Shown piece by piece: positions 1 to 64,000 of a stretch of DNA of 64,000 nucleotides. The translations under genes were made by a program, and so were the position numbers. The number at the start of each line of letters is the position of its first letter. Positions within the stretch are counted from its first letter, which is position 1. Below the pieces are notes generated by a model, which saw nothing but the letters and a program-made list of their open reading frames with translations, was not told the DNA's origin and did not search any database. The DNA is from Methanobacteriota archaeon (GTDB taxonomy: Archaea; Thermoplasmatota; Thermoplasmata; SG8-5; JAGLSY01), in contig JAEHCQ010000004.1 in NCBI GenBank assembly GCA_020696385.1, positions 96,001-160,000 on the forward strand. The letters are read 5' to 3'.

Positions 1-1
1 A

Positions 2-127
2 GTCGATCTGGGAACTGTTAAGAAGGATATCATGGACATCAAAGATGCCGATATCAAGGATATCAAAGGAACTGATATCGATAATATCGAAGAAGATACA
101 CCAAGTATGAACAATGGGATGGGATAG
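2..127 (+). CDS. 3' end of an upstream gene (partial), probably the acidic C-terminal tail of SMC
   Basis: Open frame VDLGTVKKDIMDIKDAD...NNGMG* ends TAG at 125-127, 1 nt before the scpA ATG. SMC identity is inferred only from the usual smc-scpA order. Confidence 0.5.
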   Translation, partial: VDLGTVKKDIMDIKDADIKDIKGTDIDNIEEDTPSMNNGMG

Positions 128-128
128 A

Positions 129-1094
129 ATGAAATACGACACAGAGGAAATATTGAACCACTTGCTTTTTCACAAGGCAATAATCAAGGAGAACGATGAG
201 GATCTGAACATGGACAATTACCTGTCTTTGCTCCATAAATTGGATGAAGGCATGCATGTTATTATCGAGGATCCTGTTGAAAAGGCGGTTGCCATTGCAT
301 TCCAATTGGTCATGGAGAGCAAGTTCGATCCATGGGACATGGACCTTACTGAATTCACCAAATTATATTTGAAAAGGATAAATAATGATGACGATGTTAA
401 TTTCATAATAGCTGGAAGGCTCATTCTCATGGCCTGGTCAGTTCTCAAGATGCAGAGTGATAAAGTTCTGTTGGATGCGGACAGACCCGAAGAAGTGGAG
501 GAATACTTCTTCGAGGACTGGGATATCATGGAGCATTCCGAGGAGCCATCAAGCTCTGGTTATTTCCAGACTGTGTTGCAAAGTGAGGCCCCCATCATCC
601 AGGAGGCCGTCAGGAATACAGCCACTCGTCAGGTGTCACTCATGTCCCTTCTCGAAGCTTTTGACGAGGCTCGCCAGGAGATCGAATTGAGAAAATTGGT
701 GGGTAAGCGCTTTGATGAACCTGAGATCGAATTCAATCTTTCAGACAATATGCATATGGAGAATCTGGAAGAGAATATCAGTATCACATGGCAGAGAATA
801 TGTAATTGCGACGAAGGAGCAATTCCAATTACACAGGTTTGGAATGACGAGCCCATGGATAGAGTACGCGTGTTCGTGTCCAGTCTCTTCCTGGCCAAGA
901 TGAAGAAGATATCCCTTTCACAGAAAAGATTTCCATATAGTGAGATCATGGTCAAAAATATCGAGACCATGGAGAACACCGAGATGCCATCCATCGAGGC
1001 CGAGATGGATGTCGAGCTGCCTGTTACCTTCGCTACCGACTCCCAGACGGCTGAGGGTGAAAGCATCAGCCTAGAAGAATTAGCGGTGGTGTGA
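129..1094 (+). CDS. scpA: Segregation/condensation protein A (kleisin)
   Basis: FDPWDMDL, LKMQSD, VSLMSLLEAF and C-terminal FVSSLFLA..KISLSQ..PYSEI kleisin motifs; precedes scpB; start placed at ATG 129 after the upstream stop. Confidence 0.9.
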   Translation: MKYDTEEILNHLLFHKAIIKENDEDLNMDNYLSLLHKLDEGMHVIIEDPVEKAVAIAFQLVMESKFDPWDMDLTEFTKLYLKRINNDDDVNFIIAGRLILMAWSVLKMQSDKVLLDADRPEEVEEYFFEDWDIMEHSEEPSSSGYFQTVLQSEAPIIQEAVRNTATRQVSLMSLLEAFDEARQEIELRKLVGKRFDEPEIEFNLSDNMHMENLEENISITWQRICNCDEGAIPITQVWNDEPMDRVRVFVSSLFLAKMKKISLSQKRFPYSEIMVKNIETMENTEMPSIEAEMDVELPVTFATDSQTAEGESISLEELAVV

Positions 1095-1095
1095 T

Positions 1096-1599
1096 TTGAC
1101 AGAAGTCGAGATAGTGGAGGCAATATTGTTCTCTTCCGGTAAGCCGATGACGATCCCTGATATTGCTAGAGCCGGCGACCTGGATGCTGATAAGATACGT
1201 TCTGCTCTCAAAAAGCTCTCCAGATCATACAAGAATCGCAATACCAGTCTTGAAATTGCCAAGATAGGTTCGAAATATGTTCTACAGCTTAGAGAGGAAT
1301 ATAAGAAATCTACCGAAACTGTCGCACAAAGAGAGCTCCCTCATGAAGTGATAAAAACAGCCGCCCTCATAGCCTATTACCAGCCAATGAAGAAGAAGGA
1401 TCTGGTGGAAATGATAGGCAGGCCAGCCAATCCTCATGTGGACGAGCTCAAGAAGCACAGGCTGATAACCGCCGAGCGCGGTGCCCAGGGAAACATCATG
1501 CTGAATACCACGCCCAAGTTCTTCGAATTCTTTGGATTGGAGATGACGAAGCCAGAAGAGCTGAAACAGATGCTGATGAAAAAAGCAGGATTAAAATAA
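1096..1599 (+). CDS. scpB: SMC-Scp complex subunit ScpB
   Basis: VEAILFSSGKP, TAALIAYYQP, TTPKFFEFFGL; TTG start after a GGTG SD-like sequence. Confidence 0.93.
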   Translation: MTEVEIVEAILFSSGKPMTIPDIARAGDLDADKIRSALKKLSRSYKNRNTSLEIAKIGSKYVLQLREEYKKSTETVAQRELPHEVIKTAALIAYYQPMKKKDLVEMIGRPANPHVDELKKHRLITAERGAQGNIMLNTTPKFFEFFGLEMTKPEELKQMLMKKAGLK

Positions 1600-1708
1600 T
1601 CAGCTACTTTTATCATACTGATGAAGAAAGCGGGTCTCAAATAAGACCCACTTTAACTTCATGCTGATGAAGAAGGCTGGGCTTAAATAATTGCCCAGCC
1701 ATATTCAT
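1570..1708 (+). repeat. Three tandem variants of the scpB 3' end (xLMKKAGLK*), each followed by its own imperfect inverted complement
   Basis: 30-bp copies at 1570-1599, 1615-1644 and 1661-1690 differ at third codon positions. Confidence 0.9.
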
Positions 1709-1770
1709 TTATTATTAAAGTAATGTCCACAACTATAAATCCTTAAAGACCTTTCTCAGTACCGAAGCAC

Positions 1771-2832
1771 ATGTCTGGTTTTGAAAAGAGTAAGAGAATG
1801 GAATTGCCCCGAGAGGTCGTAGTAGGTCACGATGCCTTAAATGAGGCTCCCGAGGTCTGCAAACATCTTGGTCTTCAAAACTCCGGTATCCTGGTATGTG
1901 ATGAGACTACCAGATCCATTGCGGGAGATAAGGTCAAAGAACTCCTGGAGGATGCTGGTTTTGATATTGATGTGGTCACGATCAAAGCCGCAGATGGTGA
2001 CACTGTGAACACTGTAAGTTCTTTGGCAACAGAAGGAAAGGCTGGCTTCGCTCTTGGAGTTGGTGGCGGCCAGCCAATAGATATTGCCAAATCCGCCTCT
2101 TTCAATATCAAAATACCATTTCTAAGTATTCCGACAGCGGCTTCTCATGATGGTATCGTATCATCCCGAGCCTCGATAACAATGGGCGGCGTTAAGAAGT
2201 CACTTGACGCACATACTCCATTGGGGGTCATCGCTGATACCGGGATCATATCACAATCCCCGCATAGGCTCTTAGCGGCCGGTTGTGGGGACATTATATC
2301 CAATCTCACCGCAGTTAAAGATTGGAAATTGGCTCAGAGGCTGAGAAATGAGGAATACAGTAGCTATGCGGCCACGCTTTCCGAGATGGTTGCCAAGATC
2401 CTAATTGAGAATGCGTCACATATACGACCTGGCCTGGAGGAATCATCCTGGACCGTGGTCAAAGGTCTTGTGTCCTCAGGGGTTTCGATGAGCATTGCTG
2501 GCTCCTCAAGGCCAGCAAGCGGCTCCGAGCACAAATTCTCCCATGCCCTTGACATGATATGTGAAAAACCCGCCCTGCATGGTGAGCAATGCGGGCTGGG
2601 AACGATAATGATGATGTATCTTCACGGCGGTGATTGGGAGAAGATCAAGGAAGCTCTTTGGATAATCGGAGCTCCCACAACCGCCAAGGCCGCTGGCTTA
2701 TCAAATGATGATGTGATAAACGCACTGGTCAAAGCCCATGAGATAAAGCCCGATAGGTACACGATACTGGGCTACAAGGGAATGACCATAGACGCCGCAG
2801 AGAAATTGGCCAAGACCACGATGGTGATATGA
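1771..2832 (+). CDS. egsA: sn-glycerol-1-phosphate dehydrogenase
   Basis: GVGGG..IDIAK, PTAASHDGIVS, SSRPASGSEHKFSHALD, LHGEQCG. Confidence 0.97.
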   Translation: MSGFEKSKRMELPREVVVGHDALNEAPEVCKHLGLQNSGILVCDETTRSIAGDKVKELLEDAGFDIDVVTIKAADGDTVNTVSSLATEGKAGFALGVGGGQPIDIAKSASFNIKIPFLSIPTAASHDGIVSSRASITMGGVKKSLDAHTPLGVIADTGIISQSPHRLLAAGCGDIISNLTAVKDWKLAQRLRNEEYSSYAATLSEMVAKILIENASHIRPGLEESSWTVVKGLVSSGVSMSIAGSSRPASGSEHKFSHALDMICEKPALHGEQCGLGTIMMMYLHGGDWEKIKEALWIIGAPTTAKAAGLSNDDVINALVKAHEIKPDRYTILGYKGMTIDAAEKLAKTTMVI

Positions 2833-3257
2833 TGAGTATGTTGACAGTAGTTGGCGTAAGCCTGGCAAAGAAAGGCACGGAGATCATTTTTCTAGGCCCC
2901 CTATCTGAATGTAAGGTGTGTAAGGTCAAGAATATATGTTTTCATCTTGACAAGGGCAGTCATTACAAGATCGTCGGGGTAAGAGATGTCAAGCATGGAT
3001 GTGAAGTTCATGAAGATGGAGTCAAGGTCGTCGAGATCGAGAAGATACCTTTCAAGGCGGTCATGGACAAGAAGAAGGCCATTGATGGCTCTACCATGGC
3101 CTTTGAGTTACCAAGCTGCATAGAGAGAGGATGCGAGCATTATCTGCTGTGCTATCCACCGGGACTGGCTTCCAAGAATAAGGTTAAGATCCTATCACTG
3201 GATGGCAAGGTGGAGTGCCCTGCAGGCATGGCAAGAGTTAAGGTCACTCTTGAGTGA
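2829..3257 (+). CDS. UPF0179 family protein
   Basis: LTVVG..LAKKG, CxxCxxxxxC and HxCxxH patterns; typical position after egsA. Confidence 0.85.
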   Translation: MMSMLTVVGVSLAKKGTEIIFLGPLSECKVCKVKNICFHLDKGSHYKIVGVRDVKHGCEVHEDGVKVVEIEKIPFKAVMDKKKAIDGSTMAFELPSCIERGCEHYLLCYPPGLASKNKVKILSLDGKVECPAGMARVKVTLE

Positions 3258-3361
3258 CCTATATGATTTCGAGTAGGTGAGGGCGATTTTTCTTTTGGAT
3301 TGGAAACCTTGTTCTTTTGGAGCCCGAGCCAGCACAGAAATCAATAAAAGAAAAGGCTTCC
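3258..3361 (+). mobile_element. Small structured non-coding insert (copy 1) between duplicated UPF0179 3' ends
   Basis: Flanked by 75-bp direct repeats 3183-3257 and 3362-3436 (4 mismatches); homologous to 50203-50380. Confidence 0.7.
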
Positions 3362-3436
3362 GTTAAGACCCTATCACTGGATGGCAAGGTGGAGTGCCCT
3401 GCAGGTATGGCAAGAGTGAAGGTCACTCTTGAGTAA
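3362..3436 (+). repeat. Displaced second copy of the UPF0179 3' end
   Basis: Encodes VKTLSLDGKVECPAGMARVKVTLE* versus VKILSLDGKVECPAGMARVKVTLE* in the gene. Confidence 0.95.
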
Positions 3437-3520
3437 TTAATCAAACCAAACTAGGTCATTTAGAGTTTACATATTCTATACAATGAGCCTGTGGAAATAT
3501 ACCGGTTCTAATAATTTACA

Positions 3521-5470
3521 TTAATCTTTCAATTCAGGAAGATCACGATATAGGTCCACAGCTTCCGGATTCCCAAGAGCGTCCTTGTTCTTCACTTCTT
3601 TGCCATGTATGGCCTTTCTGACCGCCAGTTCCACCTTTTTCCCATTTATCGTGTATGGGATATCGGCGATCTGTATCACCTTGGCCGGCACATGCCTTGG
3701 AGTGGTGCTTGTTCTGATGGTGCCACGTACCTTGGCGATAAGATCATCATCCAGTTCATAGCCCTCCTTCATCTTCAGAAATATGATCACCCTGACATCA
3801 TTGTCCCAGTCTTGTCCAACAACAAGACTGTCCTCTATCTCTGCCATGTTCTCCACAACACGATAAATCTCCGCAGTGCCGATCCTCACACCTCCAGGAT
3901 TGAGGGTCGCATCGGACCTTCCGTACATTATCACTCCGCCTCTTGAGGTCACGACAACATAATCTCCATGATGCCAGATATTCGGATAGGTATTGAAATA
4001 AGCCGCTCTGTATTTCTTATCATCCGGGTCATTCCAGAAATATATCGGCATTGAGGGAAAGGGTTTTCTGCAGACCAATTCGCCCTGTGTGTCGAATACG
4101 GGTTTACCGTCATCATCCAGAGCCGCTATGTCCATACCCAGACCACGGCATTGAAGCTCTCCGGCATATACTGGCAGGATCGGATTTCCAAGGGTGAAAC
4201 ATGATACTATATCGGTTCCTCCAGCGATCGAAGATAGAATAAGATCCTTCTTGATATCCCTGTAAACATATTCAAAGCTCTCGATCGACAATGGTGAGCC
4301 AGTGGATAGCATTGCTCTTACTGAAGGCAATGCTCCCTCCTCCAGTTTGACTCCAGCTCCTTCGATCGATGCAATATATTTGGCACTGGTTCCAAAAACG
4401 GTCATCTCCTTTTCTTTTGCGAATTCGAAAAGCGCATATGGATCTGGATAGAATGGGTTACCATCATAGAGCATGATAGTGGCTCCGACAGCCAATGAAG
4501 ACACCAGCCAGTTCCACATCATCCAGCCGCATGTGGTGTAATAGAATATGTTATCATCCCTGGTCAGGTCAGTGTGGAGAATGAGCTCTTTAAGGTGCTG
4601 GATAAGGGTTCCACCAGCACCATGCACTATACATTTTGGCACTCCTGTTGTTCCCGAGGAGTACATGATGTAAACTGGATGATCGAAGGGAAGCTGTTCG
4701 AATTCAATATCCAGCCCATGTTCCTCGGAGGTGAAATCATCCAGCATTATGGCATTGGACAGTCCGCTGATATCTGGCGACTGCCTTGTGTAGGGGACCA
4801 CGACTATCCTTTCCACTGAAGGAAGCTCGGTAATTATTTCAGAGATCCTCTCAAGCGAGCTGAACTCCTTATCCTTGTAAAGATAGCCATCGGCCGTGAA
4901 GAGAACTTTGGGCTGTATCTGGCCAAAGCGATCCAGCACTCCTTTTATTCCAAAATCCGGGGAGCAGGAAGACCATATCGCGCCGATGCTCGTAGCCGCG
5001 AGCATCGCGATTATCGATTCAGGCATATTGGGCATGAACCCTGCCACTCTATCGCCTACTTGAATTCCCATATCGCGCAAAGCTTTTGCTAGCTTCGCGA
5101 CCTCGTCATACAGCTCGGCATAGGTGATGGTTCTATTTATCCTGGCCTCGCCCTTGAATATTATCGCTGGCTTATCGTCCTTGAATCGAAGTAAGTTCTC
5201 GGCAAAGTTCATTTCAGCGCCTATGAACCATTTGGAGCCAGGCATTATGTCGAGGTTATCGACAACAGTATCGAAATCTTTGGAGTGTTTGATATCTCCA
5301 AAGGACCACATATCTGCCCAGAAATCGGGGATCTCATTGATGGACCAGTTGAATAATTCATCATAATCTTTAAAATTCGTGCCACGCCTTTGATTCACGA
5401 ATTCCATGAACCTGGTCATATTCGCTTTTTTGATATTTTCCTCTGTTGGCTCCCAAAGTGATTTTGCCAT
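3521..5470 (-). CDS. Acetoacetate--CoA ligase
   Basis: YIMYSSGTTGVPKCIVHGAGG, YYTTCGWMMWNWLVS, GRSDATLNPGGVRIGTAEIY, NGKKVELAV. Confidence 0.93.
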   Translation of the reverse strand: MAKSLWEPTEENIKKANMTRFMEFVNQRRGTNFKDYDELFNWSINEIPDFWADMWSFGDIKHSKDFDTVVDNLDIMPGSKWFIGAEMNFAENLLRFKDDKPAIIFKGEARINRTITYAELYDEVAKLAKALRDMGIQVGDRVAGFMPNMPESIIAMLAATSIGAIWSSCSPDFGIKGVLDRFGQIQPKVLFTADGYLYKDKEFSSLERISEIITELPSVERIVVVPYTRQSPDISGLSNAIMLDDFTSEEHGLDIEFEQLPFDHPVYIMYSSGTTGVPKCIVHGAGGTLIQHLKELILHTDLTRDDNIFYYTTCGWMMWNWLVSSLAVGATIMLYDGNPFYPDPYALFEFAKEKEMTVFGTSAKYIASIEGAGVKLEEGALPSVRAMLSTGSPLSIESFEYVYRDIKKDLILSSIAGGTDIVSCFTLGNPILPVYAGELQCRGLGMDIAALDDDGKPVFDTQGELVCRKPFPSMPIYFWNDPDDKKYRAAYFNTYPNIWHHGDYVVVTSRGGVIMYGRSDATLNPGGVRIGTAEIYRVVENMAEIEDSLVVGQDWDNDVRVIIFLKMKEGYELDDDLIAKVRGTIRTSTTPRHVPAKVIQIADIPYTINGKKVELAVRKAIHGKEVKNKDALGNPEAVDLYRDLPELKD

Positions 5471-5578
5471 ATTATTGTCTCCCGAGTGGTCAAGGCTAAA
5501 TTGATTTAAAAAGATGTCGAAGACTCATAATATACGCAATCATTATTAATTCGATAATATTAGCCCCTCTCAGCAGGT

Positions 5579-5662
5579 GCGGGGATAGCTCAGCCTGGTA
5601 GGGCGCAGGATTGCTAATCCTGTGTTGGTAACAACTCGGGGGTTCGAATCCCCCTCCCCGCG
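5579..5662 (+). tRNA. tRNA-Ser(GCT)
   Basis: GCGGGGA/TCCCCGC acceptor stem, CAGGA-TT-GCT-AA-TCCTG anticodon arm, long variable arm, TTCGAAT loop. Confidence 0.95.
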
Positions 5663-5686
5663 CTCTTTTATTTCAATCGCAAACAT

Positions 5687-5772
5687 GCTGAGGTAGCTAA
5701 GCCCGGTTTAAGGCGCTGGCCTTGAGAGCCAGTGGGAGCAATCCCTCAGGAGTTCGAATCCCCTCCTCAGCG
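5687..5772 (+). tRNA. tRNA-Ser(TGA)
   Basis: GCTGAGG/CCTCAGC acceptor, CTGGC-CT-TGA-GA-GCCAG arm, long variable arm; one A.C mismatch in the T stem. Confidence 0.92.
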
Positions 5773-5814
5773 CTCTTTTATTTTCGAACGAGTAGGCTCA
5801 CCGAGCTTGATCAA

Positions 5815-6216
5815 TTATGGTTTTGGTATAAACTTATAACCGTAATGGATCACACCACATTCTCCTTCTTGGCCAAGCTTTCTGAAGACTGATTCGACCT
5901 CTGTTCCGATCTTTATCTCACCGGGCTCGACATCGACGATCTGTCCAGTTATCCTGGGTCCTTCTTCCAGTTCGATTATCGCCATTGTATAAGGTACCTG
6001 CATGGAGAATGCGGGAAGCCCATCATGTACTTCAGTATATGATATGACCACTCCCTTGCCAGATAGTTTTATTTTTTCCATCTTGCCAATGCTTTCCCTG
6101 CGGCATTTCGGACATAGATCTCGTGGTGGAAAATACACAATGTCGCATGCGCCACATTTCTTTCCCTGCATATTGTACCTGCTCTGGTTCTCTCTCCAGA
6201 ATCTTGCAACTTCCAT
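5815..6216 (-). CDS. DUF35 Zn-ribbon/OB-fold protein (thiolase/HMG-CoA synthase scaffold)
   Basis: CxxC..YFPPRxxCPxC plus OB fold ending YGYKF; start overlaps the thiolase stop. Confidence 0.92.
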   Translation of the reverse strand: MEVARFWRENQSRYNMQGKKCGACDIVYFPPRDLCPKCRRESIGKMEKIKLSGKGVVISYTEVHDGLPAFSMQVPYTMAIIELEEGPRITGQIVDVEPGEIKIGTEVESVFRKLGQEGECGVIHYGYKFIPKP

Positions 6217-7385
6217 CAGAATCCCCTCCCGAGAATATGAACTATACAAGTCGAGCCAGTTCCTCCAACATTGTGTATGAGCCCCTTTTCAGCATCCTTC
6301 ACTTGCCTATCGCCAGCTTCGCCTCTTAATTGCAATGTCATTTCAACAGCTTGACCAACTCCAGTGGCTCCCATCGGATTTCCCTTTGCTTTGAGGCCTC
6401 CGGATGTATTGATGGATATCTTGGAGTTCAAAGAAGTTTCACCATCTTCGGTGGCCTTACCGCCCTTGCCTTTCTCAAAGAATCCAAGGTCCTCGATCGC
6501 CATAATCTCCGATATGGAGAAGGCATCATGCACCTCGGCAAGTTGGACATCATTCGGTCCGATACCTGCGTATTTGTAAGCCTTTTTGGAGGCTTCGATC
6601 GTGGCATCCATCCTTGTAAGGCTTGGTCGGTCATGCAGAGCCATATAATCTCCAGCCTGTCCACAGCTCAGGATCTTCACTGGTGAGTCTGTGTATTTCT
6701 TCGCATCCTCCCATGGACACAGTATGACAGCTGCGGCTCCATCCGAAAGGGGCGCACAATCAAAGACACCAAGGGGATCTGCCACCATTGGTGCGTTCAG
6801 AGCCATCTCTATCTTTATCGCTCTCTGGAACTGAGCATCCGGGTTCATGGATCCATTAAGATGATTCTTCACGGCCACTGAGGCCAATTGCTCTTTTGTT
6901 GTGCCAAAATCATTCATGTGTCTTCTTGCCATCATCGCGTACAATGATCCAAGAGTTGCACCAAATACAGCTTCCCATTCCTGGTCCGCGGTGCTTGCCA
7001 GTATCTCAGCTGCTGATTCTTCTCCAACATCCATCATCTTTTCAGCTCCTCCAACGACAACTACATCATGAACACCACTAGCTACCGACATATAAGCCTG
7101 TGAGAGTGCTATACCTCCAGATGCATTTGCTGCTTCCACTCTAACCGAGGGAAGGTTTCTTTCACCAAAACCAGAGTAATCGGCTATGAGAGGGGCGATA
7201 TGCTCCTGATCGATGAGACGGTCAGCCGACATATTTCCGACAAACATAGCATCGATATCATCACCAGCTATGCCAGCGTCTTCCATGGCCTTGAATCCTG
7301 CTTCTATTCCCAGATCTCTGAAGGATCTCTCCCACAATTCACCGAACTTTGTTTCTCCTACTCCGATTATTGCTACTTCTCTCAT
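6216..7385 (-). CDS. Archaeal acetoacetyl-CoA thiolase-family protein with substituted catalytic motifs
   Basis: Thiolase-fold motifs (GETKFGE, PLSDGAAA, INTSGGLKAKG, HNVGG), but VEAANASGG and GNP in place of CASG and GHP. Confidence 0.9.
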   Translation of the reverse strand: MREVAIIGVGETKFGELWERSFRDLGIEAGFKAMEDAGIAGDDIDAMFVGNMSADRLIDQEHIAPLIADYSGFGERNLPSVRVEAANASGGIALSQAYMSVASGVHDVVVVGGAEKMMDVGEESAAEILASTADQEWEAVFGATLGSLYAMMARRHMNDFGTTKEQLASVAVKNHLNGSMNPDAQFQRAIKIEMALNAPMVADPLGVFDCAPLSDGAAAVILCPWEDAKKYTDSPVKILSCGQAGDYMALHDRPSLTRMDATIEASKKAYKYAGIGPNDVQLAEVHDAFSISEIMAIEDLGFFEKGKGGKATEDGETSLNSKISINTSGGLKAKGNPMGATGVGQAVEMTLQLRGEAGDRQVKDAEKGLIHNVGGTGSTCIVHILGRGF

Positions 7386-7386
7386 C

Positions 7387-8439
7387 TTAGACCCCTCCCA
7401 TCTTTATCTTGCCACGGAATTTTGCATAATTCGCATAATCCAGATATATTAGATCTTGATTCGAGCAGTCGAGACTGCACCAATCACCTGTTCTATAATC
7501 ATCAATGGAATCCTTAACCGTTATATCAAATCCATCTGATCCAGCTCCAGAACCATAGGCCATGACAAATATCCTATCTCCTGGAGCGGCGTGATCTAAT
7601 ACATTGGTCAGGCCAAGAGGTACGGCACCGGAGTAGGTATTGCCAATTATAGGTGTGAGCAGGCCGTATTTCATTTGATCTGGCCCGAATCCCATACTCT
7701 TTCCAATTCTCAATGGGAATTTGCCATTTGGCTGGTGGAAAATAGCATGCTGGTAATCATCAGGTTTAGTTCCCATAGCTTGAAAGAGCTTGTGTGAACA
7801 TGCATTGATATGCTTGAAATAAGCTGGTTCGCCCGTGAACCGACCTGCATGTTTGGGATACATCTGTCCCTCCCTTCTCCAGAAATCAGGTGTATCGGTG
7901 GTGTATGACACAGTGTGATTGATCTCCGCTATCAGGTTATCTTTTCCTATCAAGAAGGCCGCTCCGCCTGCTGAGGCTGAATATTCCAATGGATCTCCAG
8001 GTGCTCCCTGTGATGTGTCCGCGCCTATTGCCATCCCATATTTCACCATATCCGATGTTACAAGACCCATGCAGGTCTGTATCGCGGCAGTTCCAGCTTT
8101 GCAAGCGAATTCAAAATCTGCCGCGGTGAGGTCTGGTGCCGCCCCTATGGCTTCAGATACTATTGTTGCCGATGGTTTTACAGCATATGGATGTGATTCA
8201 GAGCCAACGTATATCGCTCCGATATCATCTGGACATACATCGCATCCTTTCATGGCCTTTCTAGCTGCGGTTACCGCGATAGTGATCACATCTTCATCCG
8301 GACTTGGTATGGATTTCATCTGGATGCCCAGGCCTTTTCCGCGAGCTGTTCCATCCACTCCCCAGACCTTTCCAATATTGTCTGGAGTGATCCTGTATTT
8401 GGGCACATACCCACCGTAGCCAACAATACCTACCGTCAT
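7387..8439 (-). CDS. Hydroxymethylglutaryl-CoA synthase (archaeal type)
   Basis: GSESHPYAVKP, EFACKAGT (catalytic Cys), FHQPNGKFP, YGSGAGSD. Confidence 0.96.
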   Translation of the reverse strand: MTVGIVGYGGYVPKYRITPDNIGKVWGVDGTARGKGLGIQMKSIPSPDEDVITIAVTAARKAMKGCDVCPDDIGAIYVGSESHPYAVKPSATIVSEAIGAAPDLTAADFEFACKAGTAAIQTCMGLVTSDMVKYGMAIGADTSQGAPGDPLEYSASAGGAAFLIGKDNLIAEINHTVSYTTDTPDFWRREGQMYPKHAGRFTGEPAYFKHINACSHKLFQAMGTKPDDYQHAIFHQPNGKFPLRIGKSMGFGPDQMKYGLLTPIIGNTYSGAVPLGLTNVLDHAAPGDRIFVMAYGSGAGSDGFDITVKDSIDDYRTGDWCSLDCSNQDLIYLDYANYAKFRGKIKMGGV

Positions 8440-8465
8440 TGTTAAATTCCTCCTGCATGCTTCAT

Positions 8466-9152
8466 TCAATCACCTATTTCTTTAAATCTTTCGAGAAGCT
8501 CATTTCCTGAGAGTTCGGTCACCAGGAGAATGATATTCTCGAGGGTTGCCAGCCTTAAAGCTAGATCATCCACATTCTCTGGTTTTACATAGACCACCAT
8601 GGCTGGTTTCATTGGATGAGCTCTGACAGCTATCATTGGTGATCTTCCATGTTTCACACCAGTGAACAATAGAGCTCTCTCCGTGCTCCAGCCATATATT
8701 TTCATATAATCCTCCGAGGACAATGTCGTGATGGCCTTCAGGCTGTCTATGAGGGTGAATCCATTTATGCTTCTTTCCAGATTCACACCAGGGTTCAGTA
8801 CCTTTGCCTCTATGAGCTCGCAGAATTCCGATGCGTCCAATGATCTTTTGAACTCACCCATTCCGATTATGGCCTCTATTCCTATATCGGCTCCGAACTG
8901 CTTTGTGATCTGGCCACCTCTTTCCTGATCAATGTTCAACAATCCATCCACGATCTTCCTGACTGTGACAACCCCTGGGGATTGTCTTCTGCCTGCTTCA
9001 TAATCGCTTATTACGGATGTGGATATTTTCAGAAAATTTGCAAGATCCTTCTGCGATATCTCAAAAAGAGTTCTCCATTTCTTTATAGTGCTCCCAGGCT
9101 CATTAGATACAGTGATCTCTCCTGCGATCTTTTGCCTGAGCATCTCGGTCAT
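8466..9152 (-). CDS. XRE-type HTH transcriptional regulator (conserved archaeal family)
   Basis: KIAGEIT, SQKDLA..L..STSVISDYEAGRR.SPG, GRSPMIAVR. Confidence 0.88.
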   Translation of the reverse strand: MTEMLRQKIAGEITVSNEPGSTIKKWRTLFEISQKDLANFLKISTSVISDYEAGRRQSPGVVTVRKIVDGLLNIDQERGGQITKQFGADIGIEAIIGMGEFKRSLDASEFCELIEAKVLNPGVNLERSINGFTLIDSLKAITTLSSEDYMKIYGWSTERALLFTGVKHGRSPMIAVRAHPMKPAMVVYVKPENVDDLALRLATLENIILLVTELSGNELLERFKEIGD

Positions 9153-9229
9153 TGGAGGGTGATCGAAATAACACTATTTATTATTGTCGAAGTGAATAAC
9201 GTCAAATGACGAATATGAATATGATTGAA

Positions 9230-10531
9230 TTAACTCTTCTTGGTCTTTTTGGTCGTTGTTTTCTTAGTGGTCTTCTTGACCGTGGACCCTTTTGGGCCAG
9301 GCTCTGTAGAGGTTTCCTCTATGACCACTGGCTTCTGAGCTTCAAGCTCGAAAACAACAGCCTTCGCGATCTTTTGATTCATATCCTTATCGACCTTGTC
9401 AAACCTCTTAACAAGAGCTTTAATCTCCTGTTCCAACTTCTTTGATTTACTGGTAGATAATTTTTCAACTTCTTTTTCCAGGTCAGTTGTCCTGTCATTT
9501 AGGTTATGGATCCTTTTGCTATCTCTGAAAACAGTATCCTTGATCTCTTCAGTTATAGCGGTGTTCTTTTTCAATTCCTTGATCTCTTTTTCTGAGTTTC
9601 TGACCTTAGTGTTCGTTTTTCGGTCTGTGTCCCTCAATTCCTTGATATCATCCAATAGATCATCATTTCCTTTATCATCATCTGCAATGGATTCAAGGCT
9701 ATCAATCTTCAATATAGTTGCCTGTAACTTCTTTCTGAGGCCTTCGAATGAATCATTCAATCCATCTCTGAGGTCATTGAATTCTTTTTCAAGTGCGCTC
9801 ATCTGTCCTTCCATTCCATTGAATTGCTCCTCGATTTCACTGAATTGCTCCTCTACCTCGCCGATAGCGGTCTCTACCTCGACCTCCATCTCGGAAGCAA
9901 TGGCCTCTATCTCGACCTTTTCGAAGGCCTGTATCTCCATCAATTCCCGTTCATATCTGGCAAATCTCTCATGATCGTCTGTCTCTATCTCTCTGTAGAG
10001 TTCCTGAATCAGAATTCTGGCTTTCTCGATCTTCTCTGCCTGTGCCTTTGATTGCTCGTCCAGCCATGGGTTCAATTGCAGTATGTTATCAGATTCCTTT
10101 TTCACATCATCCATATGGGATTCGATGCCTCCAAGGAGCTCCAGGCGCTTGGCACTTGCCAGATCCCTGTCCGCATCCAGTATGGATATGCGATTAGCTT
10201 CATCCTCCGTCCATTGAGTGTATGGGGGAAAGATCTGCATGAAGTCAAAGCTTTTCTCAGAGATCTTGCTTCGAACCTCTTCGAACTCTCCTTCCACGAT
10301 CAGGATCCTTGACCTATTGCTTTTCTTCAATAGAACACTCACACTGTGATTTGGGTGAAAGAAAGCCTCTATGCTGTAAGGAAAGCCTTTGTAAACAGAG
10401 GGCAGGTGCCTCTCATCAATATCCATCTTGCCAAGATACTCTTTGTAATTCGCGACATAGACATCGATGAATTCTTCTATCGCCTTCTTAAGATCATCAC
10501 CCATAAATAAAGCATCATTCTCGGGACTCAT
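9230..10531 (-). CDS. Hypothetical coiled-coil protein with Lys/Thr-rich C-tail
   Basis: 433-aa ORF with long heptad-like E/K-rich helices; ends KKTTKKTTTKKTKKS. Confidence 0.75.
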   Translation of the reverse strand: MSPENDALFMGDDLKKAIEEFIDVYVANYKEYLGKMDIDERHLPSVYKGFPYSIEAFFHPNHSVSVLLKKSNRSRILIVEGEFEEVRSKISEKSFDFMQIFPPYTQWTEDEANRISILDADRDLASAKRLELLGGIESHMDDVKKESDNILQLNPWLDEQSKAQAEKIEKARILIQELYREIETDDHERFARYERELMEIQAFEKVEIEAIASEMEVEVETAIGEVEEQFSEIEEQFNGMEGQMSALEKEFNDLRDGLNDSFEGLRKKLQATILKIDSLESIADDDKGNDDLLDDIKELRDTDRKTNTKVRNSEKEIKELKKNTAITEEIKDTVFRDSKRIHNLNDRTTDLEKEVEKLSTSKSKKLEQEIKALVKRFDKVDKDMNQKIAKAVVFELEAQKPVVIEETSTEPGPKGSTVKKTTKKTTTKKTKKS

Positions 10532-10598
10532 ACTAACACCGCCCTTTAATTGATGCCGAGACCTAAAAACCTTTGGTTCAATAATTAAACGAAAAAAA

Positions 10599-12734
10599 TC
10601 ACTCTTTTACCTGGTCTTTGATGCTCTTCGCGGTGATATCCCCTATCATCGGCACCCTGCTTATGTCCTTCAGTGTGGCTCTTTGTATGGTGTAAATGTC
10701 CTTGTAACCAGCTCGGAAAAGAGATCGGGCTCTTTTCCGCCCAATACCTCTTAATTTGACCAGTGGGACAAGCTCTTCTTTTATTCCGCTCTTCACTCTC
10801 AATACCAATTCATTGAGATCCTCTGTCATCTTATTCCCGAAAAGCCTGGCTATCTCTCTCATTGAATATGTGAGCCATTCTGCGGTATCCACCCTATTCC
10901 TGATGTCACCGGGTCCGACATTGTATTTCAAAACAATGTCGTTCTCCTCAACTTCTTCCATCCAGTCATTTATCAAAAGAGCGGTCTTGACCTCTCCAAG
11001 GAAGAAGTCGAACTCCATGCCATCTGGAATTGGTAGAAGGAAATTATCCATGTTCTCCTCCACCACTTTCTCCACCCAGTCATAGTCCTTCTTTCTCATG
11101 TAGAGATTGTACATATCGGGCGTGGAGCATATGGCCTGCAATATCGCCAATGTGCTTTTTGTCTTGTCCTCTCCAGCTTCTATCGCATCACGTAATTGTA
11201 CAGCGGATAGAGGATCTATATAAAGGTCAGATGTTCGCTTGCCGAATAATGTCGCTTTCAATCCATCATCGGTTCTGATAAGCTCTTCCTTTTCCAGAAA
11301 TTCCAGTATTTCCATGATCTTGCTCTCGATGGACCAGAGCTCACCCTGATGAGCGAAGAAGGTCCCGTCAATGAATTCCATAAGCTCTTCTTCAGAGATC
11401 GCGAATCCAGTTGCGATGGTAGCCAGTATATGCATCCTCAGGGCTGATTCACTTCCCAATTTGGAGGACACGGCCTCGACATCACCCAGTATATATCTCT
11501 CGAGTATCTTTCTTCTTTGATACTCATCCTTGGCTATCAATATTCCTTCACCATAGGGATCGAATTGCGGCCTACCAGCCCTGCCACACATTTGTCTTAT
11601 CTCCAGTACTGGAATTGGAATATTTCCATAATTTGCATCAAATCTGGTCAGGTCCCTTACTATGACCCTTCGGGCAGGGAGGTTGATACCAGCCGCCAGT
11701 GTAGGAGTGGCGACTATGCATTTGATTTTTCTATCCCGAAAGTTCTTTTCAACGAACTTTCTCTGTACATTTGTAAGGCCAGCGTTGTGGAAAGCGATAC
11801 CTCCTTCCAGACACCTTTCCAATCTTGCTCCGAAGGATGTTGGCTCCTCCTCCTTGCTTGATAATTGACCTGCCAGGGTTTTTAATGTGTCTGCATCTTC
11901 CTCTTTCAAAAGTTTGATATTCGCCTTGCTCAACCTCTCGGCCAGGCTTTCGGTAGAGCGTCTTGTGTTCACGAAGACAATACACTGACCATCATCCTCC
12001 AAGGTATCGAGCACCAGTGATACGATATTGTGCTTCCTGTTCAGTATTGGTCTTATGGTATTATCAAGAAATTCTATTTTGTATTCATCAGAGCTTTTAT
12101 CTTCAGTGTATATGCCGTATTTGAGATCAACAGGTCTCCAATCACTGGATACATGAGCCGCACCAAGCCATATTGATAGATCCAATGAATTGCTTATGGT
12201 TGCAGAAAGAGCTATGATCTGCAATTCAGGGTTTACCAGTTTCATCTTCGTGAGTGTGACCTCGAGGGTCGGTCCCCTATTTGGATCATTCATGAGATGC
12301 ACTTCATCCGCGACCACAACTGTCATCTTGTCCAGCCAGCGTGTCCTGTGTCGGAGAAGGGAGTCTGCCTTCTCCGATGTGGCAACAACAATATCCAATT
12401 TTTCCAATGAGGGATCAGGATCATCGAAATCCCCTGTCGCCCTCCCAATTTTAATTCCCAGAACCTCAAATGCCTTTAATTCATCATATTTCTCATTTGC
12501 CAGGGCTTTCAAGGGAACTATGTACAGAGCCTTACCCCCCTCCAATACAGATCTGATGATGCCGATATATGCGACAAGTGATTTGCCACTGGCAGTTGGC
12601 ACTGCCAGTACCAGCGATTCGCCTTTCAATATATGCTTCACCGCATCCGCTTGGGGAGGATAAAGCTCCTTTATGCCCTGATCCTGCAGGATCTCGATCA
12701 TGCGTTTGTCGATAGCCAATTCATCTGTTCTCAT
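10599..12734 (-). CDS. hel308: Ski2-like ATP-dependent DNA helicase Hel308/Hjm
   Basis: PTASGKS, DEVH, SAT, TPTLAAGINLPA, QMCGRAGRP, C-terminal HhH (LRGIGRKRAR). Confidence 0.95.
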   Translation of the reverse strand: MRTDELAIDKRMIEILQDQGIKELYPPQADAVKHILKGESLVLAVPTASGKSLVAYIGIIRSVLEGGKALYIVPLKALANEKYDELKAFEVLGIKIGRATGDFDDPDPSLEKLDIVVATSEKADSLLRHRTRWLDKMTVVVADEVHLMNDPNRGPTLEVTLTKMKLVNPELQIIALSATISNSLDLSIWLGAAHVSSDWRPVDLKYGIYTEDKSSDEYKIEFLDNTIRPILNRKHNIVSLVLDTLEDDGQCIVFVNTRRSTESLAERLSKANIKLLKEEDADTLKTLAGQLSSKEEEPTSFGARLERCLEGGIAFHNAGLTNVQRKFVEKNFRDRKIKCIVATPTLAAGINLPARRVIVRDLTRFDANYGNIPIPVLEIRQMCGRAGRPQFDPYGEGILIAKDEYQRRKILERYILGDVEAVSSKLGSESALRMHILATIATGFAISEEELMEFIDGTFFAHQGELWSIESKIMEILEFLEKEELIRTDDGLKATLFGKRTSDLYIDPLSAVQLRDAIEAGEDKTKSTLAILQAICSTPDMYNLYMRKKDYDWVEKVVEENMDNFLLPIPDGMEFDFFLGEVKTALLINDWMEEVEENDIVLKYNVGPGDIRNRVDTAEWLTYSMREIARLFGNKMTEDLNELVLRVKSGIKEELVPLVKLRGIGRKRARSLFRAGYKDIYTIQRATLKDISRVPMIGDITAKSIKDQVKE

Positions 12735-15700
12735 TTTTCATCCACAGGCTCATTTTGTGTAATATCGGTCTCTTCAACCTGCTTAGATGATTCGATCTCT
12801 TCAATTTGTTCAGGCTTATCATTTGATGCGTCCTCCTCTATATGAGGGACTTCATCATCATCATCATCACCATCATCATCACCGAGGTCTTCATCATCTC
12901 CTGCTGGCTTGGATCTTCTTCCTTTCAGGAACCAGGCAGCGGATATCACACCTACAAGAATTATTATCGGTATCAGGTATAACAGCCACGGAGTTTCGGT
13001 TCCAACTACTGGTAATTCATGGGCAAGGTCCTGGATATCATCAAGTGTGGAGGCTGAATTTCCAGATGTGTCGGTTGCATTTATGTAATAATATACAGTG
13101 CCGCTCTTGGTTTGAGCTGGTATCGTGAAAGAATATTCGTCATCGCTAGTTTCATTATTGCTCATTGACCTTTTCACCCATAGGTCTCCGCCAACTGCCT
13201 TGAAATACAGTGAAACTTCGTCGAGGTCGACATTGTCAGTTACTGTTGCGGAGATCCTTATGGATTTATCTTCCAGTATCTCAGCGTCTTTGAGTACTAT
13301 CACTGGTTTGATATCATCTATTATATTGATCGACCTCAAGCTACTATCATTCTTATTTCCATGAGTATCTGTTGCGGAGATATTGTACGTGATAACTCCA
13401 ATATTATCCTGCTGTGGAATTACAGCTTGATAGTTTCTGGCTACAGGATCGAAACTTAGGTTCATCTCTTTAGCAAAAGGAGCACTGCTTTCCCAATAGA
13501 TCATTGCCACATTTTGAATGGCCGAGAAATCAGTTACTTCCACATCGATAGAGACTGTCTGGCCAACGGGCTGTTCAGTTATGTTTGGCATCACGATCTC
13601 CGGCATTTTCATATCCTTTACCTTAAATGAATATAGGGTGGTATTTCCGGTATTGCCGATCACATCACTCGCCCATATGTACAGGGATACATTTCCCAAT
13701 GCATTCTGCGCTGGTATTGTGGCAGAATATCGATCATTGTTCAAATCTGTATTATTTTCCATATTCAATGCAGAATATGTGCTTTCTCCAACTCCTTTGT
13801 AGTATAGCTTTGTTTCATCGATCTTGCCATTGTAATCCTTTATCTCCGCACTTATGGTCACTGTTTCATCATAATTGACATCGAATGTACCATTCTGCAT
13901 TATCGTGAATAGCATATCAGACACTTCGATGACCAATTGAAGTTGGATAACAGGAGCATCCGTATCTATGCCAGTGCTGAAGCTCCATGAATAGTCTCCA
14001 TCCATGACATTATCCGAGATGTCCTTTGGACCATTGTCAAGAGTTGCTGTGTATGTGGTACTGTAAAGCAATGGGGTCAATGGCGAGAGTCGTATCTCAT
14101 CATCATAATCAGACCAGGTTATGAAGAAATCATTGACATTGAAGGTTCGGTTCCCATCTGTTAAGCTGAAGGTATTTTCCACACTGGCTCTATCCATAGG
14201 TTCAGAGAATTCGATGTAAATTGACTTGAATATTGAAACATCGATGGAGCCATCCAGAGGAGTTGCGGATGTGATAATTGGGTTGTATGTATCCGAAACA
14301 ACACTTCCCGAATGATATATGTTAATTCCAACTTCTCTGTAATCACGCCATACCAGGGATACATCACCATAGACATTGCATGCTATTGCCGGAAAGTTCT
14401 TGGATTGTGTGCTTTCATCATTTACCACATCATAGCCTGTGAAGGTCGATCCACCATCCGAGGATGAGTAAAGGAATACCTGATAACCTCCAAGTCTGGA
14501 ATCTATCCATGTGACATATATTATGCCGCCATCAGGAGTTACTGCTATATCCGAAGCTTGCTGAACTGCAGTGGTGCCGTCAATTATCTTCACATTGCTG
14601 AAGCCATCGGACGAATTGGAATAATGGATGTCGTATATTGGATTGGAATTATCTCCGCCAGTTCCCTTTTGCCAGGTGATGTGGACAATTCCTGTATCTC
14701 TCTCCACATCCAATGCCGGAGTGTTCTCCACCTTGTTAGTTACGGAGATATCAATATCCATGGAGAAGCTGGCACCATTGTCTGTTGAGTTTGCATAATA
14801 TATCCCCTCATTGCCTGTTCTGTCATCACTCCAGACAATGTGGGTGCCATTATTGGCATCCATTACGATATCTGGTGAATTCTTCGATCCTTTCAGTGTA
14901 TCGGATACAATAATTGGATCGCTGAAGGTCTGCCCTCCATCTGATGAGTAAGCACAGAATATTTGACTCTCCAGAAGTCCTTTCATTCTGGAGTTCCCTC
15001 CTGCTGTGGCTATCTCGCCATTTGTTTGCGACCAGTCCAAAGAATACACGGTGTTCCTGTGCCCGCTTAGATTGACAAGATTCATAGTTGAATCTGTGTC
15101 CCATATCCTGGCATTTGGCTCGGATGCTACAGAGGCTAGTTGATCTGTCACTTCATTCCATTGCAGATCATTCACACTTCCTTCATGGCCCTCCAGCCAA
15201 AATTGGTCTGTATAATTTGTATGATTGAAGACCAATATTGAATTATTGGTAAGTCCAGCTGCAATGAAGATATCATCCGGTGACCAGGCCACGGAATTCA
15301 CTTTCGATATTCCAACATCGAAATCATATTCCAGGCTGCCGTTTGTTGGATTCCATACCTTCACATTGTTGGAAGCTGTGGCTATAAGGCCATCATCATG
15401 GCTGAACTTTACGTCCATTATAGAACTGGAGTCTCCACCACCTGACTTTTCATTCACGGTGAAGCTGCTCCAATCTCCTGTATCCCAGACAGTCACATTG
15501 TAATATTCATCAGGCAATCCATCAGAGAATGAATTTGGATTCTCCTTTCCATTGTAACCAACTGCGATATGACCCATATCATCAGAGATATCAACTGCAT
15601 TGGCAGGGTTATCTATCATGATCCCTCCGACCTCATCCAGATCGTCCAATTCATCCAGGGTTACAGGATCCCATATCTTCACGGATCCGTCCCATGAAGT

Positions 15701-16489
15701 GCTGACGAATCTTGATCCATCACTGTACCATGCGATATCTGTAACTATGTCCCTATGGTTGTATATAGAATCGATCTCGGTCCATGTTGTGGTATCCCAG
15801 ACGATGATCGAGCTATCTTCGGAGCCAGATGCTAAGATGTCGCCATCTGGTGAGTATCCCAAACCTCTAACAGCACCTGTGTGTCCATCCAAGGTTTCCA
15901 GTAGATCGCCATTGGTTGGATCCCATATCTTGATAGTGTTATCGGAGCCTGCATCGATCCAACTCACTGCCACATTATCTCCATTGGCAGCTACGGATGG
16001 CCAGTTCTGGATGGAATTGCTCATGTTCGCAACTTCCTGAGGTTCCTCAAAGGACTTTCCGCCATCCATCGATCTGCTTATAAAGACATGATCGTCTTGA
16101 TATGAGTCCTGCCATACGACATAGACATCATCCCCGCCACCATTTGCCAGGGCGGGCATTATCTGATTCCCGTTCGTATTAAGATTCACGGTCTTGTCAT
16201 CTGTAAATGAGGTTCCATTATTGGAGCTGTATGAGATATAAACATTCTTATTACCTCCCCTTTCCTCACTCCATGTGGAGATTATCCTTCCTGAATCAAG
16301 AACAGTTACATCGATATTTGTCTTAAGTCCAGTATAGCTGTCATCATTTACCTTGATGTTCGTGGATAGGCTGATAGCTCCAACATTGGGAGATACATTC
16401 ATTATCAAGCCGGATAACATGGCTGTTATCATCAGCATCGTTATAAACAGGGTGAATTTTTTTTTCAAGTAGACCACCTTTATAGACAT
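12731..16489 (-). CDS. Secreted membrane-anchored protein: BNR/Asp-box propeller with inserted WD40 propeller, Ig-like domains, C-terminal TM and acidic tail
   Basis: Hydrophobic N-terminus; repeated SxDGGxTF Asp-boxes; GH..WD repeats; FSEPMDRASV Ig-like domain; TM segment WLLYLIPIIILVGVISAAWFL. Confidence 0.85.
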   Translation of the reverse strand: MSIKVVYLKKKFTLFITMLMITAMLSGLIMNVSPNVGAISLSTNIKVNDDSYTGLKTNIDVTVLDSGRIISTWSEERGGNKNVYISYSSNNGTSFTDDKTVNLNTNGNQIMPALANGGGDDVYVVWQDSYQDDHVFISRSMDGGKSFEEPQEVANMSNSIQNWPSVAANGDNVAVSWIDAGSDNTIKIWDPTNGDLLETLDGHTGAVRGLGYSPDGDILASGSEDSSIIVWDTTTWTEIDSIYNHRDIVTDIAWYSDGSRFVSTSWDGSVKIWDPVTLDELDDLDEVGGIMIDNPANAVDISDDMGHIAVGYNGKENPNSFSDGLPDEYYNVTVWDTGDWSSFTVNEKSGGGDSSSIMDVKFSHDDGLIATASNNVKVWNPTNGSLEYDFDVGISKVNSVAWSPDDIFIAAGLTNNSILVFNHTNYTDQFWLEGHEGSVNDLQWNEVTDQLASVASEPNARIWDTDSTMNLVNLSGHRNTVYSLDWSQTNGEIATAGGNSRMKGLLESQIFCAYSSDGGQTFSDPIIVSDTLKGSKNSPDIVMDANNGTHIVWSDDRTGNEGIYYANSTDNGASFSMDIDISVTNKVENTPALDVERDTGIVHITWQKGTGGDNSNPIYDIHYSNSSDGFSNVKIIDGTTAVQQASDIAVTPDGGIIYVTWIDSRLGGYQVFLYSSSDGGSTFTGYDVVNDESTQSKNFPAIACNVYGDVSLVWRDYREVGINIYHSGSVVSDTYNPIITSATPLDGSIDVSIFKSIYIEFSEPMDRASVENTFSLTDGNRTFNVNDFFITWSDYDDEIRLSPLTPLLYSTTYTATLDNGPKDISDNVMDGDYSWSFSTGIDTDAPVIQLQLVIEVSDMLFTIMQNGTFDVNYDETVTISAEIKDYNGKIDETKLYYKGVGESTYSALNMENNTDLNNDRYSATIPAQNALGNVSLYIWASDVIGNTGNTTLYSFKVKDMKMPEIVMPNITEQPVGQTVSIDVEVTDFSAIQNVAMIYWESSAPFAKEMNLSFDPVARNYQAVIPQQDNIGVITYNISATDTHGNKNDSSLRSINIIDDIKPVIVLKDAEILEDKSIRISATVTDNVDLDEVSLYFKAVGGDLWVKRSMSNNETSDDEYSFTIPAQTKSGTVYYYINATDTSGNSASTLDDIQDLAHELPVVGTETPWLLYLIPIIILVGVISAAWFLKGRRSKPAGDDEDLGDDDGDDDDDEVPHIEEDASNDKPEQIEEIESSKQVEETDITQNEPVDEK

Positions 16490-16583
16490 TGTATTACATA
16501 CTATAATATTATAGATTTTCGCTATTATTTGATATCATATGCCATTTGAGAGCATATTCCAATCTTTTATCCTCATCATCTCA

Positions 16584-17048
16584 TTATTTGGATCTATTGA
16601 CGATCTCGAATCCTTTCCTGGTTATCAGCCTGTCATTTTCATGCTTTAGCAGTTTCATGGCTTCCTCTTCCCCGGACCATAGATACTCACTGAACTCCTT
16701 CTCCATATTGAGTGTGGGGTCGCCATCCACCTTCATGAGGAAATAATGAACGCTCTTATTGTAATTCATATCATCCGGATACCAGAAAAAGGTGTACCGG
16801 ACGATACCAACTGGCCTATCGATATAAGGTGCTTCAATGCCGGATTCTTCCGTGACCTCCCTCAGGGCATTTTCCCTCAGGGTCTCGCCTTCTTCCCGCT
16901 TGCCCTTTGGAAGTACCCAGATCTTCTCCACCTTCCTCTTCATTATCAATACTTTATTATCATCATTGAACAGAACGCCACCAGCTGATACCACAAGCTC
17001 GGTGGGTTTGTCTGGGTTTGGAGGACCGGTCATTCTCTGATTGCCCAT
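16584..17048 (-). CDS. NUDIX hydrolase
   Basis: SAGGV and PKGKREEGETLRENALREVTEESG Nudix box. Confidence 0.92.
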   Translation of the reverse strand: MGNQRMTGPPNPDKPTELVVSAGGVLFNDDNKVLIMKRKVEKIWVLPKGKREEGETLRENALREVTEESGIEAPYIDRPVGIVRYTFFWYPDDMNYNKSVHYFLMKVDGDPTLNMEKEFSEYLWSGEEEAMKLLKHENDRLITRKGFEIVNRSK

Positions 17049-19132
17049 CAGATCACCTCCGCTGTGCTGGAGCCGTCTTCCAATCTCTTAACCACGATGG
17101 CATTTCCAAGCATATCCTTAACATCCTCTACATGGGTTATCAAGAATATCTGCTTAAATCTATTGCTAAGGCCTGCCAAGGCCGAGAATATATTGTTTCT
17201 GCGACTCATATCCTGGCTGCCAAATATCTCATCCAGGATTATGAAATCCATGCCACTTGTTCCAGCTCTTTCGGCAATGACCTGTGATATGGCCAATCTT
17301 AAACACAGATTGGCCAGGTCCTTTTCTCCACCTGAAAATCTGTCTATGGAATGAATATCACTTTCGTCGGTCATCGTGATCTCATAATCCTCATTTAGAA
17401 TGATCTCATTGTATCTGGAATCCGTGAGAAGACCTATCAATTTGGATGAGGACTGGGACAGCCCTGGGCGTATCCTGGATATCATGTGGGTTCTGAAGCC
17501 TCCAAGTACCTCATCGAGTTTCAGCAGCAAGTCCAATTCCACCTTCTTGACCTTGAATCCTTCCGCAAGGCCATCCAGCTCTTTCAATTCCTTCTCCAGA
17601 GAGGATATCTTGACCTCCAAACGACCGGCCCTTTCCCTGGCCTGGCTGGACTCCCTTTCTATCTTTCTGATCTCGATAGAGATCTTTTCCACCCCTGCCT
17701 TGACCTTTTCATAGCTGGCCTCATCGAACTCCAGCTCTTTCAATTTTTTCTCTGTCTTTGAAAGCTTATCCTGTTTTTCTTCGAGGTCTTTATTTGTGGA
17801 TATAAGCTTCTCCTGAAGGCCAGTCAATCTTTCCATCTTGGATCTCAGCCTGTCGAAGTCCCTTTTCTTTTCATTGAGTATCCTCTCTCTTTTGTCCAGG
17901 GCTTTCATTCGTGCATCCAGGCCCATCATCTTTTCCTCAATGGCCTCTGCTTTTTTACCAGCCTCTTCCTTCTCTTTGAAGAATTTATCCCTGTGCTTTC
18001 CAAAGGATGTTAGTAGTTTTTCATATGTGGCTCCAAGTTTTCTCTGGCATGTGGGACATTCGCTTTCAGCCCCCAGACCTTCGATATCTTTGATATTGAT
18101 ATCGATCTCAGAAATGTCCTTGCTAAGTCTCCTGATGCTGGCTTTCAGCTCGCCAGCATTTGCCTTTATCTCATCTCTTTCTTTTCTTGCCACATCTCTT
18201 TTCTCTGAGACACCATCAAGATCTTTATCCACCCTATTGCTGGATTCCTTCTGCTTGATGAATTCCTTCTCAATCTCTTTAAGGGACTTGATCTCAGTAT
18301 CCAGTTCCTTGCCTTTTTGCTTCAGGGAGAAGATGGTTGCTTTCAAGGAGGCCTTCTCGCGCAAGGCGATATTCTGAGCCTTGGCCTTTTCCTCAAGACC
18401 CTTGATCTTCTTCTTCGCCTCCTTTAATTCATCTTCTTTTTTCTTCAGAATTTTGTCATTTTCCTTCTCCAGCTTGATCTCGACCTTTTCCCTGGATCGG
18501 AGCTCTTTGAGATCCGACTGTATGATCTTTATCTTTTCTTTCCCATCATCATCGTAGAGCCTTTTTCCAGCTTCCTTCAAGCTGGCATCCGCATAGCGTT
18601 TATCCTCTCTCAGGAGTTTGATAGCATCTTCTATATCCTGAATGCCAAGCATTCGAAGTACTTCCTTGCGGCGTGCTGCTGGCTGCAAGGTTGTCAGTGC
18701 ATTCAGCTCTTTTTGTTGAGCGAAGACCGAGATGAAAAAGGCCTTGTGATCCATTCCCAGTACTTTTTCAATTGCTTCAGTGGTCTCCCTGGTGCCATTG
18801 GCCATGATCTTTCCATCTGCCATCAGGGTGGCGGACATGGTGAGATTCTTGCCAGTCATCTTCCTATGCATCCTGTATGTGGTTCGATCCAGTTCGAATT
18901 CCAGAATTGCTTCACAAGGGTCAGAATGGGCCGAGCCCTGCCTCTTCACTCCTTCTCTATCAGTTCTGACTATGGCCTTCTCATTTCCAAAAAGGGCCCA
19001 GGCCACTGCCTCCAGAAGGCTGGACTTGCCTGCTCCATTGAGCCCGATAACCCCTATCAGGCCATTGGGGAATTCCAGTTCCAGGTTCTTGAAGCGTCTG
19101 TAATTCTTCAATTGAAGGTAGGCCAGTCTCAG
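17048..19132 (-). CDS. rad50: DNA double-strand break repair ATPase Rad50
   Basis: Walker A GLNGAGKS, Zn hook CPTC, signature FSGGE, ILDE, LITH. Start is either TTG 19111 or CTG 19132. Confidence 0.93.
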   Translation of the reverse strand: MRLAYLQLKNYRRFKNLELEFPNGLIGVIGLNGAGKSSLLEAVAWALFGNEKAIVRTDREGVKRQGSAHSDPCEAILEFELDRTTYRMHRKMTGKNLTMSATLMADGKIMANGTRETTEAIEKVLGMDHKAFFISVFAQQKELNALTTLQPAARRKEVLRMLGIQDIEDAIKLLREDKRYADASLKEAGKRLYDDDGKEKIKIIQSDLKELRSREKVEIKLEKENDKILKKKEDELKEAKKKIKGLEEKAKAQNIALREKASLKATIFSLKQKGKELDTEIKSLKEIEKEFIKQKESSNRVDKDLDGVSEKRDVARKERDEIKANAGELKASIRRLSKDISEIDINIKDIEGLGAESECPTCQRKLGATYEKLLTSFGKHRDKFFKEKEEAGKKAEAIEEKMMGLDARMKALDKRERILNEKKRDFDRLRSKMERLTGLQEKLISTNKDLEEKQDKLSKTEKKLKELEFDEASYEKVKAGVEKISIEIRKIERESSQARERAGRLEVKISSLEKELKELDGLAEGFKVKKVELDLLLKLDEVLGGFRTHMISRIRPGLSQSSSKLIGLLTDSRYNEIILNEDYEITMTDESDIHSIDRFSGGEKDLANLCLRLAISQVIAERAGTSGMDFIILDEIFGSQDMSRRNNIFSALAGLSNRFKQIFLITHVEDVKDMLGNAIVVKRLEDGSSTAEVI

Positions 19133-20268
19133 AGTTCTCCCCCCGCCTTCTCAATATATTCAAGTCCTCGTTTTCTGAGAGCTTCTTTGTCAATTCCTTC
19201 CACAGCCTTTTGCTCAATATAGCCAGCAAATTCTTTTTCCAGGGAATCGAATATCGAATTGCCAGATGAAATGGCCTGCTCGCTGGATGTCAGCTCTGCC
19301 TTGATCTCAAAATGCAGACTTTCTTTCATCCTCTTTTTCAAATTGCCAGTATCCAGGAGATGGTATTCACTGGATATCACGTCGATCAGCTTGAGCCTGA
19401 TGATCTTGCCATCTGGCTTCACCCTTGCCAGCTTCTTCTCAATGGCATTCATGATCTCCTGGGATTTCAAGCCCTGGCATTTTACCGGGCCAATGTCCAT
19501 CATTTCCCGAATATCAATAGCATGGAACTTCCACTTGCCAGTTTCCAGATCCAGCATCACGAAACCCTTGTCCTGGCCTACCTCGCCAAAGCCCAACCTT
19601 TCGGTCGAACCCGCATAGACTGCGTTTGCAGTCACCTCGCAATGATCGTGATAATGTCCAAGTGCGATATAATCGAAGTCCTTGCTCAAGTTTCCGGATT
19701 GAGCAAGCTGTTCATTGAACTCGCCTGTCTTGAAAACACTCAAGCCAGCGACTCCCGCATGCAACATCGCGATATTGTGCTTGAACTTCTTGTCTGGCTT
19801 TAATTTCTTCAATTCTTCATCAAATGTATCTTTATCAATGCAATGTGGAAGAGCGTGAACTTTCAATTCTCCAAATTTGAAAGTCTCCAGATGGCTTTTG
19901 TAAACCGGAAATACAGACTCGATATGCTCGAACAATCTGAACACGCTCCCCGTTTCTCTGAGGCGGGGAGCCTCATGGTTGCCGGCGATCATGACCAGGG
20001 GTATGCCAGCCTCTGATAATCGAAGGATCTCCTCCATCGCGAAAGATATCGCGCGATTGGTCGGCCTCACCGTGTCGAAGAGATCTCCCGAATGAAGCAC
20101 CAGATCAGGCTTTTCCCGAATTGCGAAGTCAATTATTTGGGAAAAAGAATTCTGTATATCTATCTCACGCTGATTGTATCCATTATCATCCAGCTTATTG
20201 TAGGTGCTGTAGCCGATATGGCTGTCGGAGAAATGTAATATCTTCATTTCTTTCCCCATTTTTTTCAT
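19129..20268 (-). CDS. mre11: DNA repair nuclease Mre11
   Basis: SDSHIG, SGDLFD, GNHE, ALGHYH, YAGSTE phosphoesterase motifs. Confidence 0.94.
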   Translation of the reverse strand: MKKMGKEMKILHFSDSHIGYSTYNKLDDNGYNQREIDIQNSFSQIIDFAIREKPDLVLHSGDLFDTVRPTNRAISFAMEEILRLSEAGIPLVMIAGNHEAPRLRETGSVFRLFEHIESVFPVYKSHLETFKFGELKVHALPHCIDKDTFDEELKKLKPDKKFKHNIAMLHAGVAGLSVFKTGEFNEQLAQSGNLSKDFDYIALGHYHDHCEVTANAVYAGSTERLGFGEVGQDKGFVMLDLETGKWKFHAIDIREMMDIGPVKCQGLKSQEIMNAIEKKLARVKPDGKIIRLKLIDVISSEYHLLDTGNLKKRMKESLHFEIKAELTSSEQAISSGNSIFDSLEKEFAGYIEQKAVEGIDKEALRKRGLEYIEKAGGEL

Positions 20269-20292
20269 ATCATTCGATCTATGCCAGTATCC

Positions 20293-21843
20293 TCAGAAAA
20301 AGGAGGTGTCCACCTTTTTCTTCTCTGGTACATTGGCCTTCACGGTCTTAATGTAATCCTCGTAAAGGTCGATCTTGAGCGGTAATGCGAAGGGTGTCTT
20401 TGGCGATACAACCAGTCCCTCGCCTACCATGAGTGTTTGTATCTCATGGTCCAGCTTGGAAACATCCTGCCTCGCGGAGCTGGCCAGTTTCTCACGATCC
20501 ATTTTATCCGCCAGTCCCAGTATGAATAGTGAATTGAACTGGGATATGACCTGCGAATCGATAAGCTTTGGCTGCTGTGATACTGCACAAAGCCCGGTCT
20601 TGAACTTTCTGCCCTCTCGAGCTATCTGGCCGAAGATACTTCCCTTTGATCTGTCCAGCACCCGTTGTGCCTCTTCCAACACTATCATGGTAGGCGGCAT
20701 CTTCTCGAATTCCTTCATCTCTTTGTAAATTTTCTTATTCCTTTCGAAAAGAGTCCGCACAAGCACGCTGGATACCAGTAATTCCTCTCTCTCGCCAGCA
20801 CCAGATACATCCACCAGCACGACCAATCCTTCTCGAAGTTGTTGGATGACTGTATCGGTCATTGAAACCGTGTCATCAAATGTTATGAGTGGCGAGCGGG
20901 CTATGGATTCAATGCGTCGCTTGACCACACCTATGGTCCCCTCATGGAATCTTGGCTGGTACTGCTCGATCAATGCTTCAATTCCGGTATCATTCAGATA
21001 CTGGAGCCAGTTCCTTCCGTGACGACCACGGACCGCGCTCAGGAACTCCACCTGTGGTTCTGAAAGTGAATAAATATTGCCAAGATCCTGCGTACCGATC
21101 TCACTGGCCGCGATCCTGACATCCGAAACATTTCCCTCCACCTCGCGGGTGACATAGCATCTGAGCCTTTGGCCAGCCAGTGGGTGATCCATCAACCCCT
21201 TAAGCTCGGATTTACCACCATTGATATATTCTCCATGTGGGTCCAATATCAACATTCCAATCTGGCCGGATTCAAGAACCGATCCTGCGAATCTCTTCAT
21301 CAAATTGCTCTTACCCATACCCGTGGTTGCGAAGACCCCCAGATGGTGACATAATACATCTGCGTGGACCCCGACTGGCACGCTGTCAATGGTGCGCTCA
21401 CCACTTCGGAGAACTCCTACTTTCATATCGCCTAAATAATCCTTGAGGAACTTGTAATCCTCATCCCCGGCATGTCGGACCTTGGAGAAATGAGCGGGGA
21501 TGGTCTTCGGTTTCTTAAACTTACCACCATCCAGATATCCCAGGGGCGCGCATACCGCGACATTGAATAGTCTTCTCTCCTCATCATAGATATTGTAATT
21601 CTCATCGCGATTGTCCATGTCCATCATATTACCCGCGGCACGTGATGCCCAATCCGACTCCCTGGCCTCCACGCCGTGCATGAGGTTGATAACTCGCAGA
21701 AGGAAACGGCGGGATGATGCATCGTCCAGCCCTATCAATATCTCTCCGAGGAAGATATCCTCATTTTTGAAGGACCTGAAATGTATCTCCGTGACATCCT
21801 TTCCGATAACTCTGCCTAATCCGTTATTATTATTTCCTGTCAT
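20293..21843 (-). CDS. herA: HerA helicase/translocase
   Basis: HLGVFATTGMGKS, LDPHGEY, LEEAQ, AREGRKF, SQQP; lies between nurA and mre11. Confidence 0.93.
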   Translation of the reverse strand: MTGNNNNGLGRVIGKDVTEIHFRSFKNEDIFLGEILIGLDDASSRRFLLRVINLMHGVEARESDWASRAAGNMMDMDNRDENYNIYDEERRLFNVAVCAPLGYLDGGKFKKPKTIPAHFSKVRHAGDEDYKFLKDYLGDMKVGVLRSGERTIDSVPVGVHADVLCHHLGVFATTGMGKSNLMKRFAGSVLESGQIGMLILDPHGEYINGGKSELKGLMDHPLAGQRLRCYVTREVEGNVSDVRIAASEIGTQDLGNIYSLSEPQVEFLSAVRGRHGRNWLQYLNDTGIEALIEQYQPRFHEGTIGVVKRRIESIARSPLITFDDTVSMTDTVIQQLREGLVVLVDVSGAGEREELLVSSVLVRTLFERNKKIYKEMKEFEKMPPTMIVLEEAQRVLDRSKGSIFGQIAREGRKFKTGLCAVSQQPKLIDSQVISQFNSLFILGLADKMDREKLASSARQDVSKLDHEIQTLMVGEGLVVSPKTPFALPLKIDLYEDYIKTVKANVPEKKKVDTSFF

Positions 21844-21844
21844 A

Positions 21845-22882
21845 TCATCTTCCTCCATCCAGCACATCGTGGAAGTTCTGGAAGGACAAATGCCATTTCG
21901 CCATGTCCATGCCCATTTTGCCTGCCTCGCGCTCCATCAAATGTCTGATATTCTCCACCTCGGTTCGGCTGAAAGCCACCTCATTATGGGCCTTTGCCAG
22001 TGGGTAGGGATATCCCAAATAACCGGGATCATTGCTGTATCCGGCTAGCTTTGAAAACAGCTGCCCGGCCTCCACACCTTCCGGCAAGGATATGTCCACC
22101 TTGAATACGAATATCGATCTACTGGCCAGGGATACTACATAAGGCTCTCCGAACAATTTGTCCTGACCACCTTCGATATCCAGTTTGAAGTACCAGGGTG
22201 AACCTGAGGCATAAGCCTCTCCGAAGGTCTGGATCATGGGTATCGCTGGCATTCCCATATATGCCAGCGAACTTCTTTTACTGACACCGCAGAGCATTAT
22301 CTTCCTAAACTTACAAAGTTCGATCAATCTCTCCAGCAGGGCTTCCGAACCTTTGATGCCCGCCCACAGTGAGCCATCAAAGGCCAGTACATCGCCCTCT
22401 TCCATATTCTCGGCGGATGCCAGCACTTCCTTCCATTCAATGAGGGAGCGGATCCTGCCCACACCTTCCTCGATGGTTCTGGGAATGTCCTGAGGTTCCT
22501 CACCAATTATCTTCCTGTGATAGTCTGAATAAACCTCTTCCAGGTTGGAAGGTGATAATGTGATCAATTTGAGGGATGGACTGGATGTCTTCTCGGATGA
22601 GAATTTTCCATCCACAAAGGCCGCCCTGCCAGCTCGGATGCCGGACACATTGAACAATGTGTATCCGTCCAGTATGACCGCGCTGCCGCCATCCACACCG
22701 ATGAAAGTGCCCTGGTTCTCGACTTTCTGGAACTTGATGAAACCATCTTTGTCAATGTCCCTGAGCCAGAGAGTTCCGGATGTCTCGTCCATCACCATCT
22801 CATTGTCATTGGGTTCCTCTATCATGGCCCTGGTGTGTGTGACAGCCTTTTCTATTTCAGAAAGATCAAGTCCCCTCAACAT
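21845..22882 (-). CDS. nurA: NurA nuclease
   Basis: GVDGG, FDGSL, GVSKRS, GYPYPLAKAHN. Confidence 0.92.
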   Translation of the reverse strand: MLRGLDLSEIEKAVTHTRAMIEEPNDNEMVMDETSGTLWLRDIDKDGFIKFQKVENQGTFIGVDGGSAVILDGYTLFNVSGIRAGRAAFVDGKFSSEKTSSPSLKLITLSPSNLEEVYSDYHRKIIGEEPQDIPRTIEEGVGRIRSLIEWKEVLASAENMEEGDVLAFDGSLWAGIKGSEALLERLIELCKFRKIMLCGVSKRSSLAYMGMPAIPMIQTFGEAYASGSPWYFKLDIEGGQDKLFGEPYVVSLASRSIFVFKVDISLPEGVEAGQLFSKLAGYSNDPGYLGYPYPLAKAHNEVAFSRTEVENIRHLMEREAGKMGMDMAKWHLSFQNFHDVLDGGR

Positions 22883-22934
22883 GCGACCTGAAATCTATGA
22901 GACCGTACTTAAGGGTATAGGGAGGGGGTGGGCG

Positions 22935-23085
22935 GAAGTAAATATTCAGCCCCTCAAGTATTTGGATTTAAACTCGGGCCTGAAACTTTACTTCTACAAG
23001 GCCATAAGCCCAATTTCGTAGAGGTGTAAAACCTCTACGATTATTCAAATATCCATTGATGGGCTTACGGCAACCGTTTACTTCT
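22935..23085. repeat. Intergenic cluster of inverted repeats (MITE-like)
   Basis: GAAGTAAA..TTCAG / CTGAA..TTTACTTC stem; GCCATAAGCCCA / TGGGCTTACGGC inverted repeat enclosing TCGTAGAGGT-GTAAA-ACCTCTACGA; TTTACTTCT at 22987 and 23077. Confidence 0.6.
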
Positions 23086-23113
23086 CAAATGTTTCTGTAC
23101 ACATCTAGGAAGA

Positions 23114-24151
23114 TCACTCAACCTCAACATCCAGCACGAAATGTCCCACACCCGGGGAGTAGGATTTGATCAATCTCTGTTTGATATCAGTCACTTTTCT
23201 ACCCTCCAGCTCAGCCGCTTCACGCACTCTGCTGGCCGGCCTCTCATCGGCCAGCACATTGGGACAAGTCTCGTGATAATGGATGAAACCACCTTCTGGC
23301 TTCAATATTCTCATGCCCTTCTGGAGGAATTCATGAGTTGTCCCAACATAGCCCATGACCACCCGATCTGCAACTCCTTCCATCGCATCCAGGCAATTGG
23401 AATTGTGAGGTTTGACAATACCACTCACATCATTCAGCTCGATGTTCTTCTTCAGATAATCATGAGATAGTGGGTTGAGCTCGTAGGCCAGTATCTTCGA
23501 TGGCTTGCTGTGAAAAGCCATCGGTAGCGTGAAATACCCAATGCCCGCGAACATGTCCACAACTACTTCATCAGGATTGCAGACACTGGCCATCCTGATG
23601 CGCTCATCCACATTCCCGCTGGAGAACATCAATCTGGAAGCATCGAAATTGTAAAGAATTCCATTCTCCAGATGAGTTGTCACGGTGTCATTTCCAAATA
23701 ATAATTCATGAACAGGCTCTCGGAATTGCCCGGCAATTCCGCCGGTATCCCACAGAACTGCCTTGACATTCAGAATGCCAGCATACACTTCGGCAATGTG
23801 CTTGCCATATTCTACAATGTCATCATCCAGCTTGATAACAAGCACATTGCCCATGAACTCCCATCTTTTCGGTATTTTCTCGACAAGCTCATCTGGAATA
23901 TCGAGGTGAGCCAGTATGTCCTTCATCGGGTCGTAGAAAGTCTCGCGCTCGATGATCTCCGATAGCTCACAAACACTACCACCAAGCTCTTCGATGAGCT
24001 TGGTCTCTTGGCCTGATAGTTCTCTCGTGATAGGTATTTGGATCATATCAGAATTGGAGATAATGCGATGATATTTGTCAAGGGCACCCAGACTGGTAAT
24101 TAACAGTCTGGTCTTTTCCGCTTTTTCCTTGTGTATGCTCACGGCCAGCAT
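23114..24151 (-). CDS. taw2: Trm5/Taw2-family SAM-dependent tRNA enzyme, most like Taw2 (wyosine aminocarboxypropyltransferase)
   Basis: MFSSGNxxER, VDMFAGIGYF, DRVVMGY, IHYHE; no Trm5 NLP motif; taw1 is in the same window. Confidence 0.75.
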   Translation of the reverse strand: MLAVSIHKEKAEKTRLLITSLGALDKYHRIISNSDMIQIPITRELSGQETKLIEELGGSVCELSEIIERETFYDPMKDILAHLDIPDELVEKIPKRWEFMGNVLVIKLDDDIVEYGKHIAEVYAGILNVKAVLWDTGGIAGQFREPVHELLFGNDTVTTHLENGILYNFDASRLMFSSGNVDERIRMASVCNPDEVVVDMFAGIGYFTLPMAFHSKPSKILAYELNPLSHDYLKKNIELNDVSGIVKPHNSNCLDAMEGVADRVVMGYVGTTHEFLQKGMRILKPEGGFIHYHETCPNVLADERPASRVREAAELEGRKVTDIKQRLIKSYSPGVGHFVLDVEVE

Positions 24152-24154
24152 GGA

Positions 24155-25192
24155 TCATCCCACTTTATATCTGAGCAAAGCCCCCACATCCCCGATGGAT
24201 TCCAGCTTCCTGCCAGCATCATGCAAGGTGCTAATCACCACCACCTTGCTCTTGCTCTCATCGGCCTTATTGAGGAGCTTCTCATACTTCCTGCTCCTCA
24301 TCGCTTTGTCCGTTATCAGAACAGTTTCAACCGCTCCCGCATCCAGGCAGTTTCCCACATCCGCCACTCCATAGGCGAAGGCTCCGTCCTTGGCAATTTG
24401 GGCCATCAGATCCTCTATTAACTTTGTTTCAATGGCCACTCTGGATTCCTTCAGCACTTCTGCCCCGATTCCTTTCTTCATGACCTCCTGCACAGCGGCC
24501 ATGCCCGACTGGCCGGTGGAAAGCACATGTAGACTTTTGGCGATCGGCCTGTTCTTATCTCGAATGTAATTGGAAAAATTCTCTTTCTCAAAACCAGGAC
24601 CAAGAATGATACACACTCCTTCACCAGCGATGGATTCCAGTTTGGCCAGAACCTCTGGATAGAATTCGTTCTTGCCGGGTTTCTTGGTCGTGTATTGCTT
24701 GCCAGAGGCATTGGATCTTATCTTGGCCACTTCCTTGATACCGTATTCGCGAAGTTGGACCAGAACAGCTTCCTCTTCATCGATCGCTACAAAAGTTATG
24801 AGGGGGCGCTCGACCGCCTTCTCGGCATCGAAGAGCCTGTCCATCAGCTCCCGTCGCCAGACTTTGATAATCGAAAGATCCTCGCCAACAGAAAGATTGA
24901 ATGTGTGGTAGGAGCCGATGTCCTGAGGCCCCTCCTCTATCACGCCGTGAATCCTGAGCCAGTCTGTGAATTCATGGAACTCGACGGACTCAACGCGGAT
25001 GCCGAGGCGCATCTTTCTTTTCTCGCCTCGTTCGGCTCTGAGCTTGTCATCTTTCGACTCCTCTCTGCGAGTGGTGAGAGCATAGGCTAGATCATCCTTT
25101 TCGACAATATTGTACAATTGCCAGAGGTCGTCCTCGGTTTGTATGAGGACCTTTATCTCACCACTCCTGTGGTCTTTCTTGAGGATCTTCAC
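24155..25192 (-). CDS. pelA: mRNA surveillance protein Pelota
   Basis: DDLWQL, LRIHGVI, GSYHTFN, AYG..V, GALLRY; GTG start. Confidence 0.95.
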   Translation of the reverse strand: MKILKKDHRSGEIKVLIQTEDDLWQLYNIVEKDDLAYALTTRREESKDDKLRAERGEKRKMRLGIRVESVEFHEFTDWLRIHGVIEEGPQDIGSYHTFNLSVGEDLSIIKVWRRELMDRLFDAEKAVERPLITFVAIDEEEAVLVQLREYGIKEVAKIRSNASGKQYTTKKPGKNEFYPEVLAKLESIAGEGVCIILGPGFEKENFSNYIRDKNRPIAKSLHVLSTGQSGMAAVQEVMKKGIGAEVLKESRVAIETKLIEDLMAQIAKDGAFAYGVADVGNCLDAGAVETVLITDKAMRSRKYEKLLNKADESKSKVVVISTLHDAGRKLESIGDVGALLRYKVG

Positions 25193-25244
25193 GCATATTC
25201 CTTCTGAACCAAGATTGAAGGTTGTGTATATGAATTATACGTAA

Positions 25245-25428
25245 GCACTGATAAGTCAAACTAACCGTCGTTCAACTGGACTCGAAGCCAAACTAGGCTA
25301 AGCTTCGAAAGTCTCAACTTGTTGCATAAACCCTGTTAGATCTGTATGATCCCGTAGATCGTGAAGGCAGCCAACGAGAATGAAACAAAACCCCATTTCA
25401 TTGCCGCGAACCTCTGCCTTTCATCCAT
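25245..25428. ncRNA. Candidate structured non-coding element of unknown family
   Basis: GC-richer island in an AT-rich intergenic region with several hairpins (GAAGGCAG/CTGCCTTT, AATGAAAC/ATTTCATT, TCGAAGC/GCTTCGA, GATCT/AGATC). Confidence 0.4.
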
Positions 25429-25676
25429 CCCATATATAATGTTTAGACTTTCGTCCATAGATATCCCATCCAAGCAGGTATATATAAATAAATATATAAA
25501 AGTCTTTCGTAATATAAAATTACAGTTTAGCCATTGAACAAATATATATTAAATATTAATTCATGTATAAATCTATTTTTCCTATCATTTCAACGCAGTT
25601 ATAGAAATATAGGTCGATATAAATGATTAAATAATGCAAATCCAATGTCCACAAGGATCTAAAAAGGGGTTTTCAG

Positions 25677-28283
25677 ATGACTGTGAAATACGTTTATGCA
25701 TTCTCAGAGGGCAATGCTGGAATGAAAGAATTGATGGGGGGCAAGGGAGCCAATCTTGCAGAGATGACCAAGATAGGCATCAATGTTCCACCTGGCTTCA
25801 CGATAACCACCGAGGCTTGTAATCAATTCCAGGGTACTGGGGAGATACTGGATGGAACATGGAAACAGGTTTTGAAGGCGATCAAGAAGCTGGAGACCCA
25901 AACAGACAAAGGTCTTGGAGATTCCAAAAATCCACTACTTCTATCGGTCAGGTCTGGAGCCCCGGTTTCGATGCCTGGCATGATGGACACTGTGCTGAAT
26001 CTCGGCCTGAATACGGAGACCGTGAAAGGAATGATAGAGAAGACGAACAATGAAAGATTCGTCTATGATTCATATCGCAGGTTCATCCATATGTTCTCGA
26101 ATGTCGTGCTGGGGTTGCCACATTCGAGCTTTGACGATATACTGGATAAATCCAAGGCCGATGCAGGAGTTGAGTTGGATAGTGAGCTAAATGCGGACCA
26201 GTTGAAAAAATTGGTTGATGATTACAAGGTAATTGTGAAAAACTCTGGCCTCGAATGGCCAGATGATCCTATCATGCAATTGAGATTGTCCATTGAAGCC
26301 GTTTTTAAGTCTTGGGACTTAAAGAGAGCCCGGGTGTACAGGGAGGCCAATGGCATATCGCACAATCTGGGCACAGCTGTCAATGTACAATCCATGGTCT
26401 TTGGCAATATGGGGCAGAATTCCGGTACAGGAGTTACATTCAGCAGGAACCCATCCACAGGCGAGAATAAGATATATGGTGAATATCTGATGAATGCCCA
26501 GGGTGAAGATGTGGTGGCTGGCATAAGGACACCGCTTCCGATATCCGATATGGAAAAAGCTCTTCCAGACATCTACAAGAAATTCTGGGATATCGTGGAT
26601 AGATGCGAGAAGCATTATGGTGATATGCAGGACATGGAGTTCACGATCGAAGAGGGTGAACTCTATATTTTACAAACTAGGACTGGCAAGCGCACTGCAA
26701 GTGCTGCAATTAAAATTGCTGTAGACATGGTGATAGAAGGTATAATACCAAGAGAAGAGGCTCTGATGCGTATCGAGCCATCTGCTCTTAATCAACTTCT
26801 CCACAAACGCCTGGACCTTTCAGGTGGGGAGAAAGAGGCGGCAATTGGCCTGCCAGCATCACCCGGAGCCGCCGCAGGCGAGGCGGTCTTCAATGCGGAT
26901 GAGGCCCAGCGTATGAAAGAAGAGGAAGGGAAAGATGTCATTCTGGTATCTCCAGAGACATCACCTGAAGATATACACGGAATGATAGCCTCTGAAGGAA
27001 TTCTCACATCAAGAGGTGGCATGACATCCCATGCGGCCGTGGTGGCCAGAGGAATGGGCAAGCCCTGCATCTGCGGTTGTGGGGACCTGAAGATCGGAAA
27101 AGGCGAATGCTATATTGACGATCTTGTGATCAAAGAAGGTGATTGGGTCACATTGGATGGAACAACTGGCAAGGTTTATAAGGGCCAGGTTCCGACCATC
27201 GATCCGGAGATGACATCCGAGTTCAAGGTATTCATGAACTGGGCGGATTCGATCAGTCGCATGACGGTGAAAACAAATGCCGAGGTACCATCGGATGTTC
27301 AGGTGGCCAAGGATTTCGGGGCTGAAGGAATAGGTCTGGCAAGGACCGAGCATATGTTCTTCGGAGAGGACCGCTTACCTTGGATGAGAAGGATGGTGCT
27401 GGCCTCTACGCCTGAAGAAAGGCAGAAGGCACTGGATCAGCTTCTGCCGATGCAGAGACAAGATTTTGAAGAGATATTCACGATCATGGACGGTTTACCA
27501 GTTATAATACGCCTTCTGGACCCGCCATTGCACGAGTTCCTTCCAAAGGACAGCGACGAGATTAAAGAGCTGTCCAAGGCACTGGATATACCTGTAAAGA
27601 CCATTGAGGAGGCCATAGAGAACCAGCATGAGTTCAATCCCATGCTGGGATTCCGCGGTTGCAGGCTGGGCATCATGTATCCGGAGATAAACGCGATGCA
27701 GGCCAGAGCGATATTCGAGGCCGGTCTGGCTGTTCAGGAAAAAGGCGTCAAACCGATCATCCAGGTGGAGATACCACTTATCGGCAAGTTGGAGGAGTTC
27801 AGGATGATAAATAATATCATCAAGGACGTGGCCTGTGATATGAATATCGCCGGCAAGTTGGACTACCAGATCGGAACCATGATAGAGGTTCCGAGAGCCG
27901 CGCTCACCGCGGATGAAATTGCTGTCGAAGTGGATTTCATGTCCTTCGGCACTAATGATCTCACTCAAATGACATGCGGCCTGTCACGAGACGATGCTGG
28001 CAAGTTCCTGGGAAAATATGTTGAAAAGGAGATCTACGACAGGGATCCATTTGAATCCATTGACCAAACAGGTGTGGGCCTTCTGATGAAGATATGTGTG
28101 GATAAGGCAAGGAAGATCAAGCCAGACATGGAGATCGGCATATGCGGGGAACATGGTGGCGAACCAGAGTCTGTAAAATTCTGCCATCGCATCGGAATAA
28201 ACGATGTCAGTTGTTCACCATATCGTGTGCCCATTGCGAAGCTGGCCGCTGCTCAAGCAGTTATCGAGGAACGGATGAAATAG
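25677..28283 (+). CDS. ppdK: Pyruvate, phosphate dikinase
   Basis: GGKGANLAEM, SVRSGA, GGMTSHAAVVARG phospho-His motif, SFGTNDLTQ, GICGEHGG. Confidence 0.98.
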   Translation: MTVKYVYAFSEGNAGMKELMGGKGANLAEMTKIGINVPPGFTITTEACNQFQGTGEILDGTWKQVLKAIKKLETQTDKGLGDSKNPLLLSVRSGAPVSMPGMMDTVLNLGLNTETVKGMIEKTNNERFVYDSYRRFIHMFSNVVLGLPHSSFDDILDKSKADAGVELDSELNADQLKKLVDDYKVIVKNSGLEWPDDPIMQLRLSIEAVFKSWDLKRARVYREANGISHNLGTAVNVQSMVFGNMGQNSGTGVTFSRNPSTGENKIYGEYLMNAQGEDVVAGIRTPLPISDMEKALPDIYKKFWDIVDRCEKHYGDMQDMEFTIEEGELYILQTRTGKRTASAAIKIAVDMVIEGIIPREEALMRIEPSALNQLLHKRLDLSGGEKEAAIGLPASPGAAAGEAVFNADEAQRMKEEEGKDVILVSPETSPEDIHGMIASEGILTSRGGMTSHAAVVARGMGKPCICGCGDLKIGKGECYIDDLVIKEGDWVTLDGTTGKVYKGQVPTIDPEMTSEFKVFMNWADSISRMTVKTNAEVPSDVQVAKDFGAEGIGLARTEHMFFGEDRLPWMRRMVLASTPEERQKALDQLLPMQRQDFEEIFTIMDGLPVIIRLLDPPLHEFLPKDSDEIKELSKALDIPVKTIEEAIENQHEFNPMLGFRGCRLGIMYPEINAMQARAIFEAGLAVQEKGVKPIIQVEIPLIGKLEEFRMINNIIKDVACDMNIAGKLDYQIGTMIEVPRAALTADEIAVEVDFMSFGTNDLTQMTCGLSRDDAGKFLGKYVEKEIYDRDPFESIDQTGVGLLMKICVDKARKIKPDMEIGICGEHGGEPESVKFCHRIGINDVSCSPYRVPIAKLAAAQAVIEERMK

Positions 28284-28294
28284 TTCCTCTCTCA

Positions 28295-31200
28295 TTATTT
28301 GATGAACTTCTTCATGTTCTTCGTATAACTCTCTTCAGATATCTTGCCATCTGCAAATGCTTTATCTATTTTGGCGATCATTTCCTCATCTGATAATTTG
28401 GGTTTTGCAGACACCTCTGGTTCTGGCTGTGGAGTAGCTTCCGGTATGGGAGCTGGCTCAGCAACCGGAGCGACTACTGGTGGAACTGCTGCTGACATTT
28501 CTGGTGGAGGAGTTGCCGGTGGCATTCCAGGAGGTGGTGGTGGTGGTAGTTCTCCTGGCTGAATCGGTATTTGGGCCTGAGCTGTTGGTACTGGCTCTGC
28601 CTGTGGTACTGGTACTTCCGCTGGCGGTGTCGGTGGAGCTTGGGGTTGAATCGGTGTTTGGACCCTTGGTGCTGGTTGCGGCATGATGGCAGGTGCAGGA
28701 GTTATCATAGGTCGTTGTGGTTCATCCTCATCCCTGTCCCTACTCACAAGCAATATGATCGCTAATACCACCAGGAGGAATAAGAGTAACACCCACCAGT
28801 ATTTTAGCAAGAAGTCATTGAAGCTAGAAGTAGATGCTGGCGAGCTATCTGGATCCTGCGGATCCGTACCTTCCTCATACTCTTCCAGGTTGGTGAAGCC
28901 ATCTCCATCATCGTCATCATCATCATCATTCGAGTTCAATGGATCAAGATCATTCTCCTCTTCCCATGTATCTGGCATATCATCATTGTCGTCATCATCA
29001 TCTTCATTGTTACCAGTTCCATCCCTATCCGTGTCTGTATCCTCGGAGGGATCCAATGGGAAATCATCATCCACATCATCCACACGATCATTATCATCAT
29101 CTGGATCATCGATGTCAAGTATGCCATCCCCATCTGTGTCCGTGTCATCCACTGGTGTGATCTGCTGATCACCCTCAATAGTGATGAATCCCCAACCATA
29201 TCCTCCCAATGCGTTCCCTGCAATGTCACTTGCCGATGTGGGGATGGATATGATGTACGATGTATTGTATTCCAGGGCTGGAGTGGGCATAAAGAGAAGA
29301 ATGCTATTGCTGTAGCTCCAAATCGCATTGCCACTGAAGAGGGTCCAGGTATTTGTTCCATCTGTCAGCTCAAAGCCATTCTCAATGCTCTGTTTGTTCA
29401 TCGGTTCATTGAAGACCAGCTCGATAGATGGTGTAACTGAGACATCTATTCCTGTTGGAGCATTTGATTCCACATAAGGTGTGATCGTGTCCACAATGGT
29501 CTGTACGAAATCTGTTCTCATTGCCTCTTCATTGCCAGCGTGGTCTGTCGCCATGGTGTAGAATTCGTATAAACCATCTGAAGGAGCGGTGAAAGATATG
29601 GAAATGCTGGCGGAACTATAGGTATTGTACAATCTCCAGGCACCGCCATCCACTCTGTAACATAATTTCATAATACTGATCCCACTTCCATCATCGTCCT
29701 GCGCATCTAAATCCAGGGTGAAGGTTCTTGACGTTTGGTAAGTGTTCAGATCCCACATCTGTGATATTGGTGCTGTCGTGTCAATAATGAAATTATCTAA
29801 AAAGTCAGGAACTACGATGTTTCCTACCATATCCTCTGCACCAGATACGATCAAAGTATATCTCCCGTTAGTGGTCGATTCTAGAATTTCAAAATTGCCT
29901 TCCCATATGGTCATCGATGTCCAATATCCACTGATCACAATATCATCATAGGGTGATGCAGTGCCCATTGTTACTATTGGCTGCAATCCCTGGTTCATGC
30001 TCTTGCTGAAGGTGATCGTGAAGGTGACCGTGCCCGTGTTCAGTGGCGAGTTTGGACTCATAATTATAGAGGTTATAACAGGCCGAGTGCCATCATATCC
30101 AGCATCCGAGTCTTTACTGGCCGTTGCATTCTCGTAATTGCCAGCATCATCGATGGCCACTGTGTGGAATTGATAATATCTCTCTCCATCCGGACATGTG
30201 AATGCGAAATTCCCATTTGCTGATGTTCCGGAAATTGCCAGGGTCTGGAACATCGCCCAGCCTCCCCATGTCACATTATCCACACTGGATCTGTAATAGA
30301 GATCGATATTGCTTAGTTCATAATTATCTGTTGCCAAATACGGAACATTGAATGGGGAAGAAGTGAACCACCCCAGCCATCCGCTTCCCGCGTTGGAAAC
30401 TGGTTCAATTCCATCTGTGACATTGACCCACATGGTATCTGTGTCCGAGCTACCCACTCCATCTCTCACAGTCAGAGTGACCTGTATATTGCCGACATTG
30501 TTGAATGTGTATGATGGGTTCACACCATACAGTCTGACTATTCCTCCATCTGTGAATGTCCATGTGTAATTGACTATGCCTATGACATCTATAGAACCGC
30601 TTCCATCAAACTGTACGAACAAGCTCTGCGGTCCTGCTTTATCAGAACCTGCGTTCGCGATCGGTGAAACACTATCATATCCCGCATTGGAATCCATTGT
30701 AAATGGGCTAGTTTCCACATTGCCAGCACTATCTGTCGCTATTGTGTAGAATTGGTAGTATCCTTGTCCGTTCGGACATCCGAATGCGTAGTTTCCGCTT
30801 GCTGATGTTCCGAAAATAGCTATTGACTGGAAAGGTGTCCAGCCACCCCATGTAACATTATTCGCACTGTATCTGTAATAGAGATTGATATTGCTTAGTT
30901 CGTAATTGTCTGATGCTGAATAAGGAACATTGTATGAGGATGTTATGAACCATCCCAGCCATCCGTTTCCCGCATTGGAAACCGGGCGATATCCATCTGT
31001 GACATACACCCACATGGTATCCATGTCCGAGTTTCCCATCCCATCTGTCACGGTCAAAGTGACCATCACATTACTGATATCATTGAATGTGTATGATGGG
31101 TTTTCTCCATATAGTGTGACTGCCCCTCCGTCTGTGAATGTCCATGTGTAGTTGTCTATTCCGATATTATCCAATGAGCCACTCCCATCAAAGATGACAA

Positions 31201-34200
31201 ATAGACTTTGAGGTCCAACCATATTGGCTCCTGCATTTGCGATAGGTGAAACATTATCAAATCCAGCTTCAGAGTCTCTGCTAAGGGGTGATATTTCCAC
31301 ATTGCCAGCATCGTCTGTCGCTATTGTGTAGAATTGGTAGTATCCTTGTCCATTCGGACATCCGAATGCGTAGTTTCCGCTTGCTGATGTTCCAGAAACA
31401 GCAATTGATTGGGATAGTGCCCAGCCACCCCAAGCGATATTATCTGTACTGAACCTGTAATAAAGATTAATATTGCTTAGTCCGTAATTGTCTGTTGCCG
31501 AATATGGAACATTGAATGGGGCGGTCGTAAACCATCCCAGCCATCCACTTCCTGCACTGGAGATCGGATCATATCCGTCTGTGACATTGACCCATATGGT
31601 ATCCGTGTCCGAGTTTCCCACTCCGTCCATCACGGTCAGAGTGATCAATATATTGTCAATATTATTGAAGGTATATGAAGGATTTGATCCATATAATGTC
31701 ACTGGGCCAGCATCCATAAATGTCCATGTGTAATTGGCTATGCCCGTGGTATCGGATGATCCTGAGCCGTCAAGTAGTAGGTTAACCCCTTGTATTATCT
31801 GCTGATCTGATCCAGCATCTGCGATAGGCGGGATCCCATCATATCCAGCTTCTGAGTCTGTGGTCAAAGGTACATCTTCCACATTGCCAGTATCATCAAT
31901 GGCTACTGAATAGAATTGATAATATCCTTCCCCATTGGGAGATGTGAATAGGAAATTACCATTTGCCGCAGTTCCGGAGACTGGTGTTGAACCAAAGAAG
32001 ATCCATCCGGTCCATGTGGCATTGTCCGAGCTATATCTGTAATAGAACATGATATTTCCAAGGTCATAATTGTCTGTGGCAGAATATGGAACATTGAATG
32101 TGGTGGTCGTGAACCACCCCAGCCACCCATTTCCAGCATTGGAAACTGGATCATAACCATCTGTAACATTGACCCATAAGGTATCCGTGTCCCAGTTGCC
32201 AGATGCATCTGAGACATTTAGGGTGACCAGTATATTTCCTATATTGTCAAATAAATAGATGGGATTGACATTGTAAAGGGTGATGGGAATGCCATTATCT
32301 GTGAATGTCCAGACATAGCTATCAATAGCGAAATTATCAGTTGATCCACTCCCATCCAATGATTGGTTCGTTCCCTGTGTGATCTGTAGATCGGCTCCTG
32401 CATCCGCCATAGGAGCAGTACAATCAACAGTAAAGTTGTATACTGGAGTTTGAGTAATGAAGCCAAGAGTATCTATTGCCTCTATCATGTAAGGTACGTT
32501 AATATCAATTCCCAGTGCGGGAATGATATAGTAAAATTCATTGCCAGATGCAAAGATCATGGGTACAGTTATCCAAGTAGCTCCATTATCTATGGAATAA
32601 TATAGTGTGACAGCTCCAATTCCATTCGAATCTGTGACATTTGCAGTGATGGTCACATCCTGAACCCCATTTGGACTTTGAGGCGAGTGGTCTATATCAG
32701 TTATAAATGGAGGGTAATTGGTCACATAGGATAGAGTGGGAGAGATGTCATTGCTTCCCCCTGTGTCAAATACCTTGATATAATAACTCACGGTGGTCTC
32801 TATGTAGGCAGGTGGTATCGCTGAAGCGTAAACTGCATTGGTCGCACTTCCTGATATGAATGCCATTGGTTGTGAATTCCAATTCAAACCACCATCGAAG
32901 GAATACCAAAGTGCGACACTTCCTATTCCAAAATCATCGCTTATGTTTGCGAAGATAACAGGAGAGTCAATCGCACTTGAGGGGCTTGGCACACTGGAAA
33001 GGTCGATGACCATTGGGTTTTGATCAATGGAATAAACATAGAAGGGTGATATGTCCCAATTGCCTGCTACATCAACAGCATTGATATTGTAGAAGACCAT
33101 GGAAACACCTGGGCCTGAGGCTGGTATGGTACCCACCCATGCACTATCACCTGAGCCATCTATGATTATGTCATCCACAAAGAAATCATCAATGGTCGCC
33201 GCTGTACCAATACTTCTGAACCTGAACTGGAAATTGGAATGCATCGCATTGGCAGGCAGAGAATTGATCACATAAGTGTAGGTGTTTTGTAAAATGGATG
33301 CTCCCGGTACTTGCCATAGATTTACCCAAGCATTTGAAGATGTTAAATAATCTAGGAACAGAAAATCATTTGCATCCGGGGCCTCTCCGCCGCCTCCCAT
33401 CTCGTAATAAAAGCTGATGTTCGCATCCGTGTATGTTGATAGATCCATTACCACGGAAGTTAGGATATCATCCGCGCCGTCCATATTAAGTGAATAAGGT
33501 GCCGAAGGTTCGTTCGATCCTATTGCATTTATAACTGGGCTATTCACCATTGATGCCCAGTTTGATGCATCGAGGGTCATGCTCGGGAAGTGTTCCTCGA
33601 ATATTATGGCTGAATTTTGGCCTCCACTCATGGGTGCGCTATTCCATGTCATCATCATATCCATGGAATACCAGAGAGTTGCATTTGCCACCCCGCTGGC
33701 ATCTGTTATATTAATTGATACATCTACGGGATTGGTCGCATTAGGGGATGTCGGATCAATGCTCGGAATTCCGAACACTGGTGGATCCGCATCCACATAA
33801 TAAGAATATTGCGGAGAGGTGGACGAAACACCTTGATTATCGGTTGCTCCAACATAGAAAAGCACAGTTAATGATATCCCAGTGGCCGGTATGAATCCAT
33901 AATACTCATCGCCAACACCATTGGTCATAGGCATATTGAGCCATGTGGCTCCGCCATCTATGGAATAATAGATGAAAGCAGCTTGAATTCCATCAAAATC
34001 TGTTATATCTGCTGTTACATTGACATTGGTAGATCCTCCCGGATTTAGAGGTGTATAGATGACATTGGCAATCACTGGAGGATATCCTGTTTCATAGCTC
34101 TGTGTCACAGAAACATTGCTGTTCCCTGAAAGATCGGATGCGCTCACGTAGTATAAGACCGTGGTAACCATATTGGATGGAGGAATGGTAGCAAGGAACA

Positions 34201-37200
34201 TGGCATCTGTAAGATTGCCAGATTGCATGGCCATTGGCAGTGATGACCAAGACACACCATCAAAGGAATACCACAGGTCTACATTATCTATTTCACCATA
34301 ATCTGATATGTTCGTGAAGACAGGACAGGATATGGTGGCATCAGAGGGATCTGGTATTGAGGTTACATCCAAAATATCTGGTGGTATTGAATCAATAATA
34401 TAACTGTACGTGGGTGAGTTTCCTTGATTACCTATTAGATCTGCAGCACTGACATAATAATATACCTCGGATACACCCAGGCCAGCAGCTGGTATGGTCC
34501 CGATCCATTGATTTTCAGTCTCGATGCAAAAATCATCGATGTACCATCCTTCATAGATAACAGAGATATCTGTATCAACTCTAAATCTCACCCATACGGA
34601 TGGATCTCCAGCGTAGGCCGAGATATCATAGTTATGCTGCTTCCAGTAGTTGTATCCTGAAGATGCAGGCACACTCGTGGCCGGTATCCGATCCAATTGA
34701 TTCCATGTTAATCCATTTGAGGATATCTCCACGTATGCATGATCGTATGTATATCCCTCTATTCTAAGCCAGTCATAGAAGGTTAAGTTAGCCGAGGTAA
34801 CTCCAGATAGATCGATCAGAGGTGACTGAAGCCAGAAATCAGCATAGTTGGCATATGTGTTATCCAGGTCAGTTCCCCAGCAATAAGAACCTGAATAAGC
34901 AGTTCCTGGGCCGTATGTTGGTAGCCCGTGTTGCCATTCATCCATTGCACCACCATGTGTCCATCCATTCAGTGGTTGGCCACCACCACCAGCACTACCA
35001 TATTCCATATCGTCTTCAAATATCGTGCCTACACCTCCTGATGTTCCAACCATCGCAACACTGCTCCATGTTGCCTGATCGTCCATCGAATACCAGAGGG
35101 TTCCATTTGCCACGCCTGTATCATCTGATATTGAAATAGTGACGTCAACTGGAGAGGTTGCATTTGGGTATTGTGGGCTTGTGGCCGGTATTCCGAATGT
35201 TGGTGGGTCTGCGTTTATATCATAGGAGTATGTTGCGGATGTGCCTGTCGTGGTTAAGGTATCTGTTGCCTCAATGTAATAGAACACGGTCAATGTTATC
35301 CCAATTGCCGGGATGACCCCATAATACTCATCGCCAACACTGTTGGTCATAGGGATGTTCAACCAGGTGACGCCTCCGTTGATCGAATAATAAAGGAAAG
35401 CTGAGGCCACACCATTTATGTCTGTTATGTCAGCAGTTACATTGACAGTCGAAATACCACTTGGATTCAGAGGCGAGTGGACAATATTTGCAATAATTGG
35501 TGCTAGATTGGTGTTATAGGTCTGGGTTGCCGATATGGCATTGTTATTGTAAATGTCGAAGGCGCTCACATAGTAATATACAGTTGTCTCGATGCCAGCT
35601 GCCGGGATCGCGGCACCATACATTGCATTGACTATGTTGCCACTGAGGTAGCTCATTGGCTGTGATGCCCAGGTAACTCCGTTATAGGAATACCACAGGA
35701 ATATGTTACCGAGCCCTAGATTATCTGTTATATTGGTGAATACCATGGCCGGAACAAGTGCATTTAAGGGGTCTGGCACACTTGAAACATCCACTATGAC
35801 GGGTGAAATATAATCAATGGAGTAGTTGTAGATGGCTGAATTATTGAAGTTGGCCGCGGCATCCGAGGCATTGACATAGTAGTAAACTATCGGAACACCT
35901 GAGCCGGCGGCCGGGATTGTCCCATACCACATGCCTGATGTCACTTTAACATCATCTATGTACCAGCCCTCGTTTTGTGTAACAGCAGATGTCGACTTGA
36001 AATTGAATCTGACCCGTACATCGCTGTTGCCGCTGAAGGGACTCAGGTCATAGGTTGACTGGTACCAGTCTCTGTATGTATCTCCGGTGAAAGCGTCGCC
36101 CCCCGAAAAGGCGTTACAGGCAGAATACCATGTATCTCCTGTAACCGGGTCAATTTTGGTCCAGGTGGAGTTGTCAGTTGAAACCTCCACTATGCCTCCG
36201 GCCTCGGTGTTATAGAAATCATGGGTGTGCCAGAAGCTGAGCTTCTCGTTGGTAGATCCAGTTGAAAGGTCAAAGGGTGGAGATATGAGATTACTATTGC
36301 TACCGGACATGTAATTGGCATCGAGATCAGTTCCCCATGCCGTGCTTCCGCTGTGGGCCCCGACGATATTCCCGTTTGCGGGGGTTCCGCTCTCCCAAGG
36401 GGTGCTGGCTGACGGATATGTAAGCCTTATGCGAACCTCATTGGATCCGCCGAGGTTGTCAACCTCTGCGCCGTAATCGCACATGATGTCTATTACTCCA
36501 TTGCTTGCCCAGGTATTAATCTGCGCCGCCGTGACCACCCACGAGTGTGTGGGGACCGGCTGCCATGTGAGGGCATTCTGAAAACCTATCTGCCCCCGTC
36601 CGATGTATGTTCCGACCAGGTTCTCGGCCCACACATCTATGTACTCGGTCAATGAGTTAAAATCCCCATTCCTCGCATCAAGATAGATCATTCCGTTTCC
36701 TGTGGCAGGGCTGGTTACAGTGAAGGAATGGGTGGTCGGCTGCGGGTTGCCTGCAAGGAAGTTGATGACCTGGATATTTGATTCGTCGAAATTGCTGGTC
36801 CCACCGGTTCCGACCCATCCGGGAGATCCGGATTCAAAATCATCCTCGAATAATATTCCTGTTGGCCCTCCCACCCCTGTCATTGGGGCGCTGTTCCATG
36901 TCGATTGGTTGTCGAATGAATACCATAGAGTTCCGTTGGTAACTCCAACATTGTCCATGATGGGTATTGAGACATTAACCGGTATTGTCGGGCCCGGGTA
37001 TTGAGGGTCTATGGCCGGGATGTCGAATGTTGGTGGCTCGGTGTCCAATGCGAAAGTTATGATGCCCGAGGTGTTGGTCACTCCGAAATTATCCTGTGCC
37101 CAGATGTAATAGGAAACCGACGGGACTCCAGTTCCCACAGGAGGAATGGTTCCCATCCACTGGCTGCCGCCCATAAATGCCATCGGCACACTTGGCCAGG

Positions 37201-39859
37201 TGGCCCCCCCATTAGTTGAATAATATACGAAGGCCGAGGCGATCCCATCGGGGTCGATTATATCTCCCGTCACATCAATGTTCGTGAAGCCGTTGGGGTT
37301 CTGTGGTGTTTGAATTATATTGGTAATATCAACATCGAAGTTCCTGATCATTATCGGGCTTGACTTCAAGTTGTTGCCAGGAATCACATCCGAGCTAAGG
37401 CCATAGGGGTCTATCCAGGCATAAATAATCATTGCTCCGGGAATCAGGGGCATCCAGGAAATGGATGCTATACTGGTTGAATTTACCAGAACGTTTACAC
37501 TGTCTACACCGATCTCCGTCACTCCCACATCGAGAATGTTGTCACCATTGACATCCGGGTTCTCGTTGAAAAAGTATACGTCAGCCATTGAAGAATCCAA
37601 ATTCCCTACATTCCATATCGAGGCATTTATGTAAAACAGCATTCCATTTGGCACCGGGCTGGAGGGGTCAAATACAATACCTCCCGGCAGCATGGTCAAG
37701 TCTGCGCCATCCATGTTGGCGAAGGACCACACTTCTGACCAGCCCAGGTTAGAGTTGGCTGGAGAGGCGTATCTGGCCATCACTCTCCAATAATAGGTGC
37801 CAGTACTCAAAGCGGCGCCCAGGGTGTAGACATCATTAACTGTTAGGATATCAACTTCTGGAGATGAGAAATCCATGTTGTTGTCAATCTGCAATGCGTA
37901 GTCCACAAGATTGCCGTTTGTGGTGGAATCATGCATATCAAACCATTCAAATGTGGTCACTGCCGGGGCAAGGGAGTTATTTTGTGGTGATATGAGAAGT
38001 GGTATGCTCATTGGAATTGTGGTTGTCGGTATGCCATTTGCGGTAGTCCGTCCTTCACCTTCTCCACCGTCAAAGCCCTGTCCTGGAGAGGTAGGTGCTG
38101 TGCCGCCCAGCCCTCCAGTGGCTTGGATAAATGTAGATTCTGTTATTGATGGAAGGCTTGCCTGAATATCAAGGGTTGCAGCACCGCCATCTCCAACGAA
38201 GCCAGTCAGGGTGCATTGGCCGCCGATGGCGGAATTGGAGCAGCTTCCTCCGGCTCCGCCGTATCCACCGCCTCCGCCACTTTCATCGCCGGTTCCGCCG
38301 GTGCCTCCATCGCCCCCGTTTCCTCCGGTTGCTGTGAATGAATTTACTACTGAAGCGAATTTATTTCCTTCAAGGATTATGCTGCTGCTTCCTCCGCAAC
38401 CCACATAATCTTGGACAACGGTATCTCCGCCGATTCCGGCTCCGGTGTCATGCCCGGCACCGCCACCGCCGCCGTAGCCTCCTCCGCCACCACCTTCTCC
38501 GCCGGTGTAGGGATCATATGGAGTGTCTCCATCTCCCCCATCTCCTGCCTGTCCTCCATTTCCTCCAGAAACAGAAACACTGCACATTGCCATGATGCTC
38601 AGTTGAGAATTGATATTGAACAATGATGTTCCTCCACTACCTACCCAGTCGCTTATAATGCCTCCATCGCCGCCAGTACTGGCCGGGGCAGATCCAAAGG
38701 TGTTCTCGGCACCACCACCGCCACCATAGCCTCCGCCACCGCCGCCGCAAGCATAGCCGCCGTGTCCGCCGTCTCCGGCATCTCCTCCGTTTCCGCCTGA
38801 TAAAAAGGAATTCGTATTCAGCATGATAATTGTGTCTGCACTGTCTAAGGCCAAGGTTGTTGAGCCTCCTCGACCGACATTGCCCGAGACATCTCCTCCT
38901 GGAAGCCCGTAGTACATGATGGCATCCCCACCAGAGTATCCACCTCCACCAGCGCCATTCTGCCCGTATCCGTGTCCTCCGTTACCGGCCTTCCCACCGT
39001 TTCCGCCTTGGGCAAATATATCTGTATCAGTAACTTGAAGTTTGTAGTCGGATGCAAAGAAGCTAATTGAATTTCCACCGGAGCCAACATCACCAGAAAC
39101 ATCGCCGCCATTGTTGTATCCGCCGCCTTTTCCGTGTCCATTGTTGCCACTGCCTCCGTCTGATGCATCGCCGCCGTCTCCACCTTCCACATTCAATATC
39201 GAATTGTCTATGATAAGAGCATTGGCCAGGTTCTGGCACCCTGCGTAAAGCTCGGCCTTCCCTCCGGCAGCCACGATTCCCGATAGGATACCGCCAGTTG
39301 TCCATGCATTGGATACAGCATTGGTGCTTGGAGGAAGGTCATAGCCATCTCCTCCATATATGCCGATTGTGGAGTTTCCAATCTCCATTATATTTGTGGC
39401 GGTTACATTAAACTCAGCAAGCCCGCCATGGCTGGAAGGTTGGGAAAATGCTCCATCGCTTCCCCTCATGAATATCACACCACCATTCTTCACCTCGAAA
39501 TTGCTACAGTAGCCGATAAAAGCCACGCTGCCTGAGTCTACTGGATTGGTCAAAGTAATGTTGCCACCATTCACCTCAACGCTGGAGTCAGCCTGCAAAA
39601 CTATGTTGGTTGCGTCAAAGGTTGCCCCGACTGGAACCACTAAACTTCCAGTTCCGGTAATTATTATGTTATTGTACGTCTCAAAGCCAGCCACCGTGTG
39701 TGTGGTCGAAATTACAAGGTTCGGACCTGTGCCAACCGGATTTGGATTATTTGATCCAGCACTAGCCACACTCACCATTGGAAATAGTGCGGATATTGTC
39801 ATTAATACTACTACAAATATACTCATTGCCCACTTATTACTCTGGTTGTGAATTCTCAT
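28295..39859 (-). CDS. Giant (3854 aa) cell-surface protein
   Basis: Signal peptide, Gly-rich repeats, CARDB-like and Ig-like repeats, jelly-roll domains (GWYIDD), PKD repeats (ADAG..DGSGS..YTWTF), DxDxDG Ca-binding repeats, TM segment, Pro-rich tail and short helical C-terminus. Confidence 0.9.
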   Translation of the reverse strand: MRIHNQSNKWAMSIFVVVLMTISALFPMVSVASAGSNNPNPVGTGPNLVISTTHTVAGFETYNNIIITGTGSLVVPVGATFDATNIVLQADSSVEVNGGNITLTNPVDSGSVAFIGYCSNFEVKNGGVIFMRGSDGAFSQPSSHGGLAEFNVTATNIMEIGNSTIGIYGGDGYDLPPSTNAVSNAWTTGGILSGIVAAGGKAELYAGCQNLANALIIDNSILNVEGGDGGDASDGGSGNNGHGKGGGYNNGGDVSGDVGSGGNSISFFASDYKLQVTDTDIFAQGGNGGKAGNGGHGYGQNGAGGGGYSGGDAIMYYGLPGGDVSGNVGRGGSTTLALDSADTIIMLNTNSFLSGGNGGDAGDGGHGGYACGGGGGGYGGGGGAENTFGSAPASTGGDGGIISDWVGSGGTSLFNINSQLSIMAMCSVSVSGGNGGQAGDGGDGDTPYDPYTGGEGGGGGGYGGGGGAGHDTGAGIGGDTVVQDYVGCGGSSSIILEGNKFASVVNSFTATGGNGGDGGTGGTGDESGGGGGYGGAGGSCSNSAIGGQCTLTGFVGDGGAATLDIQASLPSITESTFIQATGGLGGTAPTSPGQGFDGGEGEGRTTANGIPTTTIPMSIPLLISPQNNSLAPAVTTFEWFDMHDSTTNGNLVDYALQIDNNMDFSSPEVDILTVNDVYTLGAALSTGTYYWRVMARYASPANSNLGWSEVWSFANMDGADLTMLPGGIVFDPSSPVPNGMLFYINASIWNVGNLDSSMADVYFFNENPDVNGDNILDVGVTEIGVDSVNVLVNSTSIASISWMPLIPGAMIIYAWIDPYGLSSDVIPGNNLKSSPIMIRNFDVDITNIIQTPQNPNGFTNIDVTGDIIDPDGIASAFVYYSTNGGATWPSVPMAFMGGSQWMGTIPPVGTGVPSVSYYIWAQDNFGVTNTSGIITFALDTEPPTFDIPAIDPQYPGPTIPVNVSIPIMDNVGVTNGTLWYSFDNQSTWNSAPMTGVGGPTGILFEDDFESGSPGWVGTGGTSNFDESNIQVINFLAGNPQPTTHSFTVTSPATGNGMIYLDARNGDFNSLTEYIDVWAENLVGTYIGRGQIGFQNALTWQPVPTHSWVVTAAQINTWASNGVIDIMCDYGAEVDNLGGSNEVRIRLTYPSASTPWESGTPANGNIVGAHSGSTAWGTDLDANYMSGSNSNLISPPFDLSTGSTNEKLSFWHTHDFYNTEAGGIVEVSTDNSTWTKIDPVTGDTWYSACNAFSGGDAFTGDTYRDWYQSTYDLSPFSGNSDVRVRFNFKSTSAVTQNEGWYIDDVKVTSGMWYGTIPAAGSGVPIVYYYVNASDAAANFNNSAIYNYSIDYISPVIVDVSSVPDPLNALVPAMVFTNITDNLGLGNIFLWYSYNGVTWASQPMSYLSGNIVNAMYGAAIPAAGIETTVYYYVSAFDIYNNNAISATQTYNTNLAPIIANIVHSPLNPSGISTVNVTADITDINGVASAFLYYSINGGVTWLNIPMTNSVGDEYYGVIPAIGITLTVFYYIEATDTLTTTGTSATYSYDINADPPTFGIPATSPQYPNATSPVDVTISISDDTGVANGTLWYSMDDQATWSSVAMVGTSGGVGTIFEDDMEYGSAGGGGQPLNGWTHGGAMDEWQHGLPTYGPGTAYSGSYCWGTDLDNTYANYADFWLQSPLIDLSGVTSANLTFYDWLRIEGYTYDHAYVEISSNGLTWNQLDRIPATSVPASSGYNYWKQHNYDISAYAGDPSVWVRFRVDTDISVIYEGWYIDDFCIETENQWIGTIPAAGLGVSEVYYYVSAADLIGNQGNSPTYSYIIDSIPPDILDVTSIPDPSDATISCPVFTNISDYGEIDNVDLWYSFDGVSWSSLPMAMQSGNLTDAMFLATIPPSNMVTTVLYYVSASDLSGNSNVSVTQSYETGYPPVIANVIYTPLNPGGSTNVNVTADITDFDGIQAAFIYYSIDGGATWLNMPMTNGVGDEYYGFIPATGISLTVLFYVGATDNQGVSSTSPQYSYYVDADPPVFGIPSIDPTSPNATNPVDVSINITDASGVANATLWYSMDMMMTWNSAPMSGGQNSAIIFEEHFPSMTLDASNWASMVNSPVINAIGSNEPSAPYSLNMDGADDILTSVVMDLSTYTDANISFYYEMGGGGEAPDANDFLFLDYLTSSNAWVNLWQVPGASILQNTYTYVINSLPANAMHSNFQFRFRSIGTAATIDDFFVDDIIIDGSGDSAWVGTIPASGPGVSMVFYNINAVDVAGNWDISPFYVYSIDQNPMVIDLSSVPSPSSAIDSPVIFANISDDFGIGSVALWYSFDGGLNWNSQPMAFISGSATNAVYASAIPPAYIETTVSYYIKVFDTGGSNDISPTLSYVTNYPPFITDIDHSPQSPNGVQDVTITANVTDSNGIGAVTLYYSIDNGATWITVPMIFASGNEFYYIIPALGIDINVPYMIEAIDTLGFITQTPVYNFTVDCTAPMADAGADLQITQGTNQSLDGSGSTDNFAIDSYVWTFTDNGIPITLYNVNPIYLFDNIGNILVTLNVSDASGNWDTDTLWVNVTDGYDPVSNAGNGWLGWFTTTTFNVPYSATDNYDLGNIMFYYRYSSDNATWTGWIFFGSTPVSGTAANGNFLFTSPNGEGYYQFYSVAIDDTGNVEDVPLTTDSEAGYDGIPPIADAGSDQQIIQGVNLLLDGSGSSDTTGIANYTWTFMDAGPVTLYGSNPSYTFNNIDNILITLTVMDGVGNSDTDTIWVNVTDGYDPISSAGSGWLGWFTTAPFNVPYSATDNYGLSNINLYYRFSTDNIAWGGWALSQSIAVSGTSASGNYAFGCPNGQGYYQFYTIATDDAGNVEISPLSRDSEAGFDNVSPIANAGANMVGPQSLFVIFDGSGSLDNIGIDNYTWTFTDGGAVTLYGENPSYTFNDISNVMVTLTVTDGMGNSDMDTMWVYVTDGYRPVSNAGNGWLGWFITSSYNVPYSASDNYELSNINLYYRYSANNVTWGGWTPFQSIAIFGTSASGNYAFGCPNGQGYYQFYTIATDSAGNVETSPFTMDSNAGYDSVSPIANAGSDKAGPQSLFVQFDGSGSIDVIGIVNYTWTFTDGGIVRLYGVNPSYTFNNVGNIQVTLTVRDGVGSSDTDTMWVNVTDGIEPVSNAGSGWLGWFTSSPFNVPYLATDNYELSNIDLYYRSSVDNVTWGGWAMFQTLAISGTSANGNFAFTCPDGERYYQFHTVAIDDAGNYENATASKDSDAGYDGTRPVITSIIMSPNSPLNTGTVTFTITFSKSMNQGLQPIVTMGTASPYDDIVISGYWTSMTIWEGNFEILESTTNGRYTLIVSGAEDMVGNIVVPDFLDNFIIDTTAPISQMWDLNTYQTSRTFTLDLDAQDDDGSGISIMKLCYRVDGGAWRLYNTYSSASISISFTAPSDGLYEFYTMATDHAGNEEAMRTDFVQTIVDTITPYVESNAPTGIDVSVTPSIELVFNEPMNKQSIENGFELTDGTNTWTLFSGNAIWSYSNSILLFMPTPALEYNTSYIISIPTSASDIAGNALGGYGWGFITIEGDQQITPVDDTDTDGDGILDIDDPDDDNDRVDDVDDDFPLDPSEDTDTDRDGTGNNEDDDDDNDDMPDTWEEENDLDPLNSNDDDDDDDGDGFTNLEEYEEGTDPQDPDSSPASTSSFNDFLLKYWWVLLLFLLVVLAIILLVSRDRDEDEPQRPMITPAPAIMPQPAPRVQTPIQPQAPPTPPAEVPVPQAEPVPTAQAQIPIQPGELPPPPPPGMPPATPPPEMSAAVPPVVAPVAEPAPIPEATPQPEPEVSAKPKLSDEEMIAKIDKAFADGKISEESYTKNMKKFIK
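30090..32420 (-). repeat. Four tandem ~582-bp intragenic repeats (PKD domain plus GWLGWF Ig-like domain)
   Basis: The GWLGWF block recurs near 30370, 30950, 31535 and 32115 with clear nucleotide similarity; boundaries approximate. Confidence 0.85.
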
Positions 39860-39987
39860 GTCACTTCCCCTCTCGTACTGTGTAGTATATTACATAACTT
39901 GCTTATAAAGTTAACAGTTATTTACAGTAAATACCTGATAGCTAACCTATATTTATGCAATATATTGATACCTTCCAGTGACATTAT

Positions 39988-40023
39988 TTTATGATAATTA
40001 TTTATGATAATTATTTATGATAA
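39988..40023. repeat. 13-bp tandem repeat TTTATGATAATTA (about 2.8 copies)
   Basis: Units at 39988, 40001 and 40014 (partial), upstream of the giant surface-protein gene. Confidence 0.85.
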
Positions 40024-40052
40024 ATGAATATTGAGAAATAACCAATAAAAGA

Positions 40053-40130
40053 TGGTAGCGGGGAGTCGATTTGAACGACTGATCTTCGGGTTATGAGCCC
40101 GACGGGATTTCCTGGCTACCCCACCCCGCT
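40053..40130 (-). tRNA. Initiator tRNA-Met(CAT)
   Basis: A1-U72 pair, GGG/CCC in the anticodon stem, CAT anticodon, encoded CCA. Confidence 0.96.
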
Positions 40131-40294
40131 AAGGTGATAAAAGTAGTATCATCCCGAATGCCCATTCTTTAATAAACCTATCGGCTTTTAAATAATATCA
40201 TTACTGAATTTGCACCACGCCCCAATATCGCAGCCTTAAGGCTTGCGGATAAGGGGCGATAGTCATCTTATTGATGATACTGGTGTAAATTATG

Positions 40295-40369
40295 TAAGGG
40301 CTCAATCCTCTTGCTGTTAAACTAGAAAACAGCAAGGGATGTCCCATTCTTTAGGTTGGGGAGCCCTCA
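40295..40369. mobile_element. Miniature three-way-junction palindromic element, copy A
   Basis: TAAGGGCTC...GGGGAGCCCTCA frame with two internal hairpins; homologous to 61833-61909. Confidence 0.6.
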
Positions 40370-40428
40370 CCAGACAAAATTAAATATCATCATACCATTC
40401 CAAAATTATCTAGATTGGAGTTGAAAAA

Positions 40429-41208
40429 ATGGACTGGGGTATGAAAAATCGTTTGTCAAAGATAATCAAGCCGAAGGATGGAAGGACTGTCATGTTAGCC
40501 GTGGATCACGGTTATTTCATGGGCCCGACCACTGGCTTGGATAAATTCACCGACATGGTGAACCCGCTCATCCCGTATGCGGATACCTTAATGCTTACAC
40601 GTGGAGCATTAAGGAACTGGGTGGACCCAACAACAAATGTTCCAATAGTCCTCCGTGTCTCTGGGGGCACCAGCATACTCAATGATGATATGCTTCACGA
40701 GGGCCAGGTATGCTCCATTGAGGATGCAATTCGCCTCAATGTCTCGGGCGTGGCTTGGTCCGTACTCGTGGGCGCGAAATACGAGCGCGACACCATTCTT
40801 GGATTCACCGAGGTCATTGATGAATGCGAGGCCTATGGAATTCCCATGATAGCCGTGACCGCGGTAGGAAAGGACATGGTTAGGGATGCCAGATACATGG
40901 CCCTTGCTTCCAGAATGGCAGCCGAGCTGGGTGCTCATATCGTCAAGACCTATTTTGTAGAGGGTTTTGAAAAGGTTGTGGACACATGCCCTGTGCCGAT
41001 TGTGATAGCTGGCGGGAAGAAACAGCCCGAGGCTGATGCTCTGAAGATGGCACATGCGGCGATCGAGGCGGGCGCGATAGGTGTGGACATGGGAAGGAAT
41101 ATCTTCCAGTCCGAATCTCCGGTTGCGATGATCCAGGCTGTTAATGCGGTCGTGCATGATAACCACACACCACAGGAAGCTTTCGAATTGTTCAACAAGC
41201 TCAAATAG
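40429..41208 (+). CDS. lsrF: LsrF-like class I aldolase/thiolase (DhnA family)
   Basis: MDWGMKNRLS, MLAVDHGYFMGPTTGL, AELGAHIVKTY, IAGGKK, GVDMGRNIFQS. Confidence 0.88.
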   Translation: MDWGMKNRLSKIIKPKDGRTVMLAVDHGYFMGPTTGLDKFTDMVNPLIPYADTLMLTRGALRNWVDPTTNVPIVLRVSGGTSILNDDMLHEGQVCSIEDAIRLNVSGVAWSVLVGAKYERDTILGFTEVIDECEAYGIPMIAVTAVGKDMVRDARYMALASRMAAELGAHIVKTYFVEGFEKVVDTCPVPIVIAGGKKQPEADALKMAHAAIEAGAIGVDMGRNIFQSESPVAMIQAVNAVVHDNHTPQEAFELFNKLK

Positions 41209-41235
41209 GCCAAATTACGTTTTGCTTATCTTGGC

Positions 41236-41868
41236 CTACACCCAAAAGGCCAAGATAAAATACACACCGAACACGGCCAGCACCACGCCGCAGACTCCAA
41301 ATATGATCGAGTGTGCTTTTGGCGTCCATAGGTCTTTCGATCTGTGCACTGAATATGATAAGAACCAATCCCACAGGATATCACAGGTCTCATGGACGAT
41401 AATGAAAGCCAGCAACCCGATCCAACCGAAATCCAATGCTCCAGATATATCAGAAGTCCCAACTATCAGCGCGGCTCCCACTGTCACCCACCACAATATA
41501 ACATATGGATTTCCTGCTGTGGTTACTATTCCGGCCAGCACTGGATGGCCTGGAAATGCTTTCTCCACCACTTCTTTCTCTTCCCGCATCCTGATCATCT
41601 GGATGCCCATGTAAAGGAGCAGACCACCGCCCGCGATGCCGATAATACCCTGCATCCAGTCCTCCTTGAAGACATAATGGAAGCCCATCGCGATTATGAT
41701 GATGAGTGGAATCTCGACCATCAGATGGCCAAGGGCGATCCACAATCCCGCATGCTTATTTTCCGAGCCCTTGGCTATTGCCGCGACCATGACTGGCCCT
41801 GGCATCATTACGCCGGAAAGGGAGATGATACCAACAGCTCCCAGAAATGCCCAGAACTCCCAATTCAT
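41236..41868 (-). CDS. LysE-family transporter
   Basis: SLSGVMMPGP, GH..VEIP, NPY..LWW; multiple TM segments. Confidence 0.88.
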   Translation of the reverse strand: MNWEFWAFLGAVGIISLSGVMMPGPVMVAAIAKGSENKHAGLWIALGHLMVEIPLIIIIAMGFHYVFKEDWMQGIIGIAGGGLLLYMGIQMIRMREEKEVVEKAFPGHPVLAGIVTTAGNPYVILWWVTVGAALIVGTSDISGALDFGWIGLLAFIIVHETCDILWDWFLSYSVHRSKDLWTPKAHSIIFGVCGVVLAVFGVYFILAFWV

Positions 41869-42044
41869 CGTTTTGTACAATTGAATTTTGATATTAAGGT
41901 TTATGGCTTATACTTTGATATTTGCCCGCCCCAGTCAATTGATGCTCCCCCCACCTCACTCCTCCGCTTGCCATGCCCAACCCCCCATGGCCTGCTCGGA
42001 GTGGCTTGCTTCTTCTCAATTGTCTAAACACTGCCACACCCAGT

Positions 42045-42227
42045 TTGACAAAACATGCCCCGTCTATAGAGATATGGCAGGCGAGGTTGACATAATAATC
42101 TATGTCGGCCAGCCTGTTCATTTCTCGGCGGGCGGGGTACTATATTCGATGATTATTCGAGTGACAGTCACAGAGTGCTCTGATACTCGAACCCCCGTCC
42201 AAGCCCAGTGCAGGGCGGGGAGGTCAA
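42045..42227 (-). mobile_element. Non-autonomous IS200/IS605-like palindromic element (PATE-like), copy 1
   Basis: On the minus strand: TTGAC, then a CCCCGCCCT..GGACGGGG hairpin, a shared core, a second CCCCGCCC..AGACGGGG hairpin, and a TCAA end. Confidence 0.7.
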
Positions 42228-42270
42228 ACTTTTATAATCCGAACTGCATTCTTCCTCAGAGGTAGAAAGA

Positions 42271-42435
42271 ATGCAGAAGATGAAATGTACGATATGCGGC
42301 TGGATATACGACCCCGAGATTGGAGTTCCAGATGCGGATGTAGCACCAGGCACGCCCTGGGAAGATGTGGATGAGGGCTTCAGATGCCCGAAATGCAAGG
42401 CAGTTAAGAAATGGTTCCAGCCTGTTGGCGAGTGA
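42271..42435 (+). CDS. Rubredoxin (absent from the ORF track)
   Basis: MQKMKCTICGWIYDPEIG...GTPWEDVDEGFRCPKCKAVKKWF: two CxxC; TTTTATAA box and GAGGT SD upstream. Confidence 0.95.
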   Translation: MQKMKCTICGWIYDPEIGVPDADVAPGTPWEDVDEGFRCPKCKAVKKWFQPVGE

Positions 42436-42439
42436 AAGT

Positions 42440-42835
42440 ATGGAATACAAAAATCCAGCTCTCACCGTCGATGGAATAATTATCATCGACGGCAAGCTTT
42501 TACTGATAAAACGAGGCCGTGATCCCTTCAAGGGCCAGTACGCCCTTCCTGGTGGTTTTGTCGAGATCGGTGAACGCGTGGAGGAAGCTGTCGAGCGCGA
42601 GGCCAAAGAAGAAACTGGCCTCGATACTGAAGTTCGCGACCTGATAGGTGTGTATTCCGCTCCAGATCGTGACCCTCGAGGGCACACTGTTTCTGTGGTG
42701 TTTTATCTAAAAGTTATCGGCGGCCAGATGAAAGCCGGGGATGATGCATGTGATATTGGATTGTTCGATCTGAATGCATTGCCAGAGCTCGCTTTCGACC
42801 ATTCTAAAATAATCGATGATTATATCAAGAATTGA
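42440..42835 (+). CDS. NUDIX hydrolase (ADP-ribose pyrophosphatase-like)
   Basis: PALTVD, LPGGFVEIGE....AVEREAKEETG, RDPRGH, LAFDH. Confidence 0.93.
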   Translation: MEYKNPALTVDGIIIIDGKLLLIKRGRDPFKGQYALPGGFVEIGERVEEAVEREAKEETGLDTEVRDLIGVYSAPDRDPRGHTVSVVFYLKVIGGQMKAGDDACDIGLFDLNALPELAFDHSKIIDDYIKN

Positions 42836-42862
42836 ATTATTTGAAATATAGGCATGATATCA

Positions 42863-42980
42863 GTGAACATGCCCCGTCTGATTGCTCCGATAGGATCAAG
42901 GAGGGCGGGGTACTATATTCAATGATCCAGTGAGTGACAGTCTTCTATTCGAACCCCCGTCCAAAGGGCGGGGAGGTCAA
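42863..42980 (-). mobile_element. Non-autonomous IS200/IS605-like palindromic element (PATE-like), copy 2
   Basis: Same ends and core (GGGCGGGGTACTATATTC..GAGTGACAGTC..TCGAACCCCCGTCC) as copy 1, with shorter loops; minus strand ends TCAC. Confidence 0.7.
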
Positions 42981-42991
42981 ACTTAGGCTAA

Positions 42992-43210
42992 TCATTCCCT
43001 TCTCGTGCTCACTGTGTAGATAGCCTTCGTGCCCTTGAGCATGGAATGAAGCTTTTGCAGGATCTCACCGTATTCTTCAGGAGTTGCGAAATCCATTACA
43101 AAATCATAATCACCCACATAAGGTGCGAAGCCCATTTCCTCAGCTATCTTGATTATGTCGAGAACTGAAGCCCCATCCGAGTTGATGAATATCTTTAGAT
43201 ATACTTTCAT
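42992..43210 (-). CDS. Small hypothetical protein
   Basis: 72-aa ORF with ordinary globular composition (FINSDGAS, GF.PYVGDYDF, LHSMLKG); fills the intergenic space. Confidence 0.75.
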   Translation of the reverse strand: MKVYLKIFINSDGASVLDIIKIAEEMGFAPYVGDYDFVMDFATPEEYGEILQKLHSMLKGTKAIYTVSTRRE

Positions 43211-43353
43211 TAAAGACCAGTATACCAGTGCGGGATAAAAATGTTACTATCATTTAGGCCAATAAACCAAATGTTAAATGTTAATTATGGATAATTTATA
43301 AATGATGTGCATCATAAGACATAATTTACTGATATGGATCAAAGCTGATATTC

Positions 43354-43989
43354 TCATCCCTCGGCGGCATCCCCTTGCTTGTCCTCTTCTGGCTTTTCCA
43401 GTTCCGTATTATCAGATATCAGCCATGGCAATCCATATTCTTGAGCGTAGATGTACATGGTCCCGAAGAGTGGTACGAAGATCAAGGTGCTGAGTATGTG
43501 CATGATGGTGAAAGGTACCTGAGCCATGAACATGACATAAATGCTCATGTCTGGAACTATCAGTTTGTAGCCGACCAGGGTCCAAAGGTCGTACAGTATT
43601 GTGAGTATGACCGCCACTCCCGTGAATACTGCCACTCCTTTCATTCGGAACAAAAAGGTAGGCTTCATTCTAGTACCGATGTAACCCACGAACATCATGC
43701 CAGTCCATGTGAAGAGCGATATGCCGACCAATTGTTGCCATGTGAAAGTAGTTCCATAATGCATGGCGTTTATGGCCCAATCCGAGAGGAACATGATGGC
43801 TAATGGAACAATGAGAGCCCACAATCCTCCCAGAACAAGGCCAGCCATCATCGCTATGGCGAGTACAGGCTCGATGTTCGCATATTTTGCCAGGACGATC
43901 CTGAGAAGTATCCCTGCCAATATGAACAGCAATGCCAGCCGCACTTTTTTAGGGCTTGTATCTAATTTGAATACTTCTTTCAGGCTCAT
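43354..43989 (-). CDS. Membrane protein, ECF S-component-like (CbrT-like)
   Basis: About six TM helices; LR...ANIEPV.AI, MFLSD and PF..MH..ST motifs. Confidence 0.7.
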   Translation of the reverse strand: MSLKEVFKLDTSPKKVRLALLFILAGILLRIVLAKYANIEPVLAIAMMAGLVLGGLWALIVPLAIMFLSDWAINAMHYGTTFTWQQLVGISLFTWTGMMFVGYIGTRMKPTFLFRMKGVAVFTGVAVILTILYDLWTLVGYKLIVPDMSIYVMFMAQVPFTIMHILSTLIFVPLFGTMYIYAQEYGLPWLISDNTELEKPEEDKQGDAAEG

Positions 43990-44026
43990 TCATTTTCTCC
44001 TTAACATTTTCATCGATCATTTAGTG

Positions 44027-44839
44027 TCAGAAACCCTCGAATCTCCAGTCCACCACATCCCCATCCTGGAGAACGTACTGGCCCGCGCCAACAGAGGCAT
44101 ATCCGTCATTGATGTACCATAGCCAGTAGTAGGAAGATGTGTCATCAATGCCCTCGACCGTGCTACCTGTGGAAATACCATCGATCCCATTGACGAAGGC
44201 GCCCCATCCGAAATCCTGCATGTCCAGATTTGCATAACCAACCGCTTCTTCCAGAGCTCCAAGAGCCGTGTAATTATCTGAAATTATTGTCTGGTTCAAG
44301 TATGTGCCATTGCCAAAGTCGATGTTCACTTTGACAGAGATACCGGTCTTCTCGAAAACACCGCTGGGTCCATCTCCCAGCATGAATCTCAATTCAATGG
44401 TCTGTCCCTCGCGCACTATGGCGATATCATCCTTTGCGGCAAAGGCCTGGCCGGTCACTGGAGCCCAAGTTCCATTAATGGTGTAGGACCACCACATACT
44501 GGCAGTATCTCCTATTCCCTGAACTGTCATATTATTGGCAATATTGTCAATGGATCCCAGGTATGCCACTCCCTCGATACTGCGCTCCATCTCGTACCTG
44601 TCATCGCCTATACTGGCGGACAATACGCCAGGTAGCGTATTGTTCACAGTCGTCACATTGTACCAATCCACATCCCCATTTCCGTAATCGATCACCAAGG
44701 TGGCTGATATCTCATTGGGGTCTATCTCCACTTTGTTCATCTCCTGCATGAGGAATATTCCGCCGATAGCAGCTACTATCACCACTGCAACTACAACTAT
44801 GGGCATCCAGCCCAATCCAGCCTTTTCTCCTTCTGTCAA
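44027..44839 (-). CDS. Membrane-anchored protein with two DUF4430-like domains
   Basis: N-terminal TM; repeated IDYGNG/IDFGNG; FVNGIDG; YWLWYIND.YASVGAGQY.L.DGD.V.W. Confidence 0.8.
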   Translation of the reverse strand: MTEGEKAGLGWMPIVVVAVVIVAAIGGIFLMQEMNKVEIDPNEISATLVIDYGNGDVDWYNVTTVNNTLPGVLSASIGDDRYEMERSIEGVAYLGSIDNIANNMTVQGIGDTASMWWSYTINGTWAPVTGQAFAAKDDIAIVREGQTIELRFMLGDGPSGVFEKTGISVKVNIDFGNGTYLNQTIISDNYTALGALEEAVGYANLDMQDFGWGAFVNGIDGISTGSTVEGIDDTSSYYWLWYINDGYASVGAGQYVLQDGDVVDWRFEGF

Positions 44840-44948
44840 TTAATCGCCTCTGAGCCACCGCATATAGAGGTGGACAATATATCCACCCAAAAGCACATTG
44901 GCTATTAAAGGTTTTTGATTTAATCTGTTAAAAATAAGTGTTATCTGA

Positions 44949-45560
44949 TCATGATTTAGTGGAGGATATCAAGAGGCCGGATGCAGCTGCAAAGGCTCCG
45001 TCCTCAGCCTTTGTTTCACTATTGCCAGTTCCGATGATGATAATGTCATCATCCTTCAAGTCGAAAGCTCCCCTAATCTTCTCCGCGACCTGGGGCATCT
45101 CATCGTCTATATTGAAATGATCTGGAAGCTCAAGACCATCATTGACGAACAGGATGGTCGTCGCGCCACTGGAGCCCGCCTTAATGGCCTCATCCCTTTC
45201 CATTATGCCATCCTTTACAGAACTTGCAATTCGTGATAATCTAATTGCAAAATCATATTCGTCCACAGTGAGGCCAAATACTTCGATAACAGAGGCCTGA
45301 AAACCGATCTCATTCAAATATCTCGAACCTCGATTTGCCAATTTGAGCCCATCTTCTTTCCTTTGAATAAAGCCATGTTCTTCAAGATGAGATATAAGCC
45401 CTCTGGAGCTTCCCTCACCCAGATCTAATTTGGAAGCCAGACCCTTGCGGCCTATAGGTCCATATTCTCGAATGATATGTAATGATTTAAAAACATGTAA
45501 AGGTCCGAAAAGGGGGGCGGCCCCCCTTTTCGGCATCTCTATCTCGAAGATTCCAGACAT
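44949..45560 (-). CDS. Winged-HTH protein (DUF2111/DUF4443-like putative regulator)
   Basis: GPIGRKGLA..L.LGEGS.R, then G..ERDEAIKAG..GAT. Confidence 0.75.
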   Translation of the reverse strand: MSGIFEIEMPKRGAAPLFGPLHVFKSLHIIREYGPIGRKGLASKLDLGEGSSRGLISHLEEHGFIQRKEDGLKLANRGSRYLNEIGFQASVIEVFGLTVDEYDFAIRLSRIASSVKDGIMERDEAIKAGSSGATTILFVNDGLELPDHFNIDDEMPQVAEKIRGAFDLKDDDIIIIGTGNSETKAEDGAFAAASGLLISSTKS

Positions 45561-45564
45561 CGGA

Positions 45565-46767
45565 TCAGAAGGTTCCGATCTTGCCCTTGACAACGAGGTC
45601 GGTGATCTTGTTGGTATTCTGCAACCAGCCGTCAACGACTCCTTCGATGTCTGACTTGACATCCTTCATCTTGACACTATCTGCAAGTTTCACCTTCACA
45701 CTGGCTGCCTGTGGGTTGTTAATTGGCATTCCGATCTGTGACAATAAGCGCACGTGACATTCCAGTATGTCCCCGCCGCCTACCTTTGCAACATCCTGGG
45801 CGATCTGATTTGATAATAGATTGTAGATCTTTCCAACATGTGTCACCGGGTTCTTTCCAGATGTGGCTTCCATGCTCATTGGTCTGTATGGGGTGATCAA
45901 TCCATTTGCTCTGTTTCCCCTGCCAACTGAACCATCGTCACCGTTCTCCATTGAAAGGCCAGTCACTGTCAGGTAATAGATACCCTTCTTGTAATCATCA
46001 GCTGTATTGGCATCCACAATGATCTCACGATCTGTGAATCTCTCTGCCTGTTTGTGAACTTTATCTTTCAGTTCCTGAACAACGCTCTTGTAGTGGTCAC
46101 TGTCAGGGATCTCTTTCCCGACCATGGCTGCTGCTACTGTGATATTGATCTTGTTTCCGATCCTGGCTGCCATGACCTTGACATCCTCTCCGACCTCGGG
46201 CATGGATTTCTTCAACCTGCCATTGATGTACTGTTCAGCATCCAGGACGATTGTCTCGGTCTCACTGAAGGGCGCGTGGCCAACACCGAATGAAGTATCA
46301 TTGGATAGGAAATCCTTTGGTTTATTATCATAAACGCCCATTAGATCGACCGATCCCTTGCTTATCATGCAGTCCAGCATGACATCTGCATCGACATCCA
46401 GGTGTGAGCAGTGATCCTTCAGATACTTGCGGGCTGCCTTGACTGCGACAGATCTGTATGGGAGCCTCTCACCGTCTACTTCGGTAGTAGCACGGCCGAC
46501 AAGAAGAATGTAAACTGGCTCAAGAACAACTCCGCCTCCGAACTTAGGGGCTGACTGGCCACCGACGATCTGTGTTTCGTCAGTATTATGGTGAAAGATA
46601 TGATCATATTTTTCAAGGTACATTTTACAAAGGGATCTTGACACGGACTCAGCCAGTCCATCGGCTATACTGTCCGGATGTCCAATTCCCTTTCTCTCTA
46701 CGATCTCAATTTCCTGCTTCTCGATGTACGTCTGTGCCAAAGGCTCGACAAAGATATTTCTTTTCAT
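45565..46767 (-). CDS. mat: S-adenosylmethionine synthetase, archaeal type
   Basis: [45 protein letters not shown]. Confidence 0.96.
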
Positions 46768-46912
46768 ATCAAACATTCCTGAGTTATGGTTAGTCAGCCT
46801 GCAAATACGAGAGTTGATAAAACCCTTTCGGTTGAATTTGCTTTTTCCATGCCTAAATATGCATGTTCGCACTCATCTTTGACAATATCTTTATGATCTA
46901 TATCTGGGTAGC

Positions 46913-47827
46913 TCATATTCTAGATACGATATCGGCCACAACACTGATATCATTCAGCGTGAACAGATGTACGCCAGGCGCACCTTTCTCCCTGAGCTTC
47001 TGGCACAGTTCGACAGAAAAGTCAATACATACTTTTCTGGCTTCCTGTGGCTCGAGTCCTTCCAATGCTTTTTTCAGACTTTCCGGCACATTGGCCTTGA
47101 AGATATCTTCTGCCACTTTGACATGCTCGGTCTTGGTGACTGGTCTTATGCCAGGTATAACTGGAATATCGATCCCCCTATTCCTCAACTGTGCCACATA
47201 ATCCGCATAAACATCAGCATCGAATATCATCTGGGTGATGGCAAAGCCCGCTCCATTTGCCACCTTCTGCTCCATGACCATTAACTCCTTTTCCATGTCA
47301 TCTGCCTCTGGATAGGCCGCTACACCGATACAGAAATCAGTATCCATGCCTTTCCTTGGCTGGCTGGCGTCTTTGAGCGGTATGTATCTTCCTTTGTTCA
47401 TTTCTTCGATCTGGCCTACAAGCTCGGAAGCATATTGATTGTGTTGACCTGGTTCTCGCGGGCACTCTGGCTCGCCAGCTATCGGATCGCCAAGTACTGC
47501 CAGTATATTCCGTATGCCGAAATATGTGTGATCGACTAACATATTTTCCACATCTCGTTTGTTCATGTCACGGCAACGGAAATGCACCAGGGAGTTCAAT
47601 CCATATCTTTCAGATATCATGTAGCCAATGGGGATAGTGCCACCGCGCATGCTTCCCATCGCTCCCTTGGTTATACTGATAAAATCAAGGTCCAGCTTGC
47701 TCAATTCATCTATTTTATTGAGAATTATATCCGGGCTCTTGCCATTCCTGGGGGGGAAGACCTCCACGCTGATGGTGAAGTCCTTTTTGGCAAGTACGTT
47801 CGTGATCTTTTCAGGCTGGAACATCAT
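46913..47827 (-). CDS. metF: 5,10-methylenetetrahydrofolate reductase
   Basis: SVEVFPP, IGVAAYPE, GA.FAITQMIFD, PVIPGI.P, GVHLFTLN. Confidence 0.9.
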   Translation of the reverse strand: MMFQPEKITNVLAKKDFTISVEVFPPRNGKSPDIILNKIDELSKLDLDFISITKGAMGSMRGGTIPIGYMISERYGLNSLVHFRCRDMNKRDVENMLVDHTYFGIRNILAVLGDPIAGEPECPREPGQHNQYASELVGQIEEMNKGRYIPLKDASQPRKGMDTDFCIGVAAYPEADDMEKELMVMEQKVANGAGFAITQMIFDADVYADYVAQLRNRGIDIPVIPGIRPVTKTEHVKVAEDIFKANVPESLKKALEGLEPQEARKVCIDFSVELCQKLREKGAPGVHLFTLNDISVVADIVSRI

Positions 47828-47891
47828 AGGATGGAATACTGCCTTTTATTAAAAGTATTACCCCGCATCCTCAATGATCGAGCTGGTGTGA

Positions 47892-48365
47892 TCATATCAT
47901 CTTGAACAGGTTTCCTTCAGATCCCGCATATCCAAGCTTCTCGTACATGGCTCTGGCCGGAGCATTGTGATCGAAGACATGGAGGGCGATGATGTTAATA
48001 CCCATATCTTTCACTTTATCTTCCATTATTTTGAAAGTGCTCTCACCATAGCCCTTTCGTCTGTATTCTTCATATATCTGGATATCAATTATGAAGATTA
48101 ATTCCTGATCTTGATTCTCGGCCTTGGCGAACCATAGACCACCTACTTGCACATCTTCCCCTTCCACAATATTGAAGAAATAATGGTCTTGTGTATCGAG
48201 ACCATTGTTCAGAACCTTGCTCTTCATCTCTTTCATATTATCCAGGGCATTAGATTCGGTCCACTCACCGGCCTTTATCTGAGACCGCATATGGTCATCC
48301 ATGGATATCTTCATGAATTCATCATACTGGGTGGTATCCATTGGCTCTAATTTTATCATGTACAT
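47892..48365 (-). CDS. GNAT acetyltransferase
   Basis: YRRKGYG and LHVF.HN..ARAMYEKLGY. Confidence 0.9.
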   Translation of the reverse strand: MYMIKLEPMDTTQYDEFMKISMDDHMRSQIKAGEWTESNALDNMKEMKSKVLNNGLDTQDHYFFNIVEGEDVQVGGLWFAKAENQDQELIFIIDIQIYEEYRRKGYGESTFKIMEDKVKDMGINIIALHVFDHNAPARAMYEKLGYAGSEGNLFKMI

Positions 48366-48424
48366 TCACCATATTGATATTGCTATCTGGCCTTATATCT
48401 ATTTCGTATTATCCGAATGTTCGA

Positions 48425-48889
48425 TCACAGCATACCCATCATGATTCCCCATGATGAATACGAGAGAAGTAACATGAACAGTATGAAGGCTATCAGGAAA
48501 CCCTTCCTAACTCTCATGTCCATATCCTTTTTGATGAAAGAAGTGAAGAAACTCGCGAAGGCCATCAGGAATAATCCGATCTGGAAGACCGTGCTGATGA
48601 TGACTCCCCAAAATGCCCTGTCCTCATAATCATAATTATTACTTCCAATGAAACTGAGCGTGTATATCGATCCCAGAATACTGGATAAGAAGAACACCAG
48701 TATGCCGCTGATCAACATGATCTTCAGCCACATTGGTAATATTATATGGTCGCCCGGGTAGATGAGACCCATATCATTGGTCGTTGCATTGTCCCTGGGT
48801 GGCGGTGGTGGGGGTGTTGGTCTTAAAAAACTCGGTACCGATCCTGTTGCAGGCTCTCTATTATTAGATTGAACTCTCGATCCTTCCAT
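48425..48889 (-). CDS. Hypothetical membrane protein with Pro-rich N-terminus
   Basis: PTPPPPPPR followed by three hydrophobic helices; GAGG SD upstream. Confidence 0.7.
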   Translation of the reverse strand: MEGSRVQSNNREPATGSVPSFLRPTPPPPPPRDNATTNDMGLIYPGDHIILPMWLKIMLISGILVFFLSSILGSIYTLSFIGSNNYDYEDRAFWGVIISTVFQIGLFLMAFASFFTSFIKKDMDMRVRKGFLIAFILFMLLLSYSSWGIMMGML

Positions 48890-49101
48890 GACTCTTCCTC
48901 ACATGTGTATGTGTGTGATTAATATTTAATTAGATTGGTACGGTGTTTTGTATTATGATTAAATAAATAAATTCAAAAATATCTTATATCCATCTCTCAA
49001 TCAGGGTATGACCCAAATTTGACATTTCAGAGTTTGTATAAGCCAAACTCTTGGGTTGCTATAGATGCCGAATGTCAAACTAGGGTACGAGTGTGATATA
49101 G

Positions 49102-50202
49102 ATGTCAGAAGTTTTCTTTGCCAAAGTGGGCGCCAGTAAGCACAATGAAAGATTACCAAATAAGGTTCGCCAGTTATTTGACAAAGCTGGTTTTAACAAT
49201 TTAATTTCGGAGAAGGACATGGTCGCCCTCAAGCTTCATTTTGGAGAGCCTGGCAATACCACATTTCTCAGGCCACAATTTACCCGTCAGATCGTGGACA
49301 AGGTGAAGGAAAGCGGTGGTAAGCCTTTCCTTACAGATGCAAACACACTATACACTGGCCAGAGATCCAATGCGGTGGATCATCTCAATGCCGCCGCCCT
49401 GCACGGATTCCTGCCAGCGGTTGTCGATGCTCCCATCATCATCGCGGATGGACTGACTGGCCGCGATTTCGTCGAGGTGGATGTGGATCTCAAGCACCTT
49501 AAATCAGTTAAGTTCGGAGCAGCTGCCTATCACGCTGACGTGATAGGAGCGATTTCTCATTTCAAATGCCACGTTGTCGGTGGTATCGGGGGCGCGATAA
49601 AGAACCTGGGTATGGGTTTCGGAAGTCGTGCTGGCAAGCAGCAGATGCATTCGGATACCAAGCCAGTTGTCGATGGCGAGAAGTGCATATCATGCGGTAC
49701 TTGTGCGAAATGGTGTCCGGAGGACGCGATCGATATTCCGGATAAAGCGATCATCAATCAGGACAAGTGCATCGGATGTGGTGAATGCCTTATACAGTGC
49801 CCGACCAAGGCCATCAATGTAAGATGGGATGCCAGCAGCAAGAATATGCAGGAGAAAATGGTCGAGTACACTTACGGAGTGATGAAGAATAAAAAGGACA
49901 AGACATTCTTCTACAATTTCTTACTGGATATCACGCCGGATTGCGACTGCGTGCCCTGGAGTGGGAAGCAGATAGTGCCAGATATCGGAATTATGGCATC
50001 CACAGACCCGATAGCTATCGATCAGGCATCGGCCGATTTTGTTAACCAGCAAACAGCCAATCCTGGATCCAAGATAGAGATTGCGGTAAATCCGGGTGAT
50101 GACAAGATCCACGAAGTTCATAATATCGATTGGGACCTACAGCTCAAATATGGAGAAGAAATAGGTCTGGGTAGTCGAAAATACAAGATAATCGAGATTT
50201 GA
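49102..50202 (+). CDS. DUF362 domain protein with 2x[4Fe-4S] ferredoxin insert
   Basis: KLHFGE.GN, ISHFK.H, GGAIKNLGMG, two CxxCxxCxxxCP motifs, PDCDC, DPIAID. Confidence 0.92.
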   Translation: MSEVFFAKVGASKHNERLPNKVRQLFDKAGFNNLISEKDMVALKLHFGEPGNTTFLRPQFTRQIVDKVKESGGKPFLTDANTLYTGQRSNAVDHLNAAALHGFLPAVVDAPIIIADGLTGRDFVEVDVDLKHLKSVKFGAAAYHADVIGAISHFKCHVVGGIGGAIKNLGMGFGSRAGKQQMHSDTKPVVDGEKCISCGTCAKWCPEDAIDIPDKAIINQDKCIGCGECLIQCPTKAINVRWDASSKNMQEKMVEYTYGVMKNKKDKTFFYNFLLDITPDCDCVPWSGKQIVPDIGIMASTDPIAIDQASADFVNQQTANPGSKIEIAVNPGDDKIHEVHNIDWDLQLKYGEEIGLGSRKYKIIEI

Positions 50203-50380
50203 TGCCAGGGCAATCGGCATTACCGAGCGAGCAGGCTTTGGCGAGTTTCTTTTTAGATGTGCGCTTCACGAAGCGCATGCATCTATTTTATCAAGCACAT
50301 GAACTGGGCTTGATTCGATTTGTCCGTCTTTTTTCTTTGTGAGCCAAAGCCAGCACAGCGAGGTTAAAAGAAAAAAGTGG
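50203..50380 (+). mobile_element. Small structured non-coding insert (copy 2) between duplicated DUF362 3' ends
   Basis: Flanked by 53-bp direct repeats 50150-50202 and 50381-50433 (4 mismatches); homologous to 3258-3361. Confidence 0.7.
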
Positions 50381-50433
50381 ATGGGGAGGAAATAGGTCTG
50401 GGTAGTCGAAAATACAAGATAATCGAGGTATGA
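50381..50433 (+). repeat. Displaced second copy of the DUF362 3' end
   Basis: Encodes GEEIGLGSRKYKIIEV* versus GEEIGLGSRKYKIIEI* in the gene. Confidence 0.95.
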
Positions 50434-50453
50434 AATTCAATTCAATTCATTCT

Positions 50454-51152
50454 TCATTCTTCATCCAGCTTTGCCAGCACCTTCTGAAGTCGCTCAGGAT
50501 TATCCGTGATTATACCATCAACTCCCATCAATGTCAGTTTCTTCATCTTGATGGGGCAATTGACCGTCCAAACGAAAATCTGCATCTTGTTTTCGCCAGC
50601 TTCCTTTATCAATTCCGGGCTCACCAGCTTGAACTCTGGAAAAATAGTACTGGCTCCCACTGTCTTGGCAACGGAAGTGATGACGATCTTATTGTCATCA
50701 CTTGAATACCCCGTTCTGGCATTTTTCTTATCCTTCAACTGGGCGATCGCAATACCCTCCTTTGAAGTGAATATGACGCTATCCAGCATATTGTTCTTCT
50801 TGACAAGTTTGTAGGCCGGCATCATCGCGCTCCTGGTCTTGATGTCAAGTACGAGACCGCATTTTCCCTTGGCCTCTTCCAGAGCCTCGGCCAGTGTGGG
50901 AATCTTCTCTTTCCTCTTCACCTTCAACTTGCCCAGTTTGGAGGATTCTGTCTGGCTGAGAAATCCAGATCCATTGGTCATGCGATTGAGCTTCTCGTCG
51001 TGGAATATGACGAGAACATCATCCTTCGATATCCTCACATCCAGCTCGACATAATCTGCTCCGAACTCCAGTGCTTTGTTAATTCCCGCAGTGGTGTTCT
51101 CAGGAGCGAGGCTTCTTGCGCCCCTGTGTCCGATTATGGCTGGTCTTTTCAT
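50454..51152 (-). CDS. Glycerophosphodiester phosphodiesterase
   Basis: IGHRGA...PENT, VELDV..SKD, HD..L.R, WTVN, GIITDNP. Confidence 0.94.
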   Translation of the reverse strand: MKRPAIIGHRGARSLAPENTTAGINKALEFGADYVELDVRISKDDVLVIFHDEKLNRMTNGSGFLSQTESSKLGKLKVKRKEKIPTLAEALEEAKGKCGLVLDIKTRSAMMPAYKLVKKNNMLDSVIFTSKEGIAIAQLKDKKNARTGYSSDDNKIVITSVAKTVGASTIFPEFKLVSPELIKEAGENKMQIFVWTVNCPIKMKKLTLMGVDGIITDNPERLQKVLAKLDEE

Positions 51153-51294
51153 TGAGAGAGATAATATCAGCATTGGATAAAAACAATGTGGGACGATGCA
51201 TGGACAATGCCACCTTCCGCCCCCGCCCTCGAATGCTCATTGAATCCACCCACCCTATAAAGGATAATATTATGGATTTTATTATTTATAAGCT

Positions 51295-51963
51295 TCATTC
51301 TTCAGATGGCTGGCTTTCGATATCTTCCTTATTTTTCACTCGGCTGAAGTACAGGATGATGGCAACAATCGCTCCGCCGATGATAGACGATATTATGATA
51401 AGGGATTCGAGGTTCATTTCCATATTGTTCAATGTGAACGCTCCGGCAATCCCAACTATGAGCCCTCTTGATAGTCCCGCCCAAAAATTTGTCTGGACGA
51501 ACCATTTCATCTCGAAGACCTCTCCGTCCTTATTGAGCAGGGAGAATATGTAGAGGGTGATGGTGTCTGGCATTATTGGAAGGCTTAGAATGAGGTAAAT
51601 GGCAATGTATCCGAACTTCTCGCAGAATCTGGTGAGGAACTCTGTAAGGCCTACAAACCACTTCCACTTGAACCATACTCGAATACTATCTTCGATCTTC
51701 TCTCCAATTATGAAGACCATCCAGCTTCCTACAGCTTTACCCAGACCCATGACCAGGCTTACTATGAAAAAGGCTGGGAAAATAGTTCTGAAGCCCAGGA
51801 ACTCCCCGCCATTTACGATGAAGGGTATGAAACCAGCCAGACCCAGTTCGACAGGGATTGGCAAAATGACTGCAGCTAACACGCAGAATATGAAGAACAA
51901 TAAGAGGTATGTGTATGGATTGTTCATATCCAGCATACCCATCAGATCATCAATGAAGCTCAT
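51295..51963 (-). CDS. Membrane protein, DedA/VTT-like
   Basis: ILPIPVE and LSLPIMPD motifs; several TM helices. Confidence 0.65.
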   Translation of the reverse strand: MSFIDDLMGMLDMNNPYTYLLLFFIFCVLAAVILPIPVELGLAGFIPFIVNGGEFLGFRTIFPAFFIVSLVMGLGKAVGSWMVFIIGEKIEDSIRVWFKWKWFVGLTEFLTRFCEKFGYIAIYLILSLPIMPDTITLYIFSLLNKDGEVFEMKWFVQTNFWAGLSRGLIVGIAGAFTLNNMEMNLESLIIISSIIGGAIVAIILYFSRVKNKEDIESQPSEE

Positions 51964-51965
51964 TA

Positions 51966-52895
51966 TCAATCTCCAATTATTAAGTCCGACCTGTCCTTGC
52001 CAAGTACTAAAACACGGCTTTCGGGAGCTTCATCCAGTATCTGGAAACCCATTTCACGTCCCAGCTTCTCTCCAAATTCCCGAACCTTGTCATACTTTGG
52101 CATATTGGCCATGGTCATTCTCTCTCTGGAATATCCAACATACACATAACCTTTTGGTTCTATGAAGAGAGGATCAGCCATTTTATCCAAGTGAGCGTAT
52201 TCCTTTTCCCATCCTATGTTCCATCCATCCACAAGGGTATGCCGAATGACTGTCCGGGTATCGAGGCTGGCCATAATCTCCAGGCTCTTCTGCAATCTCT
52301 CCCAACCGTCTTTCACAAGAGGCACGCATAATCTCTTGTAGATCTCCCTGGTCGGGGCTGCAACCGTGATATAAAGTTGGGTGGGAAGGGGGTCTAATTT
52401 CTCCAGAACCTCTGGTTGGATGCCATTGCTGACGACAAAAGTCGTCATATTTCGCTTGTGACATTCTTCAATGAACTCTCCCAATCGGGAATAAAGAGTG
52501 GGTTCTCCTGACAATGATATCGCTACCTGTTTTGGCTCAAAGGCCTCTTTCCAGATCTCGGGACTGCACCTTGCATCTCCCTTGTAGCCCGTGATGAGCT
52601 TTCTCTGCCCTTCTATGCAGCCATCCAGTATCTCAATGGGATCATCCTCGTTCGGTATGGCCAGTTCATTCATCCCCTGGAATCTCCAGCAGAAAAGGCA
52701 ATTGTGTGTGCAATGGGAAACAGTAGGTGTCATCTGGAGACATCGGTGAGATTCAATGCCATAGAACCTCTCCTTGTAGCAAGGTCTATCCCTGAGAAGT
52801 TTTTCACCCATCCAGTGGCAGAGCTTGACACCACTGTGCTCTCCCACGACATGATAATGCTGTTTCTCCAATATCCTCTTCATATCATCATTCAT
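51966..52895 (-). CDS. taw1: 4-demethylwyosine synthase (radical SAM)
   Basis: HSGVKLCHW, CYK..FYGI.SHRCLQMTP, CxxxCxxC, AISLSGEPT. Confidence 0.96.
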   Translation of the reverse strand: MNDDMKRILEKQHYHVVGEHSGVKLCHWMGEKLLRDRPCYKERFYGIESHRCLQMTPTVSHCTHNCLFCWRFQGMNELAIPNEDDPIEILDGCIEGQRKLITGYKGDARCSPEIWKEAFEPKQVAISLSGEPTLYSRLGEFIEECHKRNMTTFVVSNGIQPEVLEKLDPLPTQLYITVAAPTREIYKRLCVPLVKDGWERLQKSLEIMASLDTRTVIRHTLVDGWNIGWEKEYAHLDKMADPLFIEPKGYVYVGYSRERMTMANMPKYDKVREFGEKLGREMGFQILDEAPESRVLVLGKDRSDLIIGD

Positions 52896-52912
52896 TTTTT
52901 ATCTCCTGATCT

Positions 52913-54346
52913 TCAAAAATCAAAAAGGTTCTTCTGAGCTGGCTTCACAACGATCTCTGGCTTTTCTTCCTCTTCCTGCTCATCTTCCTGTGATTCATCC
53001 ACTTCACTATGTTTGGTTCGGGCCTTTGCCGAGTTTTGTTTCTTTTTGTTAATCTCATCAAACACATTCTTCACAGGATGAGAATCCGGCTTCTGGCCAA
53101 GCAAGAAACCTACCTCATATTCTCCCAATGAAAGAGATTCTGTCATCTTCAAGCAGAATTCCCTATCTGTATTGAACAGTAGCTTGAAATAAGGTAGCTG
53201 GTCTTGAAGTGCCTGCTCCTTGGAGATATGTGTGAGCTTTCCCAGTTTATTGCCTATGGAATTTCTCACCTCTCGCGTTCCTTTAGATCGTGACATATTG
53301 GTGAGCCAGCTTGGAAATTTATAGCTGACATATCCTCGATATTCTCTGGTCTTTGATAGGGAAACCCCGGCACTCATCATGTCTGAAGAATATTTCCACA
53401 ATCCATAATATTGCCTTCTCCTAACTCGTCCCAGATATATGTCTGCCTTGGAGACTGCGTCATAGGCTCTCATCCTGTCATCCGAGAGTGAATAAGATAC
53501 TGGTATGTTCTCATCTATCCATAATATAGTAAAGTTCGGATCCTCGTCAAGATCCATGAGTGCATCACGTGAAGCCTTGCAATTATTTGTCCTAAAGACC
53601 TTTGCCATACCCTGAAATATGGTGCTCTTCTGATCTCTTCCTCCCAGAGCCAGCACATCTCTTTCGGTCAATTTATCTTTACCTTCCACAAGTGATTGAA
53701 GGTCATTTACCGCTCCTCTGATATCACCTTCACATCTTTTGGAGATCGCTTTTATCGCATCCGGGCTGGCGTCGACCTTCTCTTTCTGCGCTATCCCCCT
53801 GAGCAATTTGGCAATGGAAGCTGGTTGTGGTTTTCGGTATTGTATCTGCAATGCCTTGCTGGATATCACGGATGATCTTCGTTTTAATGAATAGAAATCA
53901 TTGACTATGAGGATAACTGGCTGTTTGGTGTTTGAGATAAGCTCTCCCATGGCCTTGATGCCCCCACGATCCTCCTTGCCGAAAACATTGTCTGCCTCAT
54001 CAAGTATTATCAGTTTTCTGCCGCCTTCTTTGCTGGTGGAATATTCTCCAGTATCTGTGAAGGTGTCCCACATCGCACCAAGGCCAGCTATGCTCTTTAT
54101 GGCATTGGCATTTCTGGAATCCGATGCATTCAATTCCACCACCTGCCACCCATATTCGTGAGCCACTGCATGAGCACTGGTGGTCTTCCCTATCCCGGGT
54201 TCTCCAATGAGTATTGCCGCCCTGTGCTTTTTAGGTATGCCATTTTCCCAGGAATTTGCCCAGGTCTTCAGCTTCGACACTGCTTCTGAATTGCCAATGA
54301 TGCCATCAAAGCCCTTTGGCCTGTGTTTTTCAGTCCAATCATGCAT
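52913..54346 (-). CDS. rfcL: Replication factor C large subunit
   Basis: WTEKHRP, G.PGIGKT, ELNASD, DEAD; C-terminal PIP box QKNLFDF. Confidence 0.96.
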   Translation of the reverse strand: MHDWTEKHRPKGFDGIIGNSEAVSKLKTWANSWENGIPKKHRAAILIGEPGIGKTTSAHAVAHEYGWQVVELNASDSRNANAIKSIAGLGAMWDTFTDTGEYSTSKEGGRKLIILDEADNVFGKEDRGGIKAMGELISNTKQPVILIVNDFYSLKRRSSVISSKALQIQYRKPQPASIAKLLRGIAQKEKVDASPDAIKAISKRCEGDIRGAVNDLQSLVEGKDKLTERDVLALGGRDQKSTIFQGMAKVFRTNNCKASRDALMDLDEDPNFTILWIDENIPVSYSLSDDRMRAYDAVSKADIYLGRVRRRQYYGLWKYSSDMMSAGVSLSKTREYRGYVSYKFPSWLTNMSRSKGTREVRNSIGNKLGKLTHISKEQALQDQLPYFKLLFNTDREFCLKMTESLSLGEYEVGFLLGQKPDSHPVKNVFDEINKKKQNSAKARTKHSEVDESQEDEQEEEEKPEIVVKPAQKNLFDF

Positions 54347-54532
54347 TCCAATCCTCTAATCAATAGGCTTCTAAATACATTTGCCTTGTTTGTAATATTC
54401 TGTGATGCCAGCCCCTCTTTATTATCAATCTTTTTTCTTTATCTTTATATATAATATAGTTTCAACGGTCACGTTTATATACAAGTATGTATTCCTCAGC
54501 ATACTTCCCAGAAGCAAAAAATATACTGGAGG

Positions 54533-55018
54533 GTGACATTGGCAGATAATAAGAAACCTACGGACATTGAGAAAGACGATGATTTCAAGTACATATTGAG
54601 GTTATCTGGTAACGATATAGACGGCGAGAAGCCAGCTTTTATCGCGCTTACGGATCTCACAGGAATCGGGACACGTATCTCAGAGATATTGATAGAAAGA
54701 TTGGGATATCCCCACGCCAAACAGATCGGACACATGACCGATGAGGATATTGAAAAGCTCGAGGAGATGTTGGATAACCTCGAGGAGAATGTCCCGATAT
54801 GGTTACTCAACAGAAGAAAAGATTGGGAATCAGGCGAAGATCTCCACCTTTATGGTATGGAGCTCGAGCAAACTAATAAAGATGACATTAACAGGATGAG
54901 AATGACCCGTTGCTACAAAGGAGTAAGGCATGACACGGGCCAGAAAGTCAGAGGTCAGAGAACCAGATCCAATGGAAGGAAAGGGTTGACACTTGGCGTA
55001 TCCAAGAAAAGAGGCTAA
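54533..55018 (+). CDS. rps13: 30S ribosomal protein S13 (uS13)
   Basis: PIWLLNRRKD and YKGVRH..GQKVRGQRTRSNGR. Confidence 0.96.
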   Translation: MTLADNKKPTDIEKDDDFKYILRLSGNDIDGEKPAFIALTDLTGIGTRISEILIERLGYPHAKQIGHMTDEDIEKLEEMLDNLEENVPIWLLNRRKDWESGEDLHLYGMELEQTNKDDINRMRMTRCYKGVRHDTGQKVRGQRTRSNGRKGLTLGVSKKRG

Positions 55019-55027
55019 TTGAGGTGA

Positions 55028-55894
55028 GTGATTTTGGGAGACCCTAAGTTCAGTAGAAGACGGTATGCTACACCATCCCATCCTTGGCAAAAGGAAAGGA
55101 TAGATGAAGAGAATGAGTTAATCAAAAAGTATGGCCTCAAAAACAAGAAGGAACTTTGGAAGGCACAGTCCCTCCTGAGAAACTTCAGACAGAGATCCAG
55201 GATCCTTCAGGCTCAGATCAGATACGGTAACAAACAAGCTGAGAAGGAAAGAGATCAGCTCCTTGGAAGGCTAGAGCGTGCTGGAATCCTTGGAAGCGAA
55301 GGTTCACTGGATGATGTTCTTGCATTGGATGTTGAAGCCGTACTTACAAGAAGATTGCAGACCCTGGCATACATGAAGGGACTGAGCAACAGTGCGAAGC
55401 AATCCCGTCAATTCATTGTTCACGGACATGTGTCCATCGGTGATAGAAAGGTAACTATTCCCGGATACCTAGTCAAGAGGACCGAAGAGGAATCTATTGA
55501 ATATCTATTGAGCTCACCGATCGCAAATGACATGCATCCAGCCAGACCAAAGGATGAATTGGAACTGGCCGAGCAGAAGAGACAGCAGGAAGAGGCAGCC
55601 AAGGCCGCTGCAGCGCCTGCGGTGGAGCCTACACCGGAAGGTGCAGTTGCTCCAGCAGAGGCACCAGCTGAAGTCGCTCCGGCCGATGCTAAACCAGCTG
55701 AGGCAAAGCCCGCAGAGGTTAAGCCAGCAGAACCAAAGGCAGAAGCAGCCCCAGCAAAGGAAAAGCCTGCAGAGGTTAAGCCAGCAGAACCAAAGGCAGA
55801 AGCAGCCCCAGCAAAGGAAAAGCCTGCAGAGAAAGCTCCTCCAGTTGAGGAGAAGCCAGTCAAAGAAGATAAACCAAAGGAGGCCAAAGAATGA
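55028..55894 (+). CDS. rps4: 30S ribosomal protein S4 (uS4) with long Ala/Pro/Glu/Lys tail
   Basis: GDPK...[27 protein letters not shown]; true start may be the TTG at 55034. Confidence 0.96.
55712..55825 (+). repeat. Exact 57-bp tandem duplication in the rps4 tail
   Basis: [19 protein letters not shown] twice, identical at nucleotide level. Confidence 0.93.
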
Positions 55895-56274
55895 CCAAAT
55901 GGGCCCTAGCACATATATTCGCATCTTACAACAACGTATTGATAACATTGACCGACCCAACCGGTGCAGAGACTATCACAAAATGCACAGGCGGTATGGT
56001 GGTCAAGTCCCAGAAGGATGAGTCATCTCCATACGCAGCCATGAAGGCAGCGGAGATGATCGCAGATATCGCAAAGGAGAGGGGCATCGACAGTGTTCAT
56101 GTCCGTGTAAGAGCTCCAGGCGGTAACAAGGATCTTTCTCCTGGACCCGGCGCACAGGCCGCAATAAGGGCACTGGCAAGGGCAGGACTTAGAATTGGCA
56201 GGATAGAAGATGTCACCCCTATCCCACATGACGGAACCAAGAAAAAGGGCGGCAGACGTGGAAGAAGGGTGTAA
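55891..56274 (+). CDS. rps11: 30S ribosomal protein S11 (uS11)
   Basis: [37 protein letters not shown]. Confidence 0.97.
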
Positions 56275-56278
56275 TCAA

Positions 56279-57343
56279 ATGGATATCAAGATCATTGATG
56301 TTAGAGATGATTTCATCAAATTCGTTGTATCTGGAGTCGATTTCAGCTTTGTGAATTCCATCAGAAGGGCATTGTTAGCCGATATCCCGAAGATGGCCAT
56401 AGAGGACGTTGAGATTCATCTTGGTGCAATAAGTGACGAGGAGGGAAAGACCTATGAGAGCACGACCCCCCTCTTTGATGAGATAATCGCCCACAGAATG
56501 GGTCTCATACCTATTCCTACCGATCTTGAGATGCTTGGTTTCAAGGACGAGTGTGAATGCGATGGTGAGGGATGTATCAGCTGCAGCATAATGTACTCAC
56601 TTAACAAGAGGGGACCATGTACTGTTTACTCAGGTGACCTTGAGCCACTGGGTGATGCCACTCTTAGACCAAAGGATGCCAAGATACCAATAGTCAAACT
56701 TACAGAGGATGAGGGGATCCTCATATATGCAACTGCAGTAATGGGAATTGCCAAAACACATGCCAAATGGCAGGGTATCCACGGCGCAGGTTACAAATTA
56801 TATCCAAAGGTTGACATCGATTACAAGAAATGTGACAATGGCGGAGGATGCATATCCATCTGCCCAGTCAATATCTTCGTGAAGGATGGAAAGAAGGTCA
56901 AGATAGCCAATCCAGAGAACTGCACCATGTGTAAAAGCTGTATTGAAGTTTGCGAGCTGGATGCAGTAAAGATCGGCTATGAGGACGATAAGTTCATATT
57001 CAGATTCGAGACAGATGGTTCGCTCTATGCAAAGGATGCGCTTCTCTATGCATTAGCTCACCTGGGAGCGTCCTTCGAGGAAGTGATCGACCTCGTTGAC
57101 ACCATGAAGCCAAAGGATTACAAACCCATCGAGCCCGTGAAGTTGGCCATTGATGATGAGGAAGGTCCTGAAGGCGTGGCATATATTCCAGCAGACGAAA
57201 GTACTCATACTCCTGAAGAGGAACCTGTTGAGGAAGAGCCAGTGGTAGAAGAACCTGTCGAGGAAGAGAAGCCAAAGAAGAAGGCAGCTGCCAAGAAGAC
57301 CACCAAAAAGGCACCTGCAAAGAAGGCAGCCAAGAAAAAGTAA
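56279..57343 (+). CDS. rpoD: DNA-directed RNA polymerase subunit D (Rpo3) with ferredoxin-like domain and acidic/basic tail
   Basis: NSIRR, DEIIAHRMGLIP, HAKW, Fe-S cysteine motifs, FETDGSL. Confidence 0.95.
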   Translation: MDIKIIDVRDDFIKFVVSGVDFSFVNSIRRALLADIPKMAIEDVEIHLGAISDEEGKTYESTTPLFDEIIAHRMGLIPIPTDLEMLGFKDECECDGEGCISCSIMYSLNKRGPCTVYSGDLEPLGDATLRPKDAKIPIVKLTEDEGILIYATAVMGIAKTHAKWQGIHGAGYKLYPKVDIDYKKCDNGGGCISICPVNIFVKDGKKVKIANPENCTMCKSCIEVCELDAVKIGYEDDKFIFRFETDGSLYAKDALLYALAHLGASFEEVIDLVDTMKPKDYKPIEPVKLAIDDEEGPEGVAYIPADESTHTPEEEPVEEEPVVEEPVEEEKPKKKAAAKKTTKKAPAKKAAKKK

Positions 57344-57386
57344 GCTTCTCGATATCTCATATAATAAGATCATAAATAGACGCAAA

Positions 57387-57458
57387 GCCGCTGTGGCTAA
57401 GGGGTATAGCGATTCATTGGTAATGAATAGGTCGTGGGTTCAATTCCCATCAGCGGCT
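57387..57458 (+). tRNA. tRNA-Thr(GGT)
   Basis: GCCGCTG/CAGCGGC acceptor, ATTCA-TT-GGT-AA-TGAAT arm, GGTTCAATTCC. Confidence 0.95.
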
Positions 57459-57469
57459 CTTTGCATTTT

Positions 57470-57658
57470 TTAGTATAGCTGATGTGGAATTGAACCAAGC
57501 CCGTGAATGCATGATATTATTGTACTGGCTTAATGTAAGGGCGCAGGTTGAAATTTCGTTTGTAAACATTTAATCTGTAGTAAATTTCAATATTGGCTCT
57601 TGTTTAGGGCTCCTTATTATTTTATTAGTGTTAGCTGATGGAAATTGAATCAAGCCCG
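57470..57658 (+). repeat. Two ~34-bp imperfect direct repeats antisense to the tRNA-Thr 3' end, flanking ~120 bp
   Basis: TAGCTGATGTGGAATTGAACCAAGCCCG and TAGCTGATGGAAATTGAATCAAGCCCG versus the tRNA reverse complement GCTGATGGGAATTGAACC. Confidence 0.8.
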
Positions 57659-57692
57659 AAAGTGTTTTAACTTACTCCCCAATCCCCAGGCA

Positions 57693-59705
57693 ATGAAAGT
57701 CAAGACCCAAATGTCCAATTTCGATATTTTCACCTTCGTTAGAGAGAGCCAGGATTATATCGGCATGCAGGTGGAGAAAGTATTCCAGATGTCCTATACC
57801 GAGGTCTGGGTTCGCTTTTCTTCCAAAGGCAAAAAAGCGACATTGGTCATCAAGCTGGGTAAGGCTTTATGGTTCGAAGACGAGTATTTGAAATCCGATG
57901 TGCAACCACCGAACTTCGCCATGCTGCTCAGGAAACATCTGGGCAAAAAGAGGCTTAATTCCATAAGCCAGCATGGCTTTGACAGGATCGTCGTTATGGA
58001 GTTCGGAGCTGATAATCAATTTAAGCTAATAATCGAGGGCTTCGGCAAGGGTAATATTATCCTGGTCGAGGATGATGAGATAATAAAGCCTATGACATCC
58101 AAATCATGGAGGCACAGGGATGTCAAGGCAGGAGCAATTTACAAATTCCCACCAGAGGGCATAAATCCTCTGGATCTGGAAATGGAGGATGTGGAAGAAA
58201 TGATATCTGGTTCGAACAGGGATATAGTTCGAACTTTAGCCACGCAGACCAACCTCGGCGGTAGTTACGCCGAGGAGATATGCGAATATATGGGTCTTGA
58301 TAAGGATATGAAGGCGAGTGATGTGGATGAAATCCAGATGGCCAGTATAAAAGAGGCCATCGATACCCTGATCTCCAGGCTGGATGCTCCATTCCCCGTG
58401 ATAAAATACGATGATGGTGAAGTTGTGGATTTCCTTCCCCTCGCCCTTCAGGATCTCTCGGATAGGGAATACAGGACCTTTGATTCCTTCAATCTGACAC
58501 TGAAGGAATATTTCTCATCTCTTCCGGATATTTTGAATGTCGAGGACGAGGATTATGTGTCTCCCGAGACCCAGCGCCTTGAAAGACAGGCCGAGCATCA
58601 GACCGAGGCCATTGAGCAGATGGAATTTGATATTGTGGAATACCAGCGCCTGGGTGACCTCGTATATGCTGACTATGCCCGGTTCGATAAGATACTGACA
58701 ACCACTAAGGCCATTCTGGATGAAAAGGGATGGAAGGCGTCCAAGGCCGAGCTGGAAAAATGGGATAAGATAGTTTCCTTTGATCCCGAGTCTGGCATTC
58801 TGACACTGAAGCTGGAAGATGATTCCCATGTTTCATTGGATGTCAGAAACAATGTGAATGACAATGCCGGATTCCAGTACCATAAATCCAAGAGATCGAG
58901 GAAGAGACTTGCAGGGGCACAGGAAGCTCTGGATGAGACTCTCAAAATGCTTAAAAGGACCATGAAAGACGATTTCAAAAAGACTGTCGCCCGTAAAAAA
59001 TCACCAACCCGTCAGATGTGGTTCGATAGGTATCGCTGGTTCCTGTCGAGCGAAGGTTTCCTGATCGTGGGTGGGCGTGATGCCAGGTCCAATGACAAGG
59101 TGGTGAAGAAACACCTGAAGGATGATAGCATATATTCTCATGCGGATATTCATGGAGCTCCCAGTATCATTGTTATGAAGGGGCGTGATGCTGGTGAGGA
59201 CACTCTCCTGGAAGCTTGTGAGTTCGGAGTTTGCAATTCAAAAGCATGGAAGGCCAAGCTGGCCAGTGGCAATGCTTTTTGGGTCAAGCCCGATCAGGTA
59301 AGCAAGACCGCTCAGCCCGGTGAGTTCCTCGCGAGGGGGGCCTTCATGATAAGAGGCAAGAGGAATATCCACAATAAGCTGGATTTGAAGCTGGGCATTG
59401 GGGAGATATTGTTCGAGGGCGAGCGTAAGATAATGTGTGGCCCGATAAGCGCGATAAAGGCTCACGCGTCGGATTTCTACGAGATCATACCTGGCGATCT
59501 CAATTCAAACACATTTGCCAAAAAGGTATCCGATCATTACAATGTGCCGATAGAGGAGATTAGTAGAATATTACCTCCAGGGGATGTACAGGTAGTTCGT
59601 GAACCATCTGCAATAAAGGTCGATCCAGATCCTGTGATAGATCCAGAAATTGATTCCGATTCAGAGATTGATCCTGATCCCGAGATCGATCATGATATAG
59701 AATAG
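57693..59705 (+). CDS. rqcH: Ribosome quality-control protein RqcH/Rqc2 (NFACT family)
   Basis: FAMLLRKHL, FDRI, GNIIL, WFDRYRWF.SS.G, GGRDA..ND, HADIHGAP, GAFMIRGKRN. Confidence 0.93.
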   Translation: MKVKTQMSNFDIFTFVRESQDYIGMQVEKVFQMSYTEVWVRFSSKGKKATLVIKLGKALWFEDEYLKSDVQPPNFAMLLRKHLGKKRLNSISQHGFDRIVVMEFGADNQFKLIIEGFGKGNIILVEDDEIIKPMTSKSWRHRDVKAGAIYKFPPEGINPLDLEMEDVEEMISGSNRDIVRTLATQTNLGGSYAEEICEYMGLDKDMKASDVDEIQMASIKEAIDTLISRLDAPFPVIKYDDGEVVDFLPLALQDLSDREYRTFDSFNLTLKEYFSSLPDILNVEDEDYVSPETQRLERQAEHQTEAIEQMEFDIVEYQRLGDLVYADYARFDKILTTTKAILDEKGWKASKAELEKWDKIVSFDPESGILTLKLEDDSHVSLDVRNNVNDNAGFQYHKSKRSRKRLAGAQEALDETLKMLKRTMKDDFKKTVARKKSPTRQMWFDRYRWFLSSEGFLIVGGRDARSNDKVVKKHLKDDSIYSHADIHGAPSIIVMKGRDAGEDTLLEACEFGVCNSKAWKAKLASGNAFWVKPDQVSKTAQPGEFLARGAFMIRGKRNIHNKLDLKLGIGEILFEGERKIMCGPISAIKAHASDFYEIIPGDLNSNTFAKKVSDHYNVPIEEISRILPPGDVQVVREPSAIKVDPDPVIDPEIDSDSEIDPDPEIDHDIE

Positions 59706-59759
59706 ATCAATAATAATTCATTTAACTGTTTGGTCAGTATTCAGTATATTAATCGTAGA

Positions 59760-61538
59760 TCAATAACCTGCCTTGATATTTTCAACCATGGCGAGACATT
59801 CGTTCATCTTGTCAAATGACTCTTTGTATTTCCTTTCCTCAAGAAGCTTTTTCGCCATGCTGACAGAATCAATTATACGATCCACATTCTGGCCCTGGAT
59901 CTTCATGTCTCTGGCCATCTGGGCTATTAGTCCAAGATCTTCATTGGCCTTGGCTACGAAGGCTTCCTCTATCTGCCTTCGTCCCTGCTTCATAAGAGCT
60001 ACAGCACCGTGTAGATTCTTCTTCTTGCTCTCATTCACTCCTTGGGCGATGATCTTCTTCTGTGCCAGGACATCTATGGACAATTCCTTTGCAAGGATAA
60101 GAAGTGGTTTAATGGCACTTGCATGGATGGAAAGGCTCTTCTTCAGGACCCTTGGATCATTGGGATCCACTTCGGGCTCCGGTTCCGGTTCTGGCTCAGC
60201 CTCCACTACCTCGATGGTCTCCTCGACGATAACCTCTTGCTCCACAGGAGGTTCTTCTTCTACCGCTTCCTCTTCAACTACTTCCTCGTATACGACTTCC
60301 TCTTCTACCACAGGCTCTTCTTCAGGTGTGTCAGATCCATCATCCTCCACTTCAACCTCTTCATAGACGATCTCTTCTACTTCCTCGTATACTATTTCTT
60401 CTTCCCCAGCATCTACTTCTACGGTTTCGTATACGACCTCTTCTTCAGCATCTTCCTCCGAAGGCTCATCATCTATGAATTCTGGAGTTGTTGCCTCTAC
60501 TTTTTCCGAATCATCCGAGGCCACATAATCTTCCACGGTCTCGTATATCTCCTCTTCGTCCTCAGTTGGTTCAGATATATCCAGCTCATCATCAAATCCT
60601 TCAATGTCTTCATAAGAAGGTAATTCGAACCCCTGGGATGATATCACATGGGAATAGCAATCCGCGGCCTTCATGGGCTCGCTCATCTTATTGTAAACCT
60701 CGGCCTTGGAGATCCAGGCATTTTGATATTCATCATCGATCTCCAGAGCTTTGTCAAAGGATGACAGTGCCATATCGAACTCTTCCATCTTTATGAGTGT
60801 GGCACCACGAGCGTACCAGAGTTCTTTATTTTCTGGATCCTCCTTCAACTTTGTATCATAATAGGCAAGAGCCATGACATCTGGGTCACCATCCTCCGTT
60901 CCCTGCTCCTGATGGTCGCGAAGTGTTGTGCCACATTCGTAGCATCGGAATTCAAAGGTACTTACAATGGTATTGCATAGAGGACAGGCATTCTCCTCCT
61001 CTATCTGGGACATGTCCAGCTCCTTGCTTCTGAGCTCTTCAAGGTCCATTTCTCTCAGGGCTGTCTTGATCTCTCCTGCTGATTTACGACCTATGCCCTT
61101 TACCTTGACCAGTTCCATGACGGAGGCTCTTTTCAGTTTCCTGAGGTCACCATATCCTGCTTTCAGAAGTATCTCCGCTCTAAGAGGTCCGACACCTGGA
61201 AGTTTCAAGAGATCTTCCATCTCTTTGTCTATGTTCTCAGGATCAAAGGTTCCACTAAGGTTGAGATCATCAATATCACCCTCTGGATCAGGTTCTTCAA
61301 TAAATATTTCCTCTTCGCCCTCTTCTGGCTCTTCGAGAGTTTCATATTGATCATCTGAAGCCATGCCGACCCGGGTGCCACATTCTCCACATATATTTTC
61401 ACCCTGAGGGACCATGTTCCCACAGTCTGGACACTCTACTGGCTCGGGTGCGGTGAAGACAGTTCCACATATGCTACATGCTCCTTCATTCGCATTGATG
61501 GAACCCCCGCATATTGGACAATTATTACCAGGTGTCAC
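59760..61538 (-). CDS. Acidic protein with Zn ribbons, HhH motifs and TPRs
   Basis: Three paired CxxC ribbons, LPGVGP..A / VKGIGRKSA HhH, TPR-like AW..K/RG segments, Glu-rich linker. Confidence 0.8.
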   Translation of the reverse strand: MTPGNNCPICGGSINANEGACSICGTVFTAPEPVECPDCGNMVPQGENICGECGTRVGMASDDQYETLEEPEEGEEEIFIEEPDPEGDIDDLNLSGTFDPENIDKEMEDLLKLPGVGPLRAEILLKAGYGDLRKLKRASVMELVKVKGIGRKSAGEIKTALREMDLEELRSKELDMSQIEEENACPLCNTIVSTFEFRCYECGTTLRDHQEQGTEDGDPDVMALAYYDTKLKEDPENKELWYARGATLIKMEEFDMALSSFDKALEIDDEYQNAWISKAEVYNKMSEPMKAADCYSHVISSQGFELPSYEDIEGFDDELDISEPTEDEEEIYETVEDYVASDDSEKVEATTPEFIDDEPSEEDAEEEVVYETVEVDAGEEEIVYEEVEEIVYEEVEVEDDGSDTPEEEPVVEEEVVYEEVVEEEAVEEEPPVEQEVIVEETIEVVEAEPEPEPEPEVDPNDPRVLKKSLSIHASAIKPLLILAKELSIDVLAQKKIIAQGVNESKKKNLHGAVALMKQGRRQIEEAFVAKANEDLGLIAQMARDMKIQGQNVDRIIDSVSMAKKLLEERKYKESFDKMNECLAMVENIKAGY

Positions 61539-61629
61539 AATACCCAGTATGCAACAGATAAATAATATACTTTTCTCCTATGGGTATTTAATTGTTTTCA
61601 TGTTTGAAAACAATTAACAATATTAAAAG

Positions 61630-61747
61630 TGCCCGAACCGGAATTCGAATCCGGGTCAAAAGCTCCGCAAGCTTTCAGGATATCCTTTGTAGGAACAACA
61701 GAGAGGTGTGTGACACCGAACTGATGCTCAAGCTACCCCATTCGGGC
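61630..61747 (-). tRNA. tRNA-Arg(GCG) with a 44-nt D-loop intron (about 61687-61730)
   Basis: GCCCGAA/TTCGGGC acceptor, AAAGC-TT-GCG-GA-GCTTT arm; removing the insert restores a D-loop GUAGCUAGGAUA. Confidence 0.9.
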
Positions 61748-61832
61748 GTAATGAATCATCCCAAAGTTAATACCACACAATCTTTATATTTTTGGATATA
61801 GAGTGATTGTGGTTAGCTTTGGTTGATTTCAA

Positions 61833-61909
61833 TAAGGGCTCACTATCCTCAGTTCATCTTTTCAGATTAACTGAGAGGATACCCACGGCTGAAGCCGGGG
61901 GAGCCCTCA
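61833..61909. mobile_element. Miniature three-way-junction palindromic element, copy B
   Basis: TAAGGGCTC...CCCACGGC-TGAA-GCCGGGG-GAGCCCTCA; homologous to 40295-40369. Confidence 0.6.
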
Positions 61910-62005
61910 TTGGCCTTGAAATGCGAACCTGTTTATGAATGTTTGTGCGGTTCATCGTATCCAGACATGATATTCCTACATGTCTGTTTGGCAGTATCGA
62001 CCTCA

Positions 62006-62485
62006 TCAACCCAGCTTATTTCGTGTATATGCCAGCAATCCACCAGCATCCCTGATAGCCAGTATCTCTTTGGGCAGAAGAGGGAAATTGAATTTTTGGC
62101 CGTCGATGATTATCTCGCCGGCGTCAATGTCCATCTTCACCTCAGCACCTTCTTTGTAGGCCTGTACCGCTTCCGGGCACTCGATGAGCACCAGTCCTTG
62201 ATTGATGGCCGCCCTGTAGAATATTCTGGCATAGCCCTCTGCTACAATGGCCTTGATGCCGATGGCCTTGAATCCAACTGTTGGCTGTTCACGACTTGAG
62301 CCACATCCGAAGTTTCGGCCGGCGAATATTATGTCGCCAGATTTCGCACCCTTGGCAAAATCTGGATCCAGGTCTTCCAGCATATGCGGCAGTATCTCCT
62401 CCGCGGTGCCGCAAGTGTAGGTGTACTTGCCCGGGAATAGCATATCGGTGTTCACGCTGTCTCCGTATTTCCAAACCTTGGTCAT
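62006..62485 (-). CDS. Isopropylmalate dehydratase/homoaconitase small subunit
   Basis: VNTD...PGKY, NFGCGSSRE, ARIFYR.AIN.G, AGGL. Confidence 0.92.
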   Translation of the reverse strand: MTKVWKYGDSVNTDMLFPGKYTYTCGTAEEILPHMLEDLDPDFAKGAKSGDIIFAGRNFGCGSSREQPTVGFKAIGIKAIVAEGYARIFYRAAINQGLVLIECPEAVQAYKEGAEVKMDIDAGEIIIDGQKFNFPLLPKEILAIRDAGGLLAYTRNKLG

Positions 62486-63747
62486 TAGATATCACCTCTT
62501 GGGTCAGTAATTCTGCCATTGATCGCCGAGGCAGCCACGGTCTCCGGGGAAGCCAGGTATATCTCGGCTTCCTTGCACCCCATCCTTCCCTTGAAGTTGC
62601 GGTTGGCCGTGCTTATGCATTTCTCTCCGGGAGCTAGCACACCCTGGTGTGCTCCAAGGCACGGTCCGCAGCCAGGCGGTAATATCACACCGCCCGCTTC
62701 GCTCAGTGTCTTGATAATGCCCATGTCCAGTGCCTCTTCATATATCTTCCTGGAGGCCGGCAGTACCAGTAATCTTGTATCCGGGTGAACTTTCTTACCC
62801 TTCAGTATATTGGCCGCGGCCACCAGATCAGATAGGCGGCCATTGGTGCATGTTCCGATAAGGCATTGATCCACTTTTGTGTCGGATAGATCCTTCGCCA
62901 GGCATTTATTGTCCACCTGGTGGGGGCATGCGACAACTGGCTCGATGGCCGAGAGATCGTATTCCTTCTCCATGTAATATTCGGCGTCATCATCTGCCCA
63001 AATTGCATCATAATCTGATGGTGCCAGTCCTATTGAATTGAGATATTCAACAGCAACTTCATCAACCGGGAAAGTAGCGTTCTTCGCACCCATCTCGATG
63101 CCCATATTGGATATGACGAATCGGTCTTCAATTGAAAGCTGGCCGATATCTCCCCAGAACTCGACCGAGCAGTAAGTTGCTCCATCGGCGGCTATATCGC
63201 CGATGATATGCAGAATTATGTCCTTAGCGGACACATTCTCCTGCAACTGGCCTTTCAATGTCATCTTAATAGTCTTGGGAACCTTGAGCCATGTCTCTCC
63301 GGTTAGAATGAGGGACGCGGCCTCGGTTCTGTCAATGCCGGTTGAAAAACAACCAACAGCTCCATATGAACATGTATGTGAATCACTTCCAAGAACGATG
63401 CCTCCTGGCAATGCCAGTCCCTTCTCGAATACTATCTGATGGCAGATACCATGACCGACATCGAAGAAATTCGTTATTCTAAATTTCTTCACAAACTTTC
63501 GTATATCCTGATGATTGGTAGCTGTCTTTTCACTGGCCGCTGGTGCGACATGATCTATGACGATAACTGGCAGCTCTTTGCTTACCACGCCGTGCTTTTC
63601 CAGATCATCCTTTATCTTGGCGGTTATTGCCGCGGCATTGTCATGCATCAGGAGATGGTCTGGCTTGATCATCACGATCTGGCCTGGTACTACTTTTTCA
63701 TTGCCCGACCTCTTGGCCAGGACTTTCTCCGCAAAGGTCATACCCAT
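62485..63747 (-). CDS. Isopropylmalate dehydratase/homoaconitase large subunit
   Basis: GICHQ, DSHTC, GTCTNGR, CGPCLG, NRNFKGRMG, YLASP. Confidence 0.93.
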   Translation of the reverse strand: MGMTFAEKVLAKRSGNEKVVPGQIVMIKPDHLLMHDNAAAITAKIKDDLEKHGVVSKELPVIVIDHVAPAASEKTATNHQDIRKFVKKFRITNFFDVGHGICHQIVFEKGLALPGGIVLGSDSHTCSYGAVGCFSTGIDRTEAASLILTGETWLKVPKTIKMTLKGQLQENVSAKDIILHIIGDIAADGATYCSVEFWGDIGQLSIEDRFVISNMGIEMGAKNATFPVDEVAVEYLNSIGLAPSDYDAIWADDDAEYYMEKEYDLSAIEPVVACPHQVDNKCLAKDLSDTKVDQCLIGTCTNGRLSDLVAAANILKGKKVHPDTRLLVLPASRKIYEEALDMGIIKTLSEAGGVILPPGCGPCLGAHQGVLAPGEKCISTANRNFKGRMGCKEAEIYLASPETVAASAINGRITDPRGDI

Positions 63748-63758
63748 CTTGTACCACC

Positions 63759-64000
63759 TCACTCGTTTATCAGCTGGTTCTTGGTGATCATGACCAGTGG
63801 ATTGAAGGTGGCGAAATCCGCCTGGTGTACCAGCACGGTCTCTATGACCTGTGGCCTGCCATCTCCTTCCTTCGCGTGGCAGCCTATGACATTGACAATT
63901 TCCTCTGGCAATCCTATCTCATTGGCCAGGATAGCTCCGGATATTGGATGTCTGGCGCACATGCCAGCATGACTTTTTCTAAAGCCACCTTGCCCGTCCT
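63759..64000 (-). CDS. HD-domain metal-dependent hydrolase, 3' part (runs off the window)
   Basis: RHPISG..LA...GLP..I...I..H.KEG and VHQADF motifs. Confidence 0.75.
   Translation of the reverse strand, partial: DGQGGFRKSHAGMCARHPISGAILANEIGLPEEIVNVIGCHAKEGDGRPQVIETVLVHQADFATFNPLVMITKNQLINE

What the first reader, a model, noticed from the sequence alone, without database searches (positions are those of the whole stretch)
1570..1708. Three stacked, recoded scpB C-termini, each with its own matching hairpin
Seen: ATGCTGATGAAAAAAGCAGGATTAAAATAA, ATACTGATGAAGAAAGCGGGTCTCAAATAA and ATGCTGATGAAGAAGGCTGGGCTTAAATAA all encode xLMKKAGLK* with different codons. Each is followed by an imperfect reverse complement of that particular variant (GATTA/TAATC; GGGTCT/AGACCC; GGCTGGGC/GCCCAGCC), so the non-coding arm tracks the silent changes. 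Inference: replication slippage would give identical copies, whereas these look like three independently evolved gene-end+hairpin alleles captured in series. They may be scars of repeated 3'-end replacement like that at 3183 and 50150, or hairpin-type recombination sites. Two C.A mismatches on the top strand become G.T pairs on the bottom strand.
Basis: partly seen in the sequence, partly recalled or inferred. Interest (0 to 1): 0.75.

Follow-up and report, generated by a model that had tools for sequence, protein, structure and literature searches.

The report
Three stacked scpB gene-end hairpins
Behind the chromosome-segregation gene scpB of an uncultured sediment archaeon lie two untranslated, silently re-spelled copies of the gene's last ten codons, each with its own matching hairpin; they look like preserved earlier ends of the gene and are one case of a habit seen at dozens of genes in this genome.

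Summary
Window 1570-1708 carries three tandem units with a 45/46-nt period. Each is the last nine scpB codons plus TAA, followed by an arm that pairs best with its own unit. Six of the 7 variable columns in the 30-nt coding part are third codon positions, and only one change alters a residue.

Only U1 is translated. U3 with its arm aligns with the single scpB end of congener G001. The sister species G002 looks like the same stack minus 73 nt, so the stack predates that species split. What G002 kept is 13% diverged, against 39-44% at four-fold sites.

The locus is not unique. About 2-3% of genes in this genome have their 3' end duplicated just downstream. Some are plain stacks (100% to 75% identity, scpB the most diverged). 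Others bracket an order-wide structured repeat, as at 3184 and 50150.

Best reading (about 0.5): serial local duplication left a time series of former gene ends, kept as hairpins. Reads could not be checked.

This scan has noted related cassettes behind tRNA genes of this genome, and duplicated gene ends in other genomes.

The parts
1096..1599 (+). scpB coding sequence (167 aa); only its last 30 nt (U1) belong to the repeat
   Evidence: ORF; Pfam SMC_ScpB E 9e-32
1570..1599 (+). U1: working gene end, MLMKKAGLK*, all variable third positions are A
1600..1617 (+). S1: arm complementary to U1; weakest hairpin (-11.4 kcal/mol); its last bases overlap the start of U2
   Evidence: (I3)
1615..1644 (+). 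U2: untranslated copy, ILMKKAGLK*; in frame with U1 across a 15-nt spacer but behind TAA
1645..1663 (+). S2: arm complementary to U2 (-18.4 top strand, -22.5 bottom strand)
   Evidence: (I4)
1661..1690 (+). U3: untranslated copy, MLMKKAGLK*; aligns with the working end of G001 and with the remnant kept in G002
1691..1708 (+). S3: arm complementary to U3; 8 perfect pairs inside a 16-nt, 88% complementary stem (-22.6)
   Evidence: (I1)
1721..1770 (+). Conserved block before egsA (TATA-like ...CTATAAAT...), 52 of 55 columns identical to G002; taken to be the egsA promoter (inferred)
1771..2832 (+). egsA-like gene (glycerol-1-phosphate dehydrogenase family)
   Evidence: ORF; Pfam Fe-ADH_2 E 4.8e-37
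3184..3434 (+). Comparison locus: UPF0179 gene end (3184-3256) and its copy (3362-3434, 3 mismatches in 73) around a 104-nt segment holding one copy of the structured repeat
50150..50433 (+). Comparison locus: end of a 366-aa Fe-S protein gene (50150-50202) and its copy (50381-50433, 4 mismatches in 53) around a 178-nt segment holding a longer copy of the same repeat

Best explanation
The region is a real, old tandem array of one module: the last ten codon positions of scpB, followed by an inverted copy of them, so that the stop codon sits at the tip of a hairpin. U3 with arm S3 is the ancestral end of the gene. Two rounds of local tandem duplication of the whole 45-46-nt module put a fresh copy on the gene side. 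Both junctions are the same, ...TC|AT.... The likely mechanism is slippage, or unequal recombination at the palindrome. Each round turned the former working end into an untranslated fossil. Silent changes build up in whichever copy is being translated. Its downstream arm follows by compensatory change, or by template switching between the arms. The displaced modules change very little because they still work as hairpins. They may act on the scpB transcript's 3' end or as a barrier in front of the egsA promoter 30-40 nt further on, or as DNA palindromes. Read from right to left, the three units are then a time series of scpB's 3' end. SHOWN: the anatomy, the cognate pairing, the codon-aware differences, the age relative to the G000/G002 split, the reduced divergence of the part shared with G002, and the presence of young identical arrays of this kind elsewhere in the genome. 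INFERRED: the duplication mechanism, the order of events, and any function of the hairpins.
For: (1) U3/S3 aligns with the single scpB end and downstream sequence of G001. G002 aligns as G000 minus 73 nt, running from just behind U1's stop to the 5' half of U3. The stack therefore existed before G000 and G002 split. (2) The part kept in both species (U3 remnant, S3 and the AT-rich stretch) is 41 of 47 identical, i.e. 13% diverged. Four-fold sites of scpA, scpB and egsA are 39-44% diverged. The 8-bp stem is kept in both by a one-pair slide (read). (3) By hand, the working end of G002 differs from U1/U2/U3 at 5/8/9 sites and that of G001 at 8/6/4 sites. U2 carries GGT at codon 7 like G002, which fits an intermediate state. 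(4) All three units share CTG at codon 2 and AAA TAA at the end, unlike the working ends of G001, G002 and G003. (5) Both junctions lie at the same phase. (6) Whole-genome TRF found 22 arrays of period >=14 that span a stop codon. Of the 21 non-coding arrays scoring >=100, 12 span a stop, 5 are intergenic and 4 span a predicted start. Identities run from 100% (C46:40506, 62 nt x 3.5) down to 75% (scpB). (7) At C22:56328, G000 has four units that degrade with distance from the gene. G001 and G002 have two, and one distal G000 unit matches the distal unit of G001. (8) Template switching is a published way to create hairpin arms and keep them matched (PMC8794818, abstract and introduction read).
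Against: The model needs the untranslated units to have been held about 5-10 times below the neutral rate. With about 0.2-0.3 substitutions per neutral site per lineage since the G002 split, 60 nt of U2 plus U3 should carry about 12-15 changes, most of them non-synonymous. Only one is seen, ATG to ATA. Constraint is shown only for the part of U3/S3 that G002 retains, not for U2/S2. Other diverged stacks in the genome do show non-synonymous decay (C11:80629 3 syn/5 non; C22:198020 1/3), so scpB is unusual among them. The youngest module has the worst hairpin and the oldest the best. No T run of 5 or more follows any hairpin on the + strand, and the terminator scan is at chance level: 1 found, 1.0 expected. 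In 11 long or repeat-bracketed duplications of the same genome, mismatches are 61 synonymous to 18 non-synonymous. This is my hand sum, using single-site classification. Identical pairs, the N-gap pair and paralogue-like pairs with gaps over 250 nt and no element were left out. At C46:100326 the downstream copy has an own branch of about 5 per 100 nt, like a working allele (four-point estimate by hand). That fits allele import better than fossilisation. Only four genomes of the genus exist in the collection, and no reads could be laid.
Confidence: 0.5

Rival explanations
1. Capture in series. U2/S2 and U3/S3, or U1/S1, evolved as working gene end plus hairpin in different lineages of the genus. 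They were brought together by recombination with foreign DNA: homology in scpB on one side and a short or illegitimate join on the other, or unequal recombination between arrays of different lineages.
For: The differences are codon-aware in all three pairs (5:1, 6:0, 4:1), and P is about 1e-5 for six random changes to spare the peptide. Every arm is cognate to its own unit. No constraint on untranslated copies is needed. In the same genome, duplicated ends around the structured repeat differ mostly at silent sites (61:18, hand sum). At C46:100326 they form a mosaic: 11 differences in the first 100 nt, none in the next 65. There the downstream copy branches before the G000/G002 split and has a coding-like branch length.
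Against: The units share G000-lineage states (CTG at codon 2, AAA TAA). Both junctions have the same phase. G002 shows that U1 and U3 were already neighbours before the species split, so the copies are old whatever their origin. No sampled lineage uses U2. No donor, mobile element or recombinase lies at the locus.
Confidence: 0.27
2. Footprints of repeated insertion and loss of small elements. These could be the structured CCAGCACAG...AAAAGAAAA repeat, or integrase-type elements that carry a surrogate gene end (tandem accretion reduced to bare att copies).
For: In 14 of the 55 ORFs with a duplicated end, the repeat's motif lies between the two copies. In one search, many of the 55 motif-bearing sites have long flanking direct repeats of 17-154 nt. 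A similar-looking sequence lies about 80 nt behind scpB in G003 on the other strand (resemblance judged by eye). A fragment of the repeat follows the UPF0179 stop in G001. Earlier notes of this scan describe cassettes stacked behind tRNA genes of this genome.
Against: No repeat sequence lies between the scpB units. The 15-16-nt spacers are fully accounted for as hairpin arms. Loss of an element by recombination between its flanking repeats leaves one copy, not a stack. The three to four tyrosine recombinase genes are on other contigs.
Confidence: 0.1
3. Neutral minisatellite: an ordinary slippage product with no function, whose silent-looking differences and matched arms are chance plus template switching.
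For: Tandem arrays across stop codons are tolerated because the first unit keeps the reading frame whole. Many exist in this genome.
Against: The pattern is codon-aware with P about 1e-5 to 1e-3 per pair, still small after allowing for about 20 arrays. Divergence against G002 is 13% where about 41% is neutral.
Confidence: 0.08
4. Assembly artefact: three strain variants of one gene end strung together in a scaffolded short-read bin.
For: The genome has 50 contigs with N gaps. One other duplicated end (C33:249685, 75 identical nt on either side of an N run) is such an artefact.
Against: The two junctions are new sequences that no single-unit strain would supply. The units differ every 3-6 nt, so they share no long words. 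An independent genome, G002, carries a structure derivable from this one by a single deletion.
Confidence: 0.04

Closest known systems
Tandem accretion of integrative elements and CIMEs at the 3' end of a target gene (streptococcal ICE/IME/CIME; review PMC5704250, passages read)
   Same: Successive copies of one gene's 3' end lie in series. The upstream copy is the working end and the downstream copies are displaced ones.
   Different: Nothing lies between the copies here except a 15-16-nt hairpin arm. There is no integrase at the locus and no conserved core inside otherwise different att sites. The unit has a fixed period like a tandem repeat.
Template-switch mutations that create hairpins and keep their arms matched (Monttinen and Loytynoja 2022, PMC8794818; abstract and introduction read)
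   Same: This is a replication-based way for one arm to be rewritten from the other. It would make the non-coding arm follow silent changes in the coding arm.
   Different: That work concerns RNA genes. It does not describe gene ends, stop-codon-centred hairpins or tandem stacking.
Mobile endonuclease ORFs of fungal mitochondria that bring a re-spelled C-terminal coding copy and leave the old one downstream
   Same: A surrogate, synonymously different gene end replaces the resident one, which stays behind as an untranslated copy.
   Different: No ORF or endonuclease is present. Three copies sit directly stacked. The genome is archaeal.
Integron attC sites (imperfect hairpins recombined as a folded bottom strand)
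   Same: An imperfect hairpin directly behind a stop codon, with structure conserved more than sequence.
   Different: There are no R cores, no cassettes, no integrase on the contig and no consistent strand preference.
REP/BIME-type extragenic palindromes at gene ends
   Same: Hairpins clustered behind a gene, possibly acting on RNA ends.
   Different: These palindromes are made from the gene's own last codons and are unique in the genome. They are not a dispersed family.

Membership tests
Tandem repeat (minisatellite) overlapping a gene end | Head-to-tail units of constant period | tested here: met
   Period 45/46, 2.7-3 copies, TRF score 121
Tandem repeat (minisatellite) overlapping a gene end | Units drift at random positions | tested here: not met
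   6 of 7 variable columns are third codon positions; one residue change
Integrase-mediated tandem accretion / CIME | Element DNA (cargo or remnant) between att copies | tested here: not met
   Spacers of 15 and 16 nt are the hairpin arms only
Integrase-mediated tandem accretion / CIME | Site-specific recombinase at or near the locus | tested here: not met
   PF00589 matches only on contigs C47 and C1; none on C44, which holds the window. The genome is 94% complete.
Integron attC | R'' RYYYAAC and R' GTTRRRY cores flanking the imperfect palindrome | tested here: not met
   No match on either strand in 1560-1730
Diversity-generating retroelement (VR/TR pair) | Mismatches only at template adenines | tested here: not met
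   Columns 3 and 22 break the rule, and U1 is 16 of 30 A anyway (A count by hand)
Diversity-generating retroelement (VR/TR pair) | Reverse transcriptase gene in the genome | tested here: not met
   RVT_1 (PF00078): no match in G000, while the search found it in 3 control genomes
Hammerhead ribozyme (the units contain CUGAUGA) | Match to an Rfam hammerhead model | tested here: not met
   cmscan of 1400-3600 at E up to 10 lists four sub-threshold hits, none a ribozyme
Intrinsic or archaeal oligo-T terminator | Hairpin followed by a T run, or a run of 5 or more T | tested here: inconclusive
   1 terminator-like site (U2) against 1.0 expected. The longest + strand T run is 4, at 1608. Archaeal signals are not modelled by the tool.
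CRISPR array | Near-identical repeats with unique spacers of 25 nt or more | tested here: not met
   Repeats are 75-84% alike and spacers are 15-16 nt, complementary to the repeats
The order-wide structured repeat (CCAGCACAG...AAAAGAAAA family) | Conserved left and right end motifs | tested here: not met
   No motif hit between 1570 and 1708; hits in the window lie at 3326 and 50347

The most novel reading that the evidence does not exclude
The scpB stack is the cargo-less extreme of a lineage-wide way of replacing gene 3' ends. In this order of sediment Thermoplasmata, tiny protein-free modules travel between lineages joined to a surrogate copy of a gene's last codons. The modules are a hairpin made from the gene end itself, or the 75-200-nt pseudoknot-like repeat. 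They integrate through that short homology, displacing the resident end downstream. Stacks would then record successive imports. That would be a homology-targeted, enzyme-less (or host-enzyme-driven) class of mobile DNA in archaea.
Probability: 0.2. Interest if true: 0.8.

Novelty: new variant of a known kind. Interest (0 to 1): 0.55.

Why it matters
If the time-series reading is right, the locus preserves three successive states of one gene end, each with its co-evolving hairpin, on one DNA molecule. That is a rare natural record of how silent substitutions and compensatory arm changes proceed. It would also show that untranslated copies of coding sequence can be kept for their structure. If the capture reading is right, it points to short-homology exchange of gene ends between archaeal species. 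Either way the locus belongs to a genome-wide pattern. In one search, 55 of about 1,700 ORFs scored at or above the threshold, against 2 in the control. That pattern affects gene calling (false C-terminal variants and spurious small ORFs), and repeats of this kind may also complicate assembly.

Tried and rejected
- Reads: the look-up of sequencing runs listed no run for window 1200-2100, so none was listed and read laying was not used.
- Metagenome scan with ScpB: one locus, cut at residue 129, with no gene end.
- Rfam: only four tRNAs at gathering level in the window. Nothing meaningful at E up to 10 in 1400-3600.
- DGR, attC, hammerhead and CRISPR readings failed their defining features.
- Palindrome as a recurring operator: the exact U2 and U3 palindromes occur once each in the genome.
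- Link between duplications and stop-centred hairpins: perfect stems of 9 or more centred on the stop occur at 31 of 1,696 genes, against 6 of 1,704 and 6 of 1,701 in-gene controls. Only 3 genes have both a stem of 8 or more and a duplicated end (Fisher p 0.42). Imperfect stems such as scpB's are missed by that test.
- Strand bias of folding: none overall.
- Idea that c1 at C3:938 was imported from a G002-like donor: its 97% identity lies within the 80-98% range of 60-nt windows along the gene, so this is not shown.
- Reading frame through the structured repeat into the downstream copy: the frame differs between two loci checked by hand, so the repeat is not a coding leader.
- Paper searches (listings and abstracts only) returned nothing on stacked, re-spelled gene ends with cognate hairpins in archaea. 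This is not a claim that none is in print.
The same table was then computed from stored files.

Full report
WHAT IS THERE

The window lies on contig C44 of a 2.28-Mb genome in 50 contigs, 94% complete. Earlier notes of this scan call the organism an uncultured marine-sediment Thermoplasmata archaeon; I did not check the taxon. Genes around the finding are scpA (114-1094), scpB (1096-1599), an egsA-like Fe-ADH_2 gene (1771-2832) and a UPF0179 gene (2829-3257).

The last 30 nt of scpB (U1, 1570-1599) recur at 1615-1644 (U2) and 1661-1690 (U3), with start-to-start spacing of 45 and 46 nt. Each is followed by 15-18 nt that pair back onto it. About 16 nt of coding sequence and the stop codon end up in a hairpin, with the stop at or beside the loop. 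The region folds at -55 kcal/mol (z -7.2) on the top strand and -55.4 on the bottom strand. Unit by unit there is no consistent strand preference.

IS IT MORE THAN CHANCE

The three coding parts read MLMKKAGLK*, ILMKKAGLK* and MLMKKAGLK*. Seven columns vary. Six are third codon positions and one is a synonymous Leu first position. By pairs, the differences fall 5:1, 6:0 and 4:1 in synonymous versus non-synonymous codon pairs. Six random substitutions spare the peptide and stop with P about 1e-5, and leave at most one changed codon with P about 1e-3.

Joining each coding end to each arm in a script shows that every coding end folds best with its own arm: -11.6, -18.4 and -21.2 kcal/mol, against -3.8 to -14.0 for swapped pairs. 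The one near-tie is U3 with arm 1 at -12.7.

RELATIVES

ScpB was found in 37 of 41 related genomes. I read the gene end and 220 nt downstream in 30 loci. Only the genus is informative.

- G001 has one end, spelled most like U3. By hand count it differs from U3/U2/U1 at 4/6/8 sites, and it stops one codon early. Its downstream sequence aligns with S3 and the stretch behind it.
- G003 has one end, 6 differences from U2 and 6 from U3. It is followed by an inserted gene and a sequence resembling the structured repeat on the other strand.
- G002, the sister species (94% ScpB identity), has a working end nearest U1 (5 differences). This is followed at once by the 3' half of U3 with a complete S3 hairpin. 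In the alignment it is G000 minus 73 nt.

The simplest reading is a deletion between short repeats in a stacked ancestor. U1 and U3 were then already neighbours before the two species split.

Four-fold sites of scpA, scpB and egsA differ by 39-44% between these two genomes. The 47 aligned columns of U3 remnant, S3 and the AT-rich stretch differ at 6 positions, or 13%. The 8-bp stem is kept by losing an outer pair and gaining an inner one (read). That part of the stack is under constraint.

THE LOCUS IS ONE OF MANY

I called 1,704 ORFs of 100 aa or more (89.5% of the genome) and aligned the last 180 nt of each to the 600 nt downstream. At score 28 or above, 55 ORFs have a copy, against 2 in a control with the target reversed. 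At score 32 or above the counts are 43 against 0. One pair (C33:249685) flanks an N run and is a scaffolding artefact.

There are two kinds of duplicated end.

(a) Plain stacks with gaps of 0-64 nt, several with three to five units:
- Examples are C22:56328, C22:198020, C46:40019, C47:13796, C44:26831, C2:9771 and C48:71223.
- Some have a stop-centred hairpin in each unit.
- Whole-genome TRF finds 230 arrays of period 14 or more: 150 inside ORFs, 51 intergenic, 22 across a stop codon, 6 across a predicted start and 1 with N.
- Among the 21 non-coding arrays scoring 100 or more, 12 span a stop.
- Their identities run from 100% to 75%, with scpB the most diverged.

(b) Duplications of 17-178 nt around a structured repeat of about 75-200 nt:
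- The repeat has conserved ends and two helices that co-vary between copies in a pseudoknot-like order (helices read by eye, not modelled).
- Its motif lies between the copies in 14 of the 55 ORFs.
- The repeat's right-end motif occurs in 19 of 21 other genomes of the order and in 2 of 19 genomes of other orders of the class. G000 has 23 hits.
- Rfam has no match.

WHAT THE OTHER LOCI SAY ABOUT MECHANISM

Three observations fit birth in place on the gene side and decay distally.
- At C11:175496, three species carry the same two-copy structure. Within each species the two copies resemble each other more than they resemble their orthologues.
- At C22:56328, G000 has four units that degrade with distance from the gene. 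G001 and G002 have two, and a distal G000 unit matches G001's distal unit.
- Arrays occur at every identity from 100% down to 75%.

The long, repeat-bracketed duplications point the other way.
- In 11 pairs, mismatches are 61 synonymous to 18 non-synonymous. This is a hand sum with single-site classification. I left out identical pairs, the N-gap pair and paralogue-like pairs with gaps over 250 nt and no element.
- In 15 short-gap stacks the sum is 28 to 19, with scpB scored 4/2 by that rule.
- At C46:100326 the two copies are a mosaic: 11 differences in 100 nt, then none in 65.
- A hand four-point estimate gives the downstream copy an own branch of about 5 per 100 nt, like a working allele. 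It leaves the tree before the G000/G002 split.
- So import or exchange of alleles between lineages also happens at such structures.
- My first idea that the upstream copy at C3:938 was imported did not hold. Its 97% identity to G002 is within the gene's range.

MOST LIKELY ACCOUNT OF THE scpB STACK (about 0.5)

U3/S3 is the old end. Two local duplications of the whole module, with the same junction phase, put new working ends in front of it before the G000/G002 split. Silent changes arose in whichever copy was translated, and its arm followed. Displaced modules stayed nearly unchanged because the hairpins are still used.

The shared G000-lineage states (CTG at codon 2; AAA TAA) and U2's intermediate spelling fit this account. 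U2 has GGT at codon 7, as in G002.

What the hairpins do is inferred. They sit between the scpB stop and a block that is 52 of 55 identical to G002 and contains a TATA-like motif about 30 nt before the egsA start. An RNA 3'-end structure or a read-through barrier is the obvious candidate. However, no oligo-T run of 5 follows them, and the bacterial-type terminator scan is at chance. Template switching between arms is a published route to matched arms.

WEAKNESSES AND RIVALS

The account needs strong constraint on U2 and U3. This is shown only for the part G002 retains. Other old stacks do decay at replacement sites. The oldest hairpin is the best and the youngest the worst.

- Capture from other lineages (about 0.27) explains the codon-aware pattern and the cognate arms without any constraint, and it has support from the long duplications. 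It does not explain the shared states and equal junctions, and no lineage using U2 was found.
- Footprints of element insertion or integrase accretion (about 0.1) lack any element sequence between the units and any recombinase on the contig.
- A neutral minisatellite (about 0.08) is contradicted.
- An assembly artefact (about 0.04) is unlikely given the novel junctions and G002. It could not be tested with reads.

COMPARISON WITH KNOWN SYSTEMS

The arrangement works like tandem accretion at a gene's 3' end, and like the surrogate C-termini of mitochondrial mobile ORFs (recalled, not read here). It fails their defining features: there is no cargo, no recombinase or endonuclease, and the period is fixed. 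It also fails the tests for attC, DGR, hammerhead and CRISPR.

I file it as a new variant of a known kind: a tandem repeat across a stop codon whose units are conserved, codon-aware gene-end hairpins. My three paper searches returned nothing closer (listings and abstracts only).

Earlier notes of this scan describe cassettes stacked behind tRNA genes of this same genome, and duplicated, synonymously diverged gene ends in CPR, DPANN and Bacteroidota genomes. Those notes gave me the CIME and mobile-ORF comparisons. I did not test their claims.

Noticed in passing
window 3258-3361 and 50203-50380; at least 30 further copies in G000 (e.g. C46:100242, C3:2428-2504, C33:252823): A family of 75-200-nt protein-free repeats. 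The left end is conserved (CGAGCGAGCAGGC) and so is the right end (GCCAGCACAGCGAGG..AAAAGAAAA + GGCTTCCG or AAGTGG). Two helices co-vary between copies and subfamilies in a pseudoknot-like order, and longer copies hold nested extra hairpin modules. Most copies are flanked by direct duplications of the target of 17-178 nt, often a gene's 3' end, with imperfect homology between the repeat's right end and the gene at the junction. There is no Rfam match. The motif was found in 19 of 21 other genomes of the order and 2 of 19 outside it.
   Followed up: partly
G000 genome-wide: 55 of about 1,700 ORFs have their last codons duplicated within 600 nt downstream, against 2 in the control. 22 tandem arrays of period 14 or more span a stop codon, and several have 3-5 units.
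   Followed up: partly
G000 C46:40506-40723: A 62-nt unit (gene end plus hairpins) repeated 3.5 times at 100% identity, starting in the last 11 codons of a 173-aa ORF. It is a young example of the same kind of stack.
   Followed up: no
G000 C33:249685 gene end; C46:8311-8396: Identical 75-nt gene-end copies on either side of an N run look like an unmerged scaffold overlap. A second stack runs into an N stretch.
   Followed up: no
L006, L007, L009, L011, L012, L014 (same-order genus g5), 20-200 nt behind scpB: G+C-rich palindromes of the type GCCCCGCC...GGGCGGGG recur behind scpB in six genomes of another genus. They are a different repeat family at the same kind of place.
   Followed up: no
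L004 655-830 (G003): Behind scpB, G003 has an inserted ORF instead of the direct scpB-egsA junction. On the other strand it has a short sequence resembling the structured repeat's two ends.
   Followed up: partly
L054 (G002 C22), behind the orthologue of G000 C33:199954: G002 carries the same gene-end duplication with a repeat copy after each of the two ends. That insertion is therefore shared or recurrent in the genus. The differences between the untranslated copies of the two species are again mostly silent (4 of 5, by hand).
   Followed up: partly
window 39983-40023: A 13-nt unit repeated 3.1 times at 96% identity, about 30 nt from a tRNA gene on the minus strand (40056-40130).
   Followed up: no
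window 2829-3257 vs L058 (G002): The UPF0179 protein of G002 is only 74% identical to that of G000, and its C-terminal part is very different, while the flanking egsA is 95.5% identical.
   Followed up: no

What the first reader, a model, noticed from the sequence alone, without database searches (positions are those of the whole stretch)
3183..3436. Candidate new mini-element that replaces gene 3' ends (UPF0179 copy)
Seen: the last 75 bp of the gene recur 104 bp downstream with 4 differences (two silent, TGA>TAA, one Ile>Thr) and no indels. The insert is homologous to one 47 kb away at an unrelated gene. Shared blocks are GAGyAGGnnnnGGCGAnTTT-C-TTTT..GAT, TTCTTT..GAGCCnnAGCCAGCACAG and AAAAGAAAA. 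In both, a terminal hairpin ends at the point where the displaced gene end begins. Inference: the mostly silent differences suggest both copies were once functional alleles. This is not an ordinary target-site duplication; it looks as if the element arrived carrying a relative's gene end and pushed the resident end downstream. One possible mechanism is target-primed reverse transcription of a gene+element transcript resolved by homology; DNA-based homing is another. No enzyme for it is encoded in the window.
Basis: partly seen in the sequence, partly recalled or inferred. Interest (0 to 1): 0.85.

Follow-up and report, generated by a model that had tools for sequence, protein, structure and literature searches.

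The report
Structured mini-element flanked by duplicated gene ends
An uncultured Thermoplasmata archaeon carries dozens of copies of a roughly 90-base folded non-coding element that sits just after genes and is usually flanked by two copies of the gene's own end, a pattern not described for any known prokaryotic mobile element.

Summary
Window 3183-3257, the end of a UPF0179 gene, recurs at 3362-3436 with 4 of 75 differences. A 104-bp insert lies between the copies, and its homologue sits at 50203-50380 between two copies of another gene's end.

The insert ("E") is a roughly 90-nt element with 39-43 copies in this 2.28-Mb genome. It has two covarying helices and a tail-loop pairing, and it matches no Rfam family. 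A covariance model finds it in 33 of 151 class-level genomes, clade by clade.

In this genome 33 of 43 copies have flanking direct repeats of about 20-318 bp. The right repeat abuts E's 3' end. The repeats are gene 3' ends, tRNA ends, or in one case a whole tRNA gene. Differences between copies are 74% third-position (69 of 93). With a congener as outgroup, even the downstream copies changed mostly at third positions (27 of 40).

Of loci occupied in one congener and empty in the other, 24 of 28 carry the repeat. Shared loci show concerted evolution and compensatory changes in the stem.

About 9 gene-end echoes exist without E. In two of them the congener shows that the downstream copy is the resident end.

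No RT is present, and a Y1 transposase does not track E.

Best reading (0.42): a [gene end + spacer + E] unit integrates by homology. The mechanism is unproven.

The parts
2829..3257 (+). UPF0179 gene, complete. Its last 75 nt are the upstream repeat copy.
   Evidence: ORF; Pfam PF03684 at 5e-41.
3183..3257 (+). Upstream copy of the gene end (H_up), in frame with the gene, stop TGA.
   Evidence: It matches relatives at 3 of 3 informative variable sites.
3258..3263 (+). Unique spacer (CCTATA) between the stop codon and E.
   Evidence: Family matches begin at about 3264-3270.
3264..3361 (+). Element E. The outer stem pairs 3264-3270 with 3337-3343. The variable inner stem pairs 3276-3284 with 3322-3330. 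The T-rich loop is 3285-3321. The conserved motifs are CGAGTAGG (3270-3277) and CCAGCACAG (3329-3337). The A-rich tail 3344-3361 is complementary to the loop.
   Evidence: nhmmer; CM R1 at 93.5 bits; covariation; tail-loop pairing; contigs of other organisms diverge after 3362.
3362..3436 (+). Downstream, displaced copy of the gene end (H_down), stop TAA. No start codon is consistently in frame across loci.
   Evidence: It carries the derived states at the variable sites.
49102..50202 (+). DUF362 / 4Fe-4S gene. Its last 53 nt (50150-50202) are the upstream repeat copy.
50223..50380 (+). Second E copy, long form. It carries a nested insert of another small repeat family at about 50259-50319. 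It is preceded by a unique 20-nt spacer at 50203-50222.
   Evidence: CM at 62 bits.
50381..50433 (+). Downstream displaced copy of the DUF362 gene end, with 4 differences: 3 at third positions and 1 at a first position.
1568..1690 (+). Echo without E. The last 9-10 codons of the ScpB gene (MLMKKAGLK*) occur three times (1568-1599, 1613-1644, 1659-1690) with mostly synonymous differences. The second and third copies pair with the bases after their stop codon.
   Evidence: G002 has one functional end plus a truncated relic of the third copy. ScpB is Pfam PF04079.

Best explanation
E is a conserved, folded, non-coding and non-autonomous element of a group of uncultured Thermoplasmata. It lies in the 3' flank of genes and tRNA genes, on the sense strand.

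The flanking duplication is best explained as the footprint of how a [gene end + spacer + E] unit enters a locus. The unit has a variable 5' start inside the gene and a fixed 3' end at the base of E's folded domain. It is joined into the homologous gene by one homologous exchange within the gene end. This could be a single crossover of a small circle, or one homologous end plus one illegitimate end. The incoming end then completes the gene, and the resident end is left immediately after E.

Donors are mostly close (conspecific) alleles, so both copies carry coding-type variation. Later exchange between the two copies homogenises them, expands them into arrays, or deletes E cleanly.

Shown: the anatomy, the fold, the coupling of repeat and element, the coding-type divergence of both copies, orthologous persistence, concerted evolution, and foreign-end arrival at echoes without E.

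Inferred: the unit intermediate, the homology-dependent joining, the enzyme, and any role of E in the mRNA 3' end.
For: Anatomy:
- 33 of 43 copies have flanking repeats.
- In the 26 loci passing the stricter filter, the right copy begins within 16 nt of E's end (a selection criterion of that call), and there is no microhomology at the junction in 25 of 26.
- A unique spacer of 0-129 nt lies on the 5' side and has no match at other E loci.

Coding-type history in both copies:
- 69 third-position against 24 first- and second-position differences in 17 clean loci. The binomial p is 9e-16 against 1/3 and 3e-8 against 0.46.
- The pattern replicates in other genomes: 20 against 6 and 26 against 11.
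- With G002 as outgroup, changes in the downstream copy are 27 of 40 at third positions (p = 1e-5) and in the upstream copy 20 of 28.

Coupling to dynamic loci: 24 of 28 loci occupied in only one of G000 and G002 carry a repeat or array.

The same process without E: at C49:65010 and C11:272797 the G002 single end and its flank match the G000 downstream copy, while the upstream copy encodes the same peptide with different codons.

Import: at C3:2432 the upstream copy is 97% identical to G002, against 88% for the neighbouring gene sequence and for the downstream copy.

Not an assembly artefact: the same architecture, with the same stem barcode and the same repeat boundaries, occurs at orthologous loci of a MAG whose contig names indicate a separate assembly.
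Against: - No intermediate (circle or linear unit) and no enzyme has been seen.
- At most E loci both copies are equally distant from G002. A donor allele is therefore not demonstrated there, and in-situ duplication followed by allelic exchange is not excluded.
- At the finding's own locus the downstream copy holds the derived states, including one non-synonymous change.
- Eight repeat pairs across searches show no differences between the copies, so a foreign donor is not needed for them.
- At one orthologous locus the copies are identical within each genome but differ at 8 of 40 positions between species, so similarity can be maintained after insertion.
- The model does not explain how E first reaches a new gene, why E is co-oriented with it, or the copies without repeats: 10 of 43 in G000 and 34 of 48 in other genomes.
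- ORFs were called crudely, and G002 is 82-92% identical, so homoplasy blurs the polarisation.
Confidence: 0.42

Rival explanations
1. E is inserted by a trans-acting enzyme that cuts the two strands far apart and at variable distance, or primes synthesis on a nick as non-LTR retroelements do. Fill-in then creates a long, variable target-site duplication. Only insertions whose duplication spans a stop codon or a tRNA end survive. The coding-type differences come later, from recombination with other alleles and between the two copies.
For: - Repeat length is variable, and the right copy abuts an A-rich 3' tail, as with SINE/LINE insertions (the comparison is from recall).
- In about 8 loci the repeat runs right up to E's 5' end.
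- Identical repeat pairs exist.
- 24 of 28 lineage-specific loci carry repeats.
- Concerted evolution is shown at one locus.
- The repeats can be non-coding or include a whole tRNA-Phe gene.
Against: - No RVT_1 match in G000-G003, and RT is present in only 8 of 41 relatives without tracking E.
- There is no conserved motif at the upstream boundary.
- Unique spacers of 12-129 nt between the left repeat and E are unexplained.
- Downstream copies changed mainly at third positions (27 of 40), which neutral decay of a duplicate does not predict.
- Strong co-orientation with the upstream gene needs an extra assumption.
Confidence: 0.25
2. E first inserts without any duplication. Its stable fold then provokes local replication or repair errors (stalling, template switching, break repair on a sister chromosome) that duplicate the adjacent upstream DNA.
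For: - Copies without repeats exist: 10 of 43 in G000, and 2 of 6 shared loci have none in either genome.
- Tandem arrays (repeat-E)n occur at C47:27153-27592, C2:12212-12484, C11:530550-530799 and C44:62074-62343.
- Fragments of E's 5' end recur after the downstream copy at several loci.
- The spacer of some echoes without E ends in a hairpin.
Against: - A tandem duplication of [gene end + E] would leave two E copies, yet most loci have one.
- There is no microhomology at the E-to-repeat junction in 25 of 26 loci.
- It does not explain the coding-type changes in downstream copies or the foreign ends at echoes without E.
Confidence: 0.12
3. E is an archaeal counterpart of bacterial REPINs. On this view it is a vertically inherited hairpin repeat copied at low rate by the conserved low-copy IS200-type Y1 (HUH) transposase, acting on single-stranded DNA.
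For: - G000 has one Y1 gene (C50:1965-2396), 278 nt upstream of an E copy and co-oriented with it.
- One or two similar copies occur in most genomes of the order.
- The HUH and C-terminal Tyr motifs are present.
- E is about 100 nt, hairpin-forming and extragenic, with a clade-wise distribution and orthologous copies kept across species.
Against: - NCBIfam places the protein in IS200 (119.5 bits) and not in RAYT (28 bits against a cutoff of 80).
- No E lies beside the Y1 gene in the 11 other genomes checked, and its flanks do not resemble E.
- G029 and G032 have 5 and 8 E copies but no Y1 match.
- IS200/IS605-type transposition makes no duplication (recalled).
Confidence: 0.1
4. The duplicated ends are an assembly artefact of mixed strains in a metagenome bin.
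For: The genome is a 50-contig bin with many tiny contigs. Two apparent echoes are scaffold-gap artefacts (C33:249596 and C46:8135).
Against: - No read path could join E's 3' end to the interior of a gene unless that junction exists.
- The same structure, with the same boundaries and barcode, is present at orthologous loci in another assembly with contigs up to 956 kb.
- It also appears in many other MAGs.
Confidence: 0.02

Closest known systems
Mobile ORF elements of fungal mitochondria: free-standing homing-endonuclease genes that carry a foreign gene C-terminus (Allomyces atp6; Glomus atp6, atp9, cox2, nad3). Source: PMC3630166, passages read.
   Same: The host gene is completed by an inserted copy of its own 3' end, and the native end is left downstream of the insert. 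The two ends differ mainly by synonymous changes. Here the echoes at C49:65010 and C11:272797 behave this way.
   Different: Those elements encode the endonuclease that drives them, and each targets one gene. E is about 90 nt with no ORF, is found at about 30 unrelated genes and tRNA genes in one genome, and at most E loci neither copy is clearly foreign.
REPIN-RAYT systems of bacteria. Sources: bioRxiv 10.1101/2021.07.10.451892, passages read; PMC3116915, search listing only.
   Same: Both are extragenic hairpin repeats of about 100 nt, present in tens of copies, persisting in a lineage and inherited at orthologous sites. A low-copy Y1 transposase is present in many host genomes.
   Different: [quoted passage not shown] E is not a doublet of REP palindromes, its Y1 neighbour is IS200-type, E does not flank it, and some E-positive genomes lack it. 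REPINs are not reported to duplicate gene ends; I saw no such statement in the passages read.
Integrative elements that recombine into the 3' end of tRNA or protein genes and bring a replacement end (recalled textbook knowledge, for example prophages in tRNA genes or in icd).
   Same: The gene or tRNA 3' end is duplicated on both sides of the insert, and the element-borne copy restores the gene.
   Different: Those use an element-encoded integrase and one fixed attachment site. Here the repeat differs in gene and length at each locus, and the insert has no integrase.
MITEs and IS200/IS605-derived palindrome-associated elements (recalled; MITE reviews seen only in the search listing).
   Same: Short, non-autonomous, structured, multi-copy and intergenic.
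   Different: MITEs give short duplications of fixed length. E's flanking repeats range from about 20 to 318 bp, and its ends are not simple terminal inverted repeats.
SINE/LINE insertion by target-primed reverse transcription (recalled).
   Same: Variable-length target duplications, an A-rich 3' end abutting the duplication, and a less regular 5' junction.
   Different: No reverse transcriptase in G000-G003, no 5' truncation series, and the host is prokaryotic.

Membership tests
Any Rfam RNA family | Match to a curated covariance model | tested here: not met
   One search found only 4 tRNAs in the window at gathering score. One search found nothing credible in 3100-3500 at E up to 10.
REPIN-RAYT | Extragenic hairpin-forming repeat of about 100 nt in many copies | tested here: met
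   39-43 copies. Helices are supported by covariation: 80.5% paired against 59.9% in shuffles, with 0 of 500 shuffles reaching the observed value.
REPIN-RAYT | Single-copy RAYT-class transposase flanked by the repeats | tested here: not met
   The Y1 protein scores as IS200 (119.5 bits) and falls below the RAYT cutoff (28 against 80). No E lies beside it in 11 other genomes. G029 and G032 have E but no Y1 match.
REPIN-RAYT | Vertical inheritance and long persistence | tested here: inconclusive
   Six loci are shared by G000 and G002, four of them shown to carry the same stem barcode. The clade-wise distribution is 33 of 151 genomes. However, 28 loci are lineage-specific.
MITE | Short target-site duplication of fixed length | tested here: not met
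   Flanking repeats range from about 20 to 318 bp.
Homing-endonuclease mobile ORF carrying a gene end | Duplicated gene C-terminus on both sides of the insert | tested here: met
Homing-endonuclease mobile ORF carrying a gene end | Insert encodes an endonuclease | tested here: not met
   E is 80-206 nt. No consistent ORF or start codon is present, and no long member was found.
Homing-endonuclease mobile ORF carrying a gene end | The native (downstream) end matches close relatives and the inserted end is foreign | tested here: inconclusive
   Met at the echoes without E at C49:65010 and C11:272797. At E loci both copies are about equally distant from G002, and at C3:2432 the upstream copy is the G002-like one. 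At the finding's locus the upstream copy matches the relatives.
Non-LTR retroelement / SINE | Reverse transcriptase available in the genome | tested here: not met
   PF00078 has no match in G000 (94.5% complete) or G001-G003, and matches 8 of 41 relatives without tracking E.
Site-specific integrative element | One fixed attachment site and an adjacent integrase | tested here: not met
   The repeats differ in gene and length at each locus. The four Phage_integrase matches lie on C47 and C1, not beside E.

The most novel reading that the evidence does not exclude
E is a new kind of non-coding selfish element that uses the host gene's own 3' end as its homing arm. A folded cap of about 90 nt defines the end of a small [gene end + E] unit that enters the homologous gene by recombination. 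It replaces the gene's end without breaking the gene, spreads between alleles, and can leave cleanly. The echoes without E show that gene-end renewal by diverged homologous ends is a general, previously unnoticed mode of recombination in these archaea.
Probability: 0.3. Interest if true: 0.9.

Novelty: new variant of a known kind. Interest (0 to 1): 0.8.

Why it matters
If the reading holds, this is a way for a tiny non-coding element to insert inside coding sequence without damage, by bringing or regenerating the part of the gene it displaces. It would also leave a dated fossil record of old gene ends downstream of living genes.

This gives a direct handle on recombination between diverged alleles in uncultured archaea. 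It flags a likely source of annotation errors, namely short ORFs and pseudo-ends after genes. It also adds a conserved, structured RNA-like family to a lineage with no cultured members close to it.

The element could be tested as a 3'-end stabiliser or terminator, or as a substrate of a single-strand nuclease.

Tried and rejected
- Translation of the downstream copy from E was rejected. The junction phase is 6/5/3 across the three phases (3 loci could not be phased), and 7 of 17 loci have no in-frame start.
- DGR-type repeats were rejected on reading: the differences are not adenine-specific and no RT is present.
- A conserved target or PAM-like motif at the upstream boundary was not found.
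- Spacer transduction from other E loci was not found.
- Viral vector: 0 matches in viral contigs.
- Searches used a wrong spacer length and say nothing.
- Sequencing runs: one DNA run with a small share of words was listed, and no RNA holder was listed. Laying it showed only other E copies from other organisms, with no strain of this genome and no joint across E.
- The metagenome scan with the UPF0179 protein found nothing above 57% identity, so no same-species alleles were obtained.
- The IS200-type tnpA link could not be supported.
- The echo at C11:411973 is the shared tail of two adjacent acidic alanine-rich proteins, which I take from recall to be the ribosomal stalk pair. C33:249596 and C46:8135 are scaffold gaps. 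C46:40506 and C22:198021 are tandem arrays.
- Literature searches returned no description of such an element. These were five keyword searches of an open-access library only, and supplements were not consulted.

Full report
**1. The observation**

The window is G000:C44:96001-160000.
- The last 75 nt of ORF 2829..3257 recur at 3362-3436 with four substitutions and no indel. The ORF matches UPF0179 at 5e-41.
- The 104-bp insert shares GAGCCNNAGCCAGCACAG with only one other place in the window, at 50341. No matches are expected from shuffles.
- At that second place a 178-bp insert separates two copies of the last 53 nt of a DUF362/4Fe-4S gene.
- A third case lacks the insert: the last 9-10 codons of the ScpB gene occur three times at 1568-1690.

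**2. The insert is a multi-copy folded element ("E")**

Copy number and boundaries:
- An iterated nhmmer search finds 43 copies in the 2.28-Mb, 50-contig genome. A covariance model finds 39 at E up to 0.01.
- Family similarity starts about 6-12 nt into the insert and ends at its last base.
- Contigs of a cold-seep metagenome run that hold other copies diverge after 3362.

Structure, from an alignment of 28 short copies from G000, G002 and G007:
- There is an outer stem and a variable inner stem. 80.5% of cells pair, against 59.9% in shuffles (0 of 500 reach the observed value).
- There are 83 double-sided changes against 21.5 in shuffles. Slide controls give 24-40% paired.
- The common type has tandem G·A/A·G in the outer stem, and other copies replace it with Watson-Crick pairs.
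- G·U pairs outnumber A·C 16 to 4 on the strand co-oriented with the upstream gene.
- The A-rich tail is complementary to the T-rich loop: a mean of 12.1 contiguous pairs, against 7.6 for shuffled tails and 9.0 for reversed tails, with subfamily-specific co-variation. This region is low in complexity, so this helix is less certain.
- Rfam has no match.

**3. Distribution**
- Record titles of relatives name uncultured Thermoplasmata or Methanomassiliicoccales-labelled MAGs.
- BLAST finds E in 15 of 41 relatives.
- The model finds it in 33 of 151 class-level genomes, clade by clade: f1 4/4, f2 2/2, f3 2/2, f4 9/9, f6 5/5, f12 7/7, f15 2/2 and f19 1/1. Many families score 0 of 10-17.
- It has no match in the viral contig collection.

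**4. The duplication is a property of the family**

In G000:
- 33 of 43 copies have a flanking direct repeat at my score threshold. Some of these belong to tandem arrays.
- 26 loci pass a stricter filter requiring the right copy within 16 nt of E's end.
- Lengths run from about 20 to 318 bp.
- The left copy ends 0-129 nt before E, and that spacer is unique.
- The repeats are gene 3' ends in 17 clean loci (ORF of at least 100 aa) and tRNA 3' ends. At C50 the repeat holds a whole tRNA-Phe gene.
- 21 of 42 copies lie within 150 nt after a co-oriented ORF stop, against 745 of 3000 random intergenic points (crude ORFs).

Elsewhere:
- 8 of 14 copies examined in G002 have flanking repeats, 1 of 6 in G007, and 14 of 48 testable copies in about 15 further MAGs.

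A self-BLAST of G000 shows that high-identity gene-end repeats occur only with E between them. Other local repeats are tandem arrays, intragenic repeats or scaffold gaps.

**5. Substitution pattern**
- In the 17 clean loci the copies differ at 69 third, 16 first and 8 second codon positions. That is 66 synonymous against 17 non-synonymous codons out of 405.
- This rejects random placement (p = 9e-16). It also rejects a rough expectation of 46% for one constrained and one neutral copy (p = 3e-8). The 46% figure is my estimate.
- The bias recurs in other genomes: 20 third against 6 other and 26 against 11.
- With G002's single copy as outgroup, the downstream copy changed at 27 third and 13 other positions, and the upstream copy at 20 and 8. 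G002 is only 82-92% identical, so some polarisations will be wrong.
- The downstream copies are not read from E: the junction phase varies and 7 of 17 loci lack an in-frame start.

**6. History**

In a systematic comparison with 1.87 Mb of G002:
- 28 syntenic loci are occupied in one genome and empty in the other, and 24 of them carry a repeat or array.
- Six loci are shared: four with repeats in both genomes and two with none in either.
- Ten G000 loci and five G002 loci could not be mapped.
- Because repeat-flanked copies can be lost cleanly by exchange between the repeats, "empty" may mean loss rather than absence of gain.

At the shared loci:
- In the four loci examined in detail, E has the same stem barcode in both species.
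- One locus shows two compensatory double substitutions in the stem.
- At that locus the two repeat copies are identical within each genome but differ at 8 of 40 positions between genomes. That is concerted evolution.

At individual loci:
- At most E loci both copies are about equally distant from G002.
- At C3:2432 the upstream copy is 97% identical to G002, against 88% for adjacent sequence and for the downstream copy. The downstream copy keeps the congeners' two extra codons.
- At the finding's own locus, G002 and G003 are empty.
- G001 has a truncated 5' part of E after a similar spacer.
- The relatives agree with the upstream copy at the three informative sites.

**7. Echoes without E**
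- A protein-level scan looked for the last 9 residues of 1442 crude ORFs within 350 nt downstream. It finds 25 hits at score 30 or more, against 0.0 in five permutations. Eleven have E between the copies and 14 do not.
- After removing two gap artefacts, a tandem array, a low-complexity case and a paralogue tail, nine echoes remain.
- G002's single end and its flank match the G000 downstream copy at C49:65010 and C11:272797, and less sharply at C46:95885. The upstream copy encodes the same peptide with about 8 and 5 nucleotide differences respectively. At C11:708904 the echo is shared by both species.
- So displacement of a resident end by a diverged homologous end does occur in this genome, independently of E.

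**8. Enzymes**
- RVT_1 has no match in G000 (94.5% complete) or G001-G003, and is present in 8 of 41 relatives without tracking E.
- G000 has four tyrosine-recombinase matches, none beside E.
- One IS200-type Y1 transposase lies 278 nt upstream of the E copy at C50. It is IS200 by NCBIfam, its flanks do not resemble E, E is not beside it in 11 other genomes, and G029 and G032 have E but no Y1 match.

**9. Reading**

The data fit best a unit [gene end + spacer + E], with a fixed 3' end at E's folded domain, that is joined into the homologous gene by recombination. Later exchange between the copies follows.

A true long, variable target duplication followed by allelic exchange is the main rival. 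A structure-provoked local duplication and a REPIN-like Y1-driven system are weaker rivals. An assembly artefact is very unlikely.

The mechanism, the enzyme and any RNA-level role remain inferred.

**10. Literature**
- The nearest described case is the mitochondrial mobile ORF that carries a foreign C-terminus (PMC3630166, passages read).
- REPINs are said not to have been detected in archaea (bioRxiv 10.1101/2021.07.10.451892, passages read).
- The Pyrobaculum C/D-box MITE-like element is different (PMC6009581, passages read).
- Statements about integrases in tRNA or icd genes, LINE/SINE duplications, IS200/IS605 mechanics, kink-turns and homology-facilitated illegitimate recombination are from recall.

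Noticed in passing
window 1568-1690: The ScpB gene end (MLMKKAGLK*) is present three times with mostly synonymous differences and no E between the copies. G002 has one functional end plus a truncated relic of the third copy, which forms the hairpin after its stop codon.
   Followed up: partly
G000 C49:65010-66755, C11:272797-273402, C46:95885-97171, C11:708904-709572, C11:292338-297758, C11:175497-176867, C11:80630-82180: Gene-end echoes without E. In the first two the congener's single end matches the downstream copy, and the upstream copy is a synonymously diverged newcomer.
   Followed up: partly
window about 50259-50319; also G000 C11:13678-14095 and C33:174328-174452: A second small repeat family (...TTTATTTTATCAA...GGGYTTGATTCGAT) is nested inside long E copies and also occurs on its own.
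   Followed up: no
G000 C50:1231-1796 (locus L132): Two complete tRNA-Phe genes flank an E copy, so the flanking repeat of about 300 bp there contains a whole tRNA gene. The genome's only IS200-type tnpA lies just upstream, at 1965-2396.
   Followed up: partly
L005 (G001) just after its UPF0179 stop: A truncated 5' part of E with a nested small hairpin, missed by the profile search. It shows that this locus was occupied before G000 and G001 split.
   Followed up: partly
window 30137-32427 and 33744-37208: Long in-frame-looking repeats with periods of 582 and 1422 nt on a large gene region, presumably repetitive surface-protein domains. Similar arrays fill C11:84-150 kb and C50:33-45 kb.
   Followed up: no
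window 5579-5662 and 5687-5772: Two adjacent tRNA genes of 84 and 86 nt.
   Followed up: no
G000 C46:40506-40723, C22:179356-179593, C33:151407-151747: Perfect or near-perfect intergenic tandem arrays with periods of about 62, 74 and 81 nt. The first overlaps a gene's stop codon.
   Followed up: no
G000 C11:662712 and C47:165290: Some E copies abut what look like gene 5' ends on the opposite strand. At C11:662712 the 63-nt flanking repeat seems to include a start codon region.
   Followed up: no

Follow-up and report, generated by a model that had tools for sequence, protein, structure and literature searches.

A structured non-coding element family of Thermoplasmata inserted behind intact genes, with a scaffold predicted to resemble RNA-stabilising triple helices

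Results

The insert behind the DUF362 gene and its place in a family

The insert that follows the DUF362 gene in the analysed window (64,000 nt of archaeal contig JAEHCQ010000004.1) is one copy of a family of strongly structured, non-coding elements of 95-160 nt in Thermoplasmata. At this locus the element is a real insertion, which lies behind the stop codon of an intact gene and is bracketed by copies of the last 53 nt of that gene. Across aligned copies, compensating changes indicate that the scaffold of the element is maintained. The features of this locus and of a second one in the window, behind a UPF0179 gene, are compiled in Table 1; X denotes the gene end upstream of an element and X' its displaced copy downstream.

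Table 1. Features of the two element-bearing loci (positions in the window).
Feature	Positions	Strand	Basis or remark
UPF0179 gene; X is its end at 3183-3257	2829-3257	+	repeat search, ORF list, Pfam
Short-form element	3264-3361	+	nhmmer-type family match, E 1.2e-25
Short-form parts: T1; apex; T2; A-tract	3287-3296; 3297-3308; 3309-3318; 3346-3356	+	
X', displaced UPF0179 gene-end copy	3362-3436	+	3 codon differences, 2 of them synonymous, plus TGA>TAA
DUF362 protein with 4Fe-4S ferredoxin domains, 366 aa, intact	49102-50202	+	ORF list, Pfam; TGA stop at 50200-50202
X, upstream gene-end copy (last 17 codons and stop; part of the working gene)	50150-50202	+	direct repeat, in frame with the ORF
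Filler of 20 nt from stop codon to element; not conserved among copies	50203-50222	+	no other match in the genome
Long-form element, 158 nt	50223-50380	+	covariance model; nhmmer matches to both halves
Closing helix, 5' strand: P0 (50223-50228), stem A 5' arm (50229-50242), conserved GA (50243-50244)	50223-50244	+	covariation
T1, U-rich strand 1 (predicted Hoogsteen); complementary to the A-tract in parallel	50246-50254	+	
Extra hairpin 1	50254-50285	+	folding; core 50258-50279 is a 9-pair stem followed by a T-run
Extra hairpin 2	50290-50314	+	inverted repeat; folding
T2, U-rich strand 2 (predicted Watson-Crick); reverse-complementary to the A-tract	50327-50339	+	
Closing helix, 3' strand: GA (50341-50342), stem A 3' arm (50343-50356), bulged A, P0 (50358-50363)	50341-50363	+	
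A-rich tract (50366-50377) and element 3' end, abutting X'	50366-50380	+	
X', downstream displaced gene-end copy with its own stop codon	50381-50433	+	direct repeat; ORF list
GDPD gene, convergent; its stop lies 20 nt beyond X'	50454-51173	-	ORF list, Pfam

A repeat search of the window returned X and X' of the DUF362 locus as a direct repeat of 53 nt, identical at 49/53 positions (92%) with a spacing of 231, and the insert between them measures 178 nt (50203-50380). This agrees with a sequence-only reading of the same DNA, which had described a 53-bp gene end duplicated around a 178-bp insert; the changes it listed (GGA>GGG, GAA>GAG, ATT>GTA) are precisely the four nucleotide differences between the copies. 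X is the real end of the 366-aa ORF, and both copies end with TGA. The host ORF matched the Pfam family DUF362 (E 4.6e-52) as well as Fer4 families, and its orthologues in three congeners have a similar ending, Ile-stop. Only spurious ORFs of 44-49 aa overlap the insert, among them no mobility gene and no integrase. The copy that the earlier reading had placed near position 3258 was found as described: the repeat behind the UPF0179 gene covers 73 nt (3183-3255 and 3362-3434, 96% identity) and extends to both stop codons, which end at 3257 and 3436.

A covariance model built from 23 other copies, with the UPF0179-locus copy included and the DUF362-locus copy left out, detected the latter at 50222-50379 (61.6 bits; E 1.4e-12). 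The two inserts in the window thus resemble each other far more than by chance, the point on which the sequence-only reading had staked their kinship. The idea that they form a private pair was rejected, as both belong to a family with about 40 loci in the source genome. The carriers are a group of sediment archaea: within the order, all but one of the 22 genomes (21/22) contain family members, and of the 71 genomes sampled from the class, 21 do. No Rfam family matched at gathering score and, with E values up to 10, nothing was found on the element; the only matches in the window were tRNAs. A pattern composed of the 3' arm and the A-tract had 0 matches in a viral contig collection, and those parts of the literature that were searched contained no description of such an element in archaea.

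Empty sites, flanking duplications and junctions

BLAST comparison of the flanks revealed direct repeats of 17-211 nt at 26 of the 40 loci, the duplicated segments differing from locus to locus; at C3_2428, C48_76500 and C33_72806 the duplicate was seen at the protein level only. The layout recurs at most family loci, behind protein as well as tRNA genes, and was also found in other genomes, including single-contig ones. The earlier suggestion that siting follows position, namely the 3' end of a gene or tRNA, and not a shared target motif is thereby borne out for the family, and the apparent targeting probably does not reflect recognition by an enzyme. At all eight loci tested, the orthologous site in the same-genus genome G002 contains one repeat copy and no element. 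The comparison with sister genomes that had been proposed for the DUF362 locus gave a single gene-end copy in G001, G002 and G003, G001 and G003 likewise being empty at this site, and the UPF0179 site is free of the element in the same three genomes.

The two ends of the element differ in their junctions. Its 5' end is located 0-12 nt past the stop codon at 9 of 17 loci, and the filler on this side varies between 0 and 70 nt. Its 3' end abuts the repeat exactly in the copies listed. Perfect duplications are frequent (for example 64, 60, 47 and 32 nt at 100%), and at C2_13613 and C33_175441 the duplication takes in the first 12-15 nt of the element. One copy has a tRNA-like gene between repeat and element. 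The element is co-oriented with the duplicated gene at 16 loci, as determined with a script that covered the element's strand only. Another family of the class has copies whose duplicated segments are starts of genes on the opposite strand.

Divergence between the two repeat copies

Alignment of the repeat copies in frame at 16 loci yielded 83.5 synonymous differences per 267 sites and 50.5 non-synonymous differences per 975 sites, i.e. a pN/pS of 0.166, compared with 1.81 and 1.60 when the same alignments were read in frames +1 and +2. Tails with equal numbers of codons are recoded, as in one case where GPRIL-stop is encoded twice with 7 nt differences. In one downstream copy, 6 differences are crowded into 18 nt as a fresh patch; the region around it, shared with G002, is otherwise about 99% identical.

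At several loci the two copies carry alleles of other lineages. The upstream copy at C46_100223 has the allele of the nearest relative at 9 sites versus 2 to the left of position 139; in the downstream copy the tail matches this relative (3 versus 0), and the middle contains the CGT>AGG recoding of G003. The downstream tail at C33_252804 has the G002 allele at 4 sites versus 0. At C3_2428, the upstream copy has the G002 allele at 12 sites versus 4, and the downstream tail retains two extra codons of the relatives. Judged by these patterns, three of four informative tails fit a single crossover, with the reservation that nearly all genomes are metagenome bins in which strain mixing could misplace alleles between repeat copies; the pattern at C11_577127 is reversed. 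The DUF362 locus has one site in favour of each direction and two that match neither. The predominance of synonymous differences together with the alleles of other lineages suggests that a copy travels with a gene-end address for homologous recombination.

Predicted fold of the scaffold

In the DUF362-locus copy, the 5' arm of stem A pairs with positions 50343-50354 (inverted repeat of 12 nt, 92%), and T2 (50328-50338) with the A-tract (50367-50377; 11 nt, 100%). The two conserved GA dinucleotides occur in 27/29 and 24/29 copies from other genomes. Tandem G.A and A.A mismatches are conserved among copies, and G.U pairs are found on the strand of the gene. In 23 copies, paired cells of stem A amounted to 91.9% versus 76.2% after shuffling and 24-35% when the arms were slid against each other, and both sides change in 7 of 12 pairs, alignment A2 having been fitted to stem A. 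A set of 28 distinct copies from 20 other genomes, which covers the outer helix and the helix of T2 with the A-tract, both absent from the model, gave 93.9% paired cells (79.3% shuffled, 40-50% slid) and changes on both sides in 13 of 23 pairs. Covariation thus supports a long stem that closes two U-rich strands around a variable apex.

The orientation of the two U-rich strands relative to the A-tract was compared in 43 distinct combinations. T2 fitted its own A-tract better in antiparallel orientation in 38 of them (0 opposite, 5 equal), and T1 fitted better in parallel orientation in 25 (3 opposite, 15 equal). Each of the two strands preferred its own tract to those of other copies (0/2000 permutations each). 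Since the copies are related, these permutation figures and the covariation figures overstate independence. T1, T2 and the A-tract vary jointly and in register across subfamilies. An A-tract that matches one U-rich strand antiparallel and the other in parallel is the layout of an ENE with its A-tract, and such a fold is predicted for the element. RNA copied from it may form a protective triple helix, a type for which all descriptions so far come from eukaryotes and their viruses. Folding of single sequences was no better than that of shuffles for the short copy (z 0.32 and -0.56 for the two strands) and modestly better for the DUF362-locus copy (z -2.19). The structural case therefore rests on covariation and not on energy. 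Oligo-T tracts such as T1 are termination signals in archaea, and T1 could halt the polymerase ahead of A-tract synthesis.

Apical hairpin module

Both extra hairpins that had been noticed between the U-rich tracts were recovered (Table 1). A pattern search found the double-hairpin module in 16 copies in the genome, of which 15 lie in or adjoin family members on the same strand and one is inside a member detected by the covariance model alone. The stems of the module vary by compensating changes. Its position is the apex between the U-rich strands, where short copies have a stretch of 11-12 nt; apical pairing consists of real hairpins in long forms and of just 2-3 pairs in short ones. The proposal of a conserved scaffold with a variable internal region holds for the family members in common. 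The further suggestion that this region contains cargo or the remains of an ORF was abandoned, as the extra hairpins are the recurrent module, which we infer to be exchangeable.

Discussion

A model for insertion and for the role of the RNA

The reading that we put forward, and to which we assign somewhat less than an even chance, combines homologous insertion-duplication by means of a donor gene end with a triple-helix role of the scaffold in RNA. The mobile form would be the element linked to a gene-end copy, either circular or as a fragment that includes both copies of the repeat. The gene-end segment would recombine with the resident gene through homologous recombination of the host, in a Campbell-type insertion-duplication that leaves the gene intact. 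The upstream copy would then be mostly resident and end in a donor tail, and the downstream copy mostly donor-derived with a tail from the resident gene. If the two copies recombined with each other, the element would be excised and the empty site restored. No circle or excision product was seen. Such a cycle would require no enzyme of the element's own, its starting point being an element already joined to a gene end. In RNA transcribed in the direction of the gene, the closing helix would hold the two U-rich strands, which would clamp the A-rich tract at the 3' side in a U.A-U / C+.G-C triple helix as in ENEs and so keep 3'-to-5' decay from entering the transcript of the host gene at its end. 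The recombination model does not account for the placing of the element's 5' end within 0-12 nt of the stop codon at 9 of 17 loci, or for a 3' junction that is always exact. A further-reaching version, which we regard as rather doubtful, would make the element an archaeal 3'-end triple helix of the ENE/MALAT1 type in the form of a protein-free mobile cassette that caps the host transcript, homes by itself via its gene-end address and spreads within and between lineages without enzymes.

Alternative explanations

The alternative with most weight, a real though minor possibility, concerns the role of the scaffold: it might function as DNA or as a plain terminator or REP-like hairpin, with T-tracts on both strands stopping convergent transcription and with mirror symmetry serving single-stranded DNA recognition or H-DNA. 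T1 and T2 are T-rich on the plus strand, the complement of the A-tract provides such a tract on the minus strand, hairpin 1 with its T-run scores as terminator-like, the element is found in short spacers between convergent genes, and the same strands would pair in single-stranded DNA. However, independent terminators need not covary, whereas T1, T2 and the A-tract change jointly in register, and G.U pairs and conserved tandem G.A mismatches on the gene's strand are typical of RNA. As to the insertion, an unlikely alternative is a non-autonomous transposon served in trans by an enzyme such as the single-copy Y1 (HUH) transposase, where widely and variably spaced nicks would be repaired to duplications of 17-211 nt and the mosaics would arise later by patchy foreign recombination at a fragile, hairpin-rich site. 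Variable and often perfect duplications, the exact 3' junction and the fresh patch in a region shared with G002 would suit it, as would the two duplications that include the first 12-15 nt of the element, a feature not predicted by a simple circle model. Of the 22 genomes of the order, moreover, 16 have a Y1_Tnp gene, mostly as a single copy, and among the high-quality genomes all 7 do. To our knowledge, however, Y1 transposases make no target duplication, and of 6 Y1 loci examined just one has the element beside it, so that a RAYT-like arrangement was rejected. No known prokaryotic transposase gives duplications so long and variable; their long extreme, in the part of the source consulted, is IS1630 with 19-26 bp (PMC2853133). 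Random nicks would also leave the bias towards stop codons and tRNA ends unexplained, and at most diverged loci the mosaic edges fall inside short repeats, which is unlikely for imports unrelated to insertion.

Quite improbable is an RNA-mediated, SINE-like element that is co-transcribed with the gene, copied into cDNA from its 3' end to a variable depth in the gene and recombined with the empty allele. It would account for the exact 3' junction with variable 5' filler (0-70 nt), for the co-orientation at the 16 loci scored on the element's strand, for the tRNA-like gene of one copy, which resembles a 5' transduction, and for an RNA-like scaffold with its conserved mismatches. Against it, RVT_1 was found in 0/1 (the element's own genome, 94% complete) and in 2/22 genomes of the order, whereas the element is present in 21/22, and opposite-strand duplications of gene starts occur in the other family of the class. 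C11_78050, the one copy that seemed truncated at its 5' end and had been considered as a sign of reverse transcription, turned out to have a secondary internal deletion of 55 nt, with the full copy kept in G002. Very improbable is an origin as remains of integrase-borne elements, i.e. attL/attR pairs of larger gene-3'-end elements that have lost their interior. The regenerated gene with its displaced native end is a classic footprint of such elements, tRNA genes are involved too, and the genome contains four tyrosine-recombinase matches. But these matches lie elsewhere, no integrase is located between the repeats at any locus examined, the ORFs of the insert are spurious, and the roughly 40 loci, each with a duplicated sequence of its own, share one structured insert of 95-160 nt; dozens of unrelated cores are not what a site-specific enzyme would act on. 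A candidate 33-kb composite (C44:183536-216533, with a 5' part at 183536 and a 3' part at 216472) resolved into two separate copies, each complete and with internal insertions, and lacks a flanking repeat. We give equally little credence to the view that the differences between repeat copies are assembly artefacts of co-occurring strains merged in a bin. Nearly all genomes are bins, and the four differences at the DUF362 locus are few enough for strain variants; yet patches that differ at up to 7 of 15-18 nt diverge too far to be merged strain bubbles, bins of separate studies as well as single-contig genomes show the pattern, and the duplication itself needs junction reads, which no strain mix creates. 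Mutagenic copying of the DGR type was dropped as the differences are not A-specific. A bulge-helix-bulge intron, translation of the downstream copy and an integron attC were likewise considered from sequence and dropped.

Relation to known systems

Site-specific integrative elements such as e14 and phage 21, which enter the 3' end of icd and provide a substitute end, resemble the present family in that tRNA and protein gene ends are used and, possibly, in that the gene is regenerated and its native end displaced downstream. A swap of tail alleles fits at three of four informative loci, C11_577127 being the opposite case, and the DUF362 locus speaks for neither direction. Unlike them, the element has neither integrase nor genes, and one family uses dozens of "att" sequences. 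This diversity makes a homologous exchange more likely than a site-specific one.

Among described phenomena, insertion with long target duplication is similar. In the sections consulted of Furuta et al. 2010 (PMC2853133), the insert carries no mobility gene and is flanked by direct repeats of more than 30 bp whose length varies; in a related genome the site is empty and can be aligned with a single copy of the repeat. Because a stop or start codon is often included in the repeats, the target gene is kept intact. The authors proposed, without experimental proof, that such inserts invade, make use of the repeats and are released in a cycle (PMC2853133). The repeats of 53 and 73 or more nt in the window and of 17-211 nt at 26/40 loci, the 8/8 empty sites in G002 and the insert without a mobility gene fit this description. 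In contrast, the cases of these authors are restriction-modification genes on the kb scale and single events (PMC2853133), whereas the present elements are non-coding, of 95-160 nt, and occur by the dozen per genome across an archaeal class, with donor-allele mosaics. No mechanism has found acceptance for long target duplication since 2000; if our reading is true, the phenomenon gains a system with dozens of events per genome, in which the donor-allele mosaics point to homologous insertion-duplication as a testable mechanism.

ENEs that form triple helices with A-tracts are described for MALAT1, MEN-beta, PAN and RNAs of plant and fungal transposons in the parts consulted of two sources (PMC8457004, PMC13541005). 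As in these, the predicted fold has helices that close a U-rich internal loop at either side, a pyrimidine interruption has its counterpart in a G of the tract (C+.G-C), and the transcription unit carries the structure at its 3' end; mobile elements use ENEs as well. Differences are that an RNase P-type 3' processing signal was not seen, that the host is an archaeon and that the U-tracts could act as terminators. The prokaryotic triple helices named in the consulted part of the 2026 review are those of riboswitches and group II introns, which are not of the ENE type (PMC13541005). If the RNA part of our reading is true, ENE-type triple helices, which are known to protect RNA 3' ends in eukaryotic nuclei and in the viruses and transposons of eukaryotes, exist in archaea too. 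This would be relevant to the question of how mRNAs in archaea, which lack stabilising tails, withstand 3' decay.

With REP/BIME, ERIC and MITE-type repeats the family has in common that its members are small, multi-copy, hairpin-forming, extragenic and placed behind genes, that they come in modular short and long forms and that the genomes contain a single-copy Y1 transposase. Such repeats have no target duplication or a short fixed one, unlike the variable 17-211 nt observed here. A MITE has an autonomous relative with the same ends; none was encountered here, and the one long-range pair of ends (C44:183536 / 216472) belongs to two separate complete copies. Should our reading fail, what is left is an undescribed but ordinary family of small repeats. 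If it holds, orphan fragments of gene ends and tRNA ends in these genomes are explained, and the covariance model can be used to mask them.

Gene-end duplications and the family of inserts

The sequence-only reading had described a 53-bp DUF362 gene end duplicated around a 178-nt insert with two extra hairpins, and another copy at 3258. All of these were found: both gene-end copies and both hairpins are present at the DUF362 locus, and at the second locus at least 73 nt of a UPF0179 gene end are repeated around a shorter insert.

Features of the DUF362 locus and tRNA genes in the window
Feature	Position	Description
DUF362 gene	49102-50202	366 aa; DUF362 and 4Fe-4S domains; final 53 nt recur downstream
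Element, first half (5' to 3')		outer helix, 14-nt stem arm, conserved GA, T1 (U-rich strand), variable apex
Element, second half (5' to 3')		T2 (U-rich strand), conserved GA, matching stem arm, outer-helix strand, short linker, purine tract (type A4-G-A4), fixed 3' end
T1	50246-50254	perfect parallel complement of 50367-50377
Extra hairpin 1	50254-50285	within 178-nt insert
Extra hairpin 2	50290-50314	within 178-nt insert
T2	50328-50338	perfect reverse complement of 50367-50377
Purine tract	50367-50377	stretch complementary to T1 (parallel) and T2 (antiparallel)
Downstream gene-end copy	50381-50433	49/53 bases identical; TGA terminates each copy
Adjacent long tRNA genes	5579-5662; 5687-5772	84 and 86 nt, plus strand
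tRNA gene	40056-40130	minus strand
tRNA gene	57387-57458	plus strand

The two window inserts are members of one family, not a pair on their own. A profile made from seven copies gave 56 matches at 40 loci in this genome (2.28 Mb, 50 contigs). A covariance model with 23 short copies as input yielded 37-39 matches and retrieved the left-out DUF362-locus copy (E 1.4e-12). With this model the family was detected in 21 of the 22 genomes of the order (four families, eight genera) and, at the level of the class, in 21 of 71 sampled genomes and 8 of 24 sampled families. Searches of Rfam and of the literature returned no family matching the element and no archaeal description of such an element, respectively. 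In genome G021, a stretch weakly matching C/D box sRNA families of archaea (L088:2786-2842) lies 1.2 kb from a family member; the match is sub-threshold (26 bits vs a gathering score of 41).

Structure of the element

Changes in the variable hexamer of the closing stem are compensating pairs. In the 23 copies taken from this genome, pairing in this stem reaches 91.9% of cells, compared to 76.2% after shuffling and 24-35% with the partner slid, and both sides have changed in seven of 12 pairs. For the extended structure, the values from 28 distinct copies of 20 other genomes, in an alignment fitted to the 12 stem pairs with the T2/A-tract and outer helices outside the model, are 93.9% vs 79.3% (shuffled) and 40-50% (slid), with both sides changed in 13 of 23 pairs; the copies compared are related to one another. 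Conserved non-Watson-Crick positions comprise a tandem G.A (24-25 of 29 copies), an A.A (29/29), and G.A and A.G at the stem top (27/29 and 24/29). Single-sequence folding energies by themselves gave no support for the fold.

The purine tract has its reverse complement in T2, and T1 is the mirror of that complement. In 43 distinct combinations, parsed out of 49 of the 52 copies, T2 matched the tract better in antiparallel orientation in 38 cases (none opposite, five equal) and T1 better in parallel orientation in 25 (three opposite, 15 equal). Each strand matched its own tract better than those of other copies (0/2000 permutations). T-tracts may terminate archaeal transcription. On the basis of these matches, the element RNA is predicted to adopt an ENE-type fold in which T1, T2 and the A-tract form a triple helix. 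An ENE with its tract is described as a helix-closed U-rich internal loop plus a downstream A-rich tract, forming a U.A-U / C+.G-C triple helix that shields the RNA 3' end (PMC8457004). The element shares the helix-closed U-rich loop and the downstream A-rich tract, its fold being a prediction. The ENE-type elements named by a 2026 review are those of viruses, lncRNAs, and plant and fungal transposons, and the prokaryotic triple helices it names are in riboswitches and group II introns (PMC13541005).

The earlier proposal that the internal region holds cargo or an ORF remnant was not borne out. A pattern search found the double-hairpin module 16 times in this genome; 15 copies lie inside or adjoin a same-strand family member, and the 16th lies in a member detected by the covariance model only. 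Given this recurrence at family members and the compensating changes by which the hairpin stems vary, the extra hairpins appear to be an exchangeable apical part. At G000:C33:151429-151694, outside the window, 17 nt from the start of hairpin 1 are matched four times at intervals of 81-87 nt, which suggests a tandem array akin to the module.

Duplications and empty sites

Flanking direct repeats of 17-211 nt were detected by BLAST at 26 of the 40 loci, and at further loci a repeat is visible at the protein level only. The duplicated targets include tRNA 3' ends. At 17 loci of this genome, namely those with an upstream ORF of at least 80 codons on the element's strand, the element 5' end lies 0-12 nt past the stop codon in nine cases; the 3' end is fixed and abuts the downstream repeat. 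At all eight loci tested, the congener G002 (93% complete) carries a single copy of the segment and no element, and at the DUF362 locus the same holds for the congeners G001 and G003. The duplication is thus the footprint of insertion. G002 has 20 family copies elsewhere, and one orthologous copy is common to both genomes.

Single-contig genomes belonging to a different taxonomic family show the same footprint, with repeats of 32, 40 and 35 nt, and some copies there have duplicated the start of a gene on the opposite strand. Gene starts can be duplicated too, since in these genomes the 35-40-nt repeats around the members at L169 and L170 (G048) and L172 (G075) contain, on the opposite strand, a ribosome-binding site, a start codon and the first ~15 codons (…EPKILAFACNWC). 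At L171 (G075:C1:3018600-3019700), a member lies within the orthologue of a gene that is end-duplicated in G048 (L167); a long downstream copy is present and the upstream copy is absent, and the gene may therefore be broken there. In one spacer between convergent genes, this genome (G000:C33:252400-253500, L119) and G001 (C459, L151) both carry a member, in opposite orientations, each duplicating the end of its co-oriented gene; the G002 spacer has no element.

Divergence of the copies and mode of insertion

Across 16 loci, pN/pS between the two gene-end copies was 0.166 in frame vs 1.81 and 1.60 out of frame. The copies thus diverge like two working genes; free drift of the downstream copy would make non-synonymous changes dominate. 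Differences are patchy, with perfectly identical blocks beside recoded heads or tails and an equal number of codons to the stop. Where relatives are informative, the upstream copy mostly sides with the nearest relative, and the downstream copy sides in head and body with more distant lineages. In the last codons this relation flips at C46_100223, C33_252804 and C3_2428; C11_577127 does not show the flip. The four differences at the DUF362 locus do not decide allele origin.

This allele pattern is what would be expected if a donor lineage's gene end, joined to the element in one segment, recombined once with the resident gene end, in a Campbell-type insertion-duplication. The same footprint is left by integrative elements that supply a substitute end for the gene. 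The segments used number in the dozens and are unrelated, from which we infer that the exchange would be homologous, not site-specific. Recombination between the two repeats, as the reverse step, would bring back the empty site, which fits fast turnover. Staggered-cut transposition followed by patchy recombination is a possible alternative, favoured by the exact 3' junction, by two repeats that take in the first 12-15 nt of the element, and by a fresh patch of differences in one downstream copy. As to enzymes, RVT_1 was absent from this genome in a search of it and present in two of the 22 genomes of the order. Y1 transposases occur in 16 of these, mostly in single copy, and only one of six loci has the element beside such a gene. 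The four tyrosine recombinase matches of this genome all lie away from the DUF362-locus insert. Insertion with long target duplication shares the layout of long, variable flanking repeats, with kilobase-sized restriction-modification genes as the cargo (PMC2853133); the insert in this family is a tiny, multi-copy structured element.

Over ~600 nt including the element, G000:C11:77700-78500 (L123) and G002:C15 (L109) are ~99% identical between the two species (other loci compared, 81-91%), apart from a 55-nt internal element deletion in G000 and a cluster of six differences within 18 nt of the downstream copy of the gene end. This stretch resembles a segment that has been exchanged recently and carries a recombination patch. 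At G000:C50:1000-2700 (L124), which is outside the window, a gene for a 143-aa Y1 transposase of the IS200/IS605 type precedes, in this order, a tRNA-like gene, a family member, a diverged copy of the final 19 transposase codons, a repeat of 104 nt (97%) and another tRNA-like gene. Both tRNA-like genes (87-88 nt) were assigned to tRNA-Phe(GAA) by ARAGORN, and the duplication seems to be several hundred nt long.
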